Below are positions 1 to 64,000 of a DNA stretch of 64,000 nucleotides, one piece after another; positions within the stretch are counted from its first letter, which is position 1; the number at the start of each line of letters is the position of its first letter. Position numbers and translations under genes: made by a program. The stretch is from NCBI RefSeq assembly GCF_022846255.1, contig NZ_AP025682.1; one strand, given 5' to 3'. This stretch comes from Escherichia coli (GTDB taxonomy: Bacteria > Pseudomonadota > Gammaproteobacteria > Enterobacterales > Enterobacteriaceae). Under the pieces are notes generated by a model. That model saw nothing but the letters and a program-made list of their open reading frames with translations, ran no database searches and was not told the origin of the DNA.

Positions 1-9567: not shown

Positions 9568-11157
9568 TTACATCACCAGACGGCGAATGTCAGACAGCGT
9601 GTTGTTAATGATGGTAATGAAACGGGCACCATCAGCACCGTCGATCACGCGGTGGTCGAAGGAGAGAGAAATCGGCAGCATCAGACGCGGCACGAACTCT
9701 TTACCATTCCACACCGGCTCCATCGCGGACTTGGAAACGCCGAGGATAGCCACTTCCGGCGCGTTCACAATCGGCGCGAAGTGGGTAGTCCCCAGGCCGC
9801 CGATGCTGGAGATGGTGAAGCAACCGCCCTGCATTTCGCCCGCAGTCAGCTTACCGTCACGCGCTTTCTTAGAAATAGTCATCAGCTCGCGAGACAGCTC
9901 GATGATGCCTTTCTTGTTGACGTCTTTGAATACCGGAACAACCAGACCGTTCGGGGTATCCACCGCCACACCGATGTTGATGTATTTCTTCAGGGTCAGA
10001 CGCTGACCGTCTTCCGACAACGAACTGTTGAAGCGAGGCATCTGCTCAAGAGCTGCAGCAACGGCTTTCATGATGAAGACAACTGGGGTTATCTTCACAT
10101 CCAGCTTACGTTTCGCCGCTTCTTCGTTCTGCTGTTTACGGAACGCTTCCAGCTCGGTGATATCGGTTTTGTCGAAGTGGGTAACATGCGGGATCATCAC
10201 CCAGTTACGGCTCAGGTTCGCACCAGAGATTTTCTGGATACGGCCCAGTTCCACTTCTTCGATTTCACCAAACTTGCTGAAGTCCACCTTCGGCCACGGC
10301 AGCATACCTGGGATACCGCCGCCAGTCGCCGCCGGAGCCGCTTCTGCACGTTTGATAGCTTCTTTCACGTAAGCCTGAACGTCTTCGCGCAGGATACGAC
10401 CTTTACGGCCAGTGCCCTTCACTTTCGCCAGGTTAACGCCAAATTCGCGTGCCAGACGGCGGATCAGCGGAGTCGCGTGAACGTAAGCGTCGTTTTCAGC
10501 AAATTCAGATTTGCCTTCGGCTTTCGCAGCCGGAGCTGCTGCTGGAGCTTCAGCTTTTGCTGCCGGAGCCGGCGCTGCCGCTTCCTGTTTCGCAGGAGCT
10601 GCCGCAGGCGCTGCGCCTTCAACTTCGAAGATCATAATCAGCGAGCCAGTTTTCACTTTATCGCCAACGTTGACTTTCAGTTCCTTCACGACGCCTGCAA
10701 ACGGAGCCGGAACTTCCATAGACGCTTTATCGCCTTCTACGGTGATCAGCGACTGTTCAGCTTCAACTTTATCGCCAACTTTCACCAGGATTTCGGTCAC
10801 TTCAACTTCGTCGCTGCCGATATCCGGAACGTTAACGTCTTTTGCCGCTGCAGCCGCTGGAGCTGCTGCCGGAGCGGCTTCTTTCTTCTCTTCTGCCTGA
10901 GCAGGTGCAGCGTCTGCTGCACCGTCGGCGGAATCGAAAATCATAATCAGTGCGCCGGTCTGGGTTTTATCGCCAACAGAGACTTTGATCTCTTTAACGA
11001 TACCCGCCTGCGGAGACGGAACTTCCATAGAGGCTTTGTCGCCTTCTACGGTGATCAGCGACTGTTCGGCTTCAACTTTGTCGCCCACTTTGACCAGGAT
11101 CTCGGTGATTTCAACTTCATCAGCCCCGATGTCCGGTACTTTGATTTCGATAGCCAT
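9568..11157 (-). CDS. aceF: dihydrolipoyllysine-residue acetyltransferase, pyruvate dehydrogenase E2; this allele has two lipoyl domains (529 aa)
   Basis: Full-length ORF; two KASMEV lipoylation motifs, Ala/Pro linkers, E3-binding and catalytic domain ending DHRVIDGA...RRLVM. Confidence 0.95.
10667..11150. repeat. intragenic direct repeats (~165 nt each, ~320 nt apart) encoding the AceF lipoyl domains
   Basis: Near-identical blocks around 10667-10832 and 10985-11150 (gtgatcagcgactgttc...ggcttcaactt...). Confidence 0.8.
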
Positions 11158-11171
11158 TATTCTTTTACCTC

Positions 11172-13835
11172 TTACGCCAGACGCGGGTTAACTTTATCTG
11201 CATCGATGTTGAATTTGGCGATTGCGTCAGCAACCACTTTCTTATCGATTTCGCCACGTTTAGCCAGTTCGCCCAGCGCCGCAACCACGACATAAGAAGC
11301 ATCAACTTCAAAGTGGTGACGCAGGTTCTCACGGCTGTCGGAACGACCGAAGCCATCAGTACCCAGTACGCGGTAGTCGTCAGCCGGTACGTAAGTACGG
11401 ACCTGCTCAGCGAACAGTTTCATATAGTCGGTAGATGCCACTGCCGGAGCGTCGTTCATCACCTGAGCGATATACGGAACGCGCGGAGTTTCCAGCGGGT
11501 GCAGCATGTTCCAGCGTTCACAATCCTGACCATCACGCGCCAGTTCGGTGAAGGAAGTCACGCTATAAACGTCAGAACCTACGCCGAAATCTTTCGCCAG
11601 GATCTCAGCTGCTTCACGGACGTGACGCAGGATAGAACCGGAGCCGAGCAGCTGAACTTTACCTTTGCTACCTTCAATGGTTTCGAGTTTGTAGATACCT
11701 TTACGGATACCTTCCTCAGCACCTTCCGGCATTGCCGGCATGTGGTAGTTTTCGTTCAGCGTAGTGATGTAGTAGTAAACGTTCTCTTGTTTTTCACCGT
11801 ACATACGCTCCAGACCGTCATGCATGATGACAGCAACTTCGTAAGCGTAAGCAGGGTCGTAAGAGATACAGTTCGGGATAGTCAGCGACTGAATGTGGCT
11901 GTGGCCATCTTCGTGCTGCAGACCTTCACCGTTCAGGGTGGTACGACCGGAAGTACCGCCGATCAGGAAGCCACGCGCTTGCTGGTCGCCAGCCGCCCAG
12001 CACAGATCGCCGATACGCTGGAAGCCGAACATCGAGTAATAGATGTAGAACGGAATCATCGGCAGATTGTTGGTGCTGTAAGAGGTCGCCGCTGCCAGCC
12101 AGGAACAACCTGCGCCCAGCTCGTTGATCCCTTCCTGCAGAATCTGACCTTTCTCGTCTTCTTTATAGTAAGCAACCTGCTCGCGGTCCTGCGGGGTGTA
12201 CTGCTGACCGTTCGGGCTGTAAATACCAATCTGACGGAACAGACCTTCCATACCGAAAGTACGCGCTTCGTCGGCGATGATCGGTACCAGACGATCTTTG
12301 ATCGACTTGTTCTTCAGCATTACGTTCAGGGCACGAACGAAAGCGATAGTGGTAGAGATCTCTTTGCTCTGCTCTTCCAGCAGCGCGCCGAAGTCTTGCA
12401 GGCTCGGCAGCTCAAGCTTCTCGGTGAAGTTCGGCTGACGGCTTGGCAGATAACCGTGCAGTTTCTGACGCTGAGCGTGCAGATAGGTATGCTCTTCAGA
12501 ACCTTCCGGGAAGGTGATGTACGGCAGTTTTTCGATATCGGCATCAGACACCGGCACATTGAAACGGTCGCGGATGTGACGCACGCCGTCCATGTTCATT
12601 TTCTTAACCTGGTGCGCGATGTTTTTACCTTCAGCCGCGTCGCCCATGCCGTAACCTTTAATGGTATGAGCAAGGATTACCGTCGCTTTGCCTTTGGTTT
12701 CCTGCGCTTTCTTGAATGCAGCGTAGATTTTCTTCGGATCGTGACCGCCACGGTTCAGCGCCCAGATCTGCTCGTCAGTCCAGTCTGCAACCAGAGCTGC
12801 GGTTTCCGGATATTTACCGAAGAAGTGTTCACGAACGTACGCACCATCTTTCGATTTGAAGGTCTGGTAGTCGCCGTCAACGGTTTCGTTCATCAGCTGG
12901 ATCAGTTTACCGCTGGTATCTTTACGCAGCAGTTCATCCCAACGGCTACCCCACATCACTTTGATCACGTTCCAGCCAGCACCTTCGAAGATGCCTTCCA
13001 GTTCGTTGATGATCTTGCCGTTACCGGTGACCGGGCCGTCAAGACGCTGCAGGTTACAGTTGATAACGAAGACCAGGTTATCCAGTTTTTCACGGGTAGC
13101 GATGGTGATCGCACCTTTGGATTCCGGTTCGTCCATTTCACCGTCGCCGAGGAACGCGTAAACGGTTTGTTTAGAGGTATCTTTCAGGCCACGGTGTTCC
13201 AGATATTTCAGGAACTTAGCCTGGTAAATAGCACCAATCGGACCCAGCCCCATAGATACGGTCGGGAACTGCCAGAATTCCGGCATCAGTTTCGGGTGCG
13301 GATAGGAAGAGAGGCCATTGCCGTGAACTTCCTGACGGAAGTTATCCAGCTGCTCCTGAGTCAGACGACCTTCCAGGAAAGCACGAGCGTAAACGCCTGG
13401 GGAGATGTGGCCCTGGAAGTAAACCAGGTCGCCGCCATCCTGCTCGTTGCGTGCACGGAAGAAGTGGTTAAAGCACACATCATAAATGGTTGCGGAAGAC
13501 TGGAAGGACGCCATGTGGCCGCCCAGTTCGAGGTCTTTTTTCGACGCACGCAGAACCGTCATGATGGCGTTCCAGCGGATAGCTGAACGAATACGGCGTT
13601 CCAGTTCCAGATTACCCGGATACTCCGGTTGTTCTTCAACGGGGATGGTGTTGATGTAGTTGCTGATACCGGTGCCTGCGGCTACGTTGACACCGCCTTT
13701 GCGGGCTTCAGCAAGCAGTTGGTCGATCAGATACTGAGCACGCTCAACACCTTCTTCACGGATGACCGATTCGATCGCCTGGAGCCAGTCGCGAGTTTCG
13801 ATCGGATCCACGTCATTTGGGAAACGTTCTGACAT
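11172..13835 (-). CDS. aceE: pyruvate dehydrogenase E1 component (887 aa)
   Basis: Full-length [27 protein letters not shown]...; 14 nt upstream of aceF. Confidence 0.97.
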
Positions 13836-13995
13836 GGGTTATTCCTTATCTATCTAATAACGTTGAGTTTTCTGGAACCTGTCCCATTGAACTCTCACCG
13901 GAAAGCTCAATAAGACAGGTTCTACGTTTAGTTGCCGCGCTTTTATATGCGCTTGATTTACAACATCTTCTGGATAATTTTTACCAGAAAAATCA

Positions 13996-14760
13996 CTAAT
14001 TCTTTCGTTGCTCCAGACGACGCAGAGAACGCTCACGGCGGCTCTCTTCACGGCTTCTGTCGAGCAAAATTTCTTCGATAAAGGCCAGATGGCGATGCGA
14101 TGCTTCGCGCGCTTCTTCCGGCTTACCGGCCATAATCGCTTCAAATATACGGGTGCGGTGACTACTCACCAGCGGCAGCATCTCGCGACGCGAATAGAGC
14201 AATTCGAAGTTCTGGCGGACATTCTGGGCCAACATCGGCTCCATACACCTTAGCAGATGAAGCAGAACCACATTGTGGGCCGCTTCGGTGACGGCAATCT
14301 GATACTGGAGTACGGCGTTTGATTCCGCGTCCAGATCGCCAGACTGCTGCGCCAGCTCTATAGCGTGGTGGAGTTCACGGATGCGTTCCTTGTCTTCATC
14401 GGTACTACGCAGCGCGGCGTAATAAGCGGCGATACCTTCCAGGGCGTGTCGTGTTTCGAGCAAGTCATACTGTGATTCAGGATGGTCGGAGAGCAGCTCC
14501 ACCAGCGGATCGCTGAAGCTTTGCCATAGGCTGCTCTGGACAAAAGTGCCGCCACCCTGGCGACGAAGCAACAAGCCCTTCGCTTCGAGACGTTGAATCG
14601 CCTCACGCAATGAGGGACGGGAGACGTCAAACTGTTTTGCCAGTTCGCGTTCCGGTGGGAGTTTTTCGCCCGGGCGGAGAGTGCCTTCGAGGATCAAAAA
14701 CTCCAGTTGCTGCTCAATCACATCGGAGAGTTTTGGTTGGCGGATTTTGCTGTAGGCCAT
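13996..14760 (-). CDS. pdhR: GntR-family pyruvate-responsive repressor PdhR (254 aa)
   Basis: [29 protein letters not shown]... with N-terminal HTH; track ORF extended by 11 codons. Confidence 0.95.
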
Positions 14761-14791
14761 GAGTTCCTGTCTTAAGCCACTTGCCGAAGTC

Positions 14792-14808
14792 AATTGGTCT
14801 TACCAATT
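14792..14808. promoter_or_regulatory. PdhR operator (AATTGGT-N3-ACCAATT) in the pdhR promoter
   Basis: Perfect dyad aattggtcttaccaatt seen ~30 bp upstream of pdhR start. Confidence 0.8.
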
Positions 14809-15213
14809 TCATGTCTGTGACGCTAAAGTAACAAAGTATTCACCTTATGTCCATACATGTTTTGATTGAAATCATGAAACTGTGCACATTTTAACAACTT
14901 GACATATATAACGTTTCAAAGTTGTAACTATGCACAAATGTAGACTTTACGTAGGAAAGGGATTTTTTAACGATTATTAAACTATAAAAATCCGAATTGA
15001 ACCGATTCACTTACCAATTTTGTGATTTTTAATTCAATTAAAACGAATTTAAATTCATTCTGCATATTGAGAGGGGTTGAGGCTGAGCTTTACAAACGGT
15101 TTCTTTTTAAGCAACTCATCTTCAACCATGCATAAAGCGGGTGCATTCGCTGTCGCATACCATTATTCTTGATCTGACGGAAGTCTTTTTGTAACAATTC
15201 AAACTTCTTTGAT

Positions 15214-15231
15214 GTAAACAAATTAATACAA
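15214..15231. promoter_or_regulatory. putative TyrR box upstream of aroP
   Basis: tgtaaacaaattaataca resembles TGTAAA-N6-TTTACA (4/6 match in the right half); aroP is a known TyrR-regulon member. Confidence 0.35.
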
Positions 15232-15300
15232 CAAACGGAATTGCAAACTTACACACGCATCACTGCGTAGATCAAAAAAACAATCACCGCACGAGGTTTC

Positions 15301-16674
15301 ATGATGGAAGGTCAACAGCACGGCGAGCAGCTAAAGCGCGGCCTTAAAAACCGCCATATTCAGCTTATCGCGCTGGGTGGCGCGATAGGGACCGGGTTAT
15401 TCCTGGGTAGCGCCTCCGTAATACAGTCCGCAGGGCCAGGGATTATCCTGGGTTACGCCATTGCTGGTTTTATCGCCTTTCTGATCATGCGTCAGCTGGG
15501 TGAAATGGTGGTCGAAGAACCTGTCGCAGGCTCCTTTAGCCACTTTGCTTATAAATACTGGGGCAGTTTTGCCGGTTTCGCCTCTGGCTGGAACTACTGG
15601 GTACTGTACGTTTTAGTTGCCATGGCAGAGCTGACTGCCGTGGGTAAATACATTCAGTTCTGGTATCCGGAAATCCCAACCTGGGTTTCTGCCGCCGTGT
15701 TCTTTGTGGTGATCAACGCCATCAACCTGACAAACGTAAAAGTGTTTGGCGAGATGGAGTTCTGGTTTGCCATTATCAAAGTTATCGCGGTGGTAGCGAT
15801 GATCATCTTCGGCGCCTGGCTGCTATTCAGCGGCAACGGCGGCCCGCAGGCGAGCGTTAGCAACCTGTGGGATCAGGGTGGTTTCCTGCCACACGGCTTC
15901 ACCGGTCTGGTGATGATGATGGCGATTATCATGTTCTCTTTCGGTGGTCTGGAACTGGTGGGGATCACCGCAGCAGAAGCTGATAACCCGGAGCAAAGTA
16001 TCCCAAAAGCAACTAACCAGGTTATCTACCGCATCCTGATTTTCTATATTGGTTCGTTAGCCGTTCTGCTCTCACTAATGCCGTGGACCCGCGTTACCGC
16101 CGATACCAGTCCGTTTGTGCTGATCTTCCACGAGTTAGGCGATACCTTTGTAGCGAATGCGCTGAATATCGTGGTACTGACTGCTGCGCTCTCCGTGTAC
16201 AACAGCTGCGTATATTGCAACAGCCGTATGCTGTTCGGTCTGGCACAACAAGGGAACGCGCCAAAAGCGCTGGCGTCTGTCGATAAACGCGGCGTACCGG
16301 TTAACACTATTCTGGTGTCTGCGCTGGTTACGGCATTGTGCGTACTGATTAACTACCTTGCCCCAGAGTCCGCTTTCGGACTGTTAATGGCGCTGGTGGT
16401 ATCTGCACTGGTCATCAACTGGGCGATGATCAGTCTGGCGCATATGAAATTCCGTCGTGCCAAACAAGAACAAGGCGTGGTAACTCGCTTCCCTGCCCTG
16501 CTTTATCCGCTGGGTAACTGGATCTGCCTGCTGTTTATGGCGGCGGTACTGGTGATTATGCTGATGACCCCAGGAATGGCGATTTCGGTATACCTGATCC
16601 CGGTATGGCTGATCGTGTTAGGTATCGGCTATCTGTTTAAAGAGAAAACCGCCAAAGCCGTAAAAGCGCATTAA
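15301..16674 (+). CDS. aroP: aromatic amino acid:H+ symporter (457 aa)
   Basis: Full-length APC-family permease ORF matching AroP. Confidence 0.95.
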   Translation: MMEGQQHGEQLKRGLKNRHIQLIALGGAIGTGLFLGSASVIQSAGPGIILGYAIAGFIAFLIMRQLGEMVVEEPVAGSFSHFAYKYWGSFAGFASGWNYWVLYVLVAMAELTAVGKYIQFWYPEIPTWVSAAVFFVVINAINLTNVKVFGEMEFWFAIIKVIAVVAMIIFGAWLLFSGNGGPQASVSNLWDQGGFLPHGFTGLVMMMAIIMFSFGGLELVGITAAEADNPEQSIPKATNQVIYRILIFYIGSLAVLLSLMPWTRVTADTSPFVLIFHELGDTFVANALNIVVLTAALSVYNSCVYCNSRMLFGLAQQGNAPKALASVDKRGVPVNTILVSALVTALCVLINYLAPESAFGLLMALVVSALVINWAMISLAHMKFRRAKQEQGVVTRFPALLYPLGNWICLLFMAAVLVIMLMTPGMAISVYLIPVWLIVLGIGYLFKEKTAKAVKAH

Positions 16675-16683
16675 TCTCTCTAC

Positions 16684-16709
16684 GCCCTCACCCGTGCAGG
16701 GTGAGGGCA
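16684..16709. terminator. hairpin terminator between convergent aroP and ampE
   Basis: Inverted repeat gccctcaccc / gggtgagggc with 5-nt loop. Confidence 0.65.
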
Positions 16710-16716
16710 ATAATCT

Positions 16717-17571
16717 TTACACCAACGCCCCGTAAATCGTCAGTAGCGCAATTACCACCACGACCACGAACGAGGTTTTCTTCGCCATTGAAACCGCTGC
16801 CTTTGGCGTCTCCACCTTATCGACATGCGGTTCACGCGCCAGAGAGAACTGTGCCAGACGCGTTAATACCTGATATTGCGAAGTATGGAAATCACCCAGC
16901 GAAGCAAACCAGGCCGGTAACGCTTTCTCACCATGACCGATCAAGGCATATACCACACCCGCAAGACGAACCGGCACCCAATCCAGTACATGAAGCACGC
17001 CATCAATGCCGGACTGTAAACGATGATGCGGCGTCTGGTATCGCGCCAGCCAGTATTGCCATGCACGCAAAAACGCATACCCCATCAGCGTAACGGGTCC
17101 CCAGGTTCCCCCCACAATCAGCCAGAACAGCGGAGCAAGATAAAAACGAAAGTTAATCCACAGCAATGCATTTTGCAGCTCACGCAAATACTCACGTTCA
17201 TCGCAGCCTGCCGGGACGCCGTGAATCATGGTGAGTTCGCCAGCCATCGTGGCACGGGCATGGCTATCATTACGTGAAGCAGCTGTCAGATAAGCATGAT
17301 AATGAAGACGAACTTTACCTGCGCCAATACACAGCAAACCAATCAGCAGCCACACCAGCAGCGTGGGAACGTTGAACAATACTCCCTGCAATGCGCGTAA
17401 CAGTAAAAAAGTCACGCCCATCGCAATAATGGTCATGCCTAATGTGCGCCCGAGAGAAAAATGTTTCACCCGCCGAAAGAACGCTTCAAGACGATGATCA
17501 AGCTGCCAGTGCTCGCCCAACTTAAACAGGCGCTCGAAAATTAACACCAGTAAGGTTGTAAATAGCGTCAT
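16717..17571 (-). CDS. ampE: inner-membrane protein AmpE (284 aa)
   Basis: [26 protein letters not shown]...; overlaps the ampD stop by 4 nt. Confidence 0.92.
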
Positions 17572-18119
17572 GTTGTCTCCTTGCTGACCAGTGCACGAAA
17601 CCGTGCCCAATCAAATGCAGGGCCGGGATCGGTTTTCCGATCCGGCGCAATATCACAATGGCCCGTCATGTTATTAGCGATATCTGGATAGCGATCAATC
17701 AGTGCCCGCGTAACCGCCGCAAGCTGTTGATACTGCGCATCGGTATACGCCAGCGTATCGGTGCCTTCCAGCTCAATCCCAATAGAAAAATCATTGCAGC
17801 GTTCACGCCCCTGATACTGAGAGACTCCCGCATGCCAGGCACGTTTATCGAAAGGAACATACTGGACTATTTCACCATCACGGCGAATCAAACAGTGAGC
17901 GGAGACGCGCAAATGGGCGATCTCAGCAAAGAAAGGATGTGCCTGCGGATCAATAGTTCCAGTGAATAATGCGTCGATCCACGGACCGCCAAACTCGCCT
18001 GGCGGCAGGCTAATATTGTGCACCACCAGCAGGGTGGGTGTTTCGTCATCCGGGCGGCAATCGTAATGTGGTGAGGGAACGCGGCGCGCGCCAACCAGCC
18101 ACCCCTGTTCTAACAACAT
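17568..18119 (-). CDS. ampD: 1,6-anhydro-N-acetylmuramyl-L-alanine amidase AmpD (183 aa)
   Basis: Full-length ORF matching AmpD. Confidence 0.95.
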
Positions 18120-18146
18120 GCAGGATCTCCTTATATGTGGTGCTAA

Positions 18147-19100
<954 letters not shown>

Positions 19101-19302
19101 TTGCTGACAGATTTATCCGCTCCATCGCGGGCGGATAATCTCCCCTTTCCCAACTTTCTTCGTAACGCCTCGCAAATTTCTTGTCTTTCGCTGCAACGTA
19201 ATAAAAAACTCCGGAAGCTGCTTTCCCGTTTCGTTTTTTGCCCCTCGCTTGTGCTGATGGCGTTTGCCAAAGTAGCGCCAACCAAATCAAGGAGCGAAAC
19301 AA

Positions 19303-19743
19303 ATGGACAAGCAACGCGGTTTTACACTTATCGAACTGATGGTGGTTATTGGCATCATTGCCATTTTAAGCGCCATTGGTATTCCCGCTTATCAAAACTA
19401 CCTGCGCAAAGCCGCACTCACCGACATGCTACAAACCTTTGTGCCTTACCGTACCGCCGTAGAGTTGTGCGCGCTGGAACATGGTGGATTAAATACCTGC
19501 GACGGTGGCAGCAATGGCATTCCTTCGCCTACCACCACCCGCTATGTTTCAGCCATGAGTGTGGCAAAGGGCGTGGTGTCGCTGACCGGGCAAGAAAGTC
19601 TCAATGGGCTAAGCGTCGTCATGACACCGGGTTGGGATAACGCAAACGGCGTCACCGGCTGGACGCGTAACTGCAATATTCAAAGTGACAGCGCATTGCA
19701 GCAAGCCTGCGAAGATGTCTTCCGCTTTGATGACGCCAACTAA
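19303..19743 (+). CDS. ppdD: type IV prepilin PpdD (146 aa)
   Basis: N-terminal prepilin leader and cleavage motif MDKQRGFTLIELMVVIGIIAILSAIGIP. Confidence 0.93.
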   Translation: MDKQRGFTLIELMVVIGIIAILSAIGIPAYQNYLRKAALTDMLQTFVPYRTAVELCALEHGGLNTCDGGSNGIPSPTTTRYVSAMSVAKGVVSLTGQESLNGLSVVMTPGWDNANGVTGWTRNCNIQSDSALQQACEDVFRFDDAN

Positions 19744-19752
19744 GGAGCGGCA

Positions 19753-21138
19753 ATGAATATTCCACAGCTCACCGCCCTGTGTCTGCGTTATCAGGGAGTC
19801 TTGCTGGATGCCAGCGAAGAGGTGGTTCATGTTGCGGTAGTCGATGCACCTTCGCATGAGCTACTGGACGCATTGCATTTCGCTACCACCAAACGTATTG
19901 AGATCACCTTCTGGACGCGCCAACAAATGGAAGGTCACGCCAGTCGCACACAACAGACATTGCCCGTAGCTGTTCAGGAGAAGCATCAGCCCAAAGCAGA
20001 GTTGCTGACTCGAACGTTACAATCTGCGCTAGAACAACGCGCGTCTGATATTCATATCGAACCAGCGGACAATGCCTACCGCATCCGCTTGCGTATCGAC
20101 GGCGTATTGCATCCTTTACCGGACGTTTCACCGGATGCCGGAGTCGCATTAACCGCCAGATTAAAAGTGCTGGGAAACCTGGATATTGCGGAACATCGCC
20201 TGCCGCAGGACGGGCAATTCACTGTCGAACTGGCAGGAAACGCCGTCTCATTTCGTATTGCGACCTTAGCATGTCGGGGTGGTGAAAAGGTGGTATTAAG
20301 GTTGTTACAGCAGGTGAACCAGGCACTGGATGTTAACACGCTTGGAATGCAGCCGTCACAACTGGTGGACTTTGCTCATGCCTTGCAACAACCACAGGGA
20401 CTGGTGCTGGTAACTGGCCCTACAGGCAGCGGCAAAACGGTCACGCTTTATAGTGCCCTGCAAATGCTGAATACCGCTGACATTAATATTTGTAGCGTCG
20501 AAGATCCGGTTGAGATCCCCATAGCCGGACTAAACCAGACGCAAATCCATCCGCGTGCCGGACTCACCTTTCAGGGCGTTTTACGTGCGTTATTGCGCCA
20601 GGATCCTGACGTCATTATGATCGGAGAGATCCGCGATGGCGAAACGGCAGAAATTGCCATTAACGCCGCACAAACGGGTCATCTGGTATTGTCCACCCTA
20701 CACACCAACTCCACCTGCGAAACGCTGGTACGTTTACAGCAAATGGGAGTCGCCCGCTGGATGCTCTCATCAGCGCTTACGCTGGTAATAGCCCAGCGTC
20801 TGGTACGCAAACTTTGCCCACATTGTCGCCGACAGCAAGGGGAGCCAATCCATATTCCAGACAATGTATGGCCGTCGCCGCTGCCCCGCTGGCAAGCACC
20901 CGGTTGTGTACATTGCTACCACGGTTTTTATGGTCGCACGGCCTTATTTGAAGTTCTGCCCATAACACCGGTCATACGTCAGCTTATTTCCGCTAATACC
21001 GACGTTGAATCGCTGGAAACGCACGCCCGACAGGCGGGTATGCGAACGCTTTTTGAAAACGGCTGTCTGGCCGTGGAGCAAGGCTTAACCACCTTTGAAG
21101 AGTTAATCCGCGTATTGGGGATGCCGCATGGCGAGTAA
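19753..21138 (+). CDS. hofB: type IV pilus assembly ATPase HofB (461 aa)
   Basis: GspE/PilB-family ORF with Walker A GPTGSGKT and C-terminal CxxC pairs. Confidence 0.93.
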   Translation: MNIPQLTALCLRYQGVLLDASEEVVHVAVVDAPSHELLDALHFATTKRIEITFWTRQQMEGHASRTQQTLPVAVQEKHQPKAELLTRTLQSALEQRASDIHIEPADNAYRIRLRIDGVLHPLPDVSPDAGVALTARLKVLGNLDIAEHRLPQDGQFTVELAGNAVSFRIATLACRGGEKVVLRLLQQVNQALDVNTLGMQPSQLVDFAHALQQPQGLVLVTGPTGSGKTVTLYSALQMLNTADINICSVEDPVEIPIAGLNQTQIHPRAGLTFQGVLRALLRQDPDVIMIGEIRDGETAEIAINAAQTGHLVLSTLHTNSTCETLVRLQQMGVARWMLSSALTLVIAQRLVRKLCPHCRRQQGEPIHIPDNVWPSPLPRWQAPGCVHCYHGFYGRTALFEVLPITPVIRQLISANTDVESLETHARQAGMRTLFENGCLAVEQGLTTFEELIRVLGMPHGE

Positions 21139-22330
21139 GCAACTCTGGCGCTGGCGTGGCATAACCGGCGACGGCAATGCGCAAGATGGGATGCTATGGG
21201 CAGAGAGCCGTGCTTTGCTGCTTATGGCACTACAGCAACAGATGGTTACCCCACTAAGCCTGAAGCGAATCGCCATCAATTCTGCGCAGTGGCGAGGAGA
21301 TAAAAGCGCGGAAGTCATTCATCAACTGGCGACGCTACTCAAAGCCGGGTTAACGCTTTCTGAAGGGCTGGCACTGCTGGCGGAACAGCATCCCTGTAAG
21401 CAATGGCAAGCGTTGCTGCAATCGCTGGCACACGATCTCGAACAGGGCATTGCCTTTTCCAATGCCTTATTACCCTGGTCAGAGGTATTTCCGCCGCTCT
21501 ATCAGGCGATGATCCGCACGGGTGAACTGACCGGTAAGCTGGATGAATGCTGCTTTGAACTGGCGCGTCAACAAAAAGCCCAGCGTCAGTTGACCGACAA
21601 AGTGAAATCAGCGTTACGTTATCCCATTATCATTTTAGCGATGGCAATCATGGTGGTTGTGGCAATGCTGCATTTTGTTCTGCCGGAGTTTGCCGCTATC
21701 TATAAGACCTTTAACACTCCGCTACCGGCGCTAACGCAGGGGATCATGACGCTGGCAAGCTTTAGTGGCGAATGGGGTTGGTTGCTGGTGCTATTCGGCT
21801 TTCTGCTGGCGATAGCCAATAAGCTGCTGATGCGCCACCCAACCAGGCTTATCGCACGGCAGAAATTGCTGTTACGCATCCCGATTATGGGTTCACTGAT
21901 GCGGGGACAAAAACTCACGCAGATCTTTACGATTCTGACGCTGACACAAAGTGCAGGCATTTCTTTTTTACAGGGCGTTGAGAGCGTCAGAGAAACAATG
22001 CGCTGCCCGTACTGGGTGCAACTTCTGACACAAATCCAGCACGATATCAGTAACGGTCACTCCATCTGGCTGGCGCTAAAAAATGCCGGTGAGTTTAGCC
22101 CGCTCTGTTTGCAATTAGTGAGAACAGGAGAGGCATCCGGCTCGCTGGATCTCATGTTAGACAACCTCGCCCATCATCATCGGGATAACACAATGGCGCT
22201 GGCGGATAACCTCGCAGCCTTACTGGAACCGGCGTTGCTGATCATAACGGGAGGAATTATCGGTACGCTGGTGGTGGCAATGTATCTGCCAATTTTCCAT
22301 TTAGGCGATGCGATGAGTGGAATGGGATAA
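21128..22330 (+). CDS. hofC: type IV pilus platform protein HofC (400 aa)
   Basis: GspF/PilC-family polytopic membrane ORF, overlaps hofB by 11 nt. Confidence 0.93.
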   Translation: MASKQLWRWRGITGDGNAQDGMLWAESRALLLMALQQQMVTPLSLKRIAINSAQWRGDKSAEVIHQLATLLKAGLTLSEGLALLAEQHPCKQWQALLQSLAHDLEQGIAFSNALLPWSEVFPPLYQAMIRTGELTGKLDECCFELARQQKAQRQLTDKVKSALRYPIIILAMAIMVVVAMLHFVLPEFAAIYKTFNTPLPALTQGIMTLASFSGEWGWLLVLFGFLLAIANKLLMRHPTRLIARQKLLLRIPIMGSLMRGQKLTQIFTILTLTQSAGISFLQGVESVRETMRCPYWVQLLTQIQHDISNGHSIWLALKNAGEFSPLCLQLVRTGEASGSLDLMLDNLAHHHRDNTMALADNLAALLEPALLIITGGIIGTLVVAMYLPIFHLGDAMSGMG

Positions 22331-22356
22331 CGCTGGCGTGTTGCTCCACGCCAGCG
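22331..22356. terminator. bidirectional terminator hairpin between convergent hofC and guaC
   Basis: cgctggcgtg / cacgccagcg inverted repeat filling most of the 34-nt gap. Confidence 0.65.
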
Positions 22357-22364
22357 TTGGTATA

Positions 22365-23408
22365 TTACAGGTTGTTGAAGATGCGGTTTTCTTGTTCCTG
22401 CACACGGATAAATGTGGTGCGTTTGGTCAGTTCTTTCAGGCGTGAAGCCCCAACGTATGTACAAGCTGAACGCAGGCCGCCCAAAATATCACGCGCGGTA
22501 TTTTCAACCGGGCCTCGCAGCGGCAGCTTAACGGTTTTACCTTCTGCTGCGCGATATTCCGCAACGCCGCCAACGTGACGTTTCATCGCAGACTCTGAGC
22601 TCATGCCGTAGAACAACATAAATTTCTCGCCGTTCTCCTCAACGATGCGACCGCCGCTCTCTTCGTGGCCCGCCAGCATGCCGCCAAGCATTACGAAATC
22701 GGCACCGCCGCCAAAGGCTTTCGCGACATCGCCCGGCGTGGTGCAGCCGCCATCGCTGACGATCATTCCGCCCAGACCGTGCGCAGCATCGGCACATTCG
22801 ATTACCGCAGAAAGTTGCGGATAACCGACGCCTGTTTTGACGCGAGTTGTACAAACAGAACCTGGGCCAATGCCAACTTTAACGATATCGGCACCGGAGA
22901 GGATAAGCTCCTCACACATTTCACCAGTCACTACGTTGCCAGCACAAATGGTTTTGGTCGGCCACGCTTCACGCGCTTTCGCAACGAACTGCACGAAGTG
23001 TTCGGAATAACCATTCGCCACGTCAATACAAACGAAATTTAATGCCGGGTTCAGGTCGAGAATCTGTTTAGTTTTTTCGAAATCCGCATCAGACGTGCCG
23101 GTAGAAACCATCACATGTTTCAGCACATCAGCGGAAGAATTGTTGATAAACGCTTGCCACTCTTCGACAGAATAGTGTTTATGCACAGCAGTCAGAATAT
23201 CAAAAGAAGCCAGCGCAGAGGCCATAGAAAATGTGCCTACGGTGTCCATATTTGCGGCAATAATCGGCACGCAGGACCAGCTCTGACCTGAATGTTTGAA
23301 GGTGAATTGACGTTCCAGTTCAACATCGGAACGGCTTTTAAGAGTGGAGCGTTTAGGGCGGATGAGAACGTCTTTAAAACCTAACTTCAGATCTTCTTCA
23401 ATACGCAT
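22365..23408 (-). CDS. guaC: GMP reductase (347 aa)
   Basis: Full-length ORF matching GuaC. Confidence 0.96.
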
Positions 23409-23521
23409 GTGCGGATTCCTGGGGTTAATGGCTATAAGGGTAAGAGCGCAACTCCAGTGACGTCATCATACGCACTAATCAATGCGGCGCAAGACTGCGA
23501 AATTGTCTTTTTTTACGCTAC

Positions 23522-23536
23522 AATCCCATAAATTTA
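23522..23536. promoter_or_regulatory. perfect 15-bp palindrome ATTTACCTGGTAAAT in the guaC/coaE divergent promoter region (candidate operator)
   Basis: Seen directly; binder not assigned. Confidence 0.3.
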
Positions 23537-23632
23537 CCTGGTAAATAGTGAGCGAACGTTTCATCAATTTCGCTTTCGTGCGCTCATTTTTAACGTTTTG
23601 ATAATCATGATGAATTCCCGGGAATATAAATT

Positions 23633-24253
23633 ATGAGGTATATAGTTGCCTTAACGGGGGGCATTGGCAGTGGCAAGAGTACCGTTGCCAATGCGTTTGC
23701 TGATCTCGGAATTAACGTCATTGATGCCGATATTATTGCGCGTCAGGTGGTTGAACCAGGTGCACCTGCGCTACATGCCATTGCTGATCACTTTGGCGCT
23801 AACATGATTGCTGCTGATGGAACATTGCAGCGCCGGGCCTTGCGCGAGCGGATCTTCGCCAACCCGGAAGAGAAAAACTGGCTTAACGCCCTGCTGCATC
23901 CGCTGATTCAGCAAGAGACGCAACACCAGATCCAGCGAGCTACTTCCCCCTATGTACTATGGGTTGTGCCATTGCTGGTAGAAAACTCACTGTATAAAAA
24001 AGCGAATCGAGTGCTGGTGGTGGATGTCAGCCCAGAAACGCAACTTAAGCGCACCATGCAGCGCGACGATGTAACTCGCGAGCATGTCGAACAAATCCTT
24101 GCTGCTCAGGCAACGCGCGAAGCTCGCCTTGCCGTGGCAGATGACGTCATTGATAATAACGGCGCACCGGATGCTATCGCATCGGATGTTGCCCGCCTGC
24201 ACGCACACTATTTGCAGCTTGCGTCGCAGTTTGTCTCACAGGAAAAACCGTAA
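23633..24253 (+). CDS. coaE: dephospho-CoA kinase (206 aa)
   Basis: P-loop GGIGSGKST; full-length match. Confidence 0.95.
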
Positions 24254-24996
24254 TGCAGACCCAGGTCCTTTTTGAACATCCACTAAATGAAAAAATGCGT
24301 ACATGGCTGCGCATTGAGTTTTTGATTCAGCAACTCACCGTTAATTTACCCATCGTTGACCACGCTGGCGCGCTGCATTTCTTCCGTAATGTCAGCGAAT
24401 TACTGGATGTTTTCGAGCGCGGCGAAGTCCGCACTGAGCTGTTGAAAGAACTTGACCGGCAGCAACGTAAACTCCAGACCTGGATTGGCGTGCCCGGCGT
24501 GGACCAGAGCCGTATTGAAGCATTAATTCAGCAGTTAAAAGCGGCGGGGAGCGTATTAATCTCCGCGCCGCGTATCGGGCAATTTCTACGTGAAGATCGT
24601 TTGATTGCTCTGGTGCGTCAGCGACTGAGCATCCCGGGCGGCTGTTGCAGCTTTGATTTACCTACATTGCACATTTGGCTGCATCTACCCCAGGCGCAGC
24701 GCGACAGCCAGGTAGAAACCTGGATTGCCAGCCTGAACCCGCTTACCCAGGCACTTACCATGGTGCTGGATTTAATTCGCCAGTCGGCCCCCTTCCGTAA
24801 ACAAACCAGCCTGAATGGTTTTTATCAGGATAACGGTGGCGATGCCGACTTGCTGCGCCTGAATCTGTCGCTCGATTCACAGCTTTATCCGCAAATTTCC
24901 GGTCATAAGAGCCGTTTTGCCATTCGTTTTATGCCGCTGGACAGTGAAAACGGACAGGTACCAGAACGTCTGGATTTCGAACTGGCCTGTTGCTAA
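24253..24996 (+). CDS. zapD: cell division protein ZapD (247 aa)
   Basis: Full-length ORF, start overlaps coaE stop. Confidence 0.93.
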
Positions 24997-25005
24997 GGAG
25001 TAAAA

Positions 25006-25203
25006 ATGTCAGAAACTATTACGGTGAATTGCCCAACCTGCGGGAAAACGGTGGTGTGGGGTGAAATCAGCCCGTTTCGGCCATTTTGCTCCAAACGTTG
25101 TCAGCTGATCGACCTCGGAGAATGGGCTGCTGAAGAAAAACGAATCCCCAGCAGTGGCGATCTTTCCGAAAGCGATGACTGGAGCGAAGAGCCAAAGCAG
25201 TGA
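25006..25203 (+). CDS. yacG: DNA gyrase inhibitor YacG, zinc-finger protein (65 aa)
   Basis: CPTCGK...CSKRC zinc-binding motif. Confidence 0.93.
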
Positions 25204-25212
25204 CATTCTATC

Positions 25213-25690
<478 letters not shown>

Positions 25691-25749
25691 TGTCTTAAAC
25701 CTATAAAAAAGGCGCAGAATCCTGCGCCTTTTACTTCAACTGTTAGCTT

Positions 25750-28455
25750 TTATTGCAGGCGGCCATGGCACTGCTTGTATTTTTTACCAGAACCACACGG
25801 GCAAGGATCGTTACGTCCTACTTTGCGTTCACCGGTTTGCGCCGCCAGTGCAGCTGCGGCTGCAGAGTCGTCATCCTGATGGCTAAGCTGCTGCATTTGC
25901 GCTAAACGCTCGGCTTCCATACGACGCTGTTGTTCCAGCTCCTCAACCTCTTCAGGCATACGTACCTGAACTTTGCTCAGCGTGCTGATAACTTCATATT
26001 TTAACGACTCCAGCATCGCTGCAAACATGGAGAACGATTCACGTTTGTATTCCTGCTTCGGATCTTTCTGTGCATAGCCACGCAGGTGGATACCCTGACG
26101 CAGATAGTCCATCGCAGCCAGGTGCTCTTTCCACAGAGAGTCAAGCGTTTGCAGCATGACGCCTTTCTCGAAGTGACGCATCATCTCAGCACCAACCACT
26201 TCTTCTTTACGCTGATACACTTCGATGGACTGTGCCAGAATGCGCTCACGCAGCGTCTCTTCATGCAGTTCTGGTTCTTTATCCAGCCACTCGGCAATTG
26301 GCAAATCGAGGTCGAAATCGTTCTTCAGACGTTCCTGCAGCCCCGGAATATCCCACATTTCTTCCAGCGACTGTGGCGGAATGTAGGCATCAATGGTGGC
26401 TTTGAACACATCTTCACGAATGCTGTTGATGGTTTCGCTCACATCGCTGACATCCAGCAGTTCGTTACGCTGGGAGTAAATGGCGCGACGCTGATCGTTA
26501 GCCACGTCATCATATTCCAGCAGTTGCTTACGAATGTCGAAGTTACGGCTTTCAACTTTACGCTGGGCGTTGGCAATCGCTTTGGTCACCCACGGGTGCT
26601 CAATGGCTTCGCCTGGCTTCATACCCAGTTTACGCATCATGCCGGATACTCGGTCGGAAGCAAAAATACGCATCAGCGCATCTTCCATCGACAGGTAGAA
26701 ACGGGAAGAACCAGCATCCCCCTGACGACCAGAACGACCGCGCAGCTGGTTATCGATACGACGGGATTCGTGACGTTCAGTACCGATGATATGCAGGCCA
26801 CCTGCTGCCAGTACCGCATCGTGACGTACCTGCCAGTCGGCTTTAATTTTTTCAATTTGCTCTGCAGTCGGATTTTCCAGCGCGGCAACTTCTGCCTGCC
26901 AGCTACCACCGAGCACAATATCGGTACCACGACCCGCCATGTTGGTCGCGATAGTCACCGCAGCCGGGTAACCTGCCTGAGCAACAATCGCCGCTTCGTT
27001 GGCATGGAATTTGGCGTTCAGGACGTTGTGCTTAATACCGGCTTTGGTCAGTTCATTTGACACCAGCTCCGATTTTTCGATGGAGATTGTACCCACCAGC
27101 ACCGGCTGGCCTTTCGCAGTACGTTCTTTGATATCTTCAATGATCGCCTGAATTTTTTCCGCTTCAGTCATGTAGACCAGGTCCGGCAAATCTTTACGAA
27201 TCATTGGACGGTTGGTCGGAACAACGACAGTATCCAGCTTATAGATGGAGCTGAATTCGAAAGCTTCGGTATCAGCAGTACCAGTCATCCCCGCCAGTTT
27301 TTCATACAGACGGAAGTAGTTCTGGAAGGTGATCGAAGCCAGCGTTTGGTTTTCGTTCTGGATCTGCACACCTTCTTTCGCTTCCACAGCCTGGTGCAGA
27401 CCATCGGACCAGCGACGGCCCTGCATGGTACGACCGGTGTGTTCGTCAACGATGATAACTTCACCATCTTTAACGATGTAGTCGACGTCGCGGGTAAACA
27501 GCGCATGAGCGCGCAGCGCCGCCGTTACGTGGTGCATCAGCATGATGTTGGCCGGAGAGTACAGAGACTCACCTTCATCCATGATGCCTTCTTTAACCAG
27601 CAGTTCTTCAATCAGAACCAGACCACGTTCGGTCAGGTTCACCTGGCGAGATTTTTCATCCACCGAGAAGTGGCCTTCGCCCTGGAAGGTTTCGGAGTCT
27701 TCTTTTTCCTGACGGATCAGGTGCGGAATAATTTTATTCACGCGTTTATACATTTCCGAGCTGTCTTCTGCTGGGCCGGAAATGATCAGCGGTGTACGCG
27801 CTTCATCGATGAGGATGGAGTCCACTTCGTCCACCAGCGCATAGTGCAGTTTACGTTGTACACGTTCTTCAGGGCTGAATGCCATGTTGTCGCGCAGGTA
27901 GTCAAAGCCGTATTCGTTGTTCGTACCGTAAGTGATGTCAGCAGCGTAGGCTTCACGCTTTGCCGGTGCTGGCATGCCCGGTAGGTTGATACCGACAGTC
28001 AGGCCAAGGAATTCAAACAGCGGACGGTTGTTTTCGGCGTCACGTTGCGCCAGGTAGTCGTTGACGGTAACTACGTGTACGCCTTTACCGGTTAGTGCGT
28101 TCAGGTAAGCAGGCAGCGTTGCGGTCAGGGTTTTACCTTCACCGGTACGCATTTCGGCGATGCAGCGTTCGTTAAGAACCATACCGCCGAGTAACTGAAC
28201 GTCGAAGTGACGCATGCCAAAGACGCGCTTACTTGCCTCACGCACCACGGCGAAAGCTTCCGGGATCAGATTTTCCAGCACTTCGCCTTTTTCCAGACGC
28301 GCACGAAACTCTGCGGTTTTCCCTTTCAGTTCTTCGTCGGAGAGTTTTTCCATCTCCGGTTCCATGGCATTGATGATGTTGACCACTTTGCGCATCCGGC
28401 GCAGGGTGCGATCGTTACGACTACCGAAAACTTTAGTTAATAATTTGATTAGCAT
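25750..28455 (-). CDS. secA: preprotein translocase ATPase SecA (901 aa)
   Basis: Full-length match including C-terminal zinc-binding [14 protein letters not shown]. Confidence 0.97.
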
Positions 28456-28516
28456 AATAAAATCTCAAACGCCCCGCGTTGCGGAGTTAATAAAATGAGG
28501 TAAAGGTTTATTGTTG

Positions 28517-29197
<681 letters not shown>

Positions 29198-29259
29198 TCA
29201 CCTGGCCGGAGAGAGTGCCAGATTTGCCAGTCGAATTTTATACGACAGTATAAATGTCG

Positions 29260-30198
<939 letters not shown>

Positions 30199-30277
30199 CT
30201 ATCCAACCGAAGTGTACTATACATTCGGCGGGCCAGTTTAGCACAAAGAGCCTCGAAACCCAAATTCCAGTCAATTC

Positions 30278-31429
30278 TTAATCAGCTTGCTTACGCAGGA
30301 ATGCTGGGATATCCAGATAATCCGGCTCTTTCGCAGTTTGCGGCGCATTGTCATTCACGACTTTAGCAACCGGCTTCTGCTCCTGGGTCAGCGGAGCCAT
30401 ACCGTGCTGCTGGTAGCGATCCATCACTGGCTGCTGAACCTGCTTATTGGTCACCAGAGTGATTTCAGGACGTTTGTCCATGCCGATACCTGTCGCAACA
30501 ACAGTTACGCGCAGTTCGTCATTCATATCCGGGTCAAGAGAAGTACCGATAACCACGGTCGCGTTGTCGGAAGCAAATGCACGGATGGTGTTACCTACCG
30601 TTTCGAACTCATCCAGACGCAGGTCGAAGCCCGCTGTGATGTTTACCAGTACGCCGCGTGCGCCAGACAGGTCGATATCTTCCAGCAGCGGAGAAGAGAT
30701 AGCCATTTCAGCAGCTTCTTCCGCACGGTCTTCACCGCTCGCCACGCCAGAACCCATCATTGCGTAGCCCATTTCAGACATTACGGTGCGTACGTCTGCA
30801 AAGTCCACGTTCATCAAACCCGGACGAGTAATCAGTTCGGCGATACCTTGCACAGCGCCTTTCAGTACATCGTTCGCTGCGCCAAACGCATCCAGCAGGG
30901 AGATACCACGGCCCAGAACTTTCAGCAGTTTGTCGTTCGGGATAGTGATCAGAGAGTCCACATGCTTGGACAGTTCAGTGATCCCCTGCTCCGCGAATGC
31001 CATACGCTTCTTGCCTTCAAAGTTGAAGGGCTTAGTGACGACAGCAACGGTCAGGATACCCAAATCTTTTGCCACTTCAGCGACGACTGGTGCTGCACCT
31101 GTACCGGTACCACCACCCATACCCGCAGCAATAAAGACCATGTCTGCACCTTCCAGCGCCGCACGCAGTGCATCGCGATCCTCATCAGCCGCATTGCGGC
31201 CAACTTCTGGATTAGCGCCAGCTCCCAGTCCTTTGGTGATACCGCTACCGATTTGAATCGTCTGTCCAACCGCTGTTTTACGCAGCGCTTGTGCATCGGT
31301 ATTTACCGCGAAGAATTCAACACCTTCAATGCGCTCGCGCACCATGTGTTCAACAGCATTACCGCCGCCGCCGCCGACGCCGATGACTTTAATCACCGCG
31401 TCATTGGTAAGTTCCATTGGTTCAAACAT
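30278..31429 (-). CDS. ftsZ: cell division GTPase FtsZ (383 aa)
   Basis: Tubulin signature GGGTGTG; full-length match. Confidence 0.98.
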
Positions 31430-31489
31430 AGTTTCTCTCCGATTTGTGCCTGTCGCCTGAGGCCGTAATCATCGTCGGCCTCATAAAAA

Positions 31490-32752
31490 TTAAAACTCTT
31501 TTCGCAGCCAACTATTGAGTCGCTTGATCCACGAGCCAACTGATGCTGTAACACGTTTTTCTACTTCAGCTTCACCGTTAAGATGTGACTCTTTCCCGTA
31601 ATGAAGCAATCCCACCGCCGTCGAATAATACGGCTCCTGAGCATAATCCGTTAAACCGGTAATGTTCAGCGGCGCGCCGATACGCACCTGCGTATGAAAC
31701 ACGCGCTGAGCACAGGCTGCAAGACCTTCGATCTGCGCTGCGCCACCGGTTAATACAATGCCTGCCGCCAGGTGATGTTTAACCCCTTGTTGGCGAAGCT
31801 TTTCCTGCAACTGCAATATCTCTTCGTTGACCAGATTGAGCAGCTCGGTATAGCGCGGCTCGATCACCTCTGCCAGGGTCTGACGTTGCAGACTCCGCGG
31901 CGGACGACCGCCTACGCTCGGCACTTCCACGCTCTCATCTTTTCCAACGATGGAGCCCAGCGCACAACCGTGGCGAACTTTAATCGCTTCGGCGTCACTT
32001 GGCGGTGTGCCAAAGGCGTAAGCGATATCACTGGTCACGACATTGCCAGCATAAGGAATTACCTTCGTGTGGCGCAATGCCCCACCGGTATAAACGGCGA
32101 TATCCATTGTACCACCACCGATATCGACAACGCAGACACCCAGTTCACGTTCATCTTCCGTCAATACCGAATAACTTGATGCCAGTCCGGCAAATATCAG
32201 TTGGTCAACTTTCAGCCCACAACGTTCAACCGCTTTGACGATGTTTTTCGCCATATCGTTGTGACATGTGATCAGGTGCACTTTTGCCTGCATCCGCACG
32301 CCCGAAAGTCCTACCGGATTCTTGATCCCTTCCTGATAGTCAATCGCATACTCTTGCGGGATCACATGCAGCACACGATGCTCATCGCGCACACGCACCG
32401 ATTTCGCGGTATGGACGACGTTTTCCACATCTTCTTGCGTCACTTCTTCTTCAGAAATAGGCACCATACCAATTTCATTCTGGCAGCTGATGTGCTTACC
32501 AGAAAGCGCCAGATATACCGAAGAGATCTGACAATCTGCCATCAATTCTGCCTGGTCAATGGCGCGTTGTACGCACTTGACCACGGATTCGAGGTCGTTC
32601 ACCCCGCCTTTATCCATACCACGCGACGGGCAGCTGCCCACGCCAATGATATTGACCATACCGTCGGGCAGAACTTCCCCTACTAAAGCGGCAACCTTCG
32701 CGGTACCAATCTCCAGTCCTACTACCAGTTTTCTGTCCGTCGCCTTGATCAT
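31490..32752 (-). CDS. ftsA: cell division protein FtsA (420 aa)
   Basis: Actin-like ATPase, full-length match. Confidence 0.97.
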
Positions 32753-33579
32753 TGTTGTTCTGCCTGTGCCTGATTTTGTTGCTGAGTAGATTCCTCTGGC
32801 GGCAAGGGCGCCCAGCCTACTGCCGCTCCAGAGTCATAACGCAAATCAACGTAGCTAATCCGTTTGCCATCGGTTTGCGCCTGCTGCTGTAAAACCGGAT
32901 AAAGTTCTACAAAGCGAGCCAAACGTTTCATCGTATCGCCCCGGCCAAGATTGAGCTTAATATCGTTATTCAGCGTCAACTGCCAGGAACGCCGCGCGGT
33001 CATCGCCGCTTCCTTCAGAGTAAATCTGTCCTTTGCCAGCATCTGCCCCATTTCGCGATAGCCCTGCAACACTTCATTGGCGCTGCCTTCCGGGCCATAC
33101 AGCATTGGAAGCACCTGCTTGCTGGTGCGATCTGGCGGCACGCTGAAGGTGTTTCCTTCCGCGTCTACCATATGTTGATCATTCCACCGCGCAATCGGCA
33201 CATATTCAACCAGATGAATCTTCAATTCATCAGGCCACTGCTTTCTGACGCTCACCTGCTTAATCCACGGCAGGCGTTGTTCTATTTGCGTCTGGATGAT
33301 GTTGACATCCTGGGTCATAAAGGTACCTGGCTCACCCAATGCCAGGATCGACTGCCGGATATCGTCATTACGCGTGTAATGGCGTTCACCGGTCAACACC
33401 AGCTTTGAGAGCGGCAGGCGTTGCGCATCTTCCATCCAGCCCAACACGACCCAGCCGCTCACCAACACTGTCGTTAAAACGGTCAGCAGGAAAAGGATCC
33501 CCGCCAGACGCGTTCCATTATTGCGGCGAGAAGAAACCTCTTCTTCGCTATTTCGCGTGTTCAGAGCAGCCTGCGACAT
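32749..33579 (-). CDS. ftsQ: cell division protein FtsQ (276 aa)
   Basis: Full-length match; 4-nt overlap with ftsA. Confidence 0.96.
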
Positions 33580-33580
33580 A

Positions 33581-35969
<2,389 letters not shown>

Positions 35970-36022
35970 TCTTTACGCCATTAACTTCTTAAATTCATAC
36001 GATGCAAAAGGCATCGCTACAA

Positions 36023-37090
36023 TTACGCCCGGGCAGCCCGGCTCACTTCATTTGCCACTCGCTCGGTGGCATCCGGAATGGATGCAGCGCGGGCGCGTTC
36101 TGCCATGGTTAATAAGGTTTCTCGCGACCACCCGGCCAGGGTGTTGGCGACAGCATCCACGCTAAGCTGTGACTGCTCGATAATTTTGGCAGCGCCCGCT
36201 TTTTCCAGCGGTAGCGCATTCCAGTATTGCTGACGGTCTTTATGTTGAAACGGCACAAACAACGCCGGTAGTCCTGCCGCGGCGATTTCACTCACCGTTA
36301 ACGCACCGGAGCGGCAAACGACGACATCCGCCCACGCATACGCCGCCGCCATATCATCAATAAATTCCGTCACTTTATGCTGCGGTTGCCCCGCTTCGGC
36401 ATATGCCTGTTCAACGGTTTGTTGCGAACCTTTGCCGCTCTGATGCCAGATAGTGACTGAATCACCCAGTTTCGCAGCAACCTGCGGCATTGTCTGGTTA
36501 AGAATGCGTGCGCCCTGGGAACCACCCACTACCAACACACGAACCGGACCTTCACGTCCAGCCAAACGTTGCTGCGGCAACGGCAGCGCCAGCACATCGG
36601 TACGCACCGGGTTACCCACCACTTCCGCATTAGGAAAAGCACCTGGAAACGCCTGCATCACTTTGGTAGCAATCTTCGCCAGCCATTTATTGGTTAAGCC
36701 CGCAATACCGTTTTGTTCATGAAGTACAACCGGAATGCCTAACGACCACGCGGCCAGACCACCTGGACCTGATACATAGCCGCCCATACCGAGCACCACG
36801 TCAGGTTTGTACGCTTTCATAATCGCCCGCGCCTGACGCCAGGCGTTGAAGATACGCAGCGGCGCAGCTATCAGTGCTTTTATACCTTTACCACGCAGAC
36901 CAGAGATACGAATGAAATCAATTTCGATGCCATGTTTTGGCACTAAGTCCGCTTCCATACGGTCGGCAGTCCCCAGCCAGCGAACTTGCCAACCCTGAGC
37001 CATTAGATGGTGCGCAACCGCCAGCCCCGGGAATACATGTCCACCGGTTCCGCCTGCCATCACCATTAATCGCTTCCCTTGACCACTCAT
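36023..37090 (-). CDS. murG: lipid II synthase MurG (355 aa)
   Basis: Full-length match. Confidence 0.97.
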
Positions 37091-38331
37091 CGTGAACCTC
37101 GTACAAACGCCTGCGCTTTCTCCAGACGCGTTTCATAATCAATACGCAACAGCATCATGATGGCTGTCGACATAATCAGTAAGCTCGAACCACCGTAACT
37201 GATCAGCGGCAATGTCAGACCTTTGGTCGGTAACATCCCCGCCGCCGCGCCTACGTTAACCAGCGCCTGGAAACTAAACCAGATACCAATAGAACAGGCG
37301 AGAAAACCGGAAAAACGGTGGTCAATTTCTAATGCTTTGCGGCCAATCGACATCGCGCGAAAAGCGACGAAGAATACCATTAAAAGTGCCAGCACCACAC
37401 CGACATACCCCAGTTCTTCGCCGATAATGGCGAAAATAAAGTCAGTATGCGCTTCCGGCAGATACTCCAGTTTTTGTACCGAGTTACCTAAACCTTGTCC
37501 CCACAGTTCACCGCGACCAAACGCCATCAACGATTGCGTTAACTGATAGCCGCTGCCAAAGGGATCTTCCCACGGATTCCAGAATGCGGTAACACGGCGG
37601 ATACGGTACGGTTCGGCGAGGATCAGCAACACAACCGCTGAAATGCCCATACCGATAATGGCAATGAACTGCCACAATTTCGCTCCCGCCAGGAACAACA
37701 TCGCCAGCGTAGTCACAAACAACACCACCACCGTACCAAGGTCTGGCTGTGCCAGCAGTAACACTGCCAACACCAGAATTACGCCCATCGGTTTCAGGAA
37801 GCCGCGCAGGTTATTACGTACTTCGTCGCCTTTACGCACCAGATAGTTGGCGATATAGCAAAACAGCGACAGTTTTGTCAGCTCCGCAGGCTGAATACGC
37901 AGCAAACCGAGATCGATCCAACGCGATGCCCCTTTAACAGAGCTACCCACTACCAGAACGATCATCAACAGGATGATTGAACCGAGTAGCATCGTAGCGC
38001 TGTAACGTTGCCAGAACTCCATCGGCAGACGCAGCGTAATGATCGCCAGAATGAACGCCAGGATCAGGTAGACGCCATCACGCTTAGCGAAGAAAAAGGG
38101 ATCGTTAGTCAAGCGTTGTCCGATAGGCATTGATGCGGACGTCACCATGATAAAGCCGATCGCCGCGAGGCCGAAGGTCAGCCACAGTAAGGTGCGATCG
38201 TACATGATCAGGCTGTCGGTATCTTTTTCCCGCGAGCCCATCACCCAGCCCTTTAGCGCCGTGGAGATCCAGACCAGAATACTGAATCCTGGCAGGCGCG
38301 GCATTTTCAGGCGAGGAAGAGATAAACGCAT
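37087..38331 (-). CDS. ftsW: peptidoglycan glycosyltransferase FtsW (414 aa)
   Basis: SEDS-family ORF; ATG at 38331 overlaps the murD stop (an in-frame TTG one codon upstream is the track start). Confidence 0.95.
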
Positions 38332-39647
38332 CAACCTAACTCCTTCGCCAGACGGGCAAACTCATTGCCTCGTTGTTCAAAGTTCTTGAATTGATCAAGG
38401 CTGGCACAGGCCGGGGAGAGCAGAACCATATCTCCTGGTTGAACACGCGGAGCCAGCAAGCGCATCGCCTGTTCCATGGTTTCGGTTTGTTCTGCCACTT
38501 CCGGGCGCAGTGCCGCCAGCTGTGCGCCGTCACGACCGAAACAATACAAACGTACGTTATCGCCATTCAGGTAACGTGCCAGCGGACTAAAGTCCGCCGA
38601 TTTACCATCGCCGCCCAGCAACAAATGCAGCGTGCCATCTACGTGCAGGCCATTGAGCGCCGCTTCCGTACTGCCGACATTGGTCGCTTTCGAGTCGTTA
38701 ATCCAGCGCACACCGTTATGTTCCAGCACCACTTCAAAGCGATGCGGCAAACCAGTGAATGTAGTTAACGCTTTCAGGCTACTGGCGCGTGGCAAACCAG
38801 CTGCGTCTGCCAGCGCCAGTGCCGCCAGCGCATTGGTGTAGTTATGCTGACCGGAAAGCTTCATCTCTTTCACGTTCAACACTTTCTCGCCTTTCACCCG
38901 CAGCCAGGTTTCACCCTGCTGATGATTCAAGTGATAGTCGCCCATATTGATACCAAAGCTAACGCAGCGTTCATCCGCACCGCGAATCGGCATTGTTAAG
39001 GCATCATCAGCATTAACCACGCAAATTTTTGCGTTTTCGTAAATGCGCAGTTTTGCTGCACGATACTGTTGTAAACCAAACGGATAGCGATCCATATGAT
39101 CTTCTGTCACGTTCAGAATGGTCGCTGCCACCGCCTGTAAACTGGAGGTGGTTTCAAGCTGGAAGCTCGACAGCTCCAGCACGTACAGTTCGCACTCATC
39201 ATCCAGCAGCATCAACGCAGGCAGGCCAATATTGCCACCCACACCAACGTTAACCCCCGCCGCTTTCGCCATTTCACCCACTAGCGTGGTGACCGTGCTT
39301 TTGCCGTTAGAACCGGTGATCGCCACAATCGGTGCTTGTGCTTCGCGGCAGAATAGCTCGATATCGCCAACGATTTCGATTCCGGCATCAGCGGCAGCGC
39401 TTAAGGATGGATGCGCCAGTGCAATACCGGGACTGGCGACAATCAGATCGGCCGCCATCAGCCATTCATCATTCAGACCGCCCGTGTGGCGTTCTACGGC
39501 TTCGGGTAATTTATCCAGGCCAGGCGGTGTCATACGCGTATCCATAACGCGCGGCGTCACACCGCGAGCGAGGAAAAAGTCCACGCAAGAAAGCCCGGTG
39601 AGGCCCAGGCCGATAATGACGACATTTTTACCCTGGTAATCAGCCAT
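38331..39647 (-). CDS. murD: UDP-N-acetylmuramoylalanine--D-glutamate ligase (438 aa)
   Basis: Full-length match. Confidence 0.97.
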
Positions 39648-39649
39648 GA

Positions 39650-40732
39650 TTAACGTACCTTCAGCGTTGCCAGACCAATCAGGACCAGCATCAGCGAAAT
39701 AATCCAGAAACGTACAATGACGCGCGGTTCCGGCCAGCCTTTCAGTTCATAGTGGTGATGAATCGGTGCCATGCGGAAAATACGTTGTCCGCGCAGTTTA
39801 AAGGAGCCGACCTGCAAAATAACCGACAGGGTTTCAACGACAAACACGCCGCCCATAATCACCAGCAGGAATTCCTGACGCAGCAGTACGGCGATAATGC
39901 CCAGCGCGCCACCTAACGCCAGCGAACCTACATCGCCCATAAAGACCTGCGCCGGATAGGTGTTAAACCACAAGAAGCCCAGCCCTGCCCCGACTATCGC
40001 GGTACAGACAATGACCAGTTCCCCGGCGTGTCGCAGATACGGTATGTGTAAATAGCTGGCAAAATTCATGTTGCCGGTTGCCCATGCCACCAGCGCAAAA
40101 CCACCGGCGACGAATACAGTCGGCATAATCGCCAGGCCATCAAGACCATCGGTCAGGTTTACCGCGTTGCCGGTGCCCACAATGACGAAGTAAGCCAGCA
40201 GAATGTAGAACAGCCCCAACTGCGGCATCACATCTTTAAAGAACGGGACCACCAGCTGCGTTGCAGGCGTGTCTTTCCCGGCAAGGTACAAAGCAAAAGC
40301 AACACCCAGCGCAATAACCGACATCCAGAAATACTTCCAGCGAGCAATCAACCCCTTGGTGTCTTTACGCACTACTTTGCGATAGTCATCAACGAAGCCA
40401 ATAACACCGTAACCGACCAGCACGACCAACACGCACCAGACATACGGGTTGGACGGGTATGCCCACAGCAGCACGGAGATCACAATCGCCGTCAGGATCA
40501 TAATCCCGCCCATGGTCGGCGTACCGCGCTTGCTGAAGTGTGATTCAGGACCGTCGTTACGCACCACCTGACCAAAGGAGAGTTTTTGTAAATGAGCAAT
40601 CATGCGCGGGCCCATCCACAATGAGATGAACAGCGCAGTCAGCAGGCTGACGATGGCGCGAAACGTCAGATAGGAAAAGACGTTAAAGCCGGAATAATAT
40701 TTGACCAAATGTTCGGCCAGCCAAACTAACAT
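39650..40732 (-). CDS. mraY: phospho-N-acetylmuramoyl-pentapeptide transferase (360 aa)
   Basis: Full-length match. Confidence 0.97.
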
Positions 40733-42084
40733 GTCCCATTCTCCTGTAAAGCGCGTACTACCTCTTCCATGGCAGCACTACGTGAACCCTTAACTAAAAT
40801 CGTAATTACCTGTTGCTCAGCAATCAGTGATTTAAGACGTGTGATAAGCGCAGTTTTATCGGCAAAATGTTCGCCAATGCCGCTGGCGGTACTGATAGCA
40901 TGGCTTTGTTTACCCACACTTAACACACGGTCAATACCCGCCGCCTTCGCCGCTTCGCCCACCTGTACATGGCAGGCCTCGCTTTCAGCGCCCAGTTCCG
41001 CCATATCGCCCACCACCAGCACACGGTAGCCCGGCATTTCAGCCAGTACCTGAACAGCGGCGGTCATGGAGCCGACGTTAGCGTTGTAGGAGTCGTCGAG
41101 CAGCAACTGATTTTCCGCCAGTTGAATGGGGAACAGACGGCCAGGAACAGCTTTCAGATTTGCCAGCCCCGCTTTAATAGCATCAAGCGTTGCGCCCACG
41201 GACATGGAGAGCGCAGCGGCTGCCAGCGCATTCGCAATATTGTGACGCCCCGGCAACGGCAGCAGAACATCGACGCTACCCGTTGGGGTTTGCAGCGTAA
41301 ATTCCGTACCGTGCGAGGTCACGTGGATATTGGTGGCGGTGAAATCGCTGTTGTTAGCATTCGGTGAGAAGCGCCACACTTTGCGTGAGCCAATCACACT
41401 CTGCCAGTTCAGCCAGTCGTTGTTGTCGGCATTCATAATGGCGATACCGTTTTCCGGCAGACCGGTAAAGATTTCGCCTTTCGCTTTCGCGACCCCCGCA
41501 AGCGAGCCAAAACCTTCCAGATGCGCCGCCGCCAGATTGTTGACCAGCGCCGCTTCCGGGCGAGTCAGACTCACAGTCCAGGCAATTTCACCCTGATGGT
41601 TTGCACCAAGCTCAATAACTGCGTAATCGTACTCTGGCGTTAAGCGCAACAGCGTCATCGGTACACCGATGTCGTTGTTGAGATTGCCTGCCGTATAAAG
41701 CGTGTTGCCACACTGGCTTAAAATCGCTGCCGTCATCTCTTTAACGGAGGTTTTGCCGGAGGAACCGGTCAGAGCAACCACGCGCGCCGGAACTTGCTGG
41801 CGAACCCATGCAGCCAGTTCACCAAACGCCAGACGAGTATCCTTGACGATTACCTGCGGCAGATCGATATCCAGCGGACGGCTGACCAGTAGTGCGCCCG
41901 CGCCGCCAGCTTTCGCCTGGTCGGCAAAATCATGAGCATCGAAACGTTCGCCTTTCAGGGCAACAAACAGGCAGCCCGGCGTCAGTTTTCGCGTGTCAGT
42001 GGTTACAGCATCAAGGGTGATATCTGCACCTTGCAGTTCACCGTTGAGAATATCGGTAAGTTGGCTAAGGGTTACGCTAATCAT
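40726..42084 (-). CDS. murF: UDP-MurNAc-tripeptide--D-alanyl-D-alanine ligase (452 aa)
   Basis: Full-length match. Confidence 0.97.
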
Positions 42085-43568
42085 GCAATCACCCCCAGCA
42101 GACGCGCCACCGTGACGCGATCGGAGTAGTCCAGACGCTGATTGCCAACAATCTGGTAATCCTCATGACCTTTGCCCGCGACCAGTACCACATCATTCTC
42201 TTTAGCCTGCATAACGGCGCAAGTCACCGCTTCAGCACGGCCTTCCATCACTTTGGCATGTCCGGCATCTAACATTCCCGCCAGAATATCGTTGATGATG
42301 GCACGCGGTTCTTCGGTACGCGGGTTATCGTCCGTTACCACCGCCACGTCAGCGAACTCTTCAGCAATTGCGCCCATCAGTGGACGTTTGCCTTTATCAC
42401 GATCGCCACCACAGCCAAAGACGCACCACAGCTTGCCCGCACAGTGCAGGCGCGCCGCCTGTAAGGCTTTTTCCAGTGCATCCGGCGTATGCGCGTAATC
42501 CACCACTACCGTCGGTTTGCCTGGCGCAGTGAACACTTCCATACGTCCACAAACCGGCTGCAGGCGTGCGGCAGTTTTCAGCAGGTCAGCCAACGGATAG
42601 CCCAGCGCCAGCAGCGTCGCCAGCGCCAGCAGCAAGTTGCTGACGTTAAAAGCGCCCATCAGATGGCTTTCAATTTCGCCATCGCCCCAGCTTGAGCTAA
42701 AGCGAATCGTCGCACCGCTGTCGTGATAGTTCACTTCTGTCGCTTTCAACCAGCGTCCGTGACAGTTCGGATTGATATGATCTTCCATTGATACCGCAAC
42801 CGCGTCCGGCAGTTTTGCCAGCCAGCGGCGGCCCACTTCATCGTCGGCGTTAATAATCGCCTGACCGCAATGATGCTCAGAATAAAGCAGCCATTTCGCG
42901 GCTTCGTAGTGTTCCATATCACCATGATAATCAAGGTGATCGCGGCTTAAGTTGGTAAAGACCGACGCCGCAAATTTCAATGCCGCCACACGGTGCTGTA
43001 CCAGTCCGTGGGAGGAAACTTCCATTGCGCAAAAAGTCGCGCCCTGATCCACCAGCCCCGCCAGCTCATGCTGAACATCGACTGCCGAACCGGTGGTATT
43101 TTCTGTCGGGATCACTTTCCCCAGCAGGCCGTTACCAACGGTGCCCATTACCGCGCTGGTTTCGCCAAGCAGTTGGCTCCACTGTGCCAGCAGCTGGGTC
43201 GTCGTGGTTTTGCCGTTGGTGCCCGTTACGCCTACAAGACGTAAATTGTCAGAGGGTTCATGGTAAAAGCGGCCCGCCAGTGCAGATAAACGCTCGTTGA
43301 GCTGGCTGAGATAGATGACCGGTACGCCGTGCATTTCACGGATTTCACCGTCGGTCGCCTCATCTTTCGCCTCTGCAATAATGGCAGCCACACCTTGCGC
43401 TATCGCCTGCGGGATATATCGACGCCCGTCCGCCTGATGACCTACTACAGCTACAAAGAGATCGCCCGCCGCAGCCACACGGCTGTCGAGTGTCATCTCT
43501 CGCAGTGCTCGCGAAGGTGCGTCTGGCACCCACGGAGCAAGAAGGTCGCGCAAATTACGATCTGCCAC
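42081..43568 (-). CDS. murE: UDP-MurNAc-L-Ala-D-Glu--2,6-diaminopimelate ligase (495 aa)
   Basis: Full-length match. Confidence 0.97.
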
Positions 43569-45321
43569 CTGTCCCCTCGCCTTGATTAATCACAAATTCA
43601 TTTTTATCGCCCGTTGTCAGCGCATCCGGTTCAATGTTCATGGTACGCAATACGCCGCCCATGATGGCACCAAAGACCGGCGCGGAAACGGCGCCGCCGT
43701 AGTATTTACCCGCCTGCGGATCGTTGATAACAACAACCAGCGCGAAGCGCGGCTGACTCGCAGGCGCAACGCCTGCGGTATAAGCAATATATTTATTGAT
43801 GTAGCGACCATCCGGCCCGACCTTTTTCGCGGTACCGGTTTTAATGGCGATACGATAGCCTTTAATCGCCGCCTTCACGCCGCCGCCGCCCGGTAGCGCC
43901 ACGCTTTCCATCATATGCACCACGGTGCGAACAATGGATTCCGGGAAGACTCGTTCACCGGGAACCGGGGGGTCAACTTTGGTAATCGACAGTGGGCGAT
44001 AAATGCCGTAGCTGCCGATAGTTGCGTAGACTCGCGCTAACTGTAACGGTGTTACCATTAGCCCGTAGCCGAAAGAGAAGGTGGCCCTCTCTATGTCAGA
44101 CCACCGTTGTTTTTGAGGATATAAGCCACTGCGTTCTCCGACCAACCCCAAATTGGTCGCTTTTCCCAGTCCAAAACGTGAGTAAGTATCTACTAACGCT
44201 GAGGACGGCATCGCTAACGCCAGCTTGGAAACACCGACGTTACTCGACTTCTGTAATACCCCGGTCAGGGTTAATTCGCTGTAGCGTGCCACGTCTTTGA
44301 TTTCGTGGCCGTTAATTCGATAAGGAACGGTATTCAGTACCGAGTTTTCCCGCACTACGCCACGTTGCAACGCGGTCATCACCACCATCGGTTTAACCGT
44401 TGAACCCGGTTCAAACACGTCAGTGATGGTACGGTTACGCATCGCCTCTTTCGGCGTGCCACTCAGATTGTTTGGGTTGTATGACGGGCTGTTAGCCATC
44501 GCCAGCACTTCACCGGTGTTGACATCCACCAGCACGGCGCTACCAGATTCAGCTTTGTTAAAGGCCACCGCGTTGTTCAGTTCGCGATAAACCAGCGCCT
44601 GCAGGCGTTCATCAATACTCAGCGCCAGGTTGTGCGCCGCCTGACTGTCGGTGGAAGAGATATCTTCAATTACGCGACCATAGCGGTCTTTACGCACAAT
44701 GCGCTCACCCGGCTGCCCGGTAAGCCATTTATCGAAACTCTTCTCGACACCCTCAATCCCTTGGCTATCGACGTTAGTAAAGCCGATGAGGTGAGCGGTC
44801 ACTTCGCCGGATGGATAATAACGGCGAGATTCTTCACGCAGATGAATCCCCGGCAGTTTCAGTTTTTTGATGTACTCTGCCATGTCAGGGTTTACCTGAC
44901 GCGCCAGATAAATAAAGCGCCCTTTCGGGTTGGCGTTAATGCGGGCTGAAAGCTGATCCAGCGGAATGTTGAGTGCGTTAGCCAGCGCCTTCCAGCGATC
45001 ACCGACGCTGATACCGCCAGCGTCATGCACTTCTTTCGGGTCAGCCCAAATCGCTTTAACCGGCACGCTCACCGCTAACGGGCGACCAGAACGGTCAGTA
45101 ATCATGCCGCGGGAGGTGGAAACTTGCTGAACGCGAAGAGAACGCATGTCGCCCTCTTTCACCAGCATATCCGGGGAGATAACTTGTAACCACGCTACGC
45201 GTCCGAGCAGAAAAGCCAGCGCCAGGAGAATACAGCCGCATAACAACGCAAAACGCCAACTGATAAAGTTGGCATGTTCTTCCTGACGTTTTGGTTTCTG
45301 CGTTTTCGCCGCTGCTTTCAT
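43555..45321 (-). CDS. ftsI: peptidoglycan transpeptidase FtsI / PBP3 (588 aa)
   Basis: STVK, SSN, KTG transpeptidase motifs; full-length match. Confidence 0.97.
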
Positions 45322-45336
45322 GCGTCGCGTTTATCC

Positions 45337-45702
45337 TTATTTTTGCACTACGATATTTTCTTGTGACGGATCAACATGCTGCATTTGCAGCTTTTCCGTG
45401 GCGATCCTTTCCACCCGGCTATGGTCGCCGAGCGCATTCTCTTCAAGGATCAGGTTGCGCCATTCAATGTCTAAAGCATCTCGCTCCAGCACCAGTTGTT
45501 CGCGCTGAGCGGTCAGTAAACGGGTATGGTGCGCCGTGGTTACCACGGTCACCGCCGTCAAAATAATGCAAATGAACAGGCAGAGTGGCAGCTTCCCAAA
45601 TCGCAAAAGATCGTCACCGATAACACCAGGCAATGCATGGCGCTCGTGGCTTCCCATCGATCCTTTAACTTTGCTTAGAGCTTCTGTCACTCTGCTGATC
45701 AT
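45337..45702 (-). CDS. ftsL: cell division protein FtsL (121 aa)
   Basis: Full-length match. Confidence 0.95.
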
Positions 45703-46640
45703 GCGTTCGTCCTCTCTGCAATACGCAGAACTGAACTACGGGCACGAGGGTTCTCAGCCACCTCTTCTTCGCCCGGCATTAACTTGCCTAGTGCTCGCAG
45801 CTGACGGCCACCCAGTTTTTTGAGCTGCTCTTCAGTCATCGGTAACCCTGCCGGAACTTGCGGACCACGGCTGTTTTCACGCATAAAGCGTTTCACAATG
45901 CGGTCTTCCAGCGAGTGGAAGCTGATGATCGAAAGCCGCCCACCCGGGGCCAGCACGTTGAGCGAGCTTTTTAGCGCCTGCTCTATCTCCTCCAGTTCAC
46001 TGTTTACCCAAATGCGCACCGCCTGGAAGGTACGGGTCGCGGGATGTTTAAACTTATCTTTCACCGGCGTTGCGGCAGCAACGACTTCCGCTAGTTCTTT
46101 GGTGCGGGTCATCGGTTGTTCGCGGTTTCGCTCGACAATGGCGCGGGCAATGCGTTTGGCGAAACGCTCTTCACCATAGGTTTTCAATACCCAGGCGATA
46201 TCGGCTTCTTCTGCGGTTTGTAGCCATTCAGCGGCTGACTGCCCACGGGTCGGGTCCATACGCATGTCCAGCGGACCATCACGCATAAAGGAAAAGCCGC
46301 GTTCAGCATCATCAAGTTGCGGTGAAGAGACGCCAAGATCGAGGAGAATGCCGTCGATCTTGCCGATAAGATCGCGCTCGGCAACGTATTCGCCCAGCGC
46401 GGAGAAAGGTCCGTGGATGATGGAGAAGCGCGGATCATCAATAGTCTTCGCAACGGCGATAGCCTGCGGGTCGCGATCGATCGCCAGCAAACGCCCCTCT
46501 TCGCCAAGCTGCGAGAGGATCAGACGTGAGTGACCACCGCGACCAAAAGTCCCATCAATGTAGATGCCATCAGGACGGATATTGAGGCCATTAACGGCTT
46601 CATCCAGCAGCACCGTAGTATGTTTATAGTTTTCCATCAT
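45699..46640 (-). CDS. rsmH: 16S rRNA m4C1402 methyltransferase RsmH / MraW (313 aa)
   Basis: [22 protein letters not shown]...; track ORF over-extended by 43 codons across mraZ. Confidence 0.95.
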
Positions 46641-46641
46641 T

Positions 46642-47100
46642 TTATAGAGACAAGTCCTGCAGTCGCTCCGATAAGTCTCCAGTAGCCAACTGCTCTGCGT
46701 CGATATCTTCCTTGACCTGTTGATGCCAGGTTGTTTCATCCCACAGCTCAAACTTGTTGAACTGTCCAACCAGCATCACTTCTTTTGTCAGCCCGGCATG
46801 TTGCCGCAGTACTGGCGCGATTAACAATCGACCTGCGCCATCCATCTGACATTCGCTGGCATGACCTAACAGTAGGCGCTGCACACGGCGCTCAACCGGG
46901 TTCATGCTCGACAGACGCGATAATTTTTGCTCGATAATTTCCCATTCAGGCAGGGGGTAAAGCAGCAGGCACGGGTGATGAATGTCAATGGTGCAAACCA
47001 TTTGACCGGCAGCGTTCTCAAGCAGCTGTTCCCGATAACGGGTAGGCACTGATAAGCGCCCTTTGCTGTCGAGATTGACTAACGTTGCTCCCCGGAACAT
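46642..47100 (-). CDS. mraZ: transcriptional regulator MraZ (152 aa)
   Basis: [27 protein letters not shown]...; track ORF extended by 12 codons. Confidence 0.95.
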
Positions 47101-47119
47101 GCCAGCCTCACCCCTTATT

Positions 47120-47144
47120 CCCACTTTGCCCCACAATTTCCCAC
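47120..47144 (-). promoter_or_regulatory. MraZ operator: three GTGGG direct repeats at 10-bp spacing in the mraZ 5' region
   Basis: Plus strand shows cccac at 47120-47124, 47130-47134 and 47140-47144 (GTGGG on the mraZ-coding strand), 20-45 nt upstream of the mraZ ATG. Confidence 0.6.
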
Positions 47145-47701
47145 TGAAAGGAGTTTACGGAGCGGAGGAAAAGCTTGTCAAGCCAGTCACAAGGCATACC
47201 GAGGTAAAAAACCCGATGTTTACGGCTAATATCAGCGTTGTTTATTTTACGTCCAACGTGCGAAGCAAATTAACGTTATGAATAGCTGTAAGAAAAAATC
47301 CCTCATCGTCATCACCGTTTTAAAATGACTCACTATTTTCCACAGCAAATATAAAGTGTCAGTTTGCGACGCGAGCGGCATTTTAGGACATATCTTCCCC
47401 GGTTAACAGTCCCTGTTGCGTCTGTGTGGCGCTTGATGCCAGCGGGTTTGCGCAAAAGCAAAGAAAAGTGTTTGTTAAATCGGCAATTCATCTCTGCATG
47501 TAACAAAATAATGCAAAAACGCGCTATCGATATCACTTAATTATTGTGAATTTCAGCTGGTGAGGTAATTAACGGGCAGGTTTAAAAGCATTTATCAATA
47601 ATAGCCAGGAATAGTCTTATTTACTTTAAGGATATTGATGTCCATTCCCGTACTCAACGCGCCAGAGAGAAATTCACCTGGCGCGTATTTTTGTTCGCGG
47701 C

Positions 47702-48706
47702 TTAGCTACGGCTGAGCACGCCGCGGCGATAGAGATTACGTTTAATGCGCGTTAAACCAGGTTTTGGCTTACGCGGTTCGTCCAGGCTTGCCAGGACAAT
47801 CTCCAGCACACGCTCTGCGACATCGCGGTGACGTTGAGCCACTGCCAGCACCGGGCACTGTAAGAAGTCGAGCAGTTCGTTATCGCCAAAGGTGGCAATT
47901 GCCAGGTCAGAAGGCAGTTTGCCGTCACGACGTAGCGTGACATCCATCACCCCTTGCAACAACGCAAACGACGTTGTGAACAGTGCCTGCGGCATCGGAT
48001 GCGTTTCCAGCCATTTTTCGAATAACTGGGCAGCCGCCTCCCGCTCATAGCTGTTGGCATAAAGGAAATGCACTTCGCGAGGATCATCTTTCCAGGCAGT
48101 ACGGAAACCTTGTTCACGCAGGAAGCTGACAGAAAGCTCCGGCAGCGCGCCAAGATAAAGTACCGTCTCGGCGGGAAACTTACGTAACTCTTCCGCCAGC
48201 ATTTCGGCATCATCCTGATCGGCACCAACCACGCTGGTGAAGTGTTCACGATCGAGGGCGCGGTCCAGCGCGACAATCGGGAACGGGTCGTTAGCCCAGC
48301 GTTGATAAAAAGGATGCTCAGGTGGCAACGACGTCGAAACAATAATGGCATCAACCTGACGCTGTAAAAGATGCTCGATACAACGCATTTCGTTGTCGGG
48401 CTGATCTTCCGAGCAGGCAATCAGCAGTTGATAACCCCTTTGCCGCGCCTGGCGTTCAAGATAGTTAGCGATGCGGGTATAGCTGGTGTTCTCCAGATCG
48501 GGGATCACAAGACCAATAGAACGTGTGCGTCCAGCACGAAGCCCAGCTGCCACGGCGTTCGGGTGGTAATTGTGCTCACGCACCACAGCCATGACTTTTT
48601 CAACGGTTTTGTCGCTCACACGGTATTGCTTCGCTTTGCCGTTAATAACATAGCTTGCAGTGGTCCGCGACACTCCCGCCAGCCGAGCGATTTCATCCAG
48701 TTTCAC
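47702..48706 (-). CDS. cra: catabolite repressor/activator Cra / FruR (334 aa)
   Basis: LacI-family [28 protein letters not shown]... Confidence 0.96.
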
Positions 48707-48885
48707 AATTGCCCCTTGCGTAAAATGTAAAAACCATAGCCATTGTACTGGTATGGGTTAAATTCATTAACATCTAAGCGCAGAAAATTAACTGCGGCAA
48801 CTGCTTTTATTCCAGGTTCCCACTGATTTCGCAAAAAAAGCCCAACGTGACATGTTGGGCTGCAAATTGCGCATTGAGATCATTC

Positions 48886-49377
48886 TCAACGCATTATTTT
48901 ATCGCCGCGCGAAAGTCCGACTACACCAGAGCGAGCAACTTCCACAATTTTCGCCACATCGCGAATCGATGCTAAAAATGCATCAAGTTTATCGCTGGTG
49001 CCTGCTAATTGAACGGTATAAAGCGAGGGTGTGACATCGATAATTTGCCCACGGAATATTTCCGTATTACGTTTCACTTCGTCACGCCCGTAGCCGCTGG
49101 CCTGAATTTTCACCAGCATGATTTCCCGCTCAACATGCGCACCCTGCCCCAACTCGCTCACGCGTAATACATCGACCAGCTTGTGTAATTGCTTTTCGAT
49201 CTGCTCAAGCACTTTTTCATCGCCCACGGTCTGGATGGTCATACGCGATAATGTCGGATCGTCGGTTGGCGCAACGGTCAGGCTTTCAATGTTGTAGCCA
49301 CGCTGGGAAAAAAGGCCAATCACGCGGGATAACGCACCTGATTCATTTTCGAGTAAGACTGATAATATCCGGCGCAT
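48886..49377 (-). CDS. ilvH: acetolactate synthase III small (regulatory) subunit (163 aa)
   Basis: [26 protein letters not shown]... (ACT domain); track ORF extended by 10 codons. Confidence 0.95.
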
Positions 49378-49379
49378 AA

Positions 49380-51104
49380 TCAGGTTCTCTCCGTTTTGCT
49401 TAACCACATTTCATCCATTCCGCCCCCGCGAATCTGCATCGGGTAGACGTGCTCACTGCCATCGACGGTAACATCAACAAACACCAGGCGATTATTGCGC
49501 ACCTGTTCCAGCGCCTCGCTAAGTTTGCTTTCCAGTTCTTGCGGATGAGAGATCTGGATCCCGACGTGACCATAGGCTTCCGCCAGACGGACGAAATCGG
49601 GTAGTGACTGCATATAAGATTGTGAATGACGGCCGGAATAGATCATGTCCTGCCACTGCTTCACCATCCCCAGATAGCGGTTATTGAGATTCACCACCAG
49701 TACCGGCAACTCATATTGCAACGCGGTAGACAGTTCCTGAATGTTCATCTGAATACTGCCGTCGCCAGTGACGCAAACCACGGTTTCTTCTGGCAACGCC
49801 ATTTTGACGCCCAGTGCCGCAGGCAAACCAAAACCCATCGTGCCGAGGCCGCCAGAATTGATCCAGCGACGCGGTTTGTCGAATGGATAATAAAGCGCAG
49901 CAAACATCTGGTGCTGCCCGACATCGGACGTCACGTAAGCGTCTCCCTTCGTCAACCGCCAAAGAGTCTCGATCACCGCCTGCGGTTTAATCTTTTCACT
50001 GTAAGAGTCATATTTCAGGCACTGACGAGCGCGCCACTGTTCAATCTGCTGCCACCAGTCGCGGATCTCATCCAGCGGTTGATGGACGGATTCTTGCGAC
50101 AGGAGTTCAAGCATTTGTTCGAGGACCTGGCGAGCATCCCCCACAATCGGGATATCAGCAGTCACGGTTTTAGAAATGGAAGTAGGATCAATATCGATAT
50201 GCAGAACCGTGGCATTTGGGCAGTACTTCGCCAGATTGTTCGTCGTTCGGTCATCAAAACGTACCCCGACGGCGAAAATCACATCCGCGTTATGCATCGT
50301 CATATTGGCTTCGTAGGTACCGTGCATTCCCAACATGCCCAGTGCCTGACGATGCGTTGCCGGAAACGCCCCCAGCCCCATTAATGAGGAAACAACGGGC
50401 AGATTCAACGCCTCCACCGTTTCTTTTAGCTGCTGATGACAGCCCGCCGTGATTGCCCCACCGCCTACATAGACAACCGGTTTTTTTGCCGCCACCAGCG
50501 TTTGCAGAGCGCGCTTAATTTGCCCTTTATGCCCGGAGGTCGTGGGATTGTAAGATCGCATACTGACCGACTCCGGCCAGACGTAGGGTAATTTGTTCGC
50601 CGGATTAAGAATATCTTTCGGTAAATCAACGACCACGGGCCCAGGGCGACCACTTGCCGCCAGCCAGAAAGCCTTTTTCAGCACCTGCGGAATGTCTTCC
50701 GTTTGCTTAACCAGAAAACTGTGTTTAACCACCGGGCGAGAAATCCCCACCATGTCGCACTCCTGAAAGGCATCGTAGCCTATCAACGAGGTCGCTACCT
50801 GCCCGGAAAGGACAACTAATGGAATGGAATCCATATAAGCGGTGGCAATGCCAGTAATCGCATTGGTCGCCCCTGGACCCGACGTTACCAGCACGACGCC
50901 GACTTCCCCGGTCGCGCGCGCCAGACCATCGGCCATATGCACCGCCGCCTGCTCATGACGAACTAAAACATGATCGATACCACCCACGGTATGCAATGCA
51001 TCGTAAATATCAAGGACCGCGCCTCCAGGATAACCGAATACTTGTTTAACGCCCTGATCGATAAGCGATCGGACGACCATCTCGGCTCCAGACAACATCT
51101 CCAT
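49380..51104 (-). CDS. ilvI: acetolactate synthase III large subunit (574 aa)
   Basis: ThDP-enzyme [31 protein letters not shown]...; track ORF extended by 30 codons. Confidence 0.95.
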
Positions 51105-51369
51105 GGCCTGCCTCACTGTTTGACGGAAAAAATGTGTAAAACACATTAACCGTCCGATCTTGCTTAAGCAATTGGCAGACAGAGACATAAACACGGGGTA
51201 ATAAGAATAAACAGGAGGAAAGGTGAAAAGAAACGATAAAATCCTCCATTACAGAGGATGAAATTGATAATAAATCGGCTGAATCCTACAACTTACAGCA
51301 ATTTCTCTATTTTTTTAATTAATCCTAAAATAGAGAGCACAAACATTCAGAATAAAATTCTACATTCAA

Positions 51370-51419
51370 TAAAAAATGCAGAATAAACCAGACATTGATG
51401 TCTGACCTATTCTGCATTC
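51370..51419 (-). terminator. leuO intrinsic terminator (nested hairpin plus U-tract)
   Basis: 11-bp arms aatgcagaata / tattctgcatt with inner palindrome cagacat/atgtctg, followed on the minus strand by TTTTT. Confidence 0.6.
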
Positions 51420-51421
51420 AG

Positions 51422-52366
51422 TTAGCGTTTGCAAATTGAGACTAATTGCTCTTCCATCCACTGATGGCCTTTATCACGCCCGGCAGCTTCATGCCAGGAG
51501 AGATAACAGGTTCTGCTGTTTTGTTTTAACGGCAGCGGTAATACCTGTAACTCTAAGGATTCAGCGAATTCTTCAGCCAACCAACGCGGCGCAATAGCGA
51601 CCAGATGCGTTTGCGACACCACGCTAAGTACGCTCATCATTGCCATGCCCTGATACGCGATACTGGCTTGCTTATCTACCGTGTCATACCAGGTTTGACT
51701 AAATGATGCGAAACGATCGAGCGAAACCGCAGCGTGTTGTTCGTTATAAACATCATGCTTCAGTAACGGGCCTTTAATTGTTGGATGATTTTTGCTGGCT
51801 ACCAACACCATTTCATCTTTAAATAATGGCACACTGGTAAATTCAGGGCGATGGAAGTCTTCATAACTAATCACAAACTCCGTTTCCTGATAACGCAGCT
51901 GATGTTCAGTGTTCTGATTTAATGAAGACTTGAACATAACATGTATATTTGGCGCAATCTGCTCAATGTGATTATAAATCTGCGAGGTCAGAATGCTGTC
52001 TAACGGGCTGCAAACACAAAGATGAAATACACGTTCACTGCTCGCGGGTTCAAAACCTGAACCAGGCAATTCATTTTGTACTAGTTGCAATGCCTGACGA
52101 ACTGAGCCAAAAAGTTGAAATGCGCGAGCAGTCGGTTGAATACCACGGCCATAACGAACAAAAAGCTCGTCATTAAACATCACCTTCAGGCGTGCAACAG
52201 CGTTACTGACCGCAGGTTGCGACATTCCCAGAGCATGAGCGGCACGGGTGATGTTTTGCTCCTGCATCACGGCATCGAAAACGGTTAATAAGTTGAGATC
52301 GACCATGCGTAGCTGTGGCTTGCTTAACTCCGCCGTCTCTGGATGATCTGTTTGTACCTCTGGCAT
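51422..52366 (-). CDS. leuO: LysR-family global regulator LeuO (314 aa)
   Basis: [30 protein letters not shown]...; track ORF extended by 28 codons. Confidence 0.95.
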
Positions 52367-53023
52367 ACTTAACTCCACTGTCACACTTAACTCCCTTTCC
52401 CTTATTGGAATGCAGAGAAATAATCCTCGAGAATATGATTTATCATGCATATAAAATAAGAAAAAGCAAAATGAGTAAAATTAGGAAAACATAAAGATAC
52501 AGGTTCTGATAAAAACAGAATCCACTGCCGAGCAAAGAGTTATTTACTACAGCATAATAATCCATAATGTTTTTGTTGCGAAAACAATCTAATCATAACT
52601 ACCACGAATACTCAATCATCCACAAAATGGATTAAATGTGCTTTTTAATAATTAATTTATATGTTTAATGCATTAATTCTTAACATTAATTGATCAATAA
52701 TATTCAGCAAATGAATATCAAAAAATTCGCAAAACATATAATTCAATACAAATCATCAAGATAGGTTTTGCAACGCGTGCATTTTATCCCCCTTTCCCTC
52801 GTTGATTAGATGCAAAAAATTATTCTGAAATATGTCAACCGATGAAAAGCATCGGCGGTTAAGCAGAAATTAATATCGCTTGTTTTAACCACCGCAGCAC
52901 AATTAGCTAATTTTACGGATGCCGAACTCACAATGGCGTGACGTTTTTATTGCTTCAGGGTTGACATCCGTTTTTGTATCCAGTAACTCTAAAAGCATAT
53001 CGCATTCATCTGGAGCTGATTTA

Positions 53024-53110
53024 ATGACTCACATCGTTCGCTTTATCGGTCTACTACTACTAAACGCATCTTCTTTGCGCGGTAGACGAGTGAGCGGCAT
53101 CCAGCATTAA
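53024..53110 (+). CDS. leuL: leu operon leader peptide (28 aa)
   Basis: [28 protein letters not shown] with four consecutive Leu codons; followed by attenuator hairpin. Confidence 0.9.
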
Positions 53111-53130
53111 GCCAGCACGCAGTCAAACAA

Positions 53131-53158
53131 AAACCCGCGCCATTGCGCGGGTTTTTTT
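53131..53158 (+). terminator. leu attenuator terminator
   Basis: aaacccgcgccattgcgcgggttttttt: GC stem followed by T7 run, 20 nt after leuL stop. Confidence 0.9.
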
Positions 53159-53201
53159 ATGCCCGAAGCGAGGCGCTCAAAAAGAGACAAGGACCCAAAC
53201 C

Positions 53202-55864
<2,663 letters not shown>

Positions 55865-55866
55865 TC

Positions 55867-57883
<2,017 letters not shown>

Positions 57884-57917
57884 TTTGTACACCGTCCGGC
57901 ACTCAATCGCCAAAAAG

Positions 57918-58143
57918 AAAAAAGCCAGCAGATAATCACTGCTGGCGTGGCGATTAACACCAATACTCAGTCACACATGATGTCCGCAAATCAGTAGTCA
58001 GAATGACTCCCCTCCCACTGCATCAGTTCTTCAAGCATGGTTAATCGTTGTGGGACGCTTAACCAACGCAACCAGCACAACTTCGCTATCGCGGTAAAAT
58101 AGTGCTGATAAAACTGACGCATGGGGCACCTCCTTGCTTCATC
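57918..58143 (-). ncRNA. sgrS: dual-function small RNA SgrS (glucose-phosphate stress)
   Basis: Minus strand reads gatgaagcaaggaggtgccccatgcgtcag... at the 5' end; conserved seed catcatgtgtgactgagtattggtg; 3' hairpin cagcagtgattatctgctgg plus U-tract; divergent from sgrR. Confidence 0.85.
57991..58122 (-). CDS. sgrT: SgrT small protein (43 aa) encoded within SgrS
   Basis: MRQFYQHYFTAIAKLCWLRWLSVPQRLTMLEELMQWEGSHSDY; the 83-aa track ORF is an upstream extension beyond the sRNA 5' end. Confidence 0.8.
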   Translation of the reverse strand: MRQFYQHYFTAIAKLCWLRWLSVPQRLTMLEELMQWEGSHSDY

Positions 58144-58210
58144 GTTAGGAATTATTGACTTAATATAGGGAAAATAAAATTGCTGTCTTTTGCGCAGGAG
58201 TTCCCCTTTT

Positions 58211-59866
58211 ATGCCATCTGCTCGTCTGCAACAACAGTTCATCCGCCTGTGGCAATGCTGCGAGGGTAAATCTCAGGAGACCACGCTCAACGAACTGGCA
58301 GCGTTACTGAGTTGCTCGCGTCGTCATATGCGCACCCTGCTCAACACCATGCAGGATCGCGGCTGGCTGACGTGGGAAGCGGAAGTCGGGCGCGGTAAAC
58401 GTTCACGCCTGACATTCCTCTATACCGGGCTGGCGCTTCAGCAACAGCGGGCGGAAGACCTGCTGGAGCAGGATCGTATCGACCAACTAGTGCAGTTGGT
58501 TGGCGACAAAGCGACTGTGCGGCAAATGCTGGTTTCTCATCTGGGCCGCAGCTTCCGCCAGGGGCGGCACATCCTGCGCGTGCTCTACTATCGTCCGTTG
58601 CGTAATCTGCTACCTGGCAGCGCATTGCGCCGTTCTGAAACCCATATCGCCCGGCAAATCTTCAGTTCGCTAACGCGCATAAATGAGGAAAATGGGGAAC
58701 TGGAAGCAGACATCGCACACCACTGGCAGCAAATATCACCGCTTCACTGGCGTTTCTTTTTGCGTCCAGGAGTCCATTTTCACCATGGTCGTGAACTGGA
58801 AATGGACGATGTGATCGCCTCTTTAAAACGAATCAATACGCTTCCGCTCTATTCGCATATTGCTAACATTGTGTCGCCGACGCCCTGGACGCTGGATATC
58901 CATCTCACGCAACCGGACCGCTGGTTGCCGTTACTGCTGGGGCAAGTTCCGGCAATGATCCTGCCGCGCGAATGGGAAACCCTCAGTAACTTTGCCAGCC
59001 ATCCCATCGGCACCGGTCCGTATGCGGTGATCCGCAACAGCACCAATCAACTGAAAATTCAGGCATTCGATGACTTCTTCGGTTACCGGGCATTAATCGA
59101 CGAAGTTAACGTCTGGGTTCTGCCGGAAATTGCCGACGAGCCAGCCGGAGGGCTGATGCTAAAAGGTCCACAGGGCGAGGAAAAAGAGATTGAAAGCCGC
59201 CTGGAGGAAGGTTGCTACTATTTACTGTTCGACAGCCGCACCCATCGAGGGGCGAATCAGCAAGTCAGAGACTGGGTAAGCTATGTGCTTTCTCCGACGA
59301 ATCTGGTCTATTTCGCTGAGGAACAGTACCAGCAACTGTGGTTCCCGGCTTATGGACTGCTCCCCCGTTGGCACCATGCCCGCACCATAAAGAGCGAAAA
59401 ACCGGCTGGTCTGGAAAGCCTCACCCTGACCTTTTATCAGGATCACAGCGAGCATCGGGTGATTGCCGGGATCATGCAGCAGATTCTGGCAAGTCACCAG
59501 GTCACGCTGGAAATCAAAGAGATCAGCTACGATCAGTGGCATGAAGGAGAGATCGAGAGCGATATCTGGCTTAACAGCGCCAACTTTACGCTGCCGCTGG
59601 ATTTTTCGCTGTTCGCGCACTTGTGCGAGGTGCCGCTGCTCCAACACTGTATTCCGATCGACTGGCAAGCCGACGCCGCCCGCTGGCGCAATGGCGAAAT
59701 GAACCTGGCGAACTGGTGCCAGCAACTGGTCGCCAGCAAAGCAATGGTGCCACTTATCCACCACTGGCTGATCATTCAGGGGCAACGTAGTATGCGCGGC
59801 CTGCGCATGAACACCCTCGGCTGGTTCGATTTTAAATCAGCGTGGTTTGCACCACCGGATCCATGA
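58211..59866 (+). CDS. sgrR: transcriptional regulator SgrR (551 aa)
   Basis: [33 protein letters not shown]... with N-terminal HTH and solute-binding-like domain. Confidence 0.95.
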
Positions 59867-59894
59867 TTGCTGGTTGATAACAAAATCACTACAC

Positions 59895-60029
59895 TAACGC
59901 CGTTCTCAACGGGGTGCCACGCAGCCGCGTGCGCTGAGAAAATACCCGTCGAACCTGATCCGGATAACGCCGGCGAAGGGATTTGAGGCTCCTTCTCAAG
60001 TCCTTTGCCACTCTTTTGTGAGGTGCAAA
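59895..60029 (+). promoter_or_regulatory. TPP riboswitch (thi-box) in the thiBPQ leader (SroA region)
   Basis: ggggtgccac...gctgagaaaatacccgtcgaacctgatccggataacgccggcgaaggga matches the THI element, immediately upstream of thiB. Confidence 0.85.
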
Positions 60030-61013
60030 GTGTTAAAAAAATGTCTTCCCCTGCTGTTGCTGTGCACAGCGCCTGTTTTCGCTAAACCTGTTCTGACTGT
60101 TTATACCTACGATTCCTTTGCCGCTGACTGGGGACCTGGTCCGGTAGTCAAAAAAGCCTTTGAAGCAGACTGTAATTGCGAACTGAAACTGGTGGCGCTG
60201 GAAGATGGCGTTTCGCTTCTCAACCGTCTGCGGATGGAAGGCAAAAACAGTAAAGCCGATGTGGTGCTGGGGCTGGATAACAATCTGTTAGACGCCGCCA
60301 GCAAAACAGGGCTGTTTGCTAAAAGCGGTGTGGCAGCGGAAGCCGTTAACGTTCCTGGCGGCTGGAATAATGACACTTTCGTACCGTATGATTACGGCTA
60401 TTTCGCCTTCGTCTATGACAAGAACAAACTGAAAAATCCGCCGCAAAGCCTGAAAGAACTGGTTGAGAGCGATCAAAACTGGCGGGTGATTTATGAAGAT
60501 CCACGTACCAGTACACCGGGGCTGGGTCTGTTGCTATGGATGCAAAAAGTCTATGGCGATAACGCCCCGCAAGCCTGGCAGAAACTGGCGAAGAAAACTG
60601 TCACGGTCACCAAAGGCTGGAGCGAAGCCTACGGCCTGTTTTTAAAAGGCGAAAGCGATCTGGTACTGAGTTACACCACCTCTCCGGCTTATCACATTCT
60701 CGAAGAGAAGAAAGATAACTACGCCGCCACAAACTTTATCGAAGGTCACTATCTGCAGGTGGAAGTTGCCGCCCGCACCGCTGCCAGCAAGCAGCCAGAG
60801 CTGGCGCAAAAATTCCTCCAGTTTATGGTTTCTCCGGCTTTTCAGAATGCGATCCCAACCGGCAACTGGATGTATCCGGTAGCAAACGTCACTCTGCCTG
60901 CAGGATTTGAACAATTGACCAAACCAGCCACCACACTAGAGTTCACACCCGCCGAAGTGGCGGCACAACGTCAGGCATGGATTAGCGAATGGCAACGCGC
61001 CGTCAGCCGTTAA
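60030..61013 (+). CDS. thiB: thiamine ABC transporter periplasmic binding protein (327 aa)
   Basis: GTG start giving (M)LKKCLPLLLLCTAPVFA signal peptide. Confidence 0.93.
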   Translation: MLKKCLPLLLLCTAPVFAKPVLTVYTYDSFAADWGPGPVVKKAFEADCNCELKLVALEDGVSLLNRLRMEGKNSKADVVLGLDNNLLDAASKTGLFAKSGVAAEAVNVPGGWNNDTFVPYDYGYFAFVYDKNKLKNPPQSLKELVESDQNWRVIYEDPRTSTPGLGLLLWMQKVYGDNAPQAWQKLAKKTVTVTKGWSEAYGLFLKGESDLVLSYTTSPAYHILEEKKDNYAATNFIEGHYLQVEVAARTAASKQPELAQKFLQFMVSPAFQNAIPTGNWMYPVANVTLPAGFEQLTKPATTLEFTPAEVAAQRQAWISEWQRAVSR

Positions 61014-62599
61014 TTCCCGGCTGGTTAATTCCAGGCGTAAGCGCCGCCACGCTGGTGGTAGCGGTTGCACTGGCGGCGTTTCTCGCCCTGTGGTGGAACG
61101 CGCCGCAGGGTGACTGGGTGTCAGTCTGGCAGGACAGCTACCTGTGGCATGTGGTGCGCTTCTCCTTCTGGCAGGCGTTTCTCTCGGCGCTGCTCTCTGT
61201 CGTACCCGCAATATTCCTCGCCCGCGCCCTCTATCGCAGGCGCTTTCCTGGGCGACAGATGCTGTTGCGTCTGTGCGCAATGACCTTGATCCTCCCGGTG
61301 CTGGTTGCCGTTTTCGGCATTCTTAGCGTCTATGGTCGCCAGGGCTGGCTGGCCTCGCTCTGGCAATCACTTGGTCTGGAGTGGACCTTTTCGCCCTACG
61401 GCCTGCAAGGCATTTTGCTGGCCCATGTGTTTTTTAATCTGCCGATGGCTAGCCGTTTATTACTCCAGGCACTGGAAAACATTCCCGGCGAACAACGTCA
61501 GCTTGCCGCCCAGCTTGGGATGCGCGGCTGTCACTTCTTCCGCTTCGTCGAATGGCCGTGGTTACGGCGACAAATCCCGCCGGTTGCCGCACTAATCTTT
61601 ATGCTCTGTTTCGCCAGCTTCGCCACCGTGCTATCGCTGGGCGGCGGTCCGCAGGCGACCACTATCGAGCTGGCAATCTATCAGGCGCTGAGTTACGACT
61701 ACGATCCTGCCCGCGCGGCAATGCTGGCGCTGATCCAGATGGTGTGCTGCCTCGGGCTGGTGCTGTTGAGTCAGCGATTGAGTAAGGCCATTGCGCCTGG
61801 TACCACACTGCTGCAAGGCTGGCGCGACCCGGACGATCGTCTGCATAGTCGCATTTGCGACACGGCGTTAATTGTGCTGGCGCTGCTGCTGTTGCTGCCA
61901 CCGTTACTGGCGGTGATCGTCGATGGGGTAAATCGCCAGTTGCCGGAAGTGCTGGCACAACCGGTGCTGTGGCAGGCGCTGTGGACCTCGTTGCGTATTG
62001 CGCTGGCGGCAGGCGTATTGTGCGTAGTGCTGACCATGATGCTGCTATGGAGCAGTCGCGAACTTCGGGCGCGGCAGAAAATGCTGGCGGGTCAGGCGCT
62101 GGAGATGAGCGGCATGTTGATCCTCGCCATGCCGGGGATTGTGCTGGCTACGGGCTTCTTTTTACTGCTCAACAACACTATCGGCCTGCCACAATCTGCT
62201 GACGGCATTGTGATTTTCACCAATGCGTTAATGGCAATCCCTTATGCGCTGAAAGTGCTGGAAAACCCGATGCGCGATATCACCGCCCGCTACAGCATGT
62301 TGTGTCAGTCGCTGGGCATTGAAGGCTGGTCACGCTTAAAAGTGGTGGAGCTGCGCGCCCTGAAACGTCCACTGGCGCAGGCGCTGGCCTTTGCTTGTGT
62401 GCTGTCGATTGGTGATTTTGGCGTGGTGGCATTGTTCGGTAACGATGATTTCCGTACCCTGCCGTTTTATCTCTACCAGCAAATTGGCTCCTATCGCAGC
62501 CAGGACGGCGCGGTCACCGCGTTAATTCTGCTGCTGCTCTGTTTTCTGCTGTTTACCGTGATTGAAAATATACCGGGGCGAAATGTTAAAACTGACTGA
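60989..62599 (+). CDS. thiP: thiamine ABC transporter permease (536 aa)
   Basis: Two-module permease ORF overlapping the thiB 3' end. Confidence 0.95.
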
Positions 62600-63281
62600 T
62601 ATCACCTGGCTTTACCACCATTTGCCGATGCGTTTTAGCTTAACGGTGGAACGCGGCGAGCAGGTGGCGATCCTCGGGCCAAGCGGCGCGGGTAAAAGTA
62701 CCCTGCTGAATTTGATCGCCGGTTTTCTGACGCCAGCCAGCGGTTCGCTGACTATCGACGGCGTTGATCACACCACGACGCCGCCGTCACTCCGTCCGGT
62801 GTCGATGCTGTTTCAGGAGAACAACCTGTTCAGCCACCTGACGGTCGCGCAGAACATCGGGCTGGGGCTAAATCCGGGGTTGAAACTAAATGCGGCGCAG
62901 CAGAAGAAAATGCACGCGATTGCCCACCAGATGGGGATTGATAATTTAATGGCGCGGTTACCTGGCGAGCTTTCCGGCGGTCAGCGACAGCGCGTGGCGT
63001 TGGCGCGTTGTCTGGTACGCGAACAGCCCATTTTATTGCTCGATGAACCGTTTTCCGCGCTCGATCCGGCGCTACGTCAGGAGATGCTGACGCTAGTGAG
63101 CACGAGCTGCCAACAGCAAAAAATGACGCTCTTGATGGTGTCGCACAGTGTGGAAGATGCGGCGCGGATCGCCACGCGCTCGGTGGTGGTCGCCGACGGG
63201 CGTATCGCCTGGCAGGGTAAGACCGATGAGTTGTTGAGCGGTAAGGCGAGTGCTTCGGCGCTGTTGGGAATTAAAGGTTAA
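62583..63281 (+). CDS. thiQ: thiamine ABC transporter ATP-binding protein (232 aa)
   Basis: Walker [13 protein letters not shown] signature LSGGQRQR; [21 protein letters not shown]... Confidence 0.95.
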
Positions 63282-63288
63282 TATGCAC

Positions 63289-63385
<97 letters not shown>

Positions 63386-63394
63386 GGCTATCCC

Positions 63395-64000
63395 CTAAAC
63401 CCCAACCACTTTACGCAAAATATCGATATACACCGGCATCAACGGGTGGCGAATTAACACCACCAGCGCCACCACGCCGATGGCAGAAATCAACGGCGTC
63501 AGCCACAACAAACGACCGCGGGACAAATAATGACTCAAACGGTCAGTCGCTTTACCGCTGCGCCATAACCGCCAGCACAGCCAGCCTCCAACCCACAAAA
63601 ACACCGCTGTTGCCAGCAGCAACCATTTAAACTCACCGCTCTGCATCCCGGCAGGAATATCGATCGCCGCACCCGCCAGAATCCCCGGCAGGAAGTAAAA
63701 CGGTGGCCACAGCAAGCAGCCGATAATATTCGGCGTAATAAATTTTGCCACCGGGAGATCCAGCATTCCCGCCACCATTGGCACCAGCGGACGCGTCGGG
63801 CCGACAAAACGACCGACCAGAATGGTGAACATGCTGTGCTGATGCAGCGCATGTTCGGTTTTATCGAGTAATGCTTTGTTCTTCTTCAGAAATGACCAGC
63901 GATGCAACGGCTTTTTAAAACGCCAGCCCAGCCAGAAGGAGATCCAGTCGCCCAGCAGGCAGCCAATAATCCCCGCCAGCCAGGCGTACCAGAAACTTAA
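63395..64000 (-). CDS. yabI: DedA-family inner membrane protein YabI, C-terminal ~200 codons (N-terminus beyond window end)
   Basis: Frame stays open to the window edge; translation ...LSFWYAWLAGIIGCLLGDWISFWLGWRFKKPLHRWSFLKKNK... matches YabI. Confidence 0.85.
   Translation of the reverse strand, partial: LSFWYAWLAGIIGCLLGDWISFWLGWRFKKPLHRWSFLKKNKALLDKTEHALHQHSMFTILVGRFVGPTRPLVPMVAGMLDLPVAKFITPNIIGCLLWPPFYFLPGILAGAAIDIPAGMQSGEFKWLLLATAVFLWVGGWLCWRLWRSGKATDRLSHYLSRGRLLWLTPLISAIGVVALVVLIRHPLMPVYIDILRKVVGV

What the first reader, a model, noticed from the sequence alone, without database searches (positions are those of the whole stretch)
9568..11157. AceF (PDH E2) with two lipoyl domains instead of the three in the K-12 reference
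The aceF ORF here is 529 aa and contains two lipoyl domains (two KASMEV lipoylation motifs). From memory, the K-12 protein is 630 aa with three. The second domain looks like a hybrid: its N-terminal half resembles K-12 domain 2 and its C-terminal half plus linker resembles domain 3. That is what an in-frame ~303-nt deletion by recombination between the ~300-bp direct repeats would produce. Engineered E2 chains with one or two lipoyl domains are known to be functional, so this is probably a viable natural or laboratory allele, but it could also be an assembly collapse of the tandem repeats.
Basis: partly seen in the sequence, partly recalled or inferred. Interest (0 to 1): 0.5.

Follow-up and report, generated by a model that had tools for sequence, protein, structure and literature searches.

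The report
Natural two-lipoyl-domain AceF deletion allele
This E. coli isolate carries a pyruvate dehydrogenase E2 gene that has lost exactly one of its three repeated lipoyl-domain units through recombination between the repeats; the allele is real but rare, has arisen repeatedly in nature, and is of modest rather than major interest.

Summary
Window 9568-11157 (-) is an intact 529-aa aceF with two lipoyl domains. K-12 aceF encodes 630 aa with three. The only length difference is one clean 303-nt in-frame gap, and the window protein equals K-12 AceF minus 101 residues. All 30 other nucleotide differences are synonymous.

The second domain is an in-register hybrid of unit 2 (N-terminal part) and unit 3 (C-terminal part). 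The crossover lies in a 20-nt identical run (window 10730-10749) just upstream of the lipoyl-lysine codon.

Assembly collapse is very unlikely. Units 2 and 3 are only about 78% identical and share exact runs of at most 33 nt. Unit-specific bases 21 nt apart flank the junction. The same protein occurs on at least 182 public contigs, several of them chromosome-scale.

The deletion is recurrent. There are at least three junction classes on diverged backgrounds, and one exact parent/derivative pair. The reciprocal four-domain duplications also exist. About 11 of 5,424 complete E. coli genomes (0.2%) carry a short aceF.

This is the natural counterpart of the engineered two-lipoyl-domain E2p chains. 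It most likely arose by short-homology unequal exchange or replication slippage. It is probably functional, and neutral or mildly deleterious. Interest is low to moderate.

The parts
9568..11157 (-). aceF ORF, 529 aa plus stop: PDH complex E2p with two lipoyl domains
   Evidence: ORF list; Pfam architecture; identical to L012 / GCA_005387665.1
10918..11157 (-). Lipoyl domain 1 (aa 1-80), unchanged relative to K-12; lipoyl-Lys K41 codon at 11035-11037
10843..10917 (-). Ala/Pro-rich linker 1 (aa 81-105), retained
10603..10842 (-). Hybrid lipoyl domain (aa 106-185): the N-terminal part comes from unit 2 and the C-terminal part from unit 3. It matches K-12 domain 2 at 73/80 aa and domain 3 at 75/80 aa. 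The lipoyl-Lys K144 codon is at 10726-10728.
10730..10749 (-). Crossover interval: the 20-nt run CTGATCACCGTAGAAGGCGA (gene nt 409-428), identical in units 2 and 3. It is bounded by the unit-2-specific G408 and the unit-3-specific T429.
10483..10602 (-). Linker 3 (aa 186-225), retained. Linker 2 and the unit-2 C-half plus unit-3 N-half are the 303 nt that are missing.
10375..10482 (-). Peripheral subunit-binding (E3_binding) domain
9571..10266 (-). Catalytic acetyltransferase domain (2-oxoacid_dh), containing the DHRVIDGA active-site motif
11172..13835 (-). aceE (E1p, 887 aa), immediately upstream in the operon
7936..9360 (-). lpd (E3, 474 aa), downstream. The aceF-lpd spacer is 207 nt here, against 324 nt in K-12.
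13996..14760 (-). pdhR (254 aa), repressor of the operon

Best explanation
The window carries a genuine, naturally occurring aceF allele. A single in-register 303-nt deletion has fused the N-terminal part of lipoyl unit 2 to the C-terminal part of unit 3.

Shown:
- The deletion length equals the unit-2/unit-3 repeat period.
- The junction lies in a 20-nt run that is identical in both units, just upstream of the lipoyl-lysine codon.

Inferred:
- The event was short-homology recombination between misaligned repeats. This could be unequal sister-chromosome exchange or replication slippage/template switching. RecA dependence is unknown.
- The product is an E2p chain with lipoyl domain 1, linker 1, a normally folded hybrid lipoyl domain, linker 3, the subunit-binding domain and the catalytic core.
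- A 24-mer core would carry 48 rather than 72 lipoyl arms and should still assemble and work.
- By analogy with engineered two-lipoyl-domain complexes, there may be a small growth cost.

The same kind of event has happened repeatedly in E. coli.
For: - **Structure of the change.** There is one clean 303-nt gap against K-12. The protein equals K-12 AceF minus 101 aa, and all 30 other nucleotide differences are synonymous.
- **The hybrid domain looks normal.** Pfam gives a full-length match for it, scoring 79.7 against 76.9 for domain 1. It matches K-12 domain 3, whose solved structure is PDB 1QJO, at 75/80 aa.
- **Simulated deletion.** Removing 303 nt after nt 408-428 from the three-domain allele L014 reproduces the window junction (nt 381-480) exactly. 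Only 7 differences remain over 1590 nt.
- **Parent/derivative pair.** The two-domain allele L005 equals L014 minus 303 nt after nt 435-461, with 0 differences.
- **Several junction classes.** At least three occur among 13 two-domain alleles that encode the same or nearly the same protein.
- **Diverged backgrounds.** The two-domain loci differ by up to 81 of 5052 nt in their flanks and are interspersed with three-domain alleles.
- **Reciprocal products exist.** P0033, P0041 and P0044 have the order 1-2-(3N/2C)-3. P0031 has the order 1-(2N/1C)-2-3.
- **Against an artefact.** Units 2 and 3 are 78-79% identical and share in-register exact runs of at most 33 nt. The exact protein is on at least 182 contigs, including chromosome-scale contigs of 4.6-5.3 Mb and complete genomes such as C2, C4 and CP099020.
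Against: - I had no raw reads for GCA_005387665.1. The window's own contig is from a draft assembly, so its structure is supported by argument and analogy rather than by read evidence.
- No close three-domain relative of this exact lineage was found. The best flank identity to any complete genome is 99.3%. The parental allele is therefore inferred from L014-like sequences.
- Function and fitness were not measured. The growth-cost statement rests only on the title of Dave, Guest & Attwood 1995, as cited in PMC10579247, and on my recollection of the Guest-laboratory papers.
Confidence: 0.9

Rival explanations
1. Assembly artefact: the isolate really has three lipoyl units, and the assembler collapsed units 2 and 3 into one.
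For: The source is a draft assembly with a 72-kb contig. The region is a tandem repeat. I could not inspect reads.
Against: - Units 2 and 3 are only 78-79% identical.
- The junction is bounded by unit-2-specific G408 and unit-3-specific T429, 21 nt apart. Any k-mer of 22 nt or more across it could come only from a real recombinant molecule.
- The contig runs cleanly through the region and stays in frame.
- The same structural allele occurs in complete and chromosome-scale assemblies.
Confidence: 0.03
2. The deletion did not arise in this lineage. A single older two-domain allele (junction class I) spread among E. coli lineages by homologous recombination, and this strain imported it.
For: - Seven of 13 two-domain alleles share the class I interval, nt 409-428.
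- The window and L005 are nearly identical downstream of the junction (6 of 2388 nt differ) but diverge upstream (32 of 2664 nt). This shows an inter-strain recombination breakpoint in or near aceF.
Against: - Class I alleles differ from one another at unit-3 sites next to the junction (nt 435 G or T, nt 453 T or G) and throughout the gene.
- Other junction classes, and four other deletion types, show that the locus deletes repeatedly.
- L008 and L010 have identical flanks but different junctions.
Confidence: 0.15
3. The deletion arose during laboratory passage of the isolate before sequencing, so it is not a property of the wild population.
For: Repeat-mediated deletions can arise quickly in culture, and nothing in the sequence dates the event.
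Against: Identical or equivalent alleles occur in hundreds of independently sequenced isolates and in metagenome assemblies. The Guest-laboratory work (title cited) reports lower, not higher, growth rate and yield for reduced lipoyl-domain content, so I would not expect a laboratory sweep.
Confidence: 0.04

Closest known systems
Engineered E. coli E2p chains with one or two lipoyl domains and hybrid lipoyl domains (Guest/Perham laboratories: Guest et al. 1985 J Mol Biol 185:743; Dave, Guest & Attwood 1995 Microbiology 141:1839)
   Same: Both have an in-register fusion of two lipoyl units within the conserved core, giving a folded hybrid domain. Both have fewer lipoyl domains with the linkers, subunit-binding domain and catalytic core intact. 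Hybrid-domain constructs are standard material for NMR and enzymology (PMC6270654; references in PMC8421416).
   Different: Those alleles were built in vitro in K-12, and the commonly used hybrid is a domain 1/3 fusion in a one-domain chain. The window allele is a spontaneous 2N/3C hybrid in a wild, non-K-12 background, with 30 synonymous differences from K-12. I could not read the original papers, so the comparison rests partly on memory.
Wild-type E. coli K-12 AceF (P06959, 630 aa; cryo-EM structure 7B9K; inner lipoyl domain 1QJO)
   Same: The amino-acid sequence is identical outside the 101-residue deletion. The operon context pdhR-aceE-aceF-lpd is the same.
   Different: The window has two lipoyl domains instead of three, so 48 instead of 72 lipoyl domains per 24-mer core. 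Linker 2 is absent.
Short-homology deletion and duplication between tandem repeats in E. coli (replication slippage or unequal sister-chromosome exchange)
   Same: The deletion length equals the repeat period. The junction lies in a short identical run within diverged repeats. Reciprocal duplication products are present in the population.
   Different: The mechanism here is inferred from products only. RecA and mismatch-repair dependence and the event rate are unknown.
Species-level variation in lipoyl-domain number of E2 chains (one to three per chain across organisms)
   Same: E2p chains with two lipoyl domains are normal in other species (PMC8421416, PMC6270654, PMC10579247).
   Different: Here the number varies within one species, as a rare polymorphism derived from a three-domain ancestor.

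Membership tests
PDH complex E2p (AceF, dihydrolipoyllysine-residue acetyltransferase) | N-terminal lipoyl domain(s) carrying the DKA lipoyl-lysine motif | tested here: met
   Two Biotin_lipoyl matches with E-values 1e-21 and 1.4e-22; GDKASMEV at K41 and K144
PDH complex E2p (AceF, dihydrolipoyllysine-residue acetyltransferase) | Peripheral subunit-binding domain followed by a 2-oxoacid_dh catalytic domain with the DHRxxDG motif | tested here: met
   E3_binding at 226-261 and 2-oxoacid_dh at 298-528; [10 protein letters not shown] in the translation
PDH complex E2p (AceF, dihydrolipoyllysine-residue acetyltransferase) | Operon context pdhR-aceE-aceF-lpd | tested here: met
   ORF layout and annotated homologous loci
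PDH complex E2p (AceF, dihydrolipoyllysine-residue acetyltransferase) | Lipoylation of both domains and catalytic activity of the assembled complex | not testable with these tools
   Needs biochemistry. Inferred from identity to K-12 outside the deletion.
Repeat-mediated in-register deletion (unequal exchange or slippage) | Deletion length equals the repeat period, and the junction falls in sequence identical between the two repeats | tested here: met
   The gap is 303 nt, equal to the unit-2/unit-3 offset. The junction lies in a 20-nt identical run.
Repeat-mediated in-register deletion (unequal exchange or slippage) | A plausible parental allele regenerates the product in silico, and reciprocal duplications exist | tested here: met
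   The L014 deletion reproduces the junction. L005 equals L014 minus 303 nt with 0 differences. P0033 and P0031 are four-domain reciprocals.
Repeat-mediated in-register deletion (unequal exchange or slippage) | Dependence on RecA or on replication slippage; suppression by mismatch repair | not testable with these tools
   Needs genetics (fluctuation assays in recA and mutS backgrounds)
Assembly collapse of tandem repeats | Repeat copies are near-identical over stretches longer than the assembler's k-mer or read length | tested here: not met
   Identity is 78-79% and the longest shared in-register run is 23-33 nt in seven three-domain alleles. The run is 20 nt at this junction.
Assembly collapse of tandem repeats | Reads contradict the contig (excess coverage, or reads carrying the missing unit) | not testable with these tools
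   No read data available
Engineered two-lipoyl-domain E2p (Guest laboratory alleles) | Derived from the K-12 aceF sequence by in vitro deletion | tested here: not met
   There are 30 synonymous differences from K-12 within aceF. The flanks are at most 99.3% identical to any complete E. coli genome. The allele works like the engineered ones but is not one of them.

The most novel reading that the evidence does not exclude
Lipoyl-domain number in AceF may be a naturally tunable trait. The repeats would act as a low-rate expansion/contraction locus giving two, three or four domains. Short alleles would then be favoured in some niches or lineages rather than being merely tolerated. In favour: the (1N/2C)-3 allele of 527 aa sits on 454 contigs and the window's allele on 182. 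Possible advantages include cheaper protein, lower lipoate demand or altered pyruvate flux. My evidence shows recurrence and persistence, but it cannot tell selection from drift or clonal hitch-hiking.
Probability: 0.12. Interest if true: 0.5.

Novelty: new member of a known kind. Interest (0 to 1): 0.27.

Why it matters
The Guest laboratory used engineered strains to ask why E. coli keeps three nearly redundant lipoyl domains. Nature has run the same experiment many times, producing rare two-domain and four-domain alleles by recombination between the repeats. These alleles come with exact parent/derivative pairs, so they could be used to measure the fitness effect of domain number in wild backgrounds. 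In practical terms, the result tells annotators that short aceF genes of this kind are real. At least one such allele is mislabelled as a pseudogene by PGAP. For the scan itself, this is an ordinary, explained feature rather than a new system.

Tried and rejected
- **Unit-2 probe for counting alleles.** I searched the complete genomes with K-12 unit 2 alone to count intact versus deleted alleles. It did not discriminate, because hybrid alleles still align over at least 80% of the query at lower identity. The count of about 11 short alleles comes instead.
- **YacH-sharing loci as parents.** L013-L015 share the window's exact YacH but differ at about 84 sites in 10.6 kb, so they are not close relatives. 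L014 nevertheless turned out to have the right aceF haplotype.
- **Flank search for a parent.** The aceE-pdhR search for a near-identical three-domain parent among complete genomes gave at best 99.3% identity.
- **Literature.** Searches for natural aceF domain-number polymorphism, VNTR use, evolved-strain deletions and the source assembly found nothing relevant. Dave et al. 1995 is not held in the library.
- **K-12-only crossover mapping.** This placed the junction near nt 453-462. I rejected it once L014 showed that GAT AAA GCG is a unit-3 haplotype.
- **Laboratory K-12 allele.** Rejected on the synonymous divergence from K-12.
- **Two domains as the ancestral state.** Rejected, because the second domain is a mosaic of units 2 and 3 of existing three-domain alleles.

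Full report
**What is there.** Window 9568-11157 (minus strand) is an uninterrupted 529-aa ORF. It lies between aceE (11172-13835) and lpd (7936-9360), with pdhR upstream. Pfam finds two full-length lipoyl domains (residues 4-73 and 107-176), an E3-binding domain (226-261) and the 2-oxoacid_dh catalytic domain (298-528). The two lipoyl-lysine motifs GDKASMEV place the modified lysines at K41 and K144.

**The difference from the reference.** A DNA alignment of the two genes shows one gap of exactly 303 nt and 30 substitutions. The window protein equals K-12 AceF with 101 residues removed. At the protein level the deletion can be placed anywhere within the shared peptide [23 protein letters not shown]. 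All 30 substitutions are synonymous. The second domain is therefore an in-register hybrid: unit 2 at its N-terminal end, unit 3 at its C-terminal end, followed by linker 3. It matches K-12 domain 2 at 73/80 residues and domain 3 at 75/80. Domain 3 is the one with a solved structure, PDB 1QJO.

**Where the crossover is.** Against K-12 alone the junction seemed to lie near nt 453-462. Other three-domain alleles changed this. L014's unit 3 carries exactly the window's GAT AAA GCG codons at nt 427-435. The last unit-2-specific base is G408 and the first unit-3-specific base is T429. The exchange therefore occurred within the 20-nt run CTGATCACCGTAGAAGGCGA, gene nt 409-428, window 10730-10749. Deleting 303 nt after nt 408-428 from L014 reproduces window nt 381-480 exactly. 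Only 7 differences remain over the whole 1590-nt gene.

**Source, and the artefact question.** The window is identical over 13,694 nt to contig BFRP01000174.1 (72 kb) of draft assembly GCA_005387665.1. I could not see reads, so the collapse hypothesis is addressed indirectly.
- Units 2 and 3 are only 78-79% identical. Their longest in-register exact runs are 23-33 nt in seven three-domain alleles.
- Unit-specific bases 21 nt apart flank the junction. Any k-mer of 22 nt or more across it can exist only in a true recombinant molecule.
- The contig runs through the region in frame.
- The identical 529-aa protein is recorded on at least 182 contigs in 434 collection blocks. These include contigs of 4.6-5.3 Mb and complete genomes. 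Complete genomes C2, C4 and VTB97379v have 1590-nt aceF genes.

Collapse is very unlikely; I put it at about 3%. A K-12 laboratory construct is excluded by the synonymous divergence from K-12. The flanks also match no complete genome better than 99.3%.

**Recurrence.** Ten loci encoding the identical protein (L002-L011) differ from the window at 10-34 synonymous sites in aceF and at 32-44 sites in pdhR-aceE. In aceE, the aceF catalytic region and lpd together, two-domain loci differ by up to 81 of 5052 nt. They are interspersed with three-domain alleles; for example, the window's nearest neighbour is the three-domain strain A25. Junction mapping gives at least three classes:

| Class | Crossover interval (gene nt) | Alleles |
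|---|---|---|
| I | 409-428 | window, L002, L003, L006, L007, L009, C2, probably L011 |
| II | 436-461 | L004, L005, L010, VTB97379v |
| III | 407 or earlier | L008 |

The two-domain allele L005 equals the three-domain allele L014 minus 303 nt, with zero other differences over 1590 nt. This is a direct parent/derivative pair. L008 and L010 have identical flanks (0 of 5052 nt differ) but different junction bases at nt 408, 429 and 432. That means either two events in one clone or segregation of one heteroduplex.

**Other rearrangements of the same repeats.** Complete genomes also carry these in-frame variants:

| Allele | Length | Strains |
|---|---|---|
| (1N/2C)-3 | 527 aa | 01_3327, 03_3013 |
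| 1-3, crossover in the Ala/Pro linkers | 528 and 530 aa | DSM 103263, FDAARGOS_1283 |
| Out-of-register 192-nt deletion | 566 aa | 447/439/446 clone, and probably strain 463 (partial match) |

In all, about 11 of 5,424 complete genomes (0.2%) have a short aceF. The protein database also holds four-domain chains. P0033, P0041 and P0044 have the order 1-2-(3N/2C)-3, the exact reciprocal of the window's deletion. P0031 has the order 1-(2N/1C)-2-3, the reciprocal of the 527-aa allele.

Contig counts for exact sequences are as follows:

| Protein | Contigs |
|---|---|
| 527 aa | 454 |
| 529 aa (window) | 182 |
| 530 aa | 22 |
| 529 aa (VTB97379v variant) | 17 |
| 566 aa | 6 |
| 528 aa | 2 |
| Four-domain forms | 2-4 each |

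**Mechanism.** The following are shown: the deletion equals one repeat period, the junction lies in a short identical run inside diverged repeats, reciprocal duplications exist, and the events recur. From these I infer unequal exchange between misaligned sister chromosomes, or replication slippage/template switching, through the most conserved stretch of the lipoyl-domain coding sequence. Identical runs of only 20-33 nt within 78%-identical DNA are at or below the length usually needed for efficient RecA-mediated exchange. Mismatch repair would also act against such exchange. That statement rests on my general knowledge, not on a test here. A RecA-independent route is therefore at least as likely. 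Telling the two apart needs genetics.

**Function.** The hybrid domain is in register, keeps the lipoyl-lysine turn, and matches the Pfam model end to end. The rest of the protein is identical to K-12. An assembled 24-mer would carry 48 instead of 72 lipoyl domains. Engineered E. coli E2p chains with hybrid lipoyl domains and fewer domains are established experimental material (PMC6270654; reference list of PMC8421416). Lowering the domain content is reported, by title, to reduce growth rate and yield (Dave, Guest & Attwood 1995, cited in PMC10579247). I could not read that paper. The rarity of short alleles fits a functional but slightly disadvantageous or neutral variant. The 454-contig spread of the 527-aa allele shows that such alleles can persist in successful clones. 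None of this was measured here.

**Comparison with what is known, and novelty.** The gene is an unambiguous member of the AceF/E2p family. The allele is the natural counterpart of engineered two-lipoyl-domain chains, but it is not one of them. Eight searches of the accessible literature found no description of within-species lipoyl-domain copy-number polymorphism in E. coli. That library lacks most subscription-journal papers, so this is not proof of novelty. The proteins themselves are already in public databases under the standard name. I rate this as a new member of a known kind, of low to moderate interest.

**Verdict.** It is refined in three ways: the exact crossover interval, evidence that the allele is natural and recurrent, and the artefact alternative made very unlikely.

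Noticed in passing
L023 301-1884 (NZ_CP074961.1, strain 01_3327): The 527-aa (1N/2C)-3 aceF allele is an intact ORF starting [14 protein letters not shown] nevertheless annotates it as a pseudogene ('incomplete; missing N-terminus'). The exact protein is on 454 contigs, more than the window's allele.
   Followed up: partly
L022 301-2001 (NZ_CP183089.1, strain 447; also strains 439 and 446, and probably 463): A 566-aa aceF produced by an out-of-register 192-nt deletion between VNVGDKV of unit 2 and VKVGDKV of unit 3. It leaves an aberrant unit of about 1.4 domains with two DKA motifs. Whether this folds or is lipoylated is unknown.
   Followed up: partly
Proteins P0031, P0033, P0041, P0044; also P0064, P0066, P0067: Four-lipoyl-domain AceF chains (723-735 aa) exist in E. 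coli and apparently in Salmonella and Citrobacter. The E. coli ones are exact reciprocals of the deletion alleles.
   Followed up: partly
Proteins P0065 (680 aa) and P0068 (668 aa): Other in-frame partial duplications in E. coli AceF. P0065 repeats about 50 aa that cover the subunit-binding domain (RRLAREFG...ATGGGI twice). P0068 repeats part of lipoyl domain 2.
   Followed up: no
L008 and L010, aceF nt about 373-398: Unit 2 carries a patch, GTCAAAGTGGGCGACAAAGTTGAAGC, that matches unit 1 rather than the usual unit-2 sequence. This suggests intragenic gene conversion between lipoyl units.
   Followed up: no
window 5913-7694 (+), yacH; arrays at 6828-6895 and 7326-7557: YacH (DUF3300) contains a 24-nt His/Asp-coding array (2.8 copies) and a 96-nt array (2.4 copies, 88% matches). 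Its length varies among strains: 585, 587 and 593 aa, and 617 aa in K-12. It is a second repeat-length polymorphism next to the pdh operon.
   Followed up: partly
window 9361-9567 (aceF-lpd spacer): The spacer is 207 nt here, and also in GF43, L004, L005, L008 and L010. It is 324 nt in K-12 and several other loci. K-12 has an extra segment of about 117 nt just upstream of lpd.
   Followed up: no
window 13838-13951 (+) and 7775-7817 (-): Two Rfam matches above gathering score. One is the tp2 sRNA (103.7 bits), in the pdhR-aceE spacer on the strand opposite the operon. The other is ES036/CssrF (38.2 bits), between yacH and lpd.
   Followed up: no
L004, L005, L008, L010 positions 1-1950 versus window 14800-16700: Some two-domain loci have an Hcp-linked DNase toxin with a Colicin_Pyocin immunity gene array immediately upstream of pdhR. 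The window, like K-12, instead has a 457-aa ORF at 15301-16674 in the position of aroP.
   Followed up: no
window 9523-11295 (+) and 11313-13586 (+): Long stop-free antisense ORFs (590 and 757 aa) lie opposite aceF and aceE. They are most likely a by-product of codon composition rather than genes.
   Followed up: no
Protein cluster 1: The 90%-identity cluster holding K-12 AceF (16,813 members) also contains 887-aa AceE sequences and has an AceE-length representative. This looks like a clustering artefact. Cluster sizes for AceF should therefore not be read as allele frequencies.
   Followed up: no

Follow-up and report, generated by a model that had tools for sequence, protein, structure and literature searches.

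Is the "cryptic" ppdD-hofB-hofC locus of Escherichia coli the residue of a lost type IV pilus system, or the maintained core of one that is expressed only under particular conditions? We consider this for the copy carried in a 64-kb window (i.e., the whole stretch of DNA analysed, 64,000 nucleotides), which is E. coli DNA with ~99% identity to strain A37 and, from cueO through yabI, follows the gene order of annotated E. coli genomes. We hold with high confidence that ppdD-hofB-hofC is the core operon of the E. coli chromosomal type IVa pilus (the competence, or haemorrhagic coli, pilus), that it is conditionally expressed, and that it is under purifying selection; "cryptic" is thus to be read as conditionally silent, not dead. 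Published work already covers the locus itself, how CRP and Sxy regulate it, the structure of the pilus, and the complete set of parts, and there is nothing new in the finding of the operon as such.

The ORF list of the window contains three adjacent same-strand frames (Table 1), in none of which a frameshift or internal stop is present, and the lengths of which equal those of K-12 PpdD, HofB, and HofC. A preliminary description of this DNA had reported a full-length prepilin, assembly ATPase, and platform protein without frameshifts; re-inspection of the three genes found none, and the intact frames, equivalog matches, and fully retained diagnostic motifs bear that description out. The hofB start lies 9 nt past the ppdD stop, with the hofB Shine-Dalgarno sequence overlapping that stop, while hofC begins within the last 11 nt of hofB, an overlap that suggests translational coupling. 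Gene junctions are compact and terminator-like sites inside the operon occur at chance level (6 found versus 4.3 expected), by which internal terminators were ruled out. The hairpin in the gap between hofC and guaC folds at -23.4 kcal/mol (z = -4.25; none of 200 shuffled sequences was as stable) and is probably a terminator shared by the two genes, albeit one with a stem lacking a following T-run. The sole Rfam hit, to the family tpke11 in the same gap, was discarded as chance-level (E = 0.53).

Table 1. Positions of the ppdD-hofB-hofC genes and of associated sequence elements in the window
Feature	Position	Strand	Description
Distal CRP-S site, TTCGT-N6-TCGCA	19156..19177	+	22 bp; centre 19166.5
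CTGCAAC block	19191..19197	+	Conserved; T45, G46, A48, A49 at 90-100%
Proximal palindrome, CGGAA-N6-TTCCC	19209..19230	+	Centre 19219.5; 53 bp from distal site
T-tract and CCTCGC block	19234..19248	+	TT and TCG at least 90% conserved
TGcCAAAGT, extended -10-like	19265..19273	+	G119, C121, A122, A124, G125, T126 (near-)invariant in 34 species
ppdD Shine-Dalgarno, AAGGAG	19289..19294	+	AGGAG at least 90% conserved; 8 nt before ATG
ppdD	19303..19743	+	Type IVa major prepilin, 146 aa; 6-residue leader and 140-residue mature pilin
hofB	19753..21138	+	PilB/GspE-family hexameric assembly ATPase, 461 aa, short N-terminus
hofC	21128..22330	+	PilC/GspF-family inner-membrane platform protein, 400 aa
13-bp GC-rich hairpin	22328..22359	.	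34-nt gap between convergent hofC and guaC

PpdD combines N_methyl (E = 2.5e-10) and Pilin domains and scores 269 bits against NCBIfam PRK10574 (cut-off 138). Its leader MDKQRG is followed by FTLIELMVVIGIIAIL, with Gly-1, Phe+1, and Glu+5 all present, constituting a class III signal peptide; the leader and cleavage motif described earlier can be seen in the protein as MDKQRG followed by FTLIE. A single hydrophobic segment spans residues 9-27, and there are four cysteines (Cys56, Cys66, Cys124, and Cys136). The protein has the traits of the type IVa subclass, i.e., a leader of <10 residues, a mature length of ~140-160 residues, and C-terminal disulphide cysteines (Cys124 and Cys136). The whole mature protein (residues 7-146) matches residues 1-140 of the chain in PDB 6gv9 (E = 1.5e-90), which along with 6gms is a structure of the PpdD pilus.

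HofB displays a T2SSE domain (E = 7.9e-145), Walker A (GPTGSGKT), Asp-box (EDPVE), Walker B (VIMIGEIRD), and His-box (GHLVLSTLH) motifs, as well as a tetracysteine zinc motif (CPHC...CVHC), and it scores 818 bits against NCBIfam PRK10436 (cut-off 617). It falls under the cut-offs of both the TIGR02538 PilB model (480 bits, cut-off 676) and the GspE equivalog model (453 bits), thus forming a subfamily of its own. Compared to type IVa PilB, HofB lacks ~100 N-terminal residues, with the alignment beginning at PilB residue 173-200, and its MshEN match is partial only. HofC contains two T2SSF domains (E = 1.6e-56) and three hydrophobic segments, scores 651 bits against NCBIfam PRK10573 (cut-off 401), and matches PilC of PDB 3jc8 (E = 1.6e-43). 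PilB and PilC homologues occur in solved pilus machines. The same families also serve as the entry point for a different reading, in which the three genes would act in type II secretion and PpdD would be a pseudopilin expelling proteins. GspE and PilB structures align to HofB about equally well, HofB carries the RefSeq name "GspE", the NCBIfam equivalog that it matches is named "type II secretion system protein GspE", and the Klebsiella Pul secreton is reported to be able to assemble PpdD (work cited in PMC2649431). We nonetheless regard such a function as very unlikely, given that PpdD folds as a type IVa pilin and its pilus has been solved, that HofB scores higher on PilB than on GspE (though under both cut-offs), that the core partners in the species are the PilMNOPQ-like HofMNOPQ rather than GspC/L/M, and that E. 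coli type II secretion systems encode their own GspE, F, and G at other loci.

A type IVa pilus requires more than these three proteins, and the preliminary description had found no prepilin peptidase, secretin, or minor pilins in the window. None is present in the cueO-yabI stretch, with the qualification that yacC (257-604) encodes a PulS/OutS-type pilotin family member (37.6 bits on PF09691, cut-off 25); in a six-frame scan of the window for the prepilin motif, PpdD was the only match in a real ORF. Across the species, hofMNOPQ and ppdAB-ygdB-ppdC are each core (5425/5426 complete E. coli genomes), whereas the peptidase genes are not, with gspO detected by megablast in 3158 and pppA in 3640 of the 5426 genomes (58-67%). 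With 64 kb read, the presence of hofMNOPQ, the minor pilins, and a peptidase in the source genome is assumed from these species frequencies. On this basis, the PpdD prepilin would enter the inner membrane and be cleaved after Gly6 by a peptidase from elsewhere (GspO or PppA). The HofB ATPase, seated on the HofC platform, would power PpdD filament assembly, for which the unlinked HofMNOP alignment complex, the HofQ secretin, and the PpdA-PpdB-YgdB-PpdC minor pilins would also be required. In published work, the machine has been reconstituted and PpdD pili have been constructed with 13 genes, hofB and hofC among them (10.1101/856302; Luna Rico 2019, as cited in 10.1101/2022.09.21.508927). PpdD pili are made by EHEC (PMC2920817, PMC2649431), and Sxy leads to processed PpdD and hofQ-dependent DNA uptake (PMC3330819).

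Expression would be governed from a single transcription unit with coupled translation, preceded by a weak activator-dependent promoter with a CRP-S site; such a promoter would leave the operon silent in ordinary culture and allow it to be turned on by cAMP-CRP together with Sxy (TfoX). In K-12, transcription of ppdD needs CRP, cAMP, and Sxy; CRP binding to its promoter has been shown, and induction of the operon by Sxy together with CRP reaches ~90-fold (PMC1635313). According to the primer positions, the distal CRP-S site lies within the ppdD fragment bandshifted by CRP in that study. This site is identical in seven E. coli lineages, its CG and T..CA positions are at least 90% conserved in sets of 34 and 79 species, and its hallmark GCCTCGCAAAT half-site is identical to that of the sxy promoter; its words recur in the K-12 promoters of sxy, ybaV, and ycaI. 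Across the promoter as a whole (19101-19302), 10 positions differ between the window and K-12, none of which is in the distal CRP-S or TGCAAC blocks and one of which sits in the spacer of the proximal palindrome. A promoter scan returned no consensus sigma-70 promoter upstream of ppdD. Based on the extended -10-like element, transcription is predicted to start near 19280; in the model we prefer, the T-tract and CCTCGC block would provide an UP-like element and a weak -35 region, and a CCCTCG block likewise precedes the CATACT hexamer of ppdA by 17 bp. A class II CRP position (-41.5) was rejected for either CRP-like site, as there is no conserved -10 element at the distance this would demand. 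A conserved RNA structure or riboswitch upstream of ppdD was also rejected, RNAalifold having predicted zero pairs from 34 species. No natural inducing condition is known for the E. coli operon (PMC3330819).

Two further conserved blocks occupy the interval downstream of the distal site. The CTGCAAC block may be either a CytR-type half-site (TGCAA/GTGCAAC) or a weak -35 hexamer. In the proximal palindrome, GAA and TTC are 90-100% conserved, 4 of 10 CRP core positions are matched, and CGGAA, which forms its left half, is also the distal half-site sequence in the functional CRP-S site of sxy (PMC6728893); the palindrome may be a CRP-S-like site with weak halves or an operator for some other dimer. 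Several other assignments were discarded: (i) a canonical CRP/FNR site at GGAA-N6-TTCC, as the GA..TC pairs are 2 bp too wide and the critical G7 is missing; (ii) sigma-54, sigma-E, sigma-28, PurR, Cra, or IHF sequences, to which the blocks surrounding the palindrome do not conform when judged by eye; and (iii) a nadC terminator, for which the plus-strand hairpin is weak and unsupported. The scan had flagged the palindrome as a weak minus-strand hairpin.

The operon is found in 5424/5426 complete E. coli genomes, in which it has 97-99% DNA identity to the window copy and the same neighbours, so that its earlier identification as the known cryptic locus of E. coli stands. Beyond the species, 80 Enterobacteriaceae species keep the order ampD-nadC-ppdD-hofB-hofC-guaC, and intact copies of all three genes are present in 75/78. 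That selection maintains the operon had initially been a guess from intactness alone; it is now backed by this intactness across species, by dN/dS values, at divergences reaching dS of 2 and beyond, of 0.02-0.07 for ppdD, 0.07-0.14 for hofB, and 0.07-0.19 for hofC (versus 0.03-0.10 for flanking ampD and nadC), by a pN/pS of 0.09-0.25 within E. coli, and by the sporadic nature of disruptions. On these sequence comparisons, purifying selection on the operon, as opposed to decay, is supported. Were it instead a non-functional evolutionary remnant, intact by chance in the source strain and subject to neutral drift, its silence under laboratory conditions in K-12, 72 ECOR strains, and UPEC would be accounted for (PMC3330819, PMC2649431), as would occasional pseudogenes, namely hofC W117* in O55:H7 strain DEC5E and disruptions of hofC in L018, ppdD in L020, and hofB in L027. 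These lesions are, however, sporadic and private, with W117* being a singleton in 3800 genomes; the possibility of a hofC pseudogene as an O55:H7/O157:H7 lineage trait was ruled out, since W117* is private to DEC5E. Together with dN/dS values the same as or near those of flanking housekeeping genes, and promoter blocks kept across genera, this renders the remnant reading exceedingly improbable, and indeed already contradicted.

What, then, is the maintained pilus selected for? Across genera of the Enterobacteriaceae, PpdD has a median identity of 85%, versus 66% for HofB and 59% for HofC, and it is more conserved than both in 73/73 species. This high relative conservation of the pilin, apparent from the aligned proteins, is a side result that is new to us. 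That the pilin is under tighter constraint than the motor and platform that serve it speaks against immune-driven diversification and in favour of a conserved molecular interaction, either with DNA or with the machinery. Host-exposed adhesive pilins are usually not so invariant. This bears on the possibility that the machinery and regulation are as described above, with the selected function being adhesion and colonization (as the haemorrhagic coli pilus) rather than uptake of DNA, including as food. In its favour, the pilus mediates EHEC adherence, invasion, and cytokine induction (PMC2920817), and UPEC hofQ mutants are poor at kidney colonization (PMC2649431). We consider this a credible, if unlikely, account, as it sits poorly with the invariance of the pilin and with membership of the operon in the Sxy/CRP-S competence regulon, in which the uptake of DNA on Sxy induction depends on hofQ (PMC1635313, PMC3330819). 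Adhesion and DNA uptake need not exclude each other.

The promoter also offers a clue as to natural signals. CytR cassettes are described as two CRP sites ~49-53 bp apart (PMC4581735), and CytR motif words as TGCAA or GTGCAAC (PMC3454398). In ppdD, the CRP-type centres are 53 bp apart (with only a 4/10 core match at the proximal one), versus 52 bp in udp, 53 bp in deoP2, and 50 bp in cdd, and a TGCAAC word is offset by +25 bp relative to the centre of the distal CRP site, just as in the CytR cassette of K-12 udp; upstream of ppdA, this word recurs at an identical spacing. The ppdD promoter may resemble the udp, deoP2, and cdd cassettes in having CRP-type sites 50-53 bp apart with TGCAA(C) between them, but differs in that its proximal site is a poor CRP match and only a single TGCAA is clear, i.e., one conserved CTGCAAC with a second repeat that is at best degenerate (TTGTC). 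Clear tandem TGCAAC-type repeats are located upstream of ppdA and hofM. The hofM repeat lies within the mrcA coding sequence, where conservation would be confounded. This CytR-type layout at ppdD, ppdA, and partly hofM, new to us, hints at nucleoside control; in a search of the available literature, two papers mentioned both CytR and ppdD, neither of which connected them. It is a rather doubtful proposition, built from motif positions, that the Enterobacteriaceae pilus promoters of ppdD, ppdA, and probably hofM are CytR/CRP cassettes, with a distal CRP-S site, TGCAAC at +25, and a CRP-like palindrome 52-53 bp downstream. In V. cholerae, pilA, the minor pilins, and pilMNOPQ require both CytR and TfoX. 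If the proposition is true, nucleoside-sensing CytR and Sxy would jointly control the E. coli DNA-uptake pilus in parallel with V. cholerae, which could help explain the silence of the operon; it thus supplies a testable idea regarding the natural signals that unlock E. coli DNA-uptake genes.

Ultimately, the value of this analysis lies in a cleanly verified annotation, and in showing quantitatively that an operon termed "cryptic" experiences purifying selection of the same strength as its housekeeping neighbours. The K-12 and EHEC operon (ppdD-hofB-hofC, or hcpABC; b0108-b0106) matches the window in its genes and their order and lengths, in having nadC and guaC as neighbours, and in its promoter blocks; we infer that the window allele behaves likewise in induction, assembly, and DNA uptake. 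The window allele is nonetheless of another lineage: no complete E. coli genome matches it at 99% identity or more over ppdD-hofB-hofC, it differs from K-12 at one residue in PpdD (N64D), 9 in HofB, and 14 in HofC, and six amino-acid changes are private to it relative to six comparison strains (F53, N304, and R379 in HofB; R10, C90, and S312 in HofC), with the private hofC changes (3 non-synonymous to 1 synonymous) being too few to interpret. With the Sxy/TfoX-CRP competence pilus operons of Haemophilus influenzae and V. cholerae, the E. coli operon has in common a CRP-S site (C6/G17) upstream of the pilin gene and dependence on Sxy (PMC1635313), its own site differing in being asymmetric. PilA-PilB-PilC, the type IVa pilus core in Pseudomonas, Myxococcus, and Vibrio (pilABCD), have in common with the E. 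coli proteins a class III signal peptide on the pilin, all of the PilB-family ATPase motifs, and the paired T2SSF domains of the PilC platform. The E. coli operon departs from pilABCD in having no pilD, in that the peptidase is borrowed from type II secretion loci, and in that its pilin is the most conserved component rather than the most variable.

The preliminary description had placed an intact type IV pilin operon at 19303-22330, and open reading frames, family models and diagnostic motifs agree that its three genes are full length there (Table), with the same lengths as b0108, b0107 and b0106 of K-12. PpdD carries the Pfam domains N_methyl and Pilin, HofB carries T2SSE, and HofC carries T2SSF in two stretches; the corresponding NCBIfam equivalogs PRK10574, PRK10436 and PRK10573 score 269, 818 and 651 bits (cut-offs of 138, 617 and 401). 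The PpdD leader reads MDKQRG/FTLIE with Glu+5, in a protein with four cysteines, and its cleavage site is confirmed by the PpdD structures (PDB 6gv9 and 6gms), in which the mature chain begins at query residue 7. HofB displays Walker A, Asp box, Walker B, His box and tetracysteine (CPHC...CVHC) motifs, and HofC has three hydrophobic segments. The locus encodes a pilin whose class III signal is cleavable, together with a complete ATPase of the PilB type and a platform of the PilC type. Flanked by nadC on one side and convergent guaC on the other, the genes form one compact transcription unit: hofB starts 9 nt after the ppdD stop, which its Shine-Dalgarno sequence overlaps; hofB and hofC overlap by 11 nt; and a stable hairpin (-23.4 kcal/mol, z = -4.25) occupies the hofC-guaC gap.

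Coordinates of genes and promoter blocks in the window
Feature	Position	Strand	Description
yacC	257-604	+	PulS/OutS type II secretion pilotin family, PF09691, 37.6 bits (cut-off 25)
aceF	9568-11157	-	529-aa E2 subunit, two lipoyl domains
CRP-S site	19156-19177		conserved block
CTGCAAC	19191-19197		conserved block
Palindrome CGGAA-N6-TTCCC	19209-19230		conserved block
T-tract + CCTCGC	19234-19248		conserved block
TGcCAAAGT	19265-19273		conserved block
ppdD Shine-Dalgarno sequence	upstream of ATG		conserved block
ppdD	19303-19743	+	ORF, 146 aa
hofB	19753-21138	+	ORF, 461 aa
hofC	21128-22330	+	ORF, 400 aa
yacG-mutT interval	25228-25305		~113 bp of strain A37 missing

Around the operon, strain A37 is 98.8-99.0% identical to the window and other Escherichia species at most 95.6%; the source is E. 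coli sensu stricto. Over the operon, all complete E. coli genomes stay below 99% identity, so the lineage has no close representative among them. Annotated E. coli genomes are collinear with the window between cueO and yabI, a stretch that contains neither a prepilin peptidase nor a secretin nor a minor pilin, and PpdD is the sole match to the prepilin motif in a real ORF in a six-frame scan. The reported lack of such partners within the 64 kb accordingly holds, with the qualification that yacC is a further gene related to secretion or pilus machinery, the only one in the window; we know of no link between yacC and HofQ. Elsewhere, aceF encodes two lipoyl domains where three are usual, through an in-frame loss of 306 nt relative to strain A37, a form with collinear matches in only ~8 of 5423 complete E. 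coli genomes, and the yacG-mutT difference is probably variation of a REP-type intergenic element.

Maintenance by selection, proposed from intactness, is borne out by comparison. Nearly all complete E. coli genomes carry the operon (5424 of 5426). When each bacterial species was sampled by one genome, all 80 Enterobacteriaceae loci recovered keep the order ampD-nadC-ppdD-hofB-hofC-guaC-coaE, and among the 78 that contain the three genes, 75 have every one of them intact. Pairwise dN/dS between the window and six Escherichia lineages plus four genera beyond Escherichia ranges over 0.02-0.07 in ppdD, 0.07-0.14 in hofB and 0.07-0.19 in hofC (flanking ampD and nadC, 0.015-0.10), and pN/pS among seven E. 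coli sequences is 0.25, 0.09 and 0.17, respectively. A hofC nonsense mutation in O55:H7 DEC5E (W117*, positions 2676-2678 of that locus; labelled a pseudogene in RefSeq) is private to this strain, i.e., one of the 3800 genomes matching the segment. Disruption thus occurs without spreading, the signature of purifying selection. At the species level, hofMNOPQ and ppdAB-ygdB-ppdC are each found in 5425 of 5426 complete genomes, and the peptidase genes gspO and pppA in at least 3158 and 3640, respectively (megablast counts, hence lower bounds); the prepilin peptidase is the sole accessory part of a system in which every other pilus cluster is core.

Major pilins are the most variable components of textbook type IVa systems, whereas in this operon the pilin is the most conserved one. 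Median identity to 75 non-Escherichia species is 84.6% for PpdD, matching AmpD (84.6%) and near NadC (86.1%), versus 65.6% for HofB and 59.0% for HofC; PpdD exceeds both in 73 of 73 species, and the minor pilin PpdA is just 57-66% identical in Klebsiella and Salmonella. No discussion of this reversal was found in the literature searched.

Gene order, lengths, family models and the published pilus all identify the locus with the known E. coli one. Given the published structure, Sxy/CRP induction and reconstituted pili, the operon itself is already known. CRP binds the ppdD promoter weakly, and Sxy induces ppdD 90-fold in dependence on CRP and cAMP (PMC1635313). Sxy expression yields processed PpdD and hofQ-dependent DNA uptake, and in ordinary culture 72 ECOR strains all fail to make PpdD (PMC3330819). 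CRP-S promoters act like class I promoters and require CRP-Sxy contact (PMC6728893). EHEC is reported to form PpdD pili (PMC2920817), and UPEC to show a hofQ phenotype (PMC2649431). A set of ppdD, hofBC, hofMNOPQ, ppdAB-ygdB-ppdC and gspO has been used to rebuild pili (10.1101/856302; Luna Rico 2019, cited in 10.1101/2022.09.21.508927). According to this literature, the prepilin is inserted and then cleaved, HofB/HofC drive polymerisation through HofMNOPQ, and cAMP-CRP with Sxy provides induction. The window allele, whose HofB and HofC carry six private substitutions between them, would be expected to work likewise, and "cryptic" is best taken to mean tightly regulated.

The promoter, predicted to be activator dependent, has a conserved CRP-S site. 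Alignments of the nadC-ppdD interval from 79 and 34 species resolve discrete conserved blocks (Table), which no conserved RNA structure or Rfam family accounts for. We favour a transcription start near 19280; an extended -10 element would then span -15 to -7, with positions of -60.5 for the palindrome and -113.5 for the distal CRP-S site. In six E. coli promoters examined (ppdD, 19170-19174; sxy, ybaV, ycaI, yifB and ppdA, K-12 loci L086, L087, L088, L089 and L083), the conserved CRP-S half-site lies within a narrow range, 119-137 nt upstream of the start codon.

The K-12 ppdA promoter can be aligned with the ppdD promoter along 67 bp that run from the CRP-S site as far as CCGGAAG.TGC (z = 4.6; none of 300 shuffles did as well). 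Across eight genera, the promoter of ppdA retains a pair of CRP-S-like sites separated by 52 bp, and between them TGCAAC occurs twice as a direct repeat with 10-bp spacing. Its layout (L083 4679-4800, minus strand; alignment A2) is common to the ppdD promoter. An invariant CA(T/C)ACT hexamer 6 nt 5' of the ppdA ATG and the absence of a Shine-Dalgarno sequence suggest a leaderless ppdA mRNA. Upstream of K-12 hofM, within the first mrcA codons (L082 4402-4417), a tandem TGCAAC-N4-TGCAAG with the same 10-bp spacing lies 152-162 nt from the hofM ATG; the whole 64-kb window contains no such tandem (0.48 expected by chance).

TGCAA and GTGCAAC are published CytR half-site words (PMC3454398), and V. 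cholerae pilA, minor pilins and pilMNOPQ require CytR with TfoX (PMC4581735). Together with the promoter geometry given below, this makes it reasonable to read the ppdD promoter as a putative CytR/CRP cassette. Against that reading, the proximal ppdD site is a poor CRP match, just one half-site is clear, and CTGCAAC could simply be a weak -35 hexamer, in which case the distal CRP-S site would drive a class I promoter. In the classical CytR-regulated K-12 promoters deoP2 (upstream of deoC) and cdd, the distal CRP sites have TCGCA / TGCGA half-sites and carry C6/G17, the signature defining CRP-S sites. Possible CytR control of the promoter is the one modestly interesting lead. Measured directly on K-12 sequence, the known CytR cassettes have CRP-type sites 52 bp (udp), 53 bp (deoP2) and 50 bp (cdd) apart, with TGCAA(C) at +25 from the distal site in udp and +17 in deoP2 and the word TTGCA in cdd, a geometry like that of the ppdD promoter, where the two putative CRP-type sites are spaced 53 bp and TGCAA(C) lies at +25.

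Follow-up and report, generated by a model that had tools for sequence, protein, structure and literature searches.

Three GTGG(G) direct repeats at the mraZ promoter of Escherichia coli as the probable autoregulatory operator of MraZ

Introduction

What do three closely spaced G-rich repeats do immediately upstream of mraZ, at the start of the dcw cluster (for division and the cell wall) of Escherichia coli? The original prediction for this site, made within a 64-kb stretch of E. coli DNA (hereafter the window, meaning the whole stretch that was analysed), was that the repeats form the autoregulatory operator of MraZ, and this is supported here by their position, period, core and conservation, as well as by an intact cognate regulator. 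We consider it very probable that the array is the autoregulatory MraZ operator at Pmra, the first promoter of the dcw cluster, and as such it is an ordinary feature that is already known. The site governs the first promoter of an operon that supplies FtsL, FtsI and Mur enzymes, and so helps to set the capacity for cell division. In the long-term E. coli evolution experiment, early and strongly beneficial mutations cluster in this upstream region (PMC4301190).

Two parts of the account given below come from the literature, namely the binding and repression by MraZ in E. coli and the box-by-box geometry of binding in M. genitalium. Where it cites Eraso et al., PMC7761207 describes E. coli MraZ as a repressor of Pmra that binds to repeats located downstream of the -10 box; the repression covers the genes from mraZ to murC (PMC7761207). 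Binding by purified MraZ, and a need for the site in the repression of Pmra, are thereby reported for the K-12 operator, whose sequence is that of the window. A full-text literature search for MraZ together with ‘three direct repeats’ gave no match. In the region from Pmra to mraZ, Eraso et al. (2014) reportedly described a set of three direct TGGGN repeats that are separated by 5 nt, which we take to be the array at 47120-47144. What the present analysis adds is the strand of the array, its overlap with the transcription start site (TSS), a refined conserved unit, evidence of invariance at the level of both population and family, and one natural deletion variant.

Results

Sequence and position of the repeat array

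Within the 64 kb of the window, the pattern GTGGG-N5-GTGGG-N5-GTGGG has a single match, GTGGGAAATTGTGGGGCAAAGTGGG, on the minus strand (47120-47144). The three pentamers (box 1 at 47144-47140, box 2 at 47134-47130 and box 3 at 47124-47120) follow an exact 10-bp period and are all intact, just as had been described. The strand went unmentioned in the original prediction, and we supply it here: GTGGG is read on the minus strand, the one that encodes mraZ, and CCCAC on the plus strand. On the minus strand, mraZ begins with the ATG at 47100; the boxes lie 20-44 nt upstream of this codon, in good agreement with the predicted 20-45 nt. Read along the minus strand, the order of elements is TTGACA, AGCTTTTCCTCCGCTCCG, TAAACT, CCTTTCA, GTGGG, AAATT, GTGGG, GCAAA, GTGGG, AATAAGGGGTGAGGCTGGC and ATG.

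None of 100 dinucleotide-preserving shuffles contained the array, even when one mismatch was permitted, and simple arithmetic (15 specified bases, 128,000 positions) gives an expectation of approximately 1e-4 matches. Relaxing the pattern to three units of GTG[GT]-N6 or of TGGG-N6 returned the same site alone in the window, and elsewhere we see just three unrelated GTGG-N6-GTGG pairs. A search for additional in-phase boxes one period (10 bp) beyond either end of the array, before box 1 and after box 3, found no GTG core. The usual MraZ site is described as three GTG(G/T) boxes with 6-nt spacers (PMC12957436); the window agrees with the expectation of three or more such direct repeats, its boxes starting at 47144, 47134 and 47124.

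The boxes overlap the transcription start of Pmra

A consensus promoter scan identified a strong sigma-70 promoter on the minus strand, comprising a -35 hexamer TTGACA (47176-47181), an 18-nt spacer and a -10 hexamer TAAACT (47152-47157), with 10 of 12 matches to consensus. Box 1 starts 7 nt past the -10 hexamer. The mraZ start codon of strain MG1655 (NC_000913.3) is at 89634, and a Cappable-seq supplement lists a TSS at U00096.2 89590 on the plus strand, with a score of 27.2 that is the highest in its neighbourhood (PMC4782308). By alignment, MG1655 position 89590 corresponds to 47144 in the window, which is the first G of box 1; this implies a 44-nt leader, and it is also the position that would be expected 7 nt after TAAACT.

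In older literature the 5′ UTR of mraZ1p is given as 38 nt (PMC5089854), and a leader of that length would set +1 in the gap between the first two boxes, at 47138. The TSS has two candidate positions, 47144 and 47138, which differ by a 6-nt shift of the boxes relative to +1, and 47144 is the one that fits TAAACT. This ambiguity still leaves the boxes within the polymerase footprint: with either start, they span about -7 to +25, inside the region that RNA polymerase must occupy for initiation. The array thus lies at a promoter directly upstream of mraZ, after the -10 box and overlapping the TSS, as is expected of an MraZ operator. A scan for terminator-like sites near the operator found none.

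The cognate regulator and its genomic context

The adjacent mraZ coding sequence (46642-47100, minus strand), defined by its open reading frame and by the annotation of identical E. coli records, encodes the cognate repressor as an intact protein of 152 aa. The Pfam family PF02381 is matched twice, and the NCBIfam equivalog TIGR00242 is matched with 225 bits. Two DXXXR motifs are found in the protein, DSKGR at residues 11-15 and DGAGR at residues 87-91, so that a cognate MraZ with both motifs is encoded next to the array. When E. coli MraZ is aligned to the PDB chains of M. genitalium MraZ, LDSKGR pairs with LDNKNR and DGAGR with DSANR; these chains are DNA-bound, and the alignment indicates that the contact residues are conserved in E. 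coli MraZ, as K13, R15 and R91. Downstream of mraZ, the genes rsmH, ftsL and ftsI (43555-46640, minus strand) follow in the same transcription unit, according to their open reading frames and the annotation of an identical record.

A region of 1,071 bases, covering mraZ and the spacer upstream of it, matches several complete E. coli chromosomes at 100% identity, and a search of 5,426 E. coli genomes located it in 5,423. The annotated identical record gives the gene order as ilvN, a leader peptide, cra, a spacer of ~600 bp, mraZ, rsmH, ftsL and ftsI, all of which are on the minus strand in the window. The Pmra (mraZ1p) operator of E. coli K-12 (Eraso et al. 2014, J Bacteriol 196:2053) has the same context of cra, spacer and mraZ-rsmH-ftsL-ftsI. 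From the -35 hexamer to the ATG, the K-12 sequence is base-for-base identical to that of the window save for one spacer base, and the operator itself is fully identical. The single difference is at 47164, between the -35 and -10 hexamers, where K-12, like many other E. coli, has A and the window has C, the latter being the state of other Enterobacteriaceae. As a side observation, three of the 5,423 matches to the region come from records that carry a plasmid label, and no match was obtained for three of the E. coli genomes.

Conservation across the Enterobacteriaceae

An alignment across the Enterobacteriaceae had been proposed as a check on the predicted operator. A scan of one genome per species gave 80 loci from this family, with MraZ proteins 88-96% identical, and hence 81 sequences together with the window. 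The closest Escherichia among the 81 are E. albertii, E. whittamii and two further isolates, and other closest Escherichia species are absent from the loci. In every one of the 81 species, GTGG-N6-GTGG-N6-GTGG is retained at the same place, and with it the 10-bp centre-to-centre period that leaves six nucleotides between the 4-nt cores.

The alignment shows a near-invariant block that runs from the -35 hexamer through box 3, with variable sequence on both flanks. Invariant columns make up 100% of the -35 hexamer, 100% of the -10 hexamer, 80% of box 1, 80% of box 2 and 100% of the GTGG of box 3, compared to 3% of 33 four-fold degenerate mraZ sites and 2% of the 49 columns upstream of the -35 hexamer. 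The boxes are thus conserved well beyond neutral expectation (80-100% vs 3% and 2%, across 81 species). The 18-nt spacer of Pmra (47158-47175, minus strand) is itself 72% invariant in the 81 species, far above what a promoter spacer usually needs, and it contains no in-phase GTG box.

The individual boxes differ in how much of the pentamer is retained. Box 1, which is promoter-proximal and holds the Cappable-seq start, reads GTGGG in 80 of the 81 species, with four of its five columns invariant. Box 2 likewise reads GTGGG in 80 of 81; an invariant TTT precedes it, and the invariant string of the alignment at this box is TTTGTGGG. Box 3, the mraZ-proximal one, is preceded by an invariant AAA, and its GTGG core (47124-47121) is found in all 81 species. 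Its fifth base (47120) is variable, being T in 54 species, C in 15, A in 11 and G in the window alone. GTGGG as the repeat unit, as first proposed, therefore holds for boxes 1 and 2 and gives way at box 3 to a GTGG core: the pentamer is not exactly the recognition unit, which is better written as GTGG(G), and the conserved unit of the array is GTGGG-N5-GTGGG-N5-GTGG, with the triple GTGGG as its E. coli form. Given the composition of the species sample, the restriction of the fifth G to E. coli is a statement that holds for this sample.

Between the operator and the start codon lies the Shine-Dalgarno region of mraZ (GGGGTGAGG, 47106-47114, minus strand), which was read from the sequence and has a mean major-allele frequency of 0.92 across the 81 species. 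Box 3 and the Shine-Dalgarno region are set further apart, by an insertion of ~10 nt (8-10 nt), in Buttiauxella, Cedecea, Siccibacter and related genera (loci L054, L056, L060, L063, L064, L066-L068, L071, L073, L074, L077, L078, L080 and L081). The insertion lengthens the leader by approximately one helical turn and leaves the boxes untouched.

Variation within E. coli

Searches of E. coli genomes with an 88-nt query extending from the promoter to the ATG gave 3,508 exact matches and 1,914 matches with one to four mismatches; in every variant that was sampled, the promoter spacer has the A of K-12. With a 40-nt operator query, 4,842 of 5,423 genomes matched exactly and 581 had one mismatch. 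One of these 581 was inspected, and the change was C to T at 47146, two bases before box 1 and so outside the boxes.

One genome of the 5,423 has a deletion that reaches into box 1. Strain WS3294A, from human stool (NZ_CP035819.1 3576785-3576867, locus L083), has a 5-bp deletion of CAGTG, corresponding to 47142-47146 in the window, which takes out the GTG of box 1 along with the Cappable-seq start and leaves mraZ intact. The deletion may be genuine, and then a regulatory variant, or it may stem from an error of assembly.

Comparison with MraZ sites in other bacteria

The array resembles the known MraZ sites of several bacteria, and the literature records such sites as conserved from phylum to phylum. 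The MraZ-binding repeats (MBRs) of B. subtilis are three GTGG[A/T]G motifs placed 4 nt apart, which form the sole such triple in that genome and are needed for repression (bioRxiv 10.1101/2022.02.09.479790). They share with the array in the window the number of direct repeats, the GTGG core, the 10-bp period and the location upstream of mraZ, but the unit is GTGGWG there and GTGGG or GTGGN here, and the promoter context differs. In Burkholderia cenocepacia (PMC7761207), the MraZ site is also downstream of the -10 box, overlaps the TSS and consists of GTG repeats with a 10-bp period (7-nt repeats and 3-nt spacers), whereas it has four repeats and a 100-nt leader, compared to three repeats and a leader of about 40 nt here.

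A further comparison is with M. genitalium, where the site is a repeated AAAGTG(T/G)-N3 (PMC12957436). The two sites have in common the GTG(G/T) core, the 10-bp period and the location of a TSS within box 1, and the AAA flank of the M. genitalium site is present here before box 3. The cryoEM study (2026) shows that one MraZ subunit binds each box in the major groove via K13, R15 and R86, that the MraZ ring opens and its neighbouring subunits bind cooperatively, and that the start site is within box 1 (PMC12957436). The three contact residues align with K13, R15 and R91 of E. coli MraZ. The M. genitalium site differs in having four boxes, compared to three here, and a core that is mostly GTGT rather than GTGG. 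In M. gallisepticum, overexpression of MraZ has been reported as activating and not repressing (PMC12957436).

Alternative explanations for the conserved repeats

The G-rich character of the array brings to mind a sense-strand G-quadruplex (G4), formed by the mRNA leader, the non-template DNA or both, that controls expression instead of or alongside MraZ binding; we judge this very improbable. The minus strand at 47142-47111 (GGGAAATTGTGGGGCAAAGTGGGAATAAGGGG) does contain a canonical motif of four runs of at least three G with loops of 1-7 nt, arranged as G3-N7-G4-N6-G3-N5-G4, which overlaps the operator and the Shine-Dalgarno region; the window holds just three motifs of this kind in all. For S. 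aureus, a 2025 study reports a ligand-stabilised G4 that lowers expression, located in the G-rich promoter region of mraZ (PMC11796246), and both sites have G-rich repeats at the mraZ promoter. However, the motif in the window, known here from sequence alone, exists because box 3 ends in G (47120) in E. coli, and it hinges on a base that is unique to E. coli among the 81 species. In the other 80 the third tract is GG, and the motif as such is not conserved. The T that is invariant in every GTGG and the AAA/TTT flanks are relevant to protein recognition, not to G-tetrads, and a ViennaRNA calculation with G-quadruplex energies, which is a model of RNA only, left the minimum-free-energy fold of the leader unchanged and without a G4. 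We find it similarly improbable that the E. coli-specific G at 47120, by completing a three-tetrad G4 motif at +3 to +34 of both the sense strand and the mRNA leader, provides a lineage-specific structural control or a competition with MraZ binding and ribosome loading where the dcw cluster begins.

Less probable still, in our estimation, is that the block owes its conservation to an RNA element in the 5′ leader of mraZ, one that affects structure, stability or translation, with the repeats being incidental. A start at 47144, as seen by Cappable-seq, means that all three boxes are transcribed, and the leader is well conserved down to the Shine-Dalgarno sequence. Against this, an Rfam search of 46900-47800 at E<=1 gave no match, the leader RNA has a weak fold (-11.3 kcal/mol, z = -0.79) that is no better than those of shuffles, and conservation tracks the 10-bp direct-repeat pattern and extends upstream into the untranscribed promoter, all of which leaves an RNA leader element unsupported. 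The insertions found between box 3 and the Shine-Dalgarno region in several genera also count against a fixed leader fold. The least credible reading is that the repeats are a functionless product of chance or of the composition of a G-rich spacer. GTGG and GTGGG are indeed common words on the strand of the array, with 359 and 64 occurrences in the whole window, yet the full array is missing from every shuffle, its boxes are invariant across 81 species where neighbouring neutral sites are saturated, and it is identical to the K-12 sequence that has been studied experimentally. Taken together, the shuffles and the 81-species conservation data exclude a chance origin for the array.

A model for autoregulation by MraZ

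With the array taken as the autoregulatory MraZ operator, its three GTGG(G) boxes, one helical turn apart and reaching from the transcription start to about +25, suggest how repression might work. Each box would be read in the major groove by the β-sheet ‘cradle’ of one MraZ subunit, with K13, R15 and R91 (E. coli numbering) as the probable contacts, and three adjacent subunits of an opened MraZ ring would bind cooperatively along one face of the DNA. This model supposes, by analogy, that E. coli MraZ shares the geometry described for M. genitalium. As E. coli MraZ is reported to be a dodecamer, whereas M. genitalium MraZ is an octamer or nonamer (PMC12957436), the transfer of that geometry is something that we infer. 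MraZ seated on +1 to +25 would then stop RNA polymerase from initiating at Pmra or from clearing it, so that repression would likely operate through steric occlusion. The predicted outcome is less transcription of mraZ, rsmH, ftsL, ftsI and the downstream genes, and thereby a negative feedback on mraZ itself.

Other features of the cra-mraZ spacer

The spacer of ~600 bp between cra and mraZ holds no annotated gene and no Rfam match. In addition to the start assigned to Pmra, two more Cappable-seq starts fall within it on the same strand, at MG1655 89360 and 89237, which correspond to 47374 and 47497 in the window. The consensus scan also picked out a weak promoter-like site nearby, at 47362-47335, which coincides with neither of these two starts. 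Finally, a G+C-rich hairpin is located at 47659-47692, just downstream of the cra stop codon, with arms GCGCCAG and CTGGCGC around a 12-nt loop; with a loop longer than 8 nt, it was passed over by the terminator scan. It has an A-run on the cra-sense side and a T-run after it on the opposite strand, and so it looks terminator-like, better in the direction antisense to cra.

Follow-up and report, generated by a model that had tools for sequence, protein, structure and literature searches.

The sequence directly behind the cra gene of Escherichia coli raises the question of which strand, if any, is served by a GC-rich hairpin located there. The hairpin lies within a window of 64,000 nucleotides, the whole stretch of DNA analysed here (assembly GCF_022846255.1, contig NZ_AP025682.1). 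On the plus strand, opposite to cra, the stem is followed by a run of T residues. The initial annotation took this run as a possible sign of a terminator for an unannotated transcript running against cra out of the cra-mraZ spacer, perhaps with a small protein encoded across the stem, and mentioned a poorly oriented cra terminator as the other possible reading. We examined the hairpin, the reading frame and the surrounding spacer by sequence comparison and by inspection of published transcript-end tables.

The window is oriented as the reverse complement of the ilvIH-cra-mraZ-rsmH region of K-12. A segment of 661 bp round the hairpin is 100% identical with several complete E. coli genomes and 98% identical with K-12; the spacer aligns without indels, and the K-12 coordinate equals 136734 minus the window coordinate. 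The cra DNA is 100% identical in E. coli genomes where the gene is annotated as 'cra: catabolite repressor/activator', and its K-12 counterpart is b0080 (88028-89032). The annotation of NC_000913.3 holds no feature between cra and mraZ, an Rfam scan of 46900-48000 at E<=1 gave zero matches, and our literature search found no relevant paper on the cra terminator or on the cra-mraZ (fruR-yabB) spacer. The features discussed below are collected in Table 1.

Table 1. Features of the cra-mraZ region, in window coordinates.
Feature	Position	Strand	Basis or remark
cra (fruR) CDS	47702-48706	minus	ORF list; stop TAA at 47702-47704
cra 3' UTR	47652-47701, 50 nt	minus	stop codon to mapped end; TRS table gives 50 nt, end 89081
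cra mRNA 3'-terminal stem-loop	47657-47686	minus	folds on both strands, conserved pairing, fold of the TRS authors
cra transcript 3' end	47652 (K-12 89082)	minus	SMRT-Cappable-seq and TRS; 5-6 nt beyond the stem, base verified on the K-12 sequence
C-over-G region, possible Rho-loading (inferred only)	47540-47636	minus	C/G skew downstream of the hairpin
cra-mraZ spacer	47101-47701, 601 bp
Pmra	TTGACA-18-TAAACT, 47181-47152	minus	PWM 13.7
mraZ	46642-47100	minus	ORF list

A GC-rich hairpin behind the cra stop codon

The 9-bp stem noted in the initial annotation was confirmed. Nucleotides 47657-47665 pair with 47678-47686 around a loop of 12 nt; the core of the stem is formed by CGCGCCAG (47658-47665) and CTGGCGCG (47678-47685), and A47657·T47686 is the ninth pair. 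The T-rich tail was also found on the plus strand as described, reading ATTTTTGTT at 47687-47695 with the T-run proper at 47688-47692. The minus-strand sequence beyond the stem, TGAGTACGG, is poor in U. Fold z-scores were -3.2 for the plus strand and -3.0 for the minus strand. Perfect 8-bp GC-rich stems with a T-rich tail were present at about 9 loci in the window, compared with 0.25 expected from Markov-1 simulations, and the hairpin is far beyond what chance would give. The consensus terminator scan accepts loops of 3-8 nt only and missed the hairpin because its loop of 12 nt exceeds the limit of 8 nt; a hairpin scan of our own was written instead. We also considered a REP element and rejected it, the stem being unlike that of REP; a REP-like insert is present at the same position in Citrobacter koseri.

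We then compared the site across the family. Through Cra, 80 Enterobacteriaceae loci were retrieved, and 72 of them entered the hairpin comparison; the hairpin finder, which accepts perfect stems only, overlooked imperfect ones in 26 of the 72, so that its counts are lower bounds. Almost all of these loci carry a GC-rich hairpin within a few nucleotides of the cra stop, with sequences that are unrelated between genera. Kosakonia, Cedecea, Phytobacter and Franconibacter have a textbook hairpin with a T-run on the cra strand (for example, AAAGGCAGCGCAAGCTGCCTTTTTTG), and in Enterobacter, Klebsiella, Raoultella and Escherichia the T-run is absent from this strand. The arrangement with an A-run only was seen in Escherichia alone. 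The comparison thus offers a view of U-tracts that come and go at one orthologous terminator.

Within Escherichia, pairing in the stem was preserved in 63 of 63 cells over seven haplotypes, and 7 of the 12 loop columns were variable. The stem was invariant in the sampled E. coli haplotypes, with variation in the loop and the flanks. The stem of E. whittamii differs by one compensatory C-G to U-A double change. In E. albertii a C-G pair has become U·G, which pairs in the cra-sense RNA only, and the hairpin there has a calculated stability of -19.4 kcal/mol in the sense RNA versus -11.0 in the antisense RNA. Since the covariation score was reached in 83 of 500 shuffles, with one double change only and a small sample, the covariation and conservation seen in these alignments would support a structure in the cra-sense RNA rather than prove it. 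The sequence AAAAAUA, which precedes the stem on the cra strand, is kept across Escherichia; read from the plus strand, a run of 4-5 T is present in all four Escherichia species examined, whereas the rest of the 3' UTR diverges. Escherichia sp. L002 and the E. coli haplotype of L082/L083 have a run of 4 T only. The window has the tail UUGAGUAC on the cra strand; in K-12 it is UAGAGUAC, and L002 and E. albertii share UCGAGUAC. In E. coli WEM25 (NZ_CP061530.1; locus L088, 787-1484) an IS1A element is inserted at window position ~47655, 2 nt from the base of the hairpin and on the side downstream of cra, with the hairpin and cra intact.

The cra mRNA ends at the stem-loop

Published 3'-end data were inspected for both strands. 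SMRT-Cappable-seq, which reads full-length primary transcripts (start of cra at K-12 87968/87969), lists a cra (b0080) transcript on the K-12 plus strand from a TSS at 87968 to a TTS at 89082, labelled 'novelTTS'. Among 94 reads from the cra TSS, 20 stop at the TTS, 24 stop within 50 bp downstream, and 6 pass through; the median read-through at the TTS is 119 nt, and a cra-mraZ-rsmH-ftsL read-through unit is present in the same table. The TRS analysis of RNAtag-seq gives a 'Primary' cra terminus at 89081/89082 with p ~1e-20, in the rows + 89076-89086 (peak 89082; Primary, cra) and + 89078-89087 (peak 89081). The fold of the 3'-terminal 52 nt by the TRS authors is the same hairpin, at -19.3 kcal/mol and with U counts of 1 and 1. 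These results show that the cra mRNA ends at the stem-loop and that the stop is leaky, with ends over the next 50 nt and some read-through to mraZ-rsmH-ftsL.

The suggestion of a poorly oriented cra terminator is therefore supported by two independent datasets, which end cra at 89081/89082, and by the folding of the same hairpin. In the Term-seq of Adams et al., no 3' end was called at the cra hairpin on either strand; this absence carries little weight for the opposite strand, because the cra end itself is also uncalled there. The feature is an ordinary one, and high-throughput tables already list it as the 3' end of cra. The gain is small: a cra 3' UTR with its length fixed and one more 3' stem-loop without a U-tract in a class that has been described.

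The manner in which this end is formed is a separate matter. On the cra strand the mRNA ends a few nucleotides 3' of the stem in both datasets, and no U-rich tract of ~7-8 nt follows the stem as it does in an intrinsic terminator. Classical intrinsic termination on this strand is doubtful because the tail has no U-tract. The stem-loop is stable and stands at the steady-state 3' end without U-rich sequence after it. Rho-dependent E. coli transcripts have been found to possess precise ends behind stable stem-loops with no U-rich tail (Dar & Sorek 2018, PMC6061677). Termination itself takes place further downstream, and the stem-loops then stop PNPase and RNase II; a C>G skew follows them, and terminators can switch type by gain or loss of U (PMC6061677).

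The cra end resembles this class in several respects. The mRNA has a precise 3' end directly behind a stable GC-rich stem-loop, the tail is poor in U, and the sequence downstream has more C than G, with a C/G ratio of ~2.0-2.1 in 78-nt windows starting 20-40 nt beyond the stem on the cra strand. There are also additional diffuse ends just downstream, the presence of a U-tract changes from genus to genus, and the gene is weakly expressed. The flank upstream of the stem is different. An A-tract before the stem is not typical of the Rho-dependent class (PMC6061677), whereas AAAAAUA stands there in cra. The bicyclomycin table of Adams et al. has no entry at K-12 8902x-8909x.

The comparison with a canonical or bidirectional intrinsic terminator is also mixed. 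Shared traits are the GC-rich hairpin right behind the stop codon, the A-tract upstream of it, the 3' end a few nucleotides beyond the stem, and the full hairpin with T-run at the orthologous sites in Kosakonia, Cedecea, Phytobacter and Franconibacter. Unlike a canonical terminator, the Escherichia site lacks a U-tract on its own strand (UUGAGUAC) and has one on the opposite strand only; the loop has 12 nt, and there is no convergent gene that a bidirectional terminator could serve.

On this basis, we consider it probable, at roughly 0.8, that the cra mRNA has this hairpin as its 3'-terminal stem-loop, a leaky one without a U-tract, and that the 25-codon frame over the stem arose by chance. 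The stem-loop may act as an inefficient intrinsic terminator and probably also blocks 3'-to-5' exonucleases. Transcripts terminated further downstream, probably by Rho, would probably be trimmed back to it. The plus-strand T-run would then be the A-tract that is common before terminator hairpins, read from the other strand; it could be an A-rich flank of the kind usual for terminators, or what is left of a terminator that once had two sides. The retention of a 4-5 T run in all four Escherichia species would then be a relic or a side effect. Sequence alone can mislead about the strand served by a T-run, since an A-tract is frequent upstream of terminator hairpins.

Plus-strand transcription and the 25-codon frame

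Other readings of the hairpin have to be weighed against the one given above. It could be a neutral leftover that now serves neither strand, as the missing U-tract on the cra strand and the fast sequence turnover downstream of cra between genera might suggest. However, the cra mRNA ends exactly at the hairpin in two datasets, the stem stays invariant among sampled E. coli haplotypes where loop and flanks vary, changes between species keep the pairing, and nearly every Enterobacteriaceae locus compared has a hairpin here in spite of unrelated sequence; we regard a leftover as highly improbable. It could also be, in addition or mainly, a one-way intrinsic terminator for plus-strand transcription from the cra-mraZ spacer, yielding a short RNA and keeping antisense transcription out of cra. 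Its form on the plus strand is canonical, with a GC-rich stem-loop of 9 bp and a U-rich tract, ATTTTTGTT, directly after it (7 T in the best 8-nt window), and the T-run is kept in all Escherichia species examined when the rest of the 3' UTR is divergent; the loop of 12 nt, outside the 3-8 nt of the scan, is atypical for efficient terminators. A possible source of such an RNA is a symmetrical -10 at 47597-47603. Cappable-seq places a start of transcription at K-12 89143 (window 47591), in the direction of mraZ, with TATTAT (47603-47598) as its -10 element. An AATAAT on the plus strand overlaps this element in the 18-bp divergent arrangement from which bidirectional initiation often arises in E. 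coli (Warman et al., bioRxiv 10.1101/2020.01.31.928960). Divergent firing from this site, which is plausible, would predict a plus-strand TSS at ~47609/47610 and an RNA of ~85 nt. The likeness to the divergent transcripts of Warman et al. ends at this point, the plus-strand RNA here being a prediction, with no 3' end in the tables examined.

The transcript data speak against a plus-strand terminator. No opposite-strand 3' end was present near K-12 89037-89043 in the TRS, SMRT-Cappable-seq and Term-seq tables; from 83.6 to 89.8 kb the TRS rows listed are without any 3' end on the K-12 minus strand, and the SMRT-Cappable-seq and Term-seq tables have no opposite-strand end at 8902x-8909x. Such tables are thresholded, and a missing entry is no proof. 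SMRT-Cappable-seq libraries are reportedly size-selected, and short RNAs may be missed in them. No plus-strand promoter passed the consensus scan, the best PWM score being <=9 compared with 13.7 for Pmra, and the putative plus-strand -10 begins with a base other than T and is not accompanied by a -35. Only 4 T remain of the T-run in the L082/L083 haplotype and in L002, and the E. albertii stem is much weaker as an antisense RNA. Taken together, a plus-strand terminator is unlikely. A related proposal is that the Escherichia hairpin is a strand-switched terminator, which has lost the U-tract of the cra strand, has kept the T-run of the other strand, and stops short divergent transcripts that start at 47597-47603. 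This would insulate cra from antisense transcription, and strains with an intact SD might expose a young, evolving peptide frame to ribosomes; we hold such a switch to be quite improbable. The unannotated plus-strand transcript thus found no support, with zero opposite-strand 3' ends in three datasets and no strong plus-strand promoter.

The proposed small protein was examined in the same way. The ORF is present as claimed, on the plus strand at 47638-47715 with 25 codons, ending in a stop codon (47713-47715) and covering the final 14 nt of cra, and so is the SD-like aagga (47628-47632), 5 nt before the ATG at 47638. Such a combination is within chance expectation: the window contains 514 ATG ORFs of 20-50 codons, 9 of which have a 5-nt SD-like core 5-10 nt upstream. 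Besides the ATG with its well-spaced aagga, an Escherichia-specific small protein made from a plus-strand mRNA would be favoured by the ATG in all six Escherichia sequences and by a 25-codon frame that is open in E. coli, L002 and E. albertii. Against it, E. coli and L002 show five nonsynonymous differences (I3S, N7Y/D, E10V, R11G, Y17S) and one synonymous difference, and where the frame overlaps cra there are two more replacements, L22F and R21Q. K-12 has lost the SD (aagca), and the site reads atgga in E. whittamii and Escherichia sp. E1V33, where the ORF ends at about codon 19. Codon 11 is TGA in strain 7784, which represents one of the sampled E. coli identity classes, and the IS1 in WEM25 splits the ORF, setting the first codons apart from the rest. 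The segment 47628-47701 is only 25% identical to other genera, a random level, compared with 56% for the whole spacer, and the ORF has no counterpart outside Escherichia. No Pfam or NCBIfam model matches it, and it is unannotated both in K-12 NC_000913.3 and by PGAP.

The apparently conserved residues (APxxNSPxAYF) owe their constancy to the conserved stem, whose arms encode them. The terminator and the small protein are also in conflict with each other, because plus-strand termination at ~47693-47696 would remove codons 20-25 together with the stop codon. Conservation of the ORF, when checked, was not found: replacements predominate, nonsense, shortened and IS1-split forms occur, and the frame is absent outside Escherichia. 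With no purifying selection, with interruptions in some E. coli strains and with no protein family, the claimed small protein is unsupported, and we give it hardly any credence. We judged that the 25-codon ORF is not a gene. Of the initial interpretation, the half concerning a cra terminator stood, and the half concerning a plus-strand transcript and small protein did not.

Transcription and conservation within the cra-mraZ spacer

A more promising subject is the 601-bp spacer itself, which holds internal transcription start sites, an RNA of ~120 nt and strongly conserved blocks upstream of the cell-division cluster. Its length is ~560-660 bp in 71 of the 72 loci. The only mraZ promoter described in the literature is mraZ1p, whose leader has 38 nt. 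Cappable-seq places three TSSs within the spacer on the mraZ strand, at window positions 47591, 47497 and 47374 (K-12 89143, 89237 and 89360), with scores of 6.2, 2.1 and 9.4, respectively, compared with 27.2 for Pmra at 89590. Fitting -10 elements are TATTAT at 47603-47598 and TAAAAT at 47385-47380.

Between the hairpin and the first of these start sites lies a conserved motif. At 47606-47619 the minus strand reads TAAGACTATTCCTG. This fits the pattern TNRGA-N4-TCYN, which 70 of 72 Enterobacteriaceae loci carry on the cra/mraZ strand at most 170 nt from the cra stop, compared with 4.8 expected from shuffles. The RcsB box has been given as TN(G/A)GAN4TC(T/C)NA (PMC7913699), and the TAAGACTATTCCTG motif agrees with it at 13 of 14 positions, the final A being missing in most loci; the site is a candidate RcsB site only. 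It occupies -28 to -15 relative to the 89143 start site of K-12.

On the mraZ strand, the 89360 TSS and a 3' terminus at 89480 listed as 'cra.mraZ.IGR' mark the bounds of an unannotated RNA of ~120 nt at 47254-47374 (K-12 89360-89480). This RNA has no Rfam match and no terminator hairpin at its end. Its folds repeatedly pair GCAAACTGAC with GTTAATTTGC, and the pairing is beyond a covariation test because both arms are invariant. Three non-coding blocks on the minus strand (47347-47390, 47499-47515 and 47261-47275) are 91-95% identical across 67 non-Escherichia species, the main conserved block of the spacer being TGTCCTAAAATGCCGCTCGCGTCGCAAACTGACACTTTATATTT. An overlapping 44-codon ORF at 47247-47381 on the minus strand is not conserved; indels break its frame, an early stop occurs in Citrobacter, and there was no significant family match.

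Two further elements flank the region. Just upstream of cra, PGAP annotates a 28-aa 'fruR/shl operon leader peptide' in WEM25, and the corresponding frame in the window lies at ~48788-48874 on the minus strand, within a 33-aa ORF at 48788-48889. At the other end, between Pmra and the mraZ start, three GTGGG repeats spaced ~10 bp apart (47101-47144, minus strand) are highly conserved; we take them to be the MraZ operator repeats (Eraso et al. 2014).

Follow-up and report, generated by a model that had tools for sequence, protein, structure and literature searches.

The AT-rich leuO-leuL spacer of Escherichia coli, a divergent control region conserved in length and base composition across the Enterobacteriaceae

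The closest described counterparts of the region analyzed here are the same locus in E. coli K-12 and its ortholog in Salmonella Typhimurium, the ilvIH-leuO-leuABCD relay locus, which includes an AT-rich gene silencer of 72 bp (Fang & Wu 1998; Chen et al. 2001-2005, via PMC4264507). The promoter relay, in which supercoiling couples the activation of the three promoters one after another, was worked out in Salmonella Typhimurium carrying the promoter mutation leu-500 in a topA background (review: PMC4264507, which cites Fang & Wu 1998), and transcription from upstream relieves H-NS silencing of Salmonella leuO (PMC6797219, PMC10981669). In E. coli K-12, leuO is kept silent under laboratory conditions by H-NS and StpA (PMC5025477, PMC3950696). 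The gene can be transcribed from two promoters, the distal P1 and the proximal P2; BglJ-RcsB activates P2, an effect that LeuO counteracts (PMC5025477, PMC3950696, PMC6698644). Derepression of P1/P2 in hns (stpA) mutants has been reported (PMC3950696, PMC5025477), and one E. coli study concluded that feedback of LeuO on its own gene matters little at steady state (PMC5025477). On the other side of the spacer, LeuO binds the leuLABCD promoter region, and this binding is enhanced by 2-isopropylmalate (PMC12494820).

The 78 promoter islands described for K-12 include the leuL/leuO spacer (83898, length 426), to which H-NS binds "according to all studies" (PMC3661553, Table 1). Binding of H-NS was seen in all three genome-wide ChIP studies of K-12, and the data sets of Grainger, Kahramanoglou and Oshima mark leuO as associated with it (PMC5797941, Table 2). 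Genomic SELEX with RpoD yielded a peak of RNA polymerase holoenzyme in the spacer, which carries no H-NS SELEX flag in the table of that study, unlike in the in vivo ChIP data (PMC3946193). A comparable arrangement at another locus of E. coli is the upstream silencer of bgl, which is likewise AT-rich, silenced by H-NS/StpA and relieved by LeuO and BglJ-RcsB (PMC3950696), although it controls a single operon. Silencing of bgl is also relieved by IS insertion (PMC9678765), and natural IS1 insertions are found in the leuO spacer as well. An AT-rich, H-NS-targeted leuO-leuL region is thus a known textbook case, few H-NS-silenced control regions of enteric bacteria having been studied more, and its recognition in the DNA analyzed here is correct but ordinary.

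Locus identity and base composition

Positions 52367-53023 of the 64-kb stretch of E. coli DNA that we analyzed (the window) are exactly the 657-bp intergenic spacer between leuO and leuL, as defined by the coordinates of the open reading frames (ORFs). The leuO ATG at 52366 lies on the minus strand and the leuL ATG at 53024 on the plus strand, so that the two genes diverge; leuA is located downstream of leuL and ilvI downstream of leuO, according to ORFs, translations and annotated records.

51422 to 52366, minus strand: leuO coding sequence, a LysR-type regulator of 314 amino acids, 46% GC (ORF and annotated records)
52367 to 53023, no strand: the whole leuO-leuL divergent spacer, 657 bp, 32.4% GC

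The 1,057 bp around the spacer match the chromosome of E. coli Z1323HEC0477 at 100% identity, with flanks annotated as leuO, leuL and leuA; over the whole window the overall identity to this strain is 98.7%, and the first 15 kb are unlike in content. Of 5,426 complete E. coli genomes, 5,399 contain the locus, and most E. coli genomes carry a spacer allele about 5% different from that of the present strain. In K-12 MG1655 (b0075/b0076; NC_000913.3 83709-84367) the flanking genes and their orientation are the same, but the spacer is 659 bp long and 95.1% identical (32 substitutions and two 1-bp indels), compared to 96.9-97.8% identity for the flanking genes. The exact gene boundaries, the perfect annotated match, the K-12 layout and a Leu_leader match of 147 bits all bear out a previous sequence-only reading, which had named the region as the leuO-leuL divergent regulatory region. 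This is the native region from which leuO and leuLABCD are divergently controlled in E. coli.

That reading had further ascribed promoter-relay behavior to the spacer, which stands in part. The gene order of the relay (ilvIH-leuO-leuLABCD, with leuO divergent from leuL over a long AT-rich spacer) is present in the window, and the required architecture is conserved, but the relay was established in Salmonella Typhimurium and we found no report of its demonstration in E. coli in the literature. A relay at the E. coli locus might be extrapolated from the orthologous Salmonella locus, whose gene order is the same. Salmonella spacers are 645-655 bp long with 33% GC and share the promoter-proximal blocks described below, and their centre is still alignable.

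The GC content of the spacer (32.4%) is far below that of the window (52.4%), leuO (46.0%) and leuA (52.9%). No other 657-bp stretch of the 64 kb is lower; 0.06% of sliding windows are as low, all of them overlapping the spacer, and the next independent minimum of this length is 37.1%. Relative to 850 windows free of any overlap with it (mean 52.7%, sd 3.1%, minimum 37.7%), the spacer has a z of -6.5. The GC profile therefore clearly differs from that of the flanking coding DNA, in agreement with the marked AT-richness noted from the letters of the sequence. Low GC is also not a property of the intergenic DNA in general: the remaining intergenic DNA, pooled from window positions above 15212 because the first 15 kb differ in content from Z1323HEC0477, has 43.9% GC, which is 11.5 points higher than the spacer, and the 601-bp cra-mraZ spacer has 42.8%. 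Within the leuO-leuL spacer the composition is uneven, with 40-48% GC at the ends, 20-24% at 52617-52766 and a minimum per 100 bp of 16% at 52642-52741.

The A/T runs that the sequence-only reading had pointed out, citing a string that corresponds to 52665-52729 (20% GC), are present, but they are not an additional feature, as their number is predicted by composition: the spacer has 11 runs of at least 8 nt compared to 9.1 +/- 2.2 in mononucleotide shuffles of the spacer (P = 0.26). The longest run (21 nt vs 14.6 +/- 3.0 in shuffles, P = 0.05) is marginal. A crude autocorrelation of AA/TT detected no helical phasing in the spacer and thus no evidence of strongly phased curvature.

Conserved modules and regulator sites within the spacer

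Conservation was assessed with a one-genome-per-species scan, which yielded 80 Enterobacteriaceae loci in about 25 genera, with LeuO relatives at 73-99% identity. When 23 genera were aligned, promoter-proximal blocks at both ends of the spacer proved conserved, and the AT-rich centre fast-evolving. On the leuO side the following elements were found:

52369 to 52399, minus strand: leuO 5'-UTR and ribosome-binding block, reading GGAAAGGGAGTTAAGTGTGACAGTGGAGTTAAGT followed by ATG, conserved over 23 genera
52429 to 52460, minus strand: best-conserved leuO-side block, GAGAATATGATTTATCATGCATATAAAATAAG (tabulated as AATATGATTTAYCATGCATATAA), at most 3 substitutions in 71 of 80 species
52457 to 52464, minus strand (leuO-sense): second match to the wwTTCykA motif
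52481 to 52496: conserved block TAGGAAAACATAAAG, enclosing the candidate BglJ-RcsB box, at most 2 substitutions in 40 of 80 species
52482 to 52489, minus strand: candidate BglJ-RcsB core box TTTTCCTA, which matches wwTTCykA (motif from PMC3950696)
52554 to 52582, minus strand, towards leuO: sigma-70-like promoter TTCGCA-17-TATTAT from a consensus scan, candidate distal promoter P1

The core of the ribosome-binding block, CTCCACTGTCA, is retained with at most one substitution in 67 of 80 species. Based on the published description of P1 and P2 (PMC3950696), the block at 52429-52460 probably represents the proximal leuO core promoter (P2) region. The BglJ-RcsB site may be placed at a wwTTCykA match; P2 would then be located about 57 bp downstream of either match. 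The RcsB-type core reads TTTTCCTA in the present strain and TTTTCCGA in K-12, whereas the hexamers of the candidate P1 are identical in both strains, and genomic SELEX with RpoD lists the same TTCGCA/TATTAT pair for leuO (PMC3946193, Table 1). Three natural isolates with IS1 events in the spacer were found. In isolate AHB18 the insertion hits the block at 52429-52460 (target duplication 52452-52460), and in strain STB20-1 the IS1 element at 52579-52586 splits the -35 hexamer of the candidate P1. In FDAARGOS_943 leuO is deleted.

The leuL side holds the control elements of the leucine operon:

52802 to 52831, plus strand, towards leuL: upstream sigma-70-like site TTGATT-18-TGAAAT, a consensus match only
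52895 to 52910, no strand: conserved 16-bp block CAGCACAATTAGCTAA; 71 of 80 species have it with no more than 2 substitutions, and its distance to the leuL ATG is fixed at 118-140 bp
52961 to 52966, plus strand: -35 TTGACA of the leuLABCD promoter; 76 of 80 species have GGTTGACAT with no more than 1 substitution, at a distance of 64-67 bp to the leuL ATG
52976 to 53016, plus strand: block with the -10, the transcription start and the early leader of the leu operon, at most 4 substitutions in 73 of 80 species
52984 to 52989, plus strand: weak -10 TAACTC of leuLABCD
53010 to 53158, plus strand: leucine operon leader RNA (Rfam RF00512, 147.4 bits, E = 1e-33, gathering score 50)
53024 to 53110, plus strand: leuL peptide, 28 amino acids with an LLLL run
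53130 to 53158, plus strand: leu attenuator terminator

The leader is 99.4% identical to that of K-12, and the hexamers TTGATT/TGAAAT of the upstream site are given for leuLABCD in PMC3946193, Table 1. A scan with the sigma-70 consensus recovered 3 sites in 2.3 kb compared to 6.2 +/- 2.6 in shuffles, hence no excess; this simple scan misses the real leuL promoter because of its weak -10, and promoter islands are defined by a different algorithm.

The 16-bp block CAGCACAATTAGCTAA is centred about 95 bp upstream of what we take to be the leuL transcription start and overlaps a palindrome, AATTAGCTAATT, at 52901-52912. We found no binding factor assigned to this block in the literature. It agrees with the Lrp consensus YAGHAWATTWTDCTR in 13 of 15 letters and is one of five strand-hits to this consensus (at most 2 mismatches) in the spacer, compared to 0.48 in dinucleotide shuffles, of which 1 in 500 reaches five. 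However, the published Lrp genomic-SELEX peak near leuO (K-12 85,536) is located in the leuO-ilvI spacer and not in the leuO-leuL spacer, and we therefore regard Lrp binding in the latter as hypothetical.

Between the two ends lies the AT-rich centre with several regulator sites:

52500 to 52890, no strand: AT-rich centre, 30% GC, minimum 16% at 52642-52741
52665 to 52676, no strand: SlyA-like box TTAATGCATTAA, a published box (PMC5797941) located in the sequence
52700 to 52718, no strand: perfect 7-5-7 palindrome ATATTCA-GCAAA-TGAATAT, the sole perfect one in the spacer

The centre makes up most of the K-12 promoter island 83898_426, whose coordinates 83898-84323 correspond to window positions of about 52411-52834 by alignment of the spacers and which is H-NS-bound in all ChIP studies (PMC3661553). 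It probably represents the platform on which H-NS and StpA nucleate and spread. Published K-12 ChIP and silencing work (PMC3661553, PMC5797941, PMC5025477, PMC3950696) supports the H-NS-silenced state that the sequence-only reading had assumed. The high-affinity H-NS motif TCGATAAATT from the literature shows no clear enrichment, with 2 matches at 2 mismatches in the 657 bp, close to the number of about 0.9 expected from its density across the window.

SlyA binds a 344-bp EMSA fragment (PMC5797941) that corresponds to window positions 52367-52709. Its first box is shared with K-12, as are the distal promoter hexamers and the leader, and the second published SlyA-like box, TTAAATATATAA, has one substitution in the present strain. 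The palindrome at 52700-52718 is likely the core of LeuO binding site I, because its half-sites are identical to those of the one perfect 7-5-7 palindrome that lies between casA and cas3 in K-12 (ATATTCA-TACTG-TGAATAT), which fits the LeuO core site described as common to cas site II and leuO site I (PMC6698644). In K-12 the palindrome is imperfect, ATATTCACCAAATCAATAT, with the half-site TCAATAT where the present strain has TGAATAT. Matches to the palindrome of the present strain occur in 7 of 80 loci overall; among the 44 related loci listed, the motif at that position was found in just three other Escherichia loci, and in Salmonella it is absent at that position.

Conservation across the Enterobacteriaceae

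The arrangement of the locus is the same throughout the family. In each of the 79 related loci that include the leuL side, leuL-leuA is located divergently upstream of leuO, and ilvI is downstream of leuO in 79 out of 79 related loci with enough DNA. In the 79 related species and the window together, the spacer measures 636 +/- 21 bp (median 634 bp), with 78 of the 80 within 600-660 bp, and its GC content is 31-44% (median 34.4%) compared to about 53% in leuA. The coefficient of variation of its length is 3.3%, whereas that of the adjacent leuO-ilvI spacer is 13.2%.

The centre of the spacer diverges faster than the ends but is still recognizably homologous among close relatives. In score-based tests, z is 10-17 for Salmonella and Citrobacter (12-15 for Salmonella), 3.7 for Enterobacter and 1.9 for Atlantibacter. 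A first test had indicated no homology of the centre between genera; this test was underpowered because of permissive gap scoring, and its result was overruled by the score-based z-tests and the alignment of the close group. Between E. coli and Salmonella the centre is 54% identical with only 3 gap columns in 391 bp, compared to 45% identity at fourfold-degenerate sites of leuA, and small conserved islands are present inside it. In other genera the centre keeps 30-34% GC beside leuA fourfold sites at 62-79% GC. Composition and length are thus held more tightly than sequence, as expected if the DNA serves as platform for a protein recognizing AT-richness and not a strict motif.

Origin and role of the low GC content

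The established account, according to which the spacer is a platform for silencing by H-NS and StpA between two conserved promoter modules, very probably applies to this locus as well, with the function carried over from K-12 and Salmonella. About 390 bp of DNA with about 30% GC would serve as loading platform for H-NS and StpA, and the resulting filament would cover the leuO promoters and keep leuO off. LeuO, BglJ-RcsB, SlyA and LrhA would bind within or next to the AT-rich tract and modulate or counteract silencing, and transcription or supercoiling from neighboring promoters might open the silenced tract, which is the basis of the Salmonella promoter relay. The leuO-side module comprises the ribosome-binding/5'-UTR block, the putative proximal promoter block, the RcsB-type box and the candidate distal promoter; the leuL-side module comprises the TTGACA -35, the -10/start block, the leader-attenuator and the upstream 16-bp operator-like block. 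At this far end the leu promoter would be mainly under leader-attenuator control and insulated from the silenced tract. The low GC content and the fixed length of the spacer are presumably maintained because they are needed for this role in silencing and insulation.

A more far-reaching interpretation, which we consider conceivable but rather unlikely, is that the spacer is an insulator defined by composition and calibrated in length and that, jointly, the CAGCACAATTAGCTAA block is an unrecognized pan-family operator coupling leuLABCD to Lrp or LeuO. If the insulator reading is true, selection would act on how long a tract, coated by H-NS or transmitting supercoils, lies between the two promoters.

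It is less probable still, and in our view improbable, that the low GC content is neutral, with a weakly constrained long spacer drifting to AT mutational equilibrium and H-NS binding incidentally. The fast evolution of the centre, whose similarity is near noise in distant genera, would be compatible with drift, and so would the observations that A/T runs are no more frequent than composition predicts and that the specific H-NS motif is not clearly enriched. However, the length of the spacer is four times tighter than that of the adjacent one, and the small number of gap columns between E. coli and Salmonella is unexpected for unconstrained DNA. The identity of the centre is also somewhat above that of the leuA fourfold sites, the other intergenic DNA of the window, including the cra-mraZ spacer of similar length, has not become comparably AT-rich, and the tract contains small conserved islands and mapped regulator sites.

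There is very little room for the view that the AT-richness is a relic of a recent horizontal acquisition of leuO and its upstream DNA, with H-NS acting merely in xenogeneic silencing. GIST and one alien-gene predictor do pick out the K-12 spacer and leuO (PMC3661553 Table 1; PMC5797941 Table 2), and leuO itself has a GC content of just 46%. Yet gene order, spacer length and low GC are common to all 79 related species carrying the leuL side, and LeuO identity declines smoothly from 99% to 73%. This shared layout together with the smooth decay of LeuO indicates that the arrangement is ancestral to the family and that its low GC has been maintained and not ameliorated; synteny, length and GC in 80 Enterobacteriaceae species thus effectively refute a recent transfer. 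The low GC content and the length of about 635 bp are ancestral to the Enterobacteriaceae, and the composition-based 'foreign DNA' calls for leuO are consequently false positives.

With regard to coding capacity, the earlier statement that the spacer has no ORF of 60 amino acids or more is true of ORFs wholly inside it, the largest of which has 41 amino acids, but two mechanical ORFs of at least 60 amino acids enter the spacer as in-frame upstream extensions of leuO (ATG 52450) and leuL (ATG 52919). An unannotated gene for a small protein or small RNA that shapes the composition of the spacer is highly improbable: several ORFs of 20-41 amino acids are present mechanically, K-12 has a tiny annotated protein, yabR, in the adjacent leuO-ilvI spacer, and RNA polymerase binding within the spacer has been published (PMC3946193), but Rfam finds no family other than Leu_leader in the spacer even at E <= 1, the intact spacer contains no annotated feature among the E. 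coli records listed, where an inserted IS1 transposase is the only one, the ORF-bearing centre is not conserved across genera, and the upstream extension of leuO spans a region with indels that are not multiples of three.

What is new for this well-described region is that its length and GC content are conserved throughout the family, that its conservation could be mapped as modules, that the LeuO-I palindrome could be placed and differs from the K-12 allele, and that IS1 events occur in it. The locus also represents a calibration point, as composition alone, taken from the raw sequence, correctly flags a control region silenced by nucleoid proteins. LeuO is a master regulator of genes for CRISPR-Cas, efflux and virulence, and the recurrence of IS1 events among natural isolates suggests an easy way in which strains could rewire this regulator or lose it.

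Spacer alleles and the source of the window

Among E. coli genomes, the identity of the 657-bp leuO-leuL spacer to the allele of the window is at least 99% in 455, 95-99% in 1,454 and 90-95% in 3,483; the majority of genomes, K-12, BL21 and O157:H7 among them, thus carry an allele that is approximately 5% diverged from that of the window, which exceeds the divergence of the flanking genes (2-3%). Three of the spacer matches are located on plasmids. In the 1,057 bp that surround the spacer, strain Z1323HEC0477 (NZ_CP148323.1) and the window are 100% identical; over 15212-64000 their identity is only 98.7%, and for 9500-16000 no match above 98.8% was found among complete E. coli genomes. Taken together, these identity values suggest either that the source strain lies outside the complete-genome collection or that the locus is a recombination mosaic.

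The second-lowest GC content in the window (approximately 37%) was noted for the aroP-pdhR intergenic region at about 14761-15300, which in K-12 is listed as an H-NS-bound 'promoter island' (121694_343; PMC3661553). Z1323HEC0477 differs from the window at this site by an inserted island, which codes for a tssD protein (type VI secretion tube), a protein with an HNH motif, and immunity proteins.

The leuO-ilvI spacer and Rfam matches

The leuO-ilvI spacer (51105-51421), to which the position of the tiny K-12 gene yabR corresponds, is likewise AT-rich (34.7% GC, with one 200-bp window at 28.5%). It also contains the top Lrp-consensus match of the whole window (51348-51362, one mismatch). The ilvIH operon is known to be under Lrp control, and the position of this match is consistent with such regulation. 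A terminator-like structure in this spacer and Rfam matches elsewhere were located as follows:

51419-51374, long terminator-like hairpin, 3' of leuO
31421-31510, minus strand, PssrA (Rfam, 105 bits, above gathering score)
57917-58143, SgrS
59900-59999, TPP riboswitch

The latter two, together with tp2, STnc40, naRNA4 and ES036, are other, expected Rfam matches in the window. PssrA is described as a plasmid-encoded Shigella sRNA; the match detected here is chromosomal, in the ftsA-ftsZ junction region.

Insertions and putative regulatory sites in the leuO-leuL spacer

IS1 events were observed in the leuO-leuL spacer of three natural E. coli isolates (loci L002, L085, L086):

52452-52460, AHB18 (blood culture), IS1 insertion with a 9-bp target duplication, located 86-94 bp upstream of leuO in the proximal block that is conserved
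52579-52586, STB20-1 (pig), distal TTCGCA promoter, with its -35 interrupted by IS1
51200-52862, FDAARGOS_943, IS1-associated deletion spanning the whole of leuO plus 496 bp of spacer sequence

Towards leuL, a 16-bp block (CAGCACAATTAGCTAA, region 52895-52912) overlaps the palindrome AATTAGCTAATT and is kept at a constant distance upstream of the leu promoter in 71 of the 80 Enterobacteriaceae species compared. Judged by sequence, it is similar to an Lrp site (agreement at 13 of 15 positions); no binding factor is assigned to it in the accessible literature.

The predicted core of LeuO site I (52700-52718) is a perfect palindrome in the window (ATATTCAGCAAATGAATAT), in contrast to the imperfect one of K-12 (ATATTCACCAAATCAATAT), and its half-sites are the same as those of the LeuO site at the cas promoter. 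This might amount to a lineage difference in LeuO autoregulation.

Follow-up and report, generated by a model that had tools for sequence, protein, structure and literature searches.

In Escherichia coli K-12, the sugar efflux gene setA (1,179 bp) sits between sgrS/sgrT and leuD. In the E. coli DNA considered here, a 64,000-nt stretch of contig NZ_AP025682.1 (assembly GCF_022846255.1; hereafter the window), a first-pass annotation made from the sequence alone noticed that setA is missing from this place. It described the K-12 arrangement correctly and raised the question of whether the absence is ancestral or results from a deletion. The reading supported below, to which a probability of roughly 85% is given, is that the window carries a widespread setA-less leuD–sgrS allele that very probably represents the ancestral state of E. 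coli and is not specific to this strain.

Gene Order and sgrS in the Window

Genes in the window follow one another in the order leuB, leuC, and leuD (plus strand), sgrS/sgrT (minus strand), sgrR (plus strand), a TPP riboswitch, and thiB (plus strand). The features at and around the junction are as follows:

57278-57883, plus strand: leuD, 3-isopropylmalate dehydratase small subunit, with the stop codon TAG at 57881-57883
57667-57883, plus strand: left homologous arm of the allele block, made up of the final ~215 nt of leuD (approximate boundary)
57884-57916, 33 nt: linker from the leuD stop codon to the SgrS 3′ end; K-12 has setA at this position
57905-57912 and 57948-57955: perfect inverted repeat with 8-bp arms, AATCGCCA/TGGCGATT, on either side of the terminator hairpin
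57917-58143, minus strand: sgrS small RNA, full length, CFT073/O157-type allele (Rfam RF00534)
57917-58030, minus strand: 3′ half of sgrS, right homologous arm of the allele block
57917-57946, minus strand: SgrS intrinsic terminator (stem 57924-57946, 7-nt loop, tail UUUUUUC)
57957-57978, minus strand: SgrS base-pairing (seed) region ATGTGTGACTGAGTATTGGTGT, an exact pattern match, invariant across genera
57991-58122, minus strand: sgrT ORF, 43 aa, intact ATG, MRQFYQHYFTAIAKLCWLRWLSVPQRLTMLEELMQWEGSHSDY, within an 83-aa ORF
58162-58189, minus strand: sgrS promoter hexamers AAGACA-16-TATATT, the same as in K-12
58211-59866, plus strand: sgrR, divergently transcribed activator of sgrS, 98.7% amino acid identity to K-12 SgrR

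The leuD product is 99% identical to K-12 LeuD at the amino acid level over residues 1-200. It ends in FMR, as it also does in Citrobacter and Salmonella, while the K-12 protein ends in FMN. On the opposite strand, the RNA encoded next to leuD scores 226.6 bits against the Rfam model RF00534 (gathering score 37, E = 2e-64), aligns with model positions 1-232 of 232, and has no non-canonical pairs flagged in this match. The window sgrS is divergent from sgrR and has a conserved promoter; its seed is followed by a Rho-independent terminator with a U-tract, the stem of which comprises 8 bp and is G+C-rich (GCCAGCAG/CTGCTGGC); and the sgrT ORF lies inside the RNA, as befits a dual-function SgrS. 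Members of this RNA family respond to glucose-phosphate stress by induction and repress ptsG and manXYZ. In strain AR_0017, which is 99.5% identical to the window, sgrT is annotated at the equivalent place. The last eight residues of SgrT in the window, WEGSHSDY, presumably differ from those of K-12 SgrT.

The terminator hairpin is enclosed by the perfect inverted repeat, one arm of which belongs to the linker and the other to sgrS, and the arms are paired in the predicted minimum-free-energy folds of both strands. The repeat has been retained in the other setA-less Escherichia species, that of E. albertii containing a G-U pair. No canonical plus-strand terminator is predicted after leuD, and no additional minus-strand terminator is predicted within leuD; leu transcripts meet a predicted composite hairpin, in which the terminator stem stands inside the 8-bp repeat. 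The repeat might act on the 3′ ends of leu mRNA or on read-through RNA, or it might be due to chance.

Elsewhere in the window, Rfam matches above the gathering score were obtained for PssrA, STnc40, naRNA4, tp2, and ES036 (listed at 31421-31510, 25705-25774, 25225-25301, 13838-13951, and 7775-7817), and the Leu leader was found at 53010-53158.

Absence of setA in Comparison with K-12

A search of the window for setA, proposed in the first-pass annotation as a check, was performed by tblastn with K-12 SetA as the query (E<1e-10) and gave no match in the 64 kb. In a blastn comparison with a K-12 derivative bearing MG1655 coordinates, homology stops at window position 57877 and restarts at 57918; 40 nt in the window stand at the site of 1,261 nt in K-12. 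The absence of setA between sgrS and leuD is, thus, confirmed by the coordinates and by both searches, and the gap between the SgrS terminator and the leuD stop codon, initially estimated at about 34 nt, amounts to 33 nt (57884-57916). Unlike the K-12-type operon, in which setA directly follows the sgrS terminator on the same strand, the window has the convergent leuD after these 33 nt. Neither direct repeats nor target-site duplications nor IS remnants were found flanking the junction, which bears no deletion scar of an IS element or a transposon, in keeping with the early impression that no scar, IS remnant, or repeat is visible there.

In the passages of PMC4509938 and PMC4021124 that cite Sun and Vanderpool (2011), K-12 setA is described as being expressed via read-through of the sgrS terminator, which bears out the claimed co-transcription of the two genes in K-12. 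Because K-12 setA is co-transcribed in this way and is absent here, the sgrS transcription unit of the window is altered relative to K-12, just as had been claimed. The two loci are alike in sgrR, the promoter hexamers, the 5′ half of sgrS (98%), and the seed, whereas the K-12 operon includes setA and yields a bicistronic read-through product, and the window has neither. They also differ in the terminator itself, where the basal pair is G-C in the window and G-U in K-12 and the tail is U6CU5 in the window and U8 in K-12.

Frequency of the Two States within E. coli

The census covered 5,426 complete E. coli genomes searched by megablast, 5,399 of which had any junction match. The junction is contiguous and setA-less in about 2,160 genomes (2,159-2,160 of 5,426, about 40%) and is split into two places in the remainder of the 5,399. 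The 1,261-bp setA segment of K-12 was found in 3,242 of the 5,426 genomes, with at least 99% identity in 3,230 of these 3,242. Since the counts add up, the setA-less and setA-positive states are essentially mutually exclusive, and, at the sensitivity of megablast, setA has not been relocated in the setA-less genomes.

Among the strains checked individually, CFT073, 042, O157:H7, and IAI39 are setA-less, while K-12 and O104:H4 are setA-positive, as are O111 and O103 strains. We take the former four to belong to phylogroups B2, D, E, and F, respectively, and K-12 and O104:H4 to belong to A and B1. The closest relatives of the window (99.5-99.6% identical) include strain A0 34/86 and O16:H6, both of which are presumably B2, and the window itself is taken to be B2-like. 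The phylogroup pattern of setA, as given here, is based on these named reference strains and on one paper (PMC6896753).

A search with the K-12 SetA protein listed at least 120 matches, nearly all of them ~100%-identical E. coli variants. The sole 94% match among those listed, GCA_000619105.1, was considered as a possible divergent Escherichia lineage and rejected: it is a K-12-type setA in its normal context with an internal tandem duplication of ~75 bp (416 aa).

Comparison with Strains CFT073 and O157:H7

The SgrS allele of CFT073 and O157 has been reported to be 88% identical to K-12 SgrS (Horler and Vanderpool 2009, PMC2760817), and setA is drawn in the synteny figure of the same paper. 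The sgrS locus of CFT073 and O157:H7 is like that of the window: the 3′ half of sgrS is 99-100% identical, and the same setA-less junction and linker are present. CFT073 differs in having an IS200C element of ~705 bp in the A/T run at the base of the terminator, an insertion that the window does not have. The insertion site corresponds approximately to window positions 57918-57923, and six U residues are left on the tail of the sRNA. In the avian strain E166, this junction holds an insertion of ~711 bp that carries the annotation of an IS200C transposase.

O157:H7 differs in the start codon of sgrT, which is ATT in place of the ATG at 58120-58122 in the window, where sgrT is intact. The loss of SgrT in O157:H7 has been published (PMC2760817), and the ATT start is confirmed here. 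Another difference is that O157:H7 carries espY2 downstream of sgrR, and the window does not. This T3SS effector gene (570 bp) lies between sgrR and the thiB riboswitch in IAI39 and 042 and is absent from both the window and K-12; its site corresponds approximately to window positions 59867-59899, which makes it a second polymorphism of presence and absence, a few hundred bases off.

The Locus in Other Escherichia Species and Other Genera

Species-representative genomes were scanned with the SgrS seed pattern, and LeuC, LeuD, SetA, SgrR, and ThiB were mapped around the 47 loci obtained. In every non-Escherichia locus extending past the terminator, setA is located directly downstream of sgrS, usually with the convergent leuD next to it. 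The genera with setA are Citrobacter (many species), Salmonella (arizonae/diarizonae), Klebsiella, Raoultella, Enterobacter, Siccibacter, Superficieibacter, and Pluralibacter. In Citrobacter, Salmonella, Klebsiella, and Enterobacter, among others, the flanking genes and their orientation in the sgrR-sgrS-setA-leuD arrangement are as in the window; what the window lacks in comparison with the ancestral Enterobacteriaceae arrangement is setA together with a REP-like spacer, ~1.2-1.4 kb.

Within the genus Escherichia, setA is missing from E. albertii, E. whittamii, Escherichia sp. E1V33, and SCPM-O-B-8794 (the latter labelled E. coli, 91% identical) and is present in Escherichia sp. MOD1-EC7003. 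The seed-pattern scan recovered no E. fergusonii, S. enterica, or S. bongori and no loci named E. marmotae or E. ruysiae. The setA-less Escherichia loci align with the window straight across the junction without rearrangement. The linker that runs for 31-33 nt from the leuD stop codon to the sgrS U-tract, TTTGTACrCCGyCCG(GC)ACTCAATCGyCAAAAAG, is found in the window and is common to AR_0017, O157, E. albertii, E. whittamii, E1V33, and SCPM-O-B-8794, with a few substitutions and a 2-nt indel. Since the linker is both shared and diverged, the junction reflects one old event inherited by several species, and it is because of this age that no scar is visible.

As regards the origin of the linker, the 40-nt linker region was locally aligned, with shuffle controls, to the leuD-to-sgrS interval of 19 setA-positive taxa. 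On the plus strand, its last ~8-9 nt together with the A-run (U-tract) match the sgrS-setA spacer of Citrobacter (GCCAAAAAGAAAAAA vs. GCCAAAACGAAAAAA); the match to Citrobacter covers the sgrS terminator and ~9 nt immediately past its U-tract. The leuD-proximal ~25 nt gave no match to the leuD-to-sgrS interval of any of the 19 taxa, and only the terminator tail is homologous in this alignment. A resemblance seen by eye between the linker and the 3′ coding end of setA in Citrobacter sp. R56 did not reach significance (p about 0.3) and was discarded.

The last 45 nt of sgrS past the seed and the adjoining spacer (window 57912-57956) deserve a separate comment, because both Escherichia variants of this segment have look-alikes in other genera. 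The K-12-type segment is 93% identical to that of Salmonella arizonae/diarizonae and 87-89% identical to that of some Citrobacter, while the window-type segment is 89-91% identical to that of several other Citrobacter species. Segments of 45 nt are too short to separate shared ancestry from convergence.

An Allele Block around setA

The difference between the two states extends beyond setA. K-12 differs from O157 or 042 by 45 mismatches per 1,800 nt over leuC and most of leuD and by 18 mismatches in the last 217 nt of leuD alone (Fisher p = 6e-5). Between the setA-positive and setA-less classes, the 3′ half of sgrS is 76% identical and its 5′ half 98%, and the 3′ part of leuD has diverged by 5-8%. 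Among the setA-less alleles, the 3′ half of sgrS is 99-100% identical within E. coli and 95.6-97.3% identical to other species, and the 3′ part of leuD of E. coli is 95.6-96% identical among the strains compared and ~91% identical to other species; this is ordinary vertical divergence.

The setA-positive alleles look different. The 3′ half of sgrS is 100% identical among K-12, O104:H4, and MOD1-EC7003. Between K-12 and MOD1-EC7003, there are only 5 mismatches in 500 nt from the 5′ part of setA to the middle of sgrS and 53 in the next 900 nt (Fisher p = 2e-6); on the sgrS side, where the comparison was made, the block is 99% identical and its flanks 93-94%. The sgrR gene of MOD1-EC7003 is closest to that of E. 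coli although the block is present, and no MOD1-EC7003-like genome was found among the complete E. coli genomes, the best identity being 94.4%. The contrast between the 99% block and the 93-94% flanks indicates that a block of ~1.6 kb has been exchanged between species by homologous recombination. The nucleotide identity of K-12 setA to its outgroup counterparts (78-80% for Citrobacter/Salmonella, 75-76% for Klebsiella/Raoultella) parallels that of sgrR, which argues that setA of K-12 is an Escherichia-lineage ortholog and not a recent import from another genus.

Whether the block, comprising the 3′ end of leuD, setA, and the 3′ half of sgrS, travels among Escherichia species as an allelic cassette is, in our estimate, an even call. 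The transporter encoded downstream and the 3′ allele of the sRNA may have adapted to each other. A simple history fails to explain all the data, namely the distances of Citrobacter koseri, whose sgrS 3′ half is 74.5% identical to the K-12 type and 84% to the setA-less type, and the terminator look-alikes in other genera.

Other parts of the neighborhood have their own patterns of identity. Across the 3′ third of sgrR (window 59311-59866), the identity of the window amounts to 93% with K-12 and 98.6% with O104:H4, and strain 042 matches Escherichia sp. E1V33 at 95.8%; for thiB (window 60030-61013), the identity to K-12 is 99.3% in 042 and 94.8% in the window. With identities so discordant with phylogroup, the whole leu-thi interval looks like a recombination mosaic. 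Over the 3′ end of leuC and the 5′ part of leuD (window 56601-57580), identity to the other E. coli compared is only 94.6-96% for the window and AR_0017, and those other strains reach 96.6-98.7% identity with K-12. CFT073 has the divergent stretch in leuC but not in the leuD 5′ part; the stretch seems to be a divergent patch of its own within part of B2.

Origin of the setA-less and setA-positive Alleles

The ancestral order in Enterobacteriaceae, as shown by synteny, is sgrR, sgrS, setA, leuD. A single early deletion in Escherichia, which can be placed only roughly on the genus tree, would have taken setA and both spacers and left sgrS convergent with leuD over a linker of ~33 nt, and the resulting setA-less allele would have come down by vertical descent to E. 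albertii, E. whittamii, other non-coli lineages, and E. coli. The setA-positive state would reside on the ~1.6-kb block, which consists of the end of leuD (~215 nt), setA, and ~100 nt at the 3′ end of sgrS with the SgrT C-terminus and the terminator, and this block would have entered an A/B1-type ancestor via homologous recombination from another Escherichia-lineage donor. Ancestral absence and deletion, set against each other at the outset, would then both hold at different depths, the deletion being early in Escherichia and the absence ancestral for E. coli.

A single gain of the setA block on the A/B1 stem, which makes K-12 the changed one within E. coli, is favoured; this gain, as well as the loss early in Escherichia, is supported by the uniformity of the setA alleles in E. 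coli and by the absence of setA in the strains taken to be B2, D, E, and F and in other species. The acquisition of the SetA efflux transporter by the A/B1 sublineage is described in passages of González-Alba et al. (2019, PMC6896753), and from such a gain it follows that non-A/B1 strains, such as that of the window, would be ancestrally setA-less. The pattern of presence and absence of setA is, in this sense, already in the literature, ordinary, and unsurprising to specialists. Those passages do not deal with the junction itself or its occurrence in other Escherichia species, with the sgrS 3′ allele linked to it, or with setA in other genera.

A recent deletion of setA in the window strain or its immediate clone is very improbable: it has in its favor the bare absence relative to K-12 and nothing else, while about 2,160 complete genomes have the identical junction, which recurs with accumulated substitutions in four non-coli Escherichia lineages, the nearest relatives of the window strain are without setA as well, and there are neither repeats nor IS scars. 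An artefact of assembly or coordinates that collapsed setA out of the window has practically no chance of being the explanation, given that the junction is base-for-base the same in thousands of independent complete assemblies.

It is also conceivable that E. coli was ancestrally setA-positive and that the setA-less allele was recombined into B2, D, E, and F from other Escherichia. Blocks at this locus do move between species, as seen for K-12 and MOD1-EC7003, and the surrounding region looks like a mosaic, with discordant sgrR 3′ third and thiB. Such a history is quite unlikely, however, since no setA-less allele of E. coli is near-identical to that of another species (~91% in the leuD 3′ part), the setA-positive alleles are at least 99% uniform in 3,230 of 3,242 genomes, several introgressions would be required as opposed to one gain, and it is a gain in A/B1 that is reconstructed in the relevant passages of PMC6896753. 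A polymorphism that has persisted across species since the Escherichia ancestor, perhaps under niche-dependent selection on SetA and with neither state re-acquired, would account for the deep divergence of the two classes (24% in the sgrS 3′ half, 5-8% in the leuD 3′ part), for the occurrence of both states in more than one Escherichia species, and for the counterparts of both terminator variants in other genera. This, too, is unlikely: a block 99% identical between K-12 and MOD1-EC7003 within flanks of 93-94% speaks for recent exchange and not for independent retention, and the diversity of the block within E. coli is very low. An old setA-less allele, ancestral for E. coli, remains the preferred reading of the window.

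Functional Consequences and Significance

In K-12, termination at sgrS is enhanced under stress, and read-through products constitute only a few percent of SgrS (PMC4509938). SetA aids recovery under certain conditions only, and its role has been called elusive (PMC4021124). The setB gene was found in 5,413 of the 5,426 complete E. coli genomes, i.e., it belongs to the core, and its product shares 52% amino acid identity with SetA. With its promoter, sgrT, seed, and terminator intact, sgrS of the window would function as a stand-alone SgrR-activated gene; residual read-through of the terminator would proceed antisense into the 3′ end of leuD in place of a setA mRNA, and SetA-type efflux would be left to SetB, the paralog of SetA, and to SetC. 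Given the condition-specific role of SetA, the few-percent read-through, and the core status of setB, the consequences for the stress repertoire are probably modest and the loss of efflux relative to K-12 probably small. The first-pass annotation had suggested that the absence of setA changes the stress-response repertoire of this strain; this stands insofar as the locus differs from K-12, but a notable loss in the strain is not supported, the junction being present in ~40% of genomes.

What the locus calls for is caution: K-12 is not the reference state at leuD-sgrS. In most sampled Escherichia lineages and in ~40% of complete E. coli genomes, sgrS is not accompanied by setA and has the other sgrS 3′/SgrT C-terminal allele, so that conclusions about sgrS-setA co-transcription and about SetA in glucose-phosphate stress are limited to A/B1-type lineages. 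If the block is indeed a cassette moving between Escherichia species, the textbook K-12 SgrS 3′ region, the SgrT C-terminus, and the sgrS-setA read-through operon would represent an introgressed minority allele, and a stand-alone sgrS convergent with leuD would be the native Escherichia configuration. The locus would then serve as an example of a small gene cassette tied to an sRNA allele and exchanged across species.

Follow-up and report, generated by a model that had tools for sequence, protein, structure and literature searches.

The window analysed here, a stretch of 64,000 nucleotides of Escherichia coli DNA (GCF_022846255.1, NZ_AP025682.1), harbors a copy of sgrS, the gene for the dual-function small RNA SgrS (Table 1). 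The 227 nt gene matches the Rfam family RF00534 over the full length of the model (positions 1-232; 226.6 bits; gathering score: 37; E-value: 2.8e-64), contains an intact sgrT reading frame and retains the 26-nt base-pairing (seed) block of K-12 unchanged, and the three elements are thus as recognizable as the initial annotation of this DNA had claimed. The gene is divergent from sgrR and lies between the TPP riboswitch (59900-59999) and the thiBPQ genes on that side and leuD on the other, the plus-strand leuABCD genes being preceded by the leu leader (53010-53158). This gene order is that of the annotated genomes. A promoter-like site is present on the minus strand of the sgrR-sgrS intergenic region, where an SgrR site is presumed from the literature (PMC2760817). 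An 83 amino acid open reading frame on the minus strand (57991-58242) was rejected as a gene, as it is merely the sgrT frame extended upstream through the promoter. The sgrS terminator was also considered as a possible end of leuABCD transcription; no terminator-like site was found on the plus strand between 57700 and 58400, the hairpin on this strand being followed by GUGGCGAUU, without a U-run.

Table 1. Features of the sgrS locus, with positions counted from the first nucleotide of the window.
Feature	Position	Strand	Evidence or remark
leuD, convergent with sgrS	57278..57883	+	ORF; tblastn 99% identity to K-12 LeuD
Spacer, leuD stop to sgrS tail	57884..57911		setA site in K-12 and other genera
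Allele-specific 3′ tract (SgrT tail, seed surroundings, terminator loop and tail, spacer to leuD)	57884..58012	-	27/97 differences vs 4% background
U-tail, U6-C-U5	57912..57923	-	K-12 has 8 consecutive T
sgrS gene	57917..58143	-	RF00534; at least 95% identity in 2158 complete E. coli genomes, 80-90% in 3241 others
Terminator hairpin, 8-bp stem GCCAGCAG/CTGCTGGC, 7-nt loop	57924..57946	-	Predicted fold; GC-rich
Small hairpin before terminator (UGGUG-UUAAU-CGCCA), part of Hfq-binding module	57948..57962	-	Predicted fold
Base-pairing (seed) block CATCATGTGTGACTGAGTATTGGTGT, SgrS nt 162-187	57957..57982	-	Identical to K-12
sgrT CDS, 43 codons and TGA	57991..58122	-	ORF/translation (start ATG 58122-58120; stop TGA 57993-57991); Pfam PF15894; RefSeq 'glucose uptake inhibitor SgrT' in matching genomes
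SgrT codon 12, ATA (Ile); common allele ACA (Thr)	58087..58089	-	Sole mismatch to best of 5426 complete genomes
sgrT Shine-Dalgarno AAGGAGGU	58128..58135	-	K-12 has AAGGGGGU, locked in GGGG/CCCC hairpin
sgrR-sgrS divergent intergenic region: sgrS promoter and presumed SgrR site	58144..58210		Between sgrS +1 (58143) and sgrR ATG (58211)
sgrR, divergent transcriptional activator	58211..59866	+	ORF; annotation of matching genomes; Pfam SgrR_N in identical contexts

The downstream context of the gene is not that of K-12. There, setA (1179 nt) comes after the sgrS terminator and precedes the convergent leuD, whereas in the window the end of sgrS lies ~34 nt from the leuD stop codon, with leuD directly next to it, and no SetA-coding sequence was found within 4 kb downstream of sgrS. 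Apart from position 12 of the SgrT core, the window copy has every computable property of SgrS and SgrT; it lacks the K-12 sgrS-setA operon arrangement, and hence also the sgrS-setA read-through transcript.

When aligned with its K-12 counterpart, the window sgrS shares 88.6-89.5% identity. Three differences are observed in the first 131 nt of SgrS, while 27 of the 97 positions from sgrT codon 37 (58012) to the terminator end differ, against a flanking background of 4.05% (377/9300; binomial P about 1e-15). The claim that the window is not K-12 and carries a natural SgrT/SgrS variant is thus borne out by the alignment, which shows no exact identity. The seed block is untouched inside this divergent stretch, and an unbroken run of at least its 26 nt arises in only 0.1% of mismatch permutations (p = 0.001). 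With the E. coli ptsG leader, both alleles form an identical core duplex in RNAduplex predictions; the leader was taken from E. coli genomes, the ptsG gene of the window's own genome lying outside the window, and is at least 99% identical in 5379/5424 genomes and 100% identical in the listed genomes of O157:H7, a serotype with the window-type allele. Extended pairings beyond the core seed (-32.1 vs -35.3 kcal/mol between the alleles) were discounted, as they rest on long interior loops.

A two-hairpin architecture is predicted for the 3′ end of both alleles, with the small hairpin closed by the seed end. This hairpin, which belongs to the Hfq-binding module defined in the K-12 literature (PMC4509938), has the 3′ arm CGCCA in the window vs CACC in K-12, and the 10-nt spacer before the terminator stem likewise differs. 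The terminator stem itself had been said to differ from that of K-12 (GCCAGCAG/CTGCTGGT), but 15 of its 16 bases are the same, the exception converting the G-U closing pair of K-12 into G-C; the differences lie instead in this pair, the spacer before the stem, the 7-nt loop (TGATTAT in the window vs ATTATAC in K-12) and the U-tail. Among 34 SgrS homologs, the stem is identical in 31, one carries a compensatory double change and two K-12-type sequences have the G-U closing pair, while the loop varies freely. To judge from the alignment, conservation in the replaced stretch is confined to the seed and the terminator stem. The U-tail of the window has an uninterrupted U-run of 6, shorter than the at least seven stated for K-12 small RNAs (PMC5558911): work on K-12 SgrS has concluded that Hfq-binding small RNAs need at least seven terminal U's, with terminator T-runs of more than seven (PMC5558911, PMC4509938). 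Six T followed by C are, however, found in 27/34 homologs, and eight T only in the K-12 type. Termination may run past the C and on to the second U-run, or else six U's may suffice, in which case the rule would be K-12-specific. As the norm among SgrS homologs, the T6-C tail is a naturally occurring and inexpensive means of probing how long a poly(U) stretch Hfq requires.

At the 5′ end, SgrS nt 13 is A in the window vs G in K-12. In the predicted folds, the K-12 5′ end forms a GGGG...CCCC hairpin over the ribosome-binding site, and the window 5′ end does not, the substitution removing the anti-Shine-Dalgarno hairpin and leaving the sequence AAGGAGGU. In K-12, this hairpin reportedly restrains translation of sgrT, and its presence is described as the minority state (PMC2760817); the same change in the Shine-Dalgarno sequence has been noted in EDL933 (PMC5331693). 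Over the 70 nt from -40 to +30, the window version occurs exactly in 3495/5399 genomes and the K-12 version in 1421/5399. As its Shine-Dalgarno sequence is predicted to be unsequestered, lacking the K-12 hairpin, the window allele should yield more SgrT per transcript than that of K-12.

The SgrT peptides of the window (MRQFYQHYFTAIAKLCWLRWLSVPQRLTMLEELMQWEGSHSDY) and K-12 (MRQFYQHYFTATAKLCWLRWLSVPQRLTMLEGLMQWDDRNSES) are both 43 amino acids long. The window peptide matches Pfam PF15894 over residues 3-37 with 53 bits (cutoff: 27), while K-12 SgrT scores 49.6 bits, and no NCBIfam model matches either of them. Their C-termini differ at all of the last seven residues (EGSHSDY in the window vs DDRNSES in K-12, which ends ...LEGLMQWDDRNSES), in agreement with the initial annotation, in which the K-12 terminus had been given correctly. 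In neither allele does the Pfam match extend beyond residue 37, which places the changed tail outside the profile. Among the homologs, the tail that follows LMQW(E/D) ranges from one residue in C. sedlakii to ~25, shows no conservation and is hypervariable across genera. At residue 32, the window has Glu, the usual state, vs a Gly that is specific to the K-12 lineage.

All positions of the SgrT core, RQF(Y/W)..YF.AT...(S/C)WL....QRL..L.ELMQW, are kept in the window except Thr12, which is replaced by Ile. This is the only conserved-core change that is absent from both K-12 and the common form of the window allele, and with it (ACA to ATA) none of the 5426 complete genomes matches the window over the whole sRNA. 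Thr12 occurs in every other recognizable SgrT of a 27-sequence alignment, the other 26 being predicted sequences. The exact T12I protein is recorded on 52 contigs, always in a context without setA, and in the draft assemblies that carry it the flanks are 99.3-99.5% identical to the window. Ile12 was also found in some proteins of E. albertii and Escherichia sp., and for this reason may be tolerated. No SgrT mutagenesis was found in the literature searched, and residue 12 would be the first candidate in the window SgrT for a functional test.

On the basis of these features, the window copy probably represents a complete, working-looking SgrR-SgrS-SgrT glucose-phosphate stress module, in an allele native to Escherichia. 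By analogy to K-12 and Salmonella studies, sugar-phosphate stress would lead SgrR to activate sgrS, transcribed from 58143 on the minus strand. The 5′ half would be translated from the strong, unsequestered Shine-Dalgarno sequence into SgrT, which would block the PtsG transporter, while nt 162-187 in the 3′ half would base-pair with several mRNAs, among them ptsG and manXYZ, and Hfq would occupy the small hairpin, the terminator hairpin and the U-tail.

Orthologs of sgrS are present in 5399 of the 5426 complete E. coli genomes, 2158 of them at 95% identity or more to the window copy and 3241 at 80-90%, with none between. The gene setA was found in 3241 complete genomes, absence being defined as none detected at 85% DNA identity or above. 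A query spanning the K-12 junction (3′ sgrS into setA) matched 3242 genomes and one spanning the window junction (3′ sgrS into leuD) matched 2157, which together account for all 5399 genomes with sgrS; no recombinants between the two 3′ forms were found among them, giving a split of ~60:40. The 3′ allele is strictly linked to setA, the window type always occurring without setA next to leuD and the K-12 type always joined to setA. Genomes of the window type include those of phylogroup B2 (UTI89, 536 and ATCC 25922), O157:H7 (phylogroup E) and IAI39 (phylogroup F), and those of the K-12 type include K-12 and BL21, the window allele being absent from K-12 and B strains (phylogroup A), with these phylogroup assignments resting on a few named strains. 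The window allele is one half of a species-wide dimorphism (~40% vs ~60% of E. coli) rather than the product of drift in one genome.

The allele corresponds to the CFT073/O157:H7 type, described as 88% identical to K-12 (Horler & Vanderpool 2009, Nucleic Acids Res 37:5465, PMC2760817), a value that fits the identity measured here. The best matches among complete genomes, at 99.6% identity (1 mismatch/227 nt), include the B2 strain 536 and O157:H7 TR01, while sgrS of ATCC 25922 shares 99.1% identity with the window, and SgrT of this type is the same except at residue 12. Typical O157:H7 strains have the sgrT start codon ATT, unlike the intact ATG of the window (PMC2760817, PMC5331693), and SgrS of the same allele class has been reported to be induced in EHEC (PMC13293527). 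With K-12, the window shares the locus between sgrR and leuD, the seed, nearly the whole terminator stem, the 3′ fold and the length of SgrT; it differs in the missing setA and anti-Shine-Dalgarno hairpin, the SgrT tail, Glu32, the closing pair and the U-tail. With the SgrS of Salmonella and Citrobacter, it shares the seed, the terminator stem, the SgrT core (RQF..YF.AT..SWL...QRL..L.ELMQW), the Glu after LMQW and, in most, the T6-C tail; these genera, however, keep setA downstream, their SgrT is 40-48 amino acids long with different tails, and an insertion of 12 nt separates the seed from the terminator in Salmonella and some Citrobacter. The variant reported in the initial annotation is thus real, but it is not rare, its junction being present in 2157/5399 E. 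coli genomes with sgrS, and it was published in 2009. The absence of setA, the nt 13 G-to-A change and T12I are not mentioned in that annotation.

A scan for the seed pattern, with one genome per species, retrieved 47 loci, 43 of them in enteric bacteria; its sampling of Escherichia is without the type genomes of E. fergusonii, E. marmotae and E. ruysiae, which the pattern did not retrieve. Outside Escherichia, 35 of the 37 enteric loci have setA after sgrS, the sequence of the other two ending too soon after sgrS to tell. The genera with setA at this position include Citrobacter, Salmonella, Klebsiella, Raoultella, Enterobacter, Pluralibacter, Siccibacter and Superficieibacter, and leuD follows setA wherever the sequence reaches that far. 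Because of its occurrence in these 35 loci, sgrS-setA-leuD appears to be the old enteric arrangement. Within Escherichia, setA is absent in E. albertii, E. whittamii, Escherichia sp. E1V33 and the lineage of 'E. coli' SCPM-O-B-8794, and where their sequence reaches leuD the junction is the same as in the window. The window-type spacer junction is found in E. whittamii, E1V33 and SCPM-O-B-8794, as well as in O157 and IAI39.

Over the 97-nt 3′ tract, identity of the window to these four other Escherichia lineages is 94.8-96.9%, compared to 72.2% for K-12. For sgrR the order is reversed, with 97.8% identity to K-12 vs 88-93% to the four lineages. The K-12 tract (~1.35 kb) begins at sgrT codon 37 and reaches into the last ~25 nt of leuD, its right edge being marked by the end of leuD, which reads ...FMN* in K-12 and ...FMR* in all other Escherichia. 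The sole other lineage with this tract is Escherichia sp. MOD1-EC7003, in which the 3′ part of sgrS is 100% and setA 98.9% identical to K-12. Its sgrR is only 92-94% identical to that of E. coli, and near-identity of the tract despite so distant an sgrR is a sign of its lateral movement. A gain of setA in the A/B1 sublineage has been independently inferred in a pangenome reconstruction (Gonzalez-Alba et al. 2019, PMC6896753). Since four other Escherichia lineages share the window allele and the junction without setA, K-12 is likely to be the outlier and the window allele the native one of Escherichia. The window SgrT had previously been taken as the diverged party, a polarity that these comparisons reverse.

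Taken together, we consider it probable that the window allele is native and that the K-12 type arose through a later replacement that restored setA. The gene would have been lost once in an ancestor of Escherichia and regained by A/B1-type E. coli through homologous replacement with donor DNA, with a ~1.35-kb segment replacing everything from sgrT codon 37 to the last leuD codons and bringing setA with it. This two-step history is the simplest, because other enteric genera have the sgrS-setA-leuD arrangement. A few substitutions and a 2-nt deletion separate the spacers next to leuD of different Escherichia species, a species-level divergence which favors vertical inheritance of one old deletion over a recent sweep.

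Somewhat more tentatively, we lean towards K-12 SgrS being a chimera, in which the 5′ two-thirds are native, while the last ~95 nt, comprising the SgrT tail, the seed flanks, the Hfq module and the 8-U tail, were brought in together with setA by a foreign segment of ~1.35 kb, thereby reversing an ancient deletion. The native six-U tail is at odds with the seven-U rule for Hfq. No donor of the K-12 setA tract was found by tblastn and blastn against 45 species loci, in which the best SetA match shares 89% amino acid identity over its full length (93.5% over a 186 amino acid partial match; 82% DNA identity), while a search of a large protein collection gave only near-identical E. coli entries among the 120 matches listed. 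Furthermore, K-12 setA shares 73-82% DNA identity with the sampled species outside Escherichia, about the same as sgrR (72-81%), and thus looks as a vertically inherited gene would, which counts against import. Both forms of the 10-nt post-seed spacer, TAATCGCCRC and AAAATCACCC, occur within Citrobacter; they may therefore reflect an old polymorphism or movement between genera instead of a single import.

The similar distances of setA and sgrR would also fit a history in which K-12 is ancestral and the window type derived, setA having been deleted, the 3′ end of sgrS having diverged fast and the allele having spread between Escherichia species by recombination. Such a history is consistent with sgrS-setA-leuD being the general enteric arrangement and with the distance of K-12 setA from Citrobacter and Salmonella being about that of sgrR and leuD, which vertical descent would produce, and the 95-100% identity of the 3′ tract between Escherichia species, compared to 88-93% for sgrR, could reflect recent exchange. 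High conservation of the tract is, however, expected from selection on the seed and the Hfq module, while the spacer between the terminator and leuD shows divergence roughly at the species level and not the near-identity that a recent sweep would leave. Moreover, a divergence of 28% between the alleles cannot follow a within-species deletion against a background of 4%, and setA is confined to A/B1-type strains and MOD1-EC7003, whose shared tract of 99-100% identity is a sign of transfer. We regard a derived window allele as unlikely.

Alternatively, the two 3′ forms could constitute an ancient balanced polymorphism older than Escherichia, in which neither was imported and the SetA efflux pump is of niche-dependent value. 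The presence of both spacer forms in Citrobacter points in this direction, and for each of the two E. coli alleles a Citrobacter allele can be found that is more similar (up to 95% identity over 64-79 nt) than its E. coli counterpart (72%); the clean ~60:40 split without recombinants among the 5399 genomes would also be in keeping with it. In Citrobacter, however, both forms carry setA, and as such the spacer form and setA do not make up one linked polymorphism. Four of the five sampled Escherichia lineages other than E. coli have only the form without setA, and the distribution in E. coli tracks the phylogroups instead of being scattered, all of which renders a balanced polymorphism improbable.

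With replacement of the K-12 tract as the preferred reading, the change in the SgrT tail is best seen as a passenger, since it was accompanied by an entire gene and ~90 nt of non-coding differences. [quoted passage not shown]

The allele itself is real, already known, common and ordinary. What is added here is the linkage between the 3′ allele and the absence of setA, the boundaries of the tract, the placement of K-12 as the probable outlier and the T6-C tail as the norm, which together explain the variant neatly without constituting a discovery. Mechanistic work on SgrS, SgrT, the terminator and read-through has almost all been done in K-12, in which the anti-Shine-Dalgarno hairpin, the SgrT tail, the closing pair of the terminator, the 8-U tail and setA are each a K-12-type-only or minority state, departing from the allele that is probably native. 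At this locus, setA is missing from around 40% of sequenced E. coli, the B2 and O157:H7 strains named above among them, and the glucose-phosphate stress response of these strains is therefore without one of its three known arms.

The 14-kb portion of the window surrounding sgrS (50000-64000) shares at most 99.4% identity with any of 5,426 complete Escherichia coli genomes, the top matches being B2 strains, for example UTI89, S88 and ATCC 11775, while draft genomes encoding an identical SgrT show 99.3-99.5% identity to the window over 6 kb. The exact lineage of the window is without a representative among the genomes compared. Three E. coli genomes constitute rare exceptions to the otherwise clean dimorphism, in which sgrS either abuts leuD, as in the window, or carries a different 3′ end joined to setA, as in K-12. 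HH97 (NZ_CP116409.1) combines a 3′ sgrS of the K-12 type with a setA reduced to a fragment, the window-type junction of NZ_LR778147.1 is present but divided between two places, and the match in EBJ001 (NZ_CP086336.1) covers just 58% of sgrS. In the phylogroup F strain IAI39 (L056), an insertion carrying the type III secretion system effector gene espY2 (14289-14858) separates sgrR from the TPP riboswitch, and a T-to-C substitution is found at SgrS nt 187, the final base of the conserved block (17001), whereas the window harbors neither the insertion nor the substitution.

The T-run located 3′ of the SgrS terminator (window 57912-57923) comprises six uninterrupted T residues followed by a C in 27/34 homologues (loci L003-L049), while an eight-T tail is restricted to the K-12 type among the homologues compared (n = 34). 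A run of at least seven U residues has been published as a requirement for Hfq binding, with K-12 SgrS as the source of this rule (PMC5558911). The shorter, interrupted tail fits this requirement poorly. The terminator stem is altered in a single homologue, that of Enterobacter chuandaensis (L027), where both arms carry compensatory changes (GCCAGCAA/TTGCTGGC). Additional RNA elements were identified in the window, including PssrA, which is named as a plasmid-encoded sRNA of Shigella but is chromosomal here.

Other RNA elements of the window; for the five below the TPP riboswitch, each Rfam score exceeds its own gathering score
Element	Position	Strand	Rfam match
leu operon leader	53010-53158	+	147.4 bits; as expected
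TPP riboswitch, upstream of thiB	59900-59999	+	66.1 bits; as expected
PssrA	31421-31510	-	above gathering score
tp2	13838-13951	+	above gathering score
STnc40	25705-25774	-	above gathering score
naRNA4	25225-25301	-	above gathering score
ES036	7775-7817	-	above gathering score

The mismatch profile of the window against K-12 first made visible a patch at the 3′ end of sgrR (59570-59830), with 18 mismatches per 100 nt. Here the window shares 88.8% identity with K-12 and 98.1% with IAI39, while K-12 is 87-88% identical to all other Escherichia lineages. By this comparison, it is a second patch in which K-12, rather than the window, is the outlier. Escherichia sp. MOD1-EC7003 (L038), a separate species-level lineage with an sgrR 92-94% identical to that of E. 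coli, carries a 3′ sgrS and a setA which are 100% and 98.9% identical, respectively, to those of K-12. The occurrence of this K-12-like sequence in a separate lineage implies that the sgrS-setA tract was exchanged laterally, in either direction. As judged from the patch in sgrR, the K-12-type sgrR-sgrS-setA locus looks mosaic.
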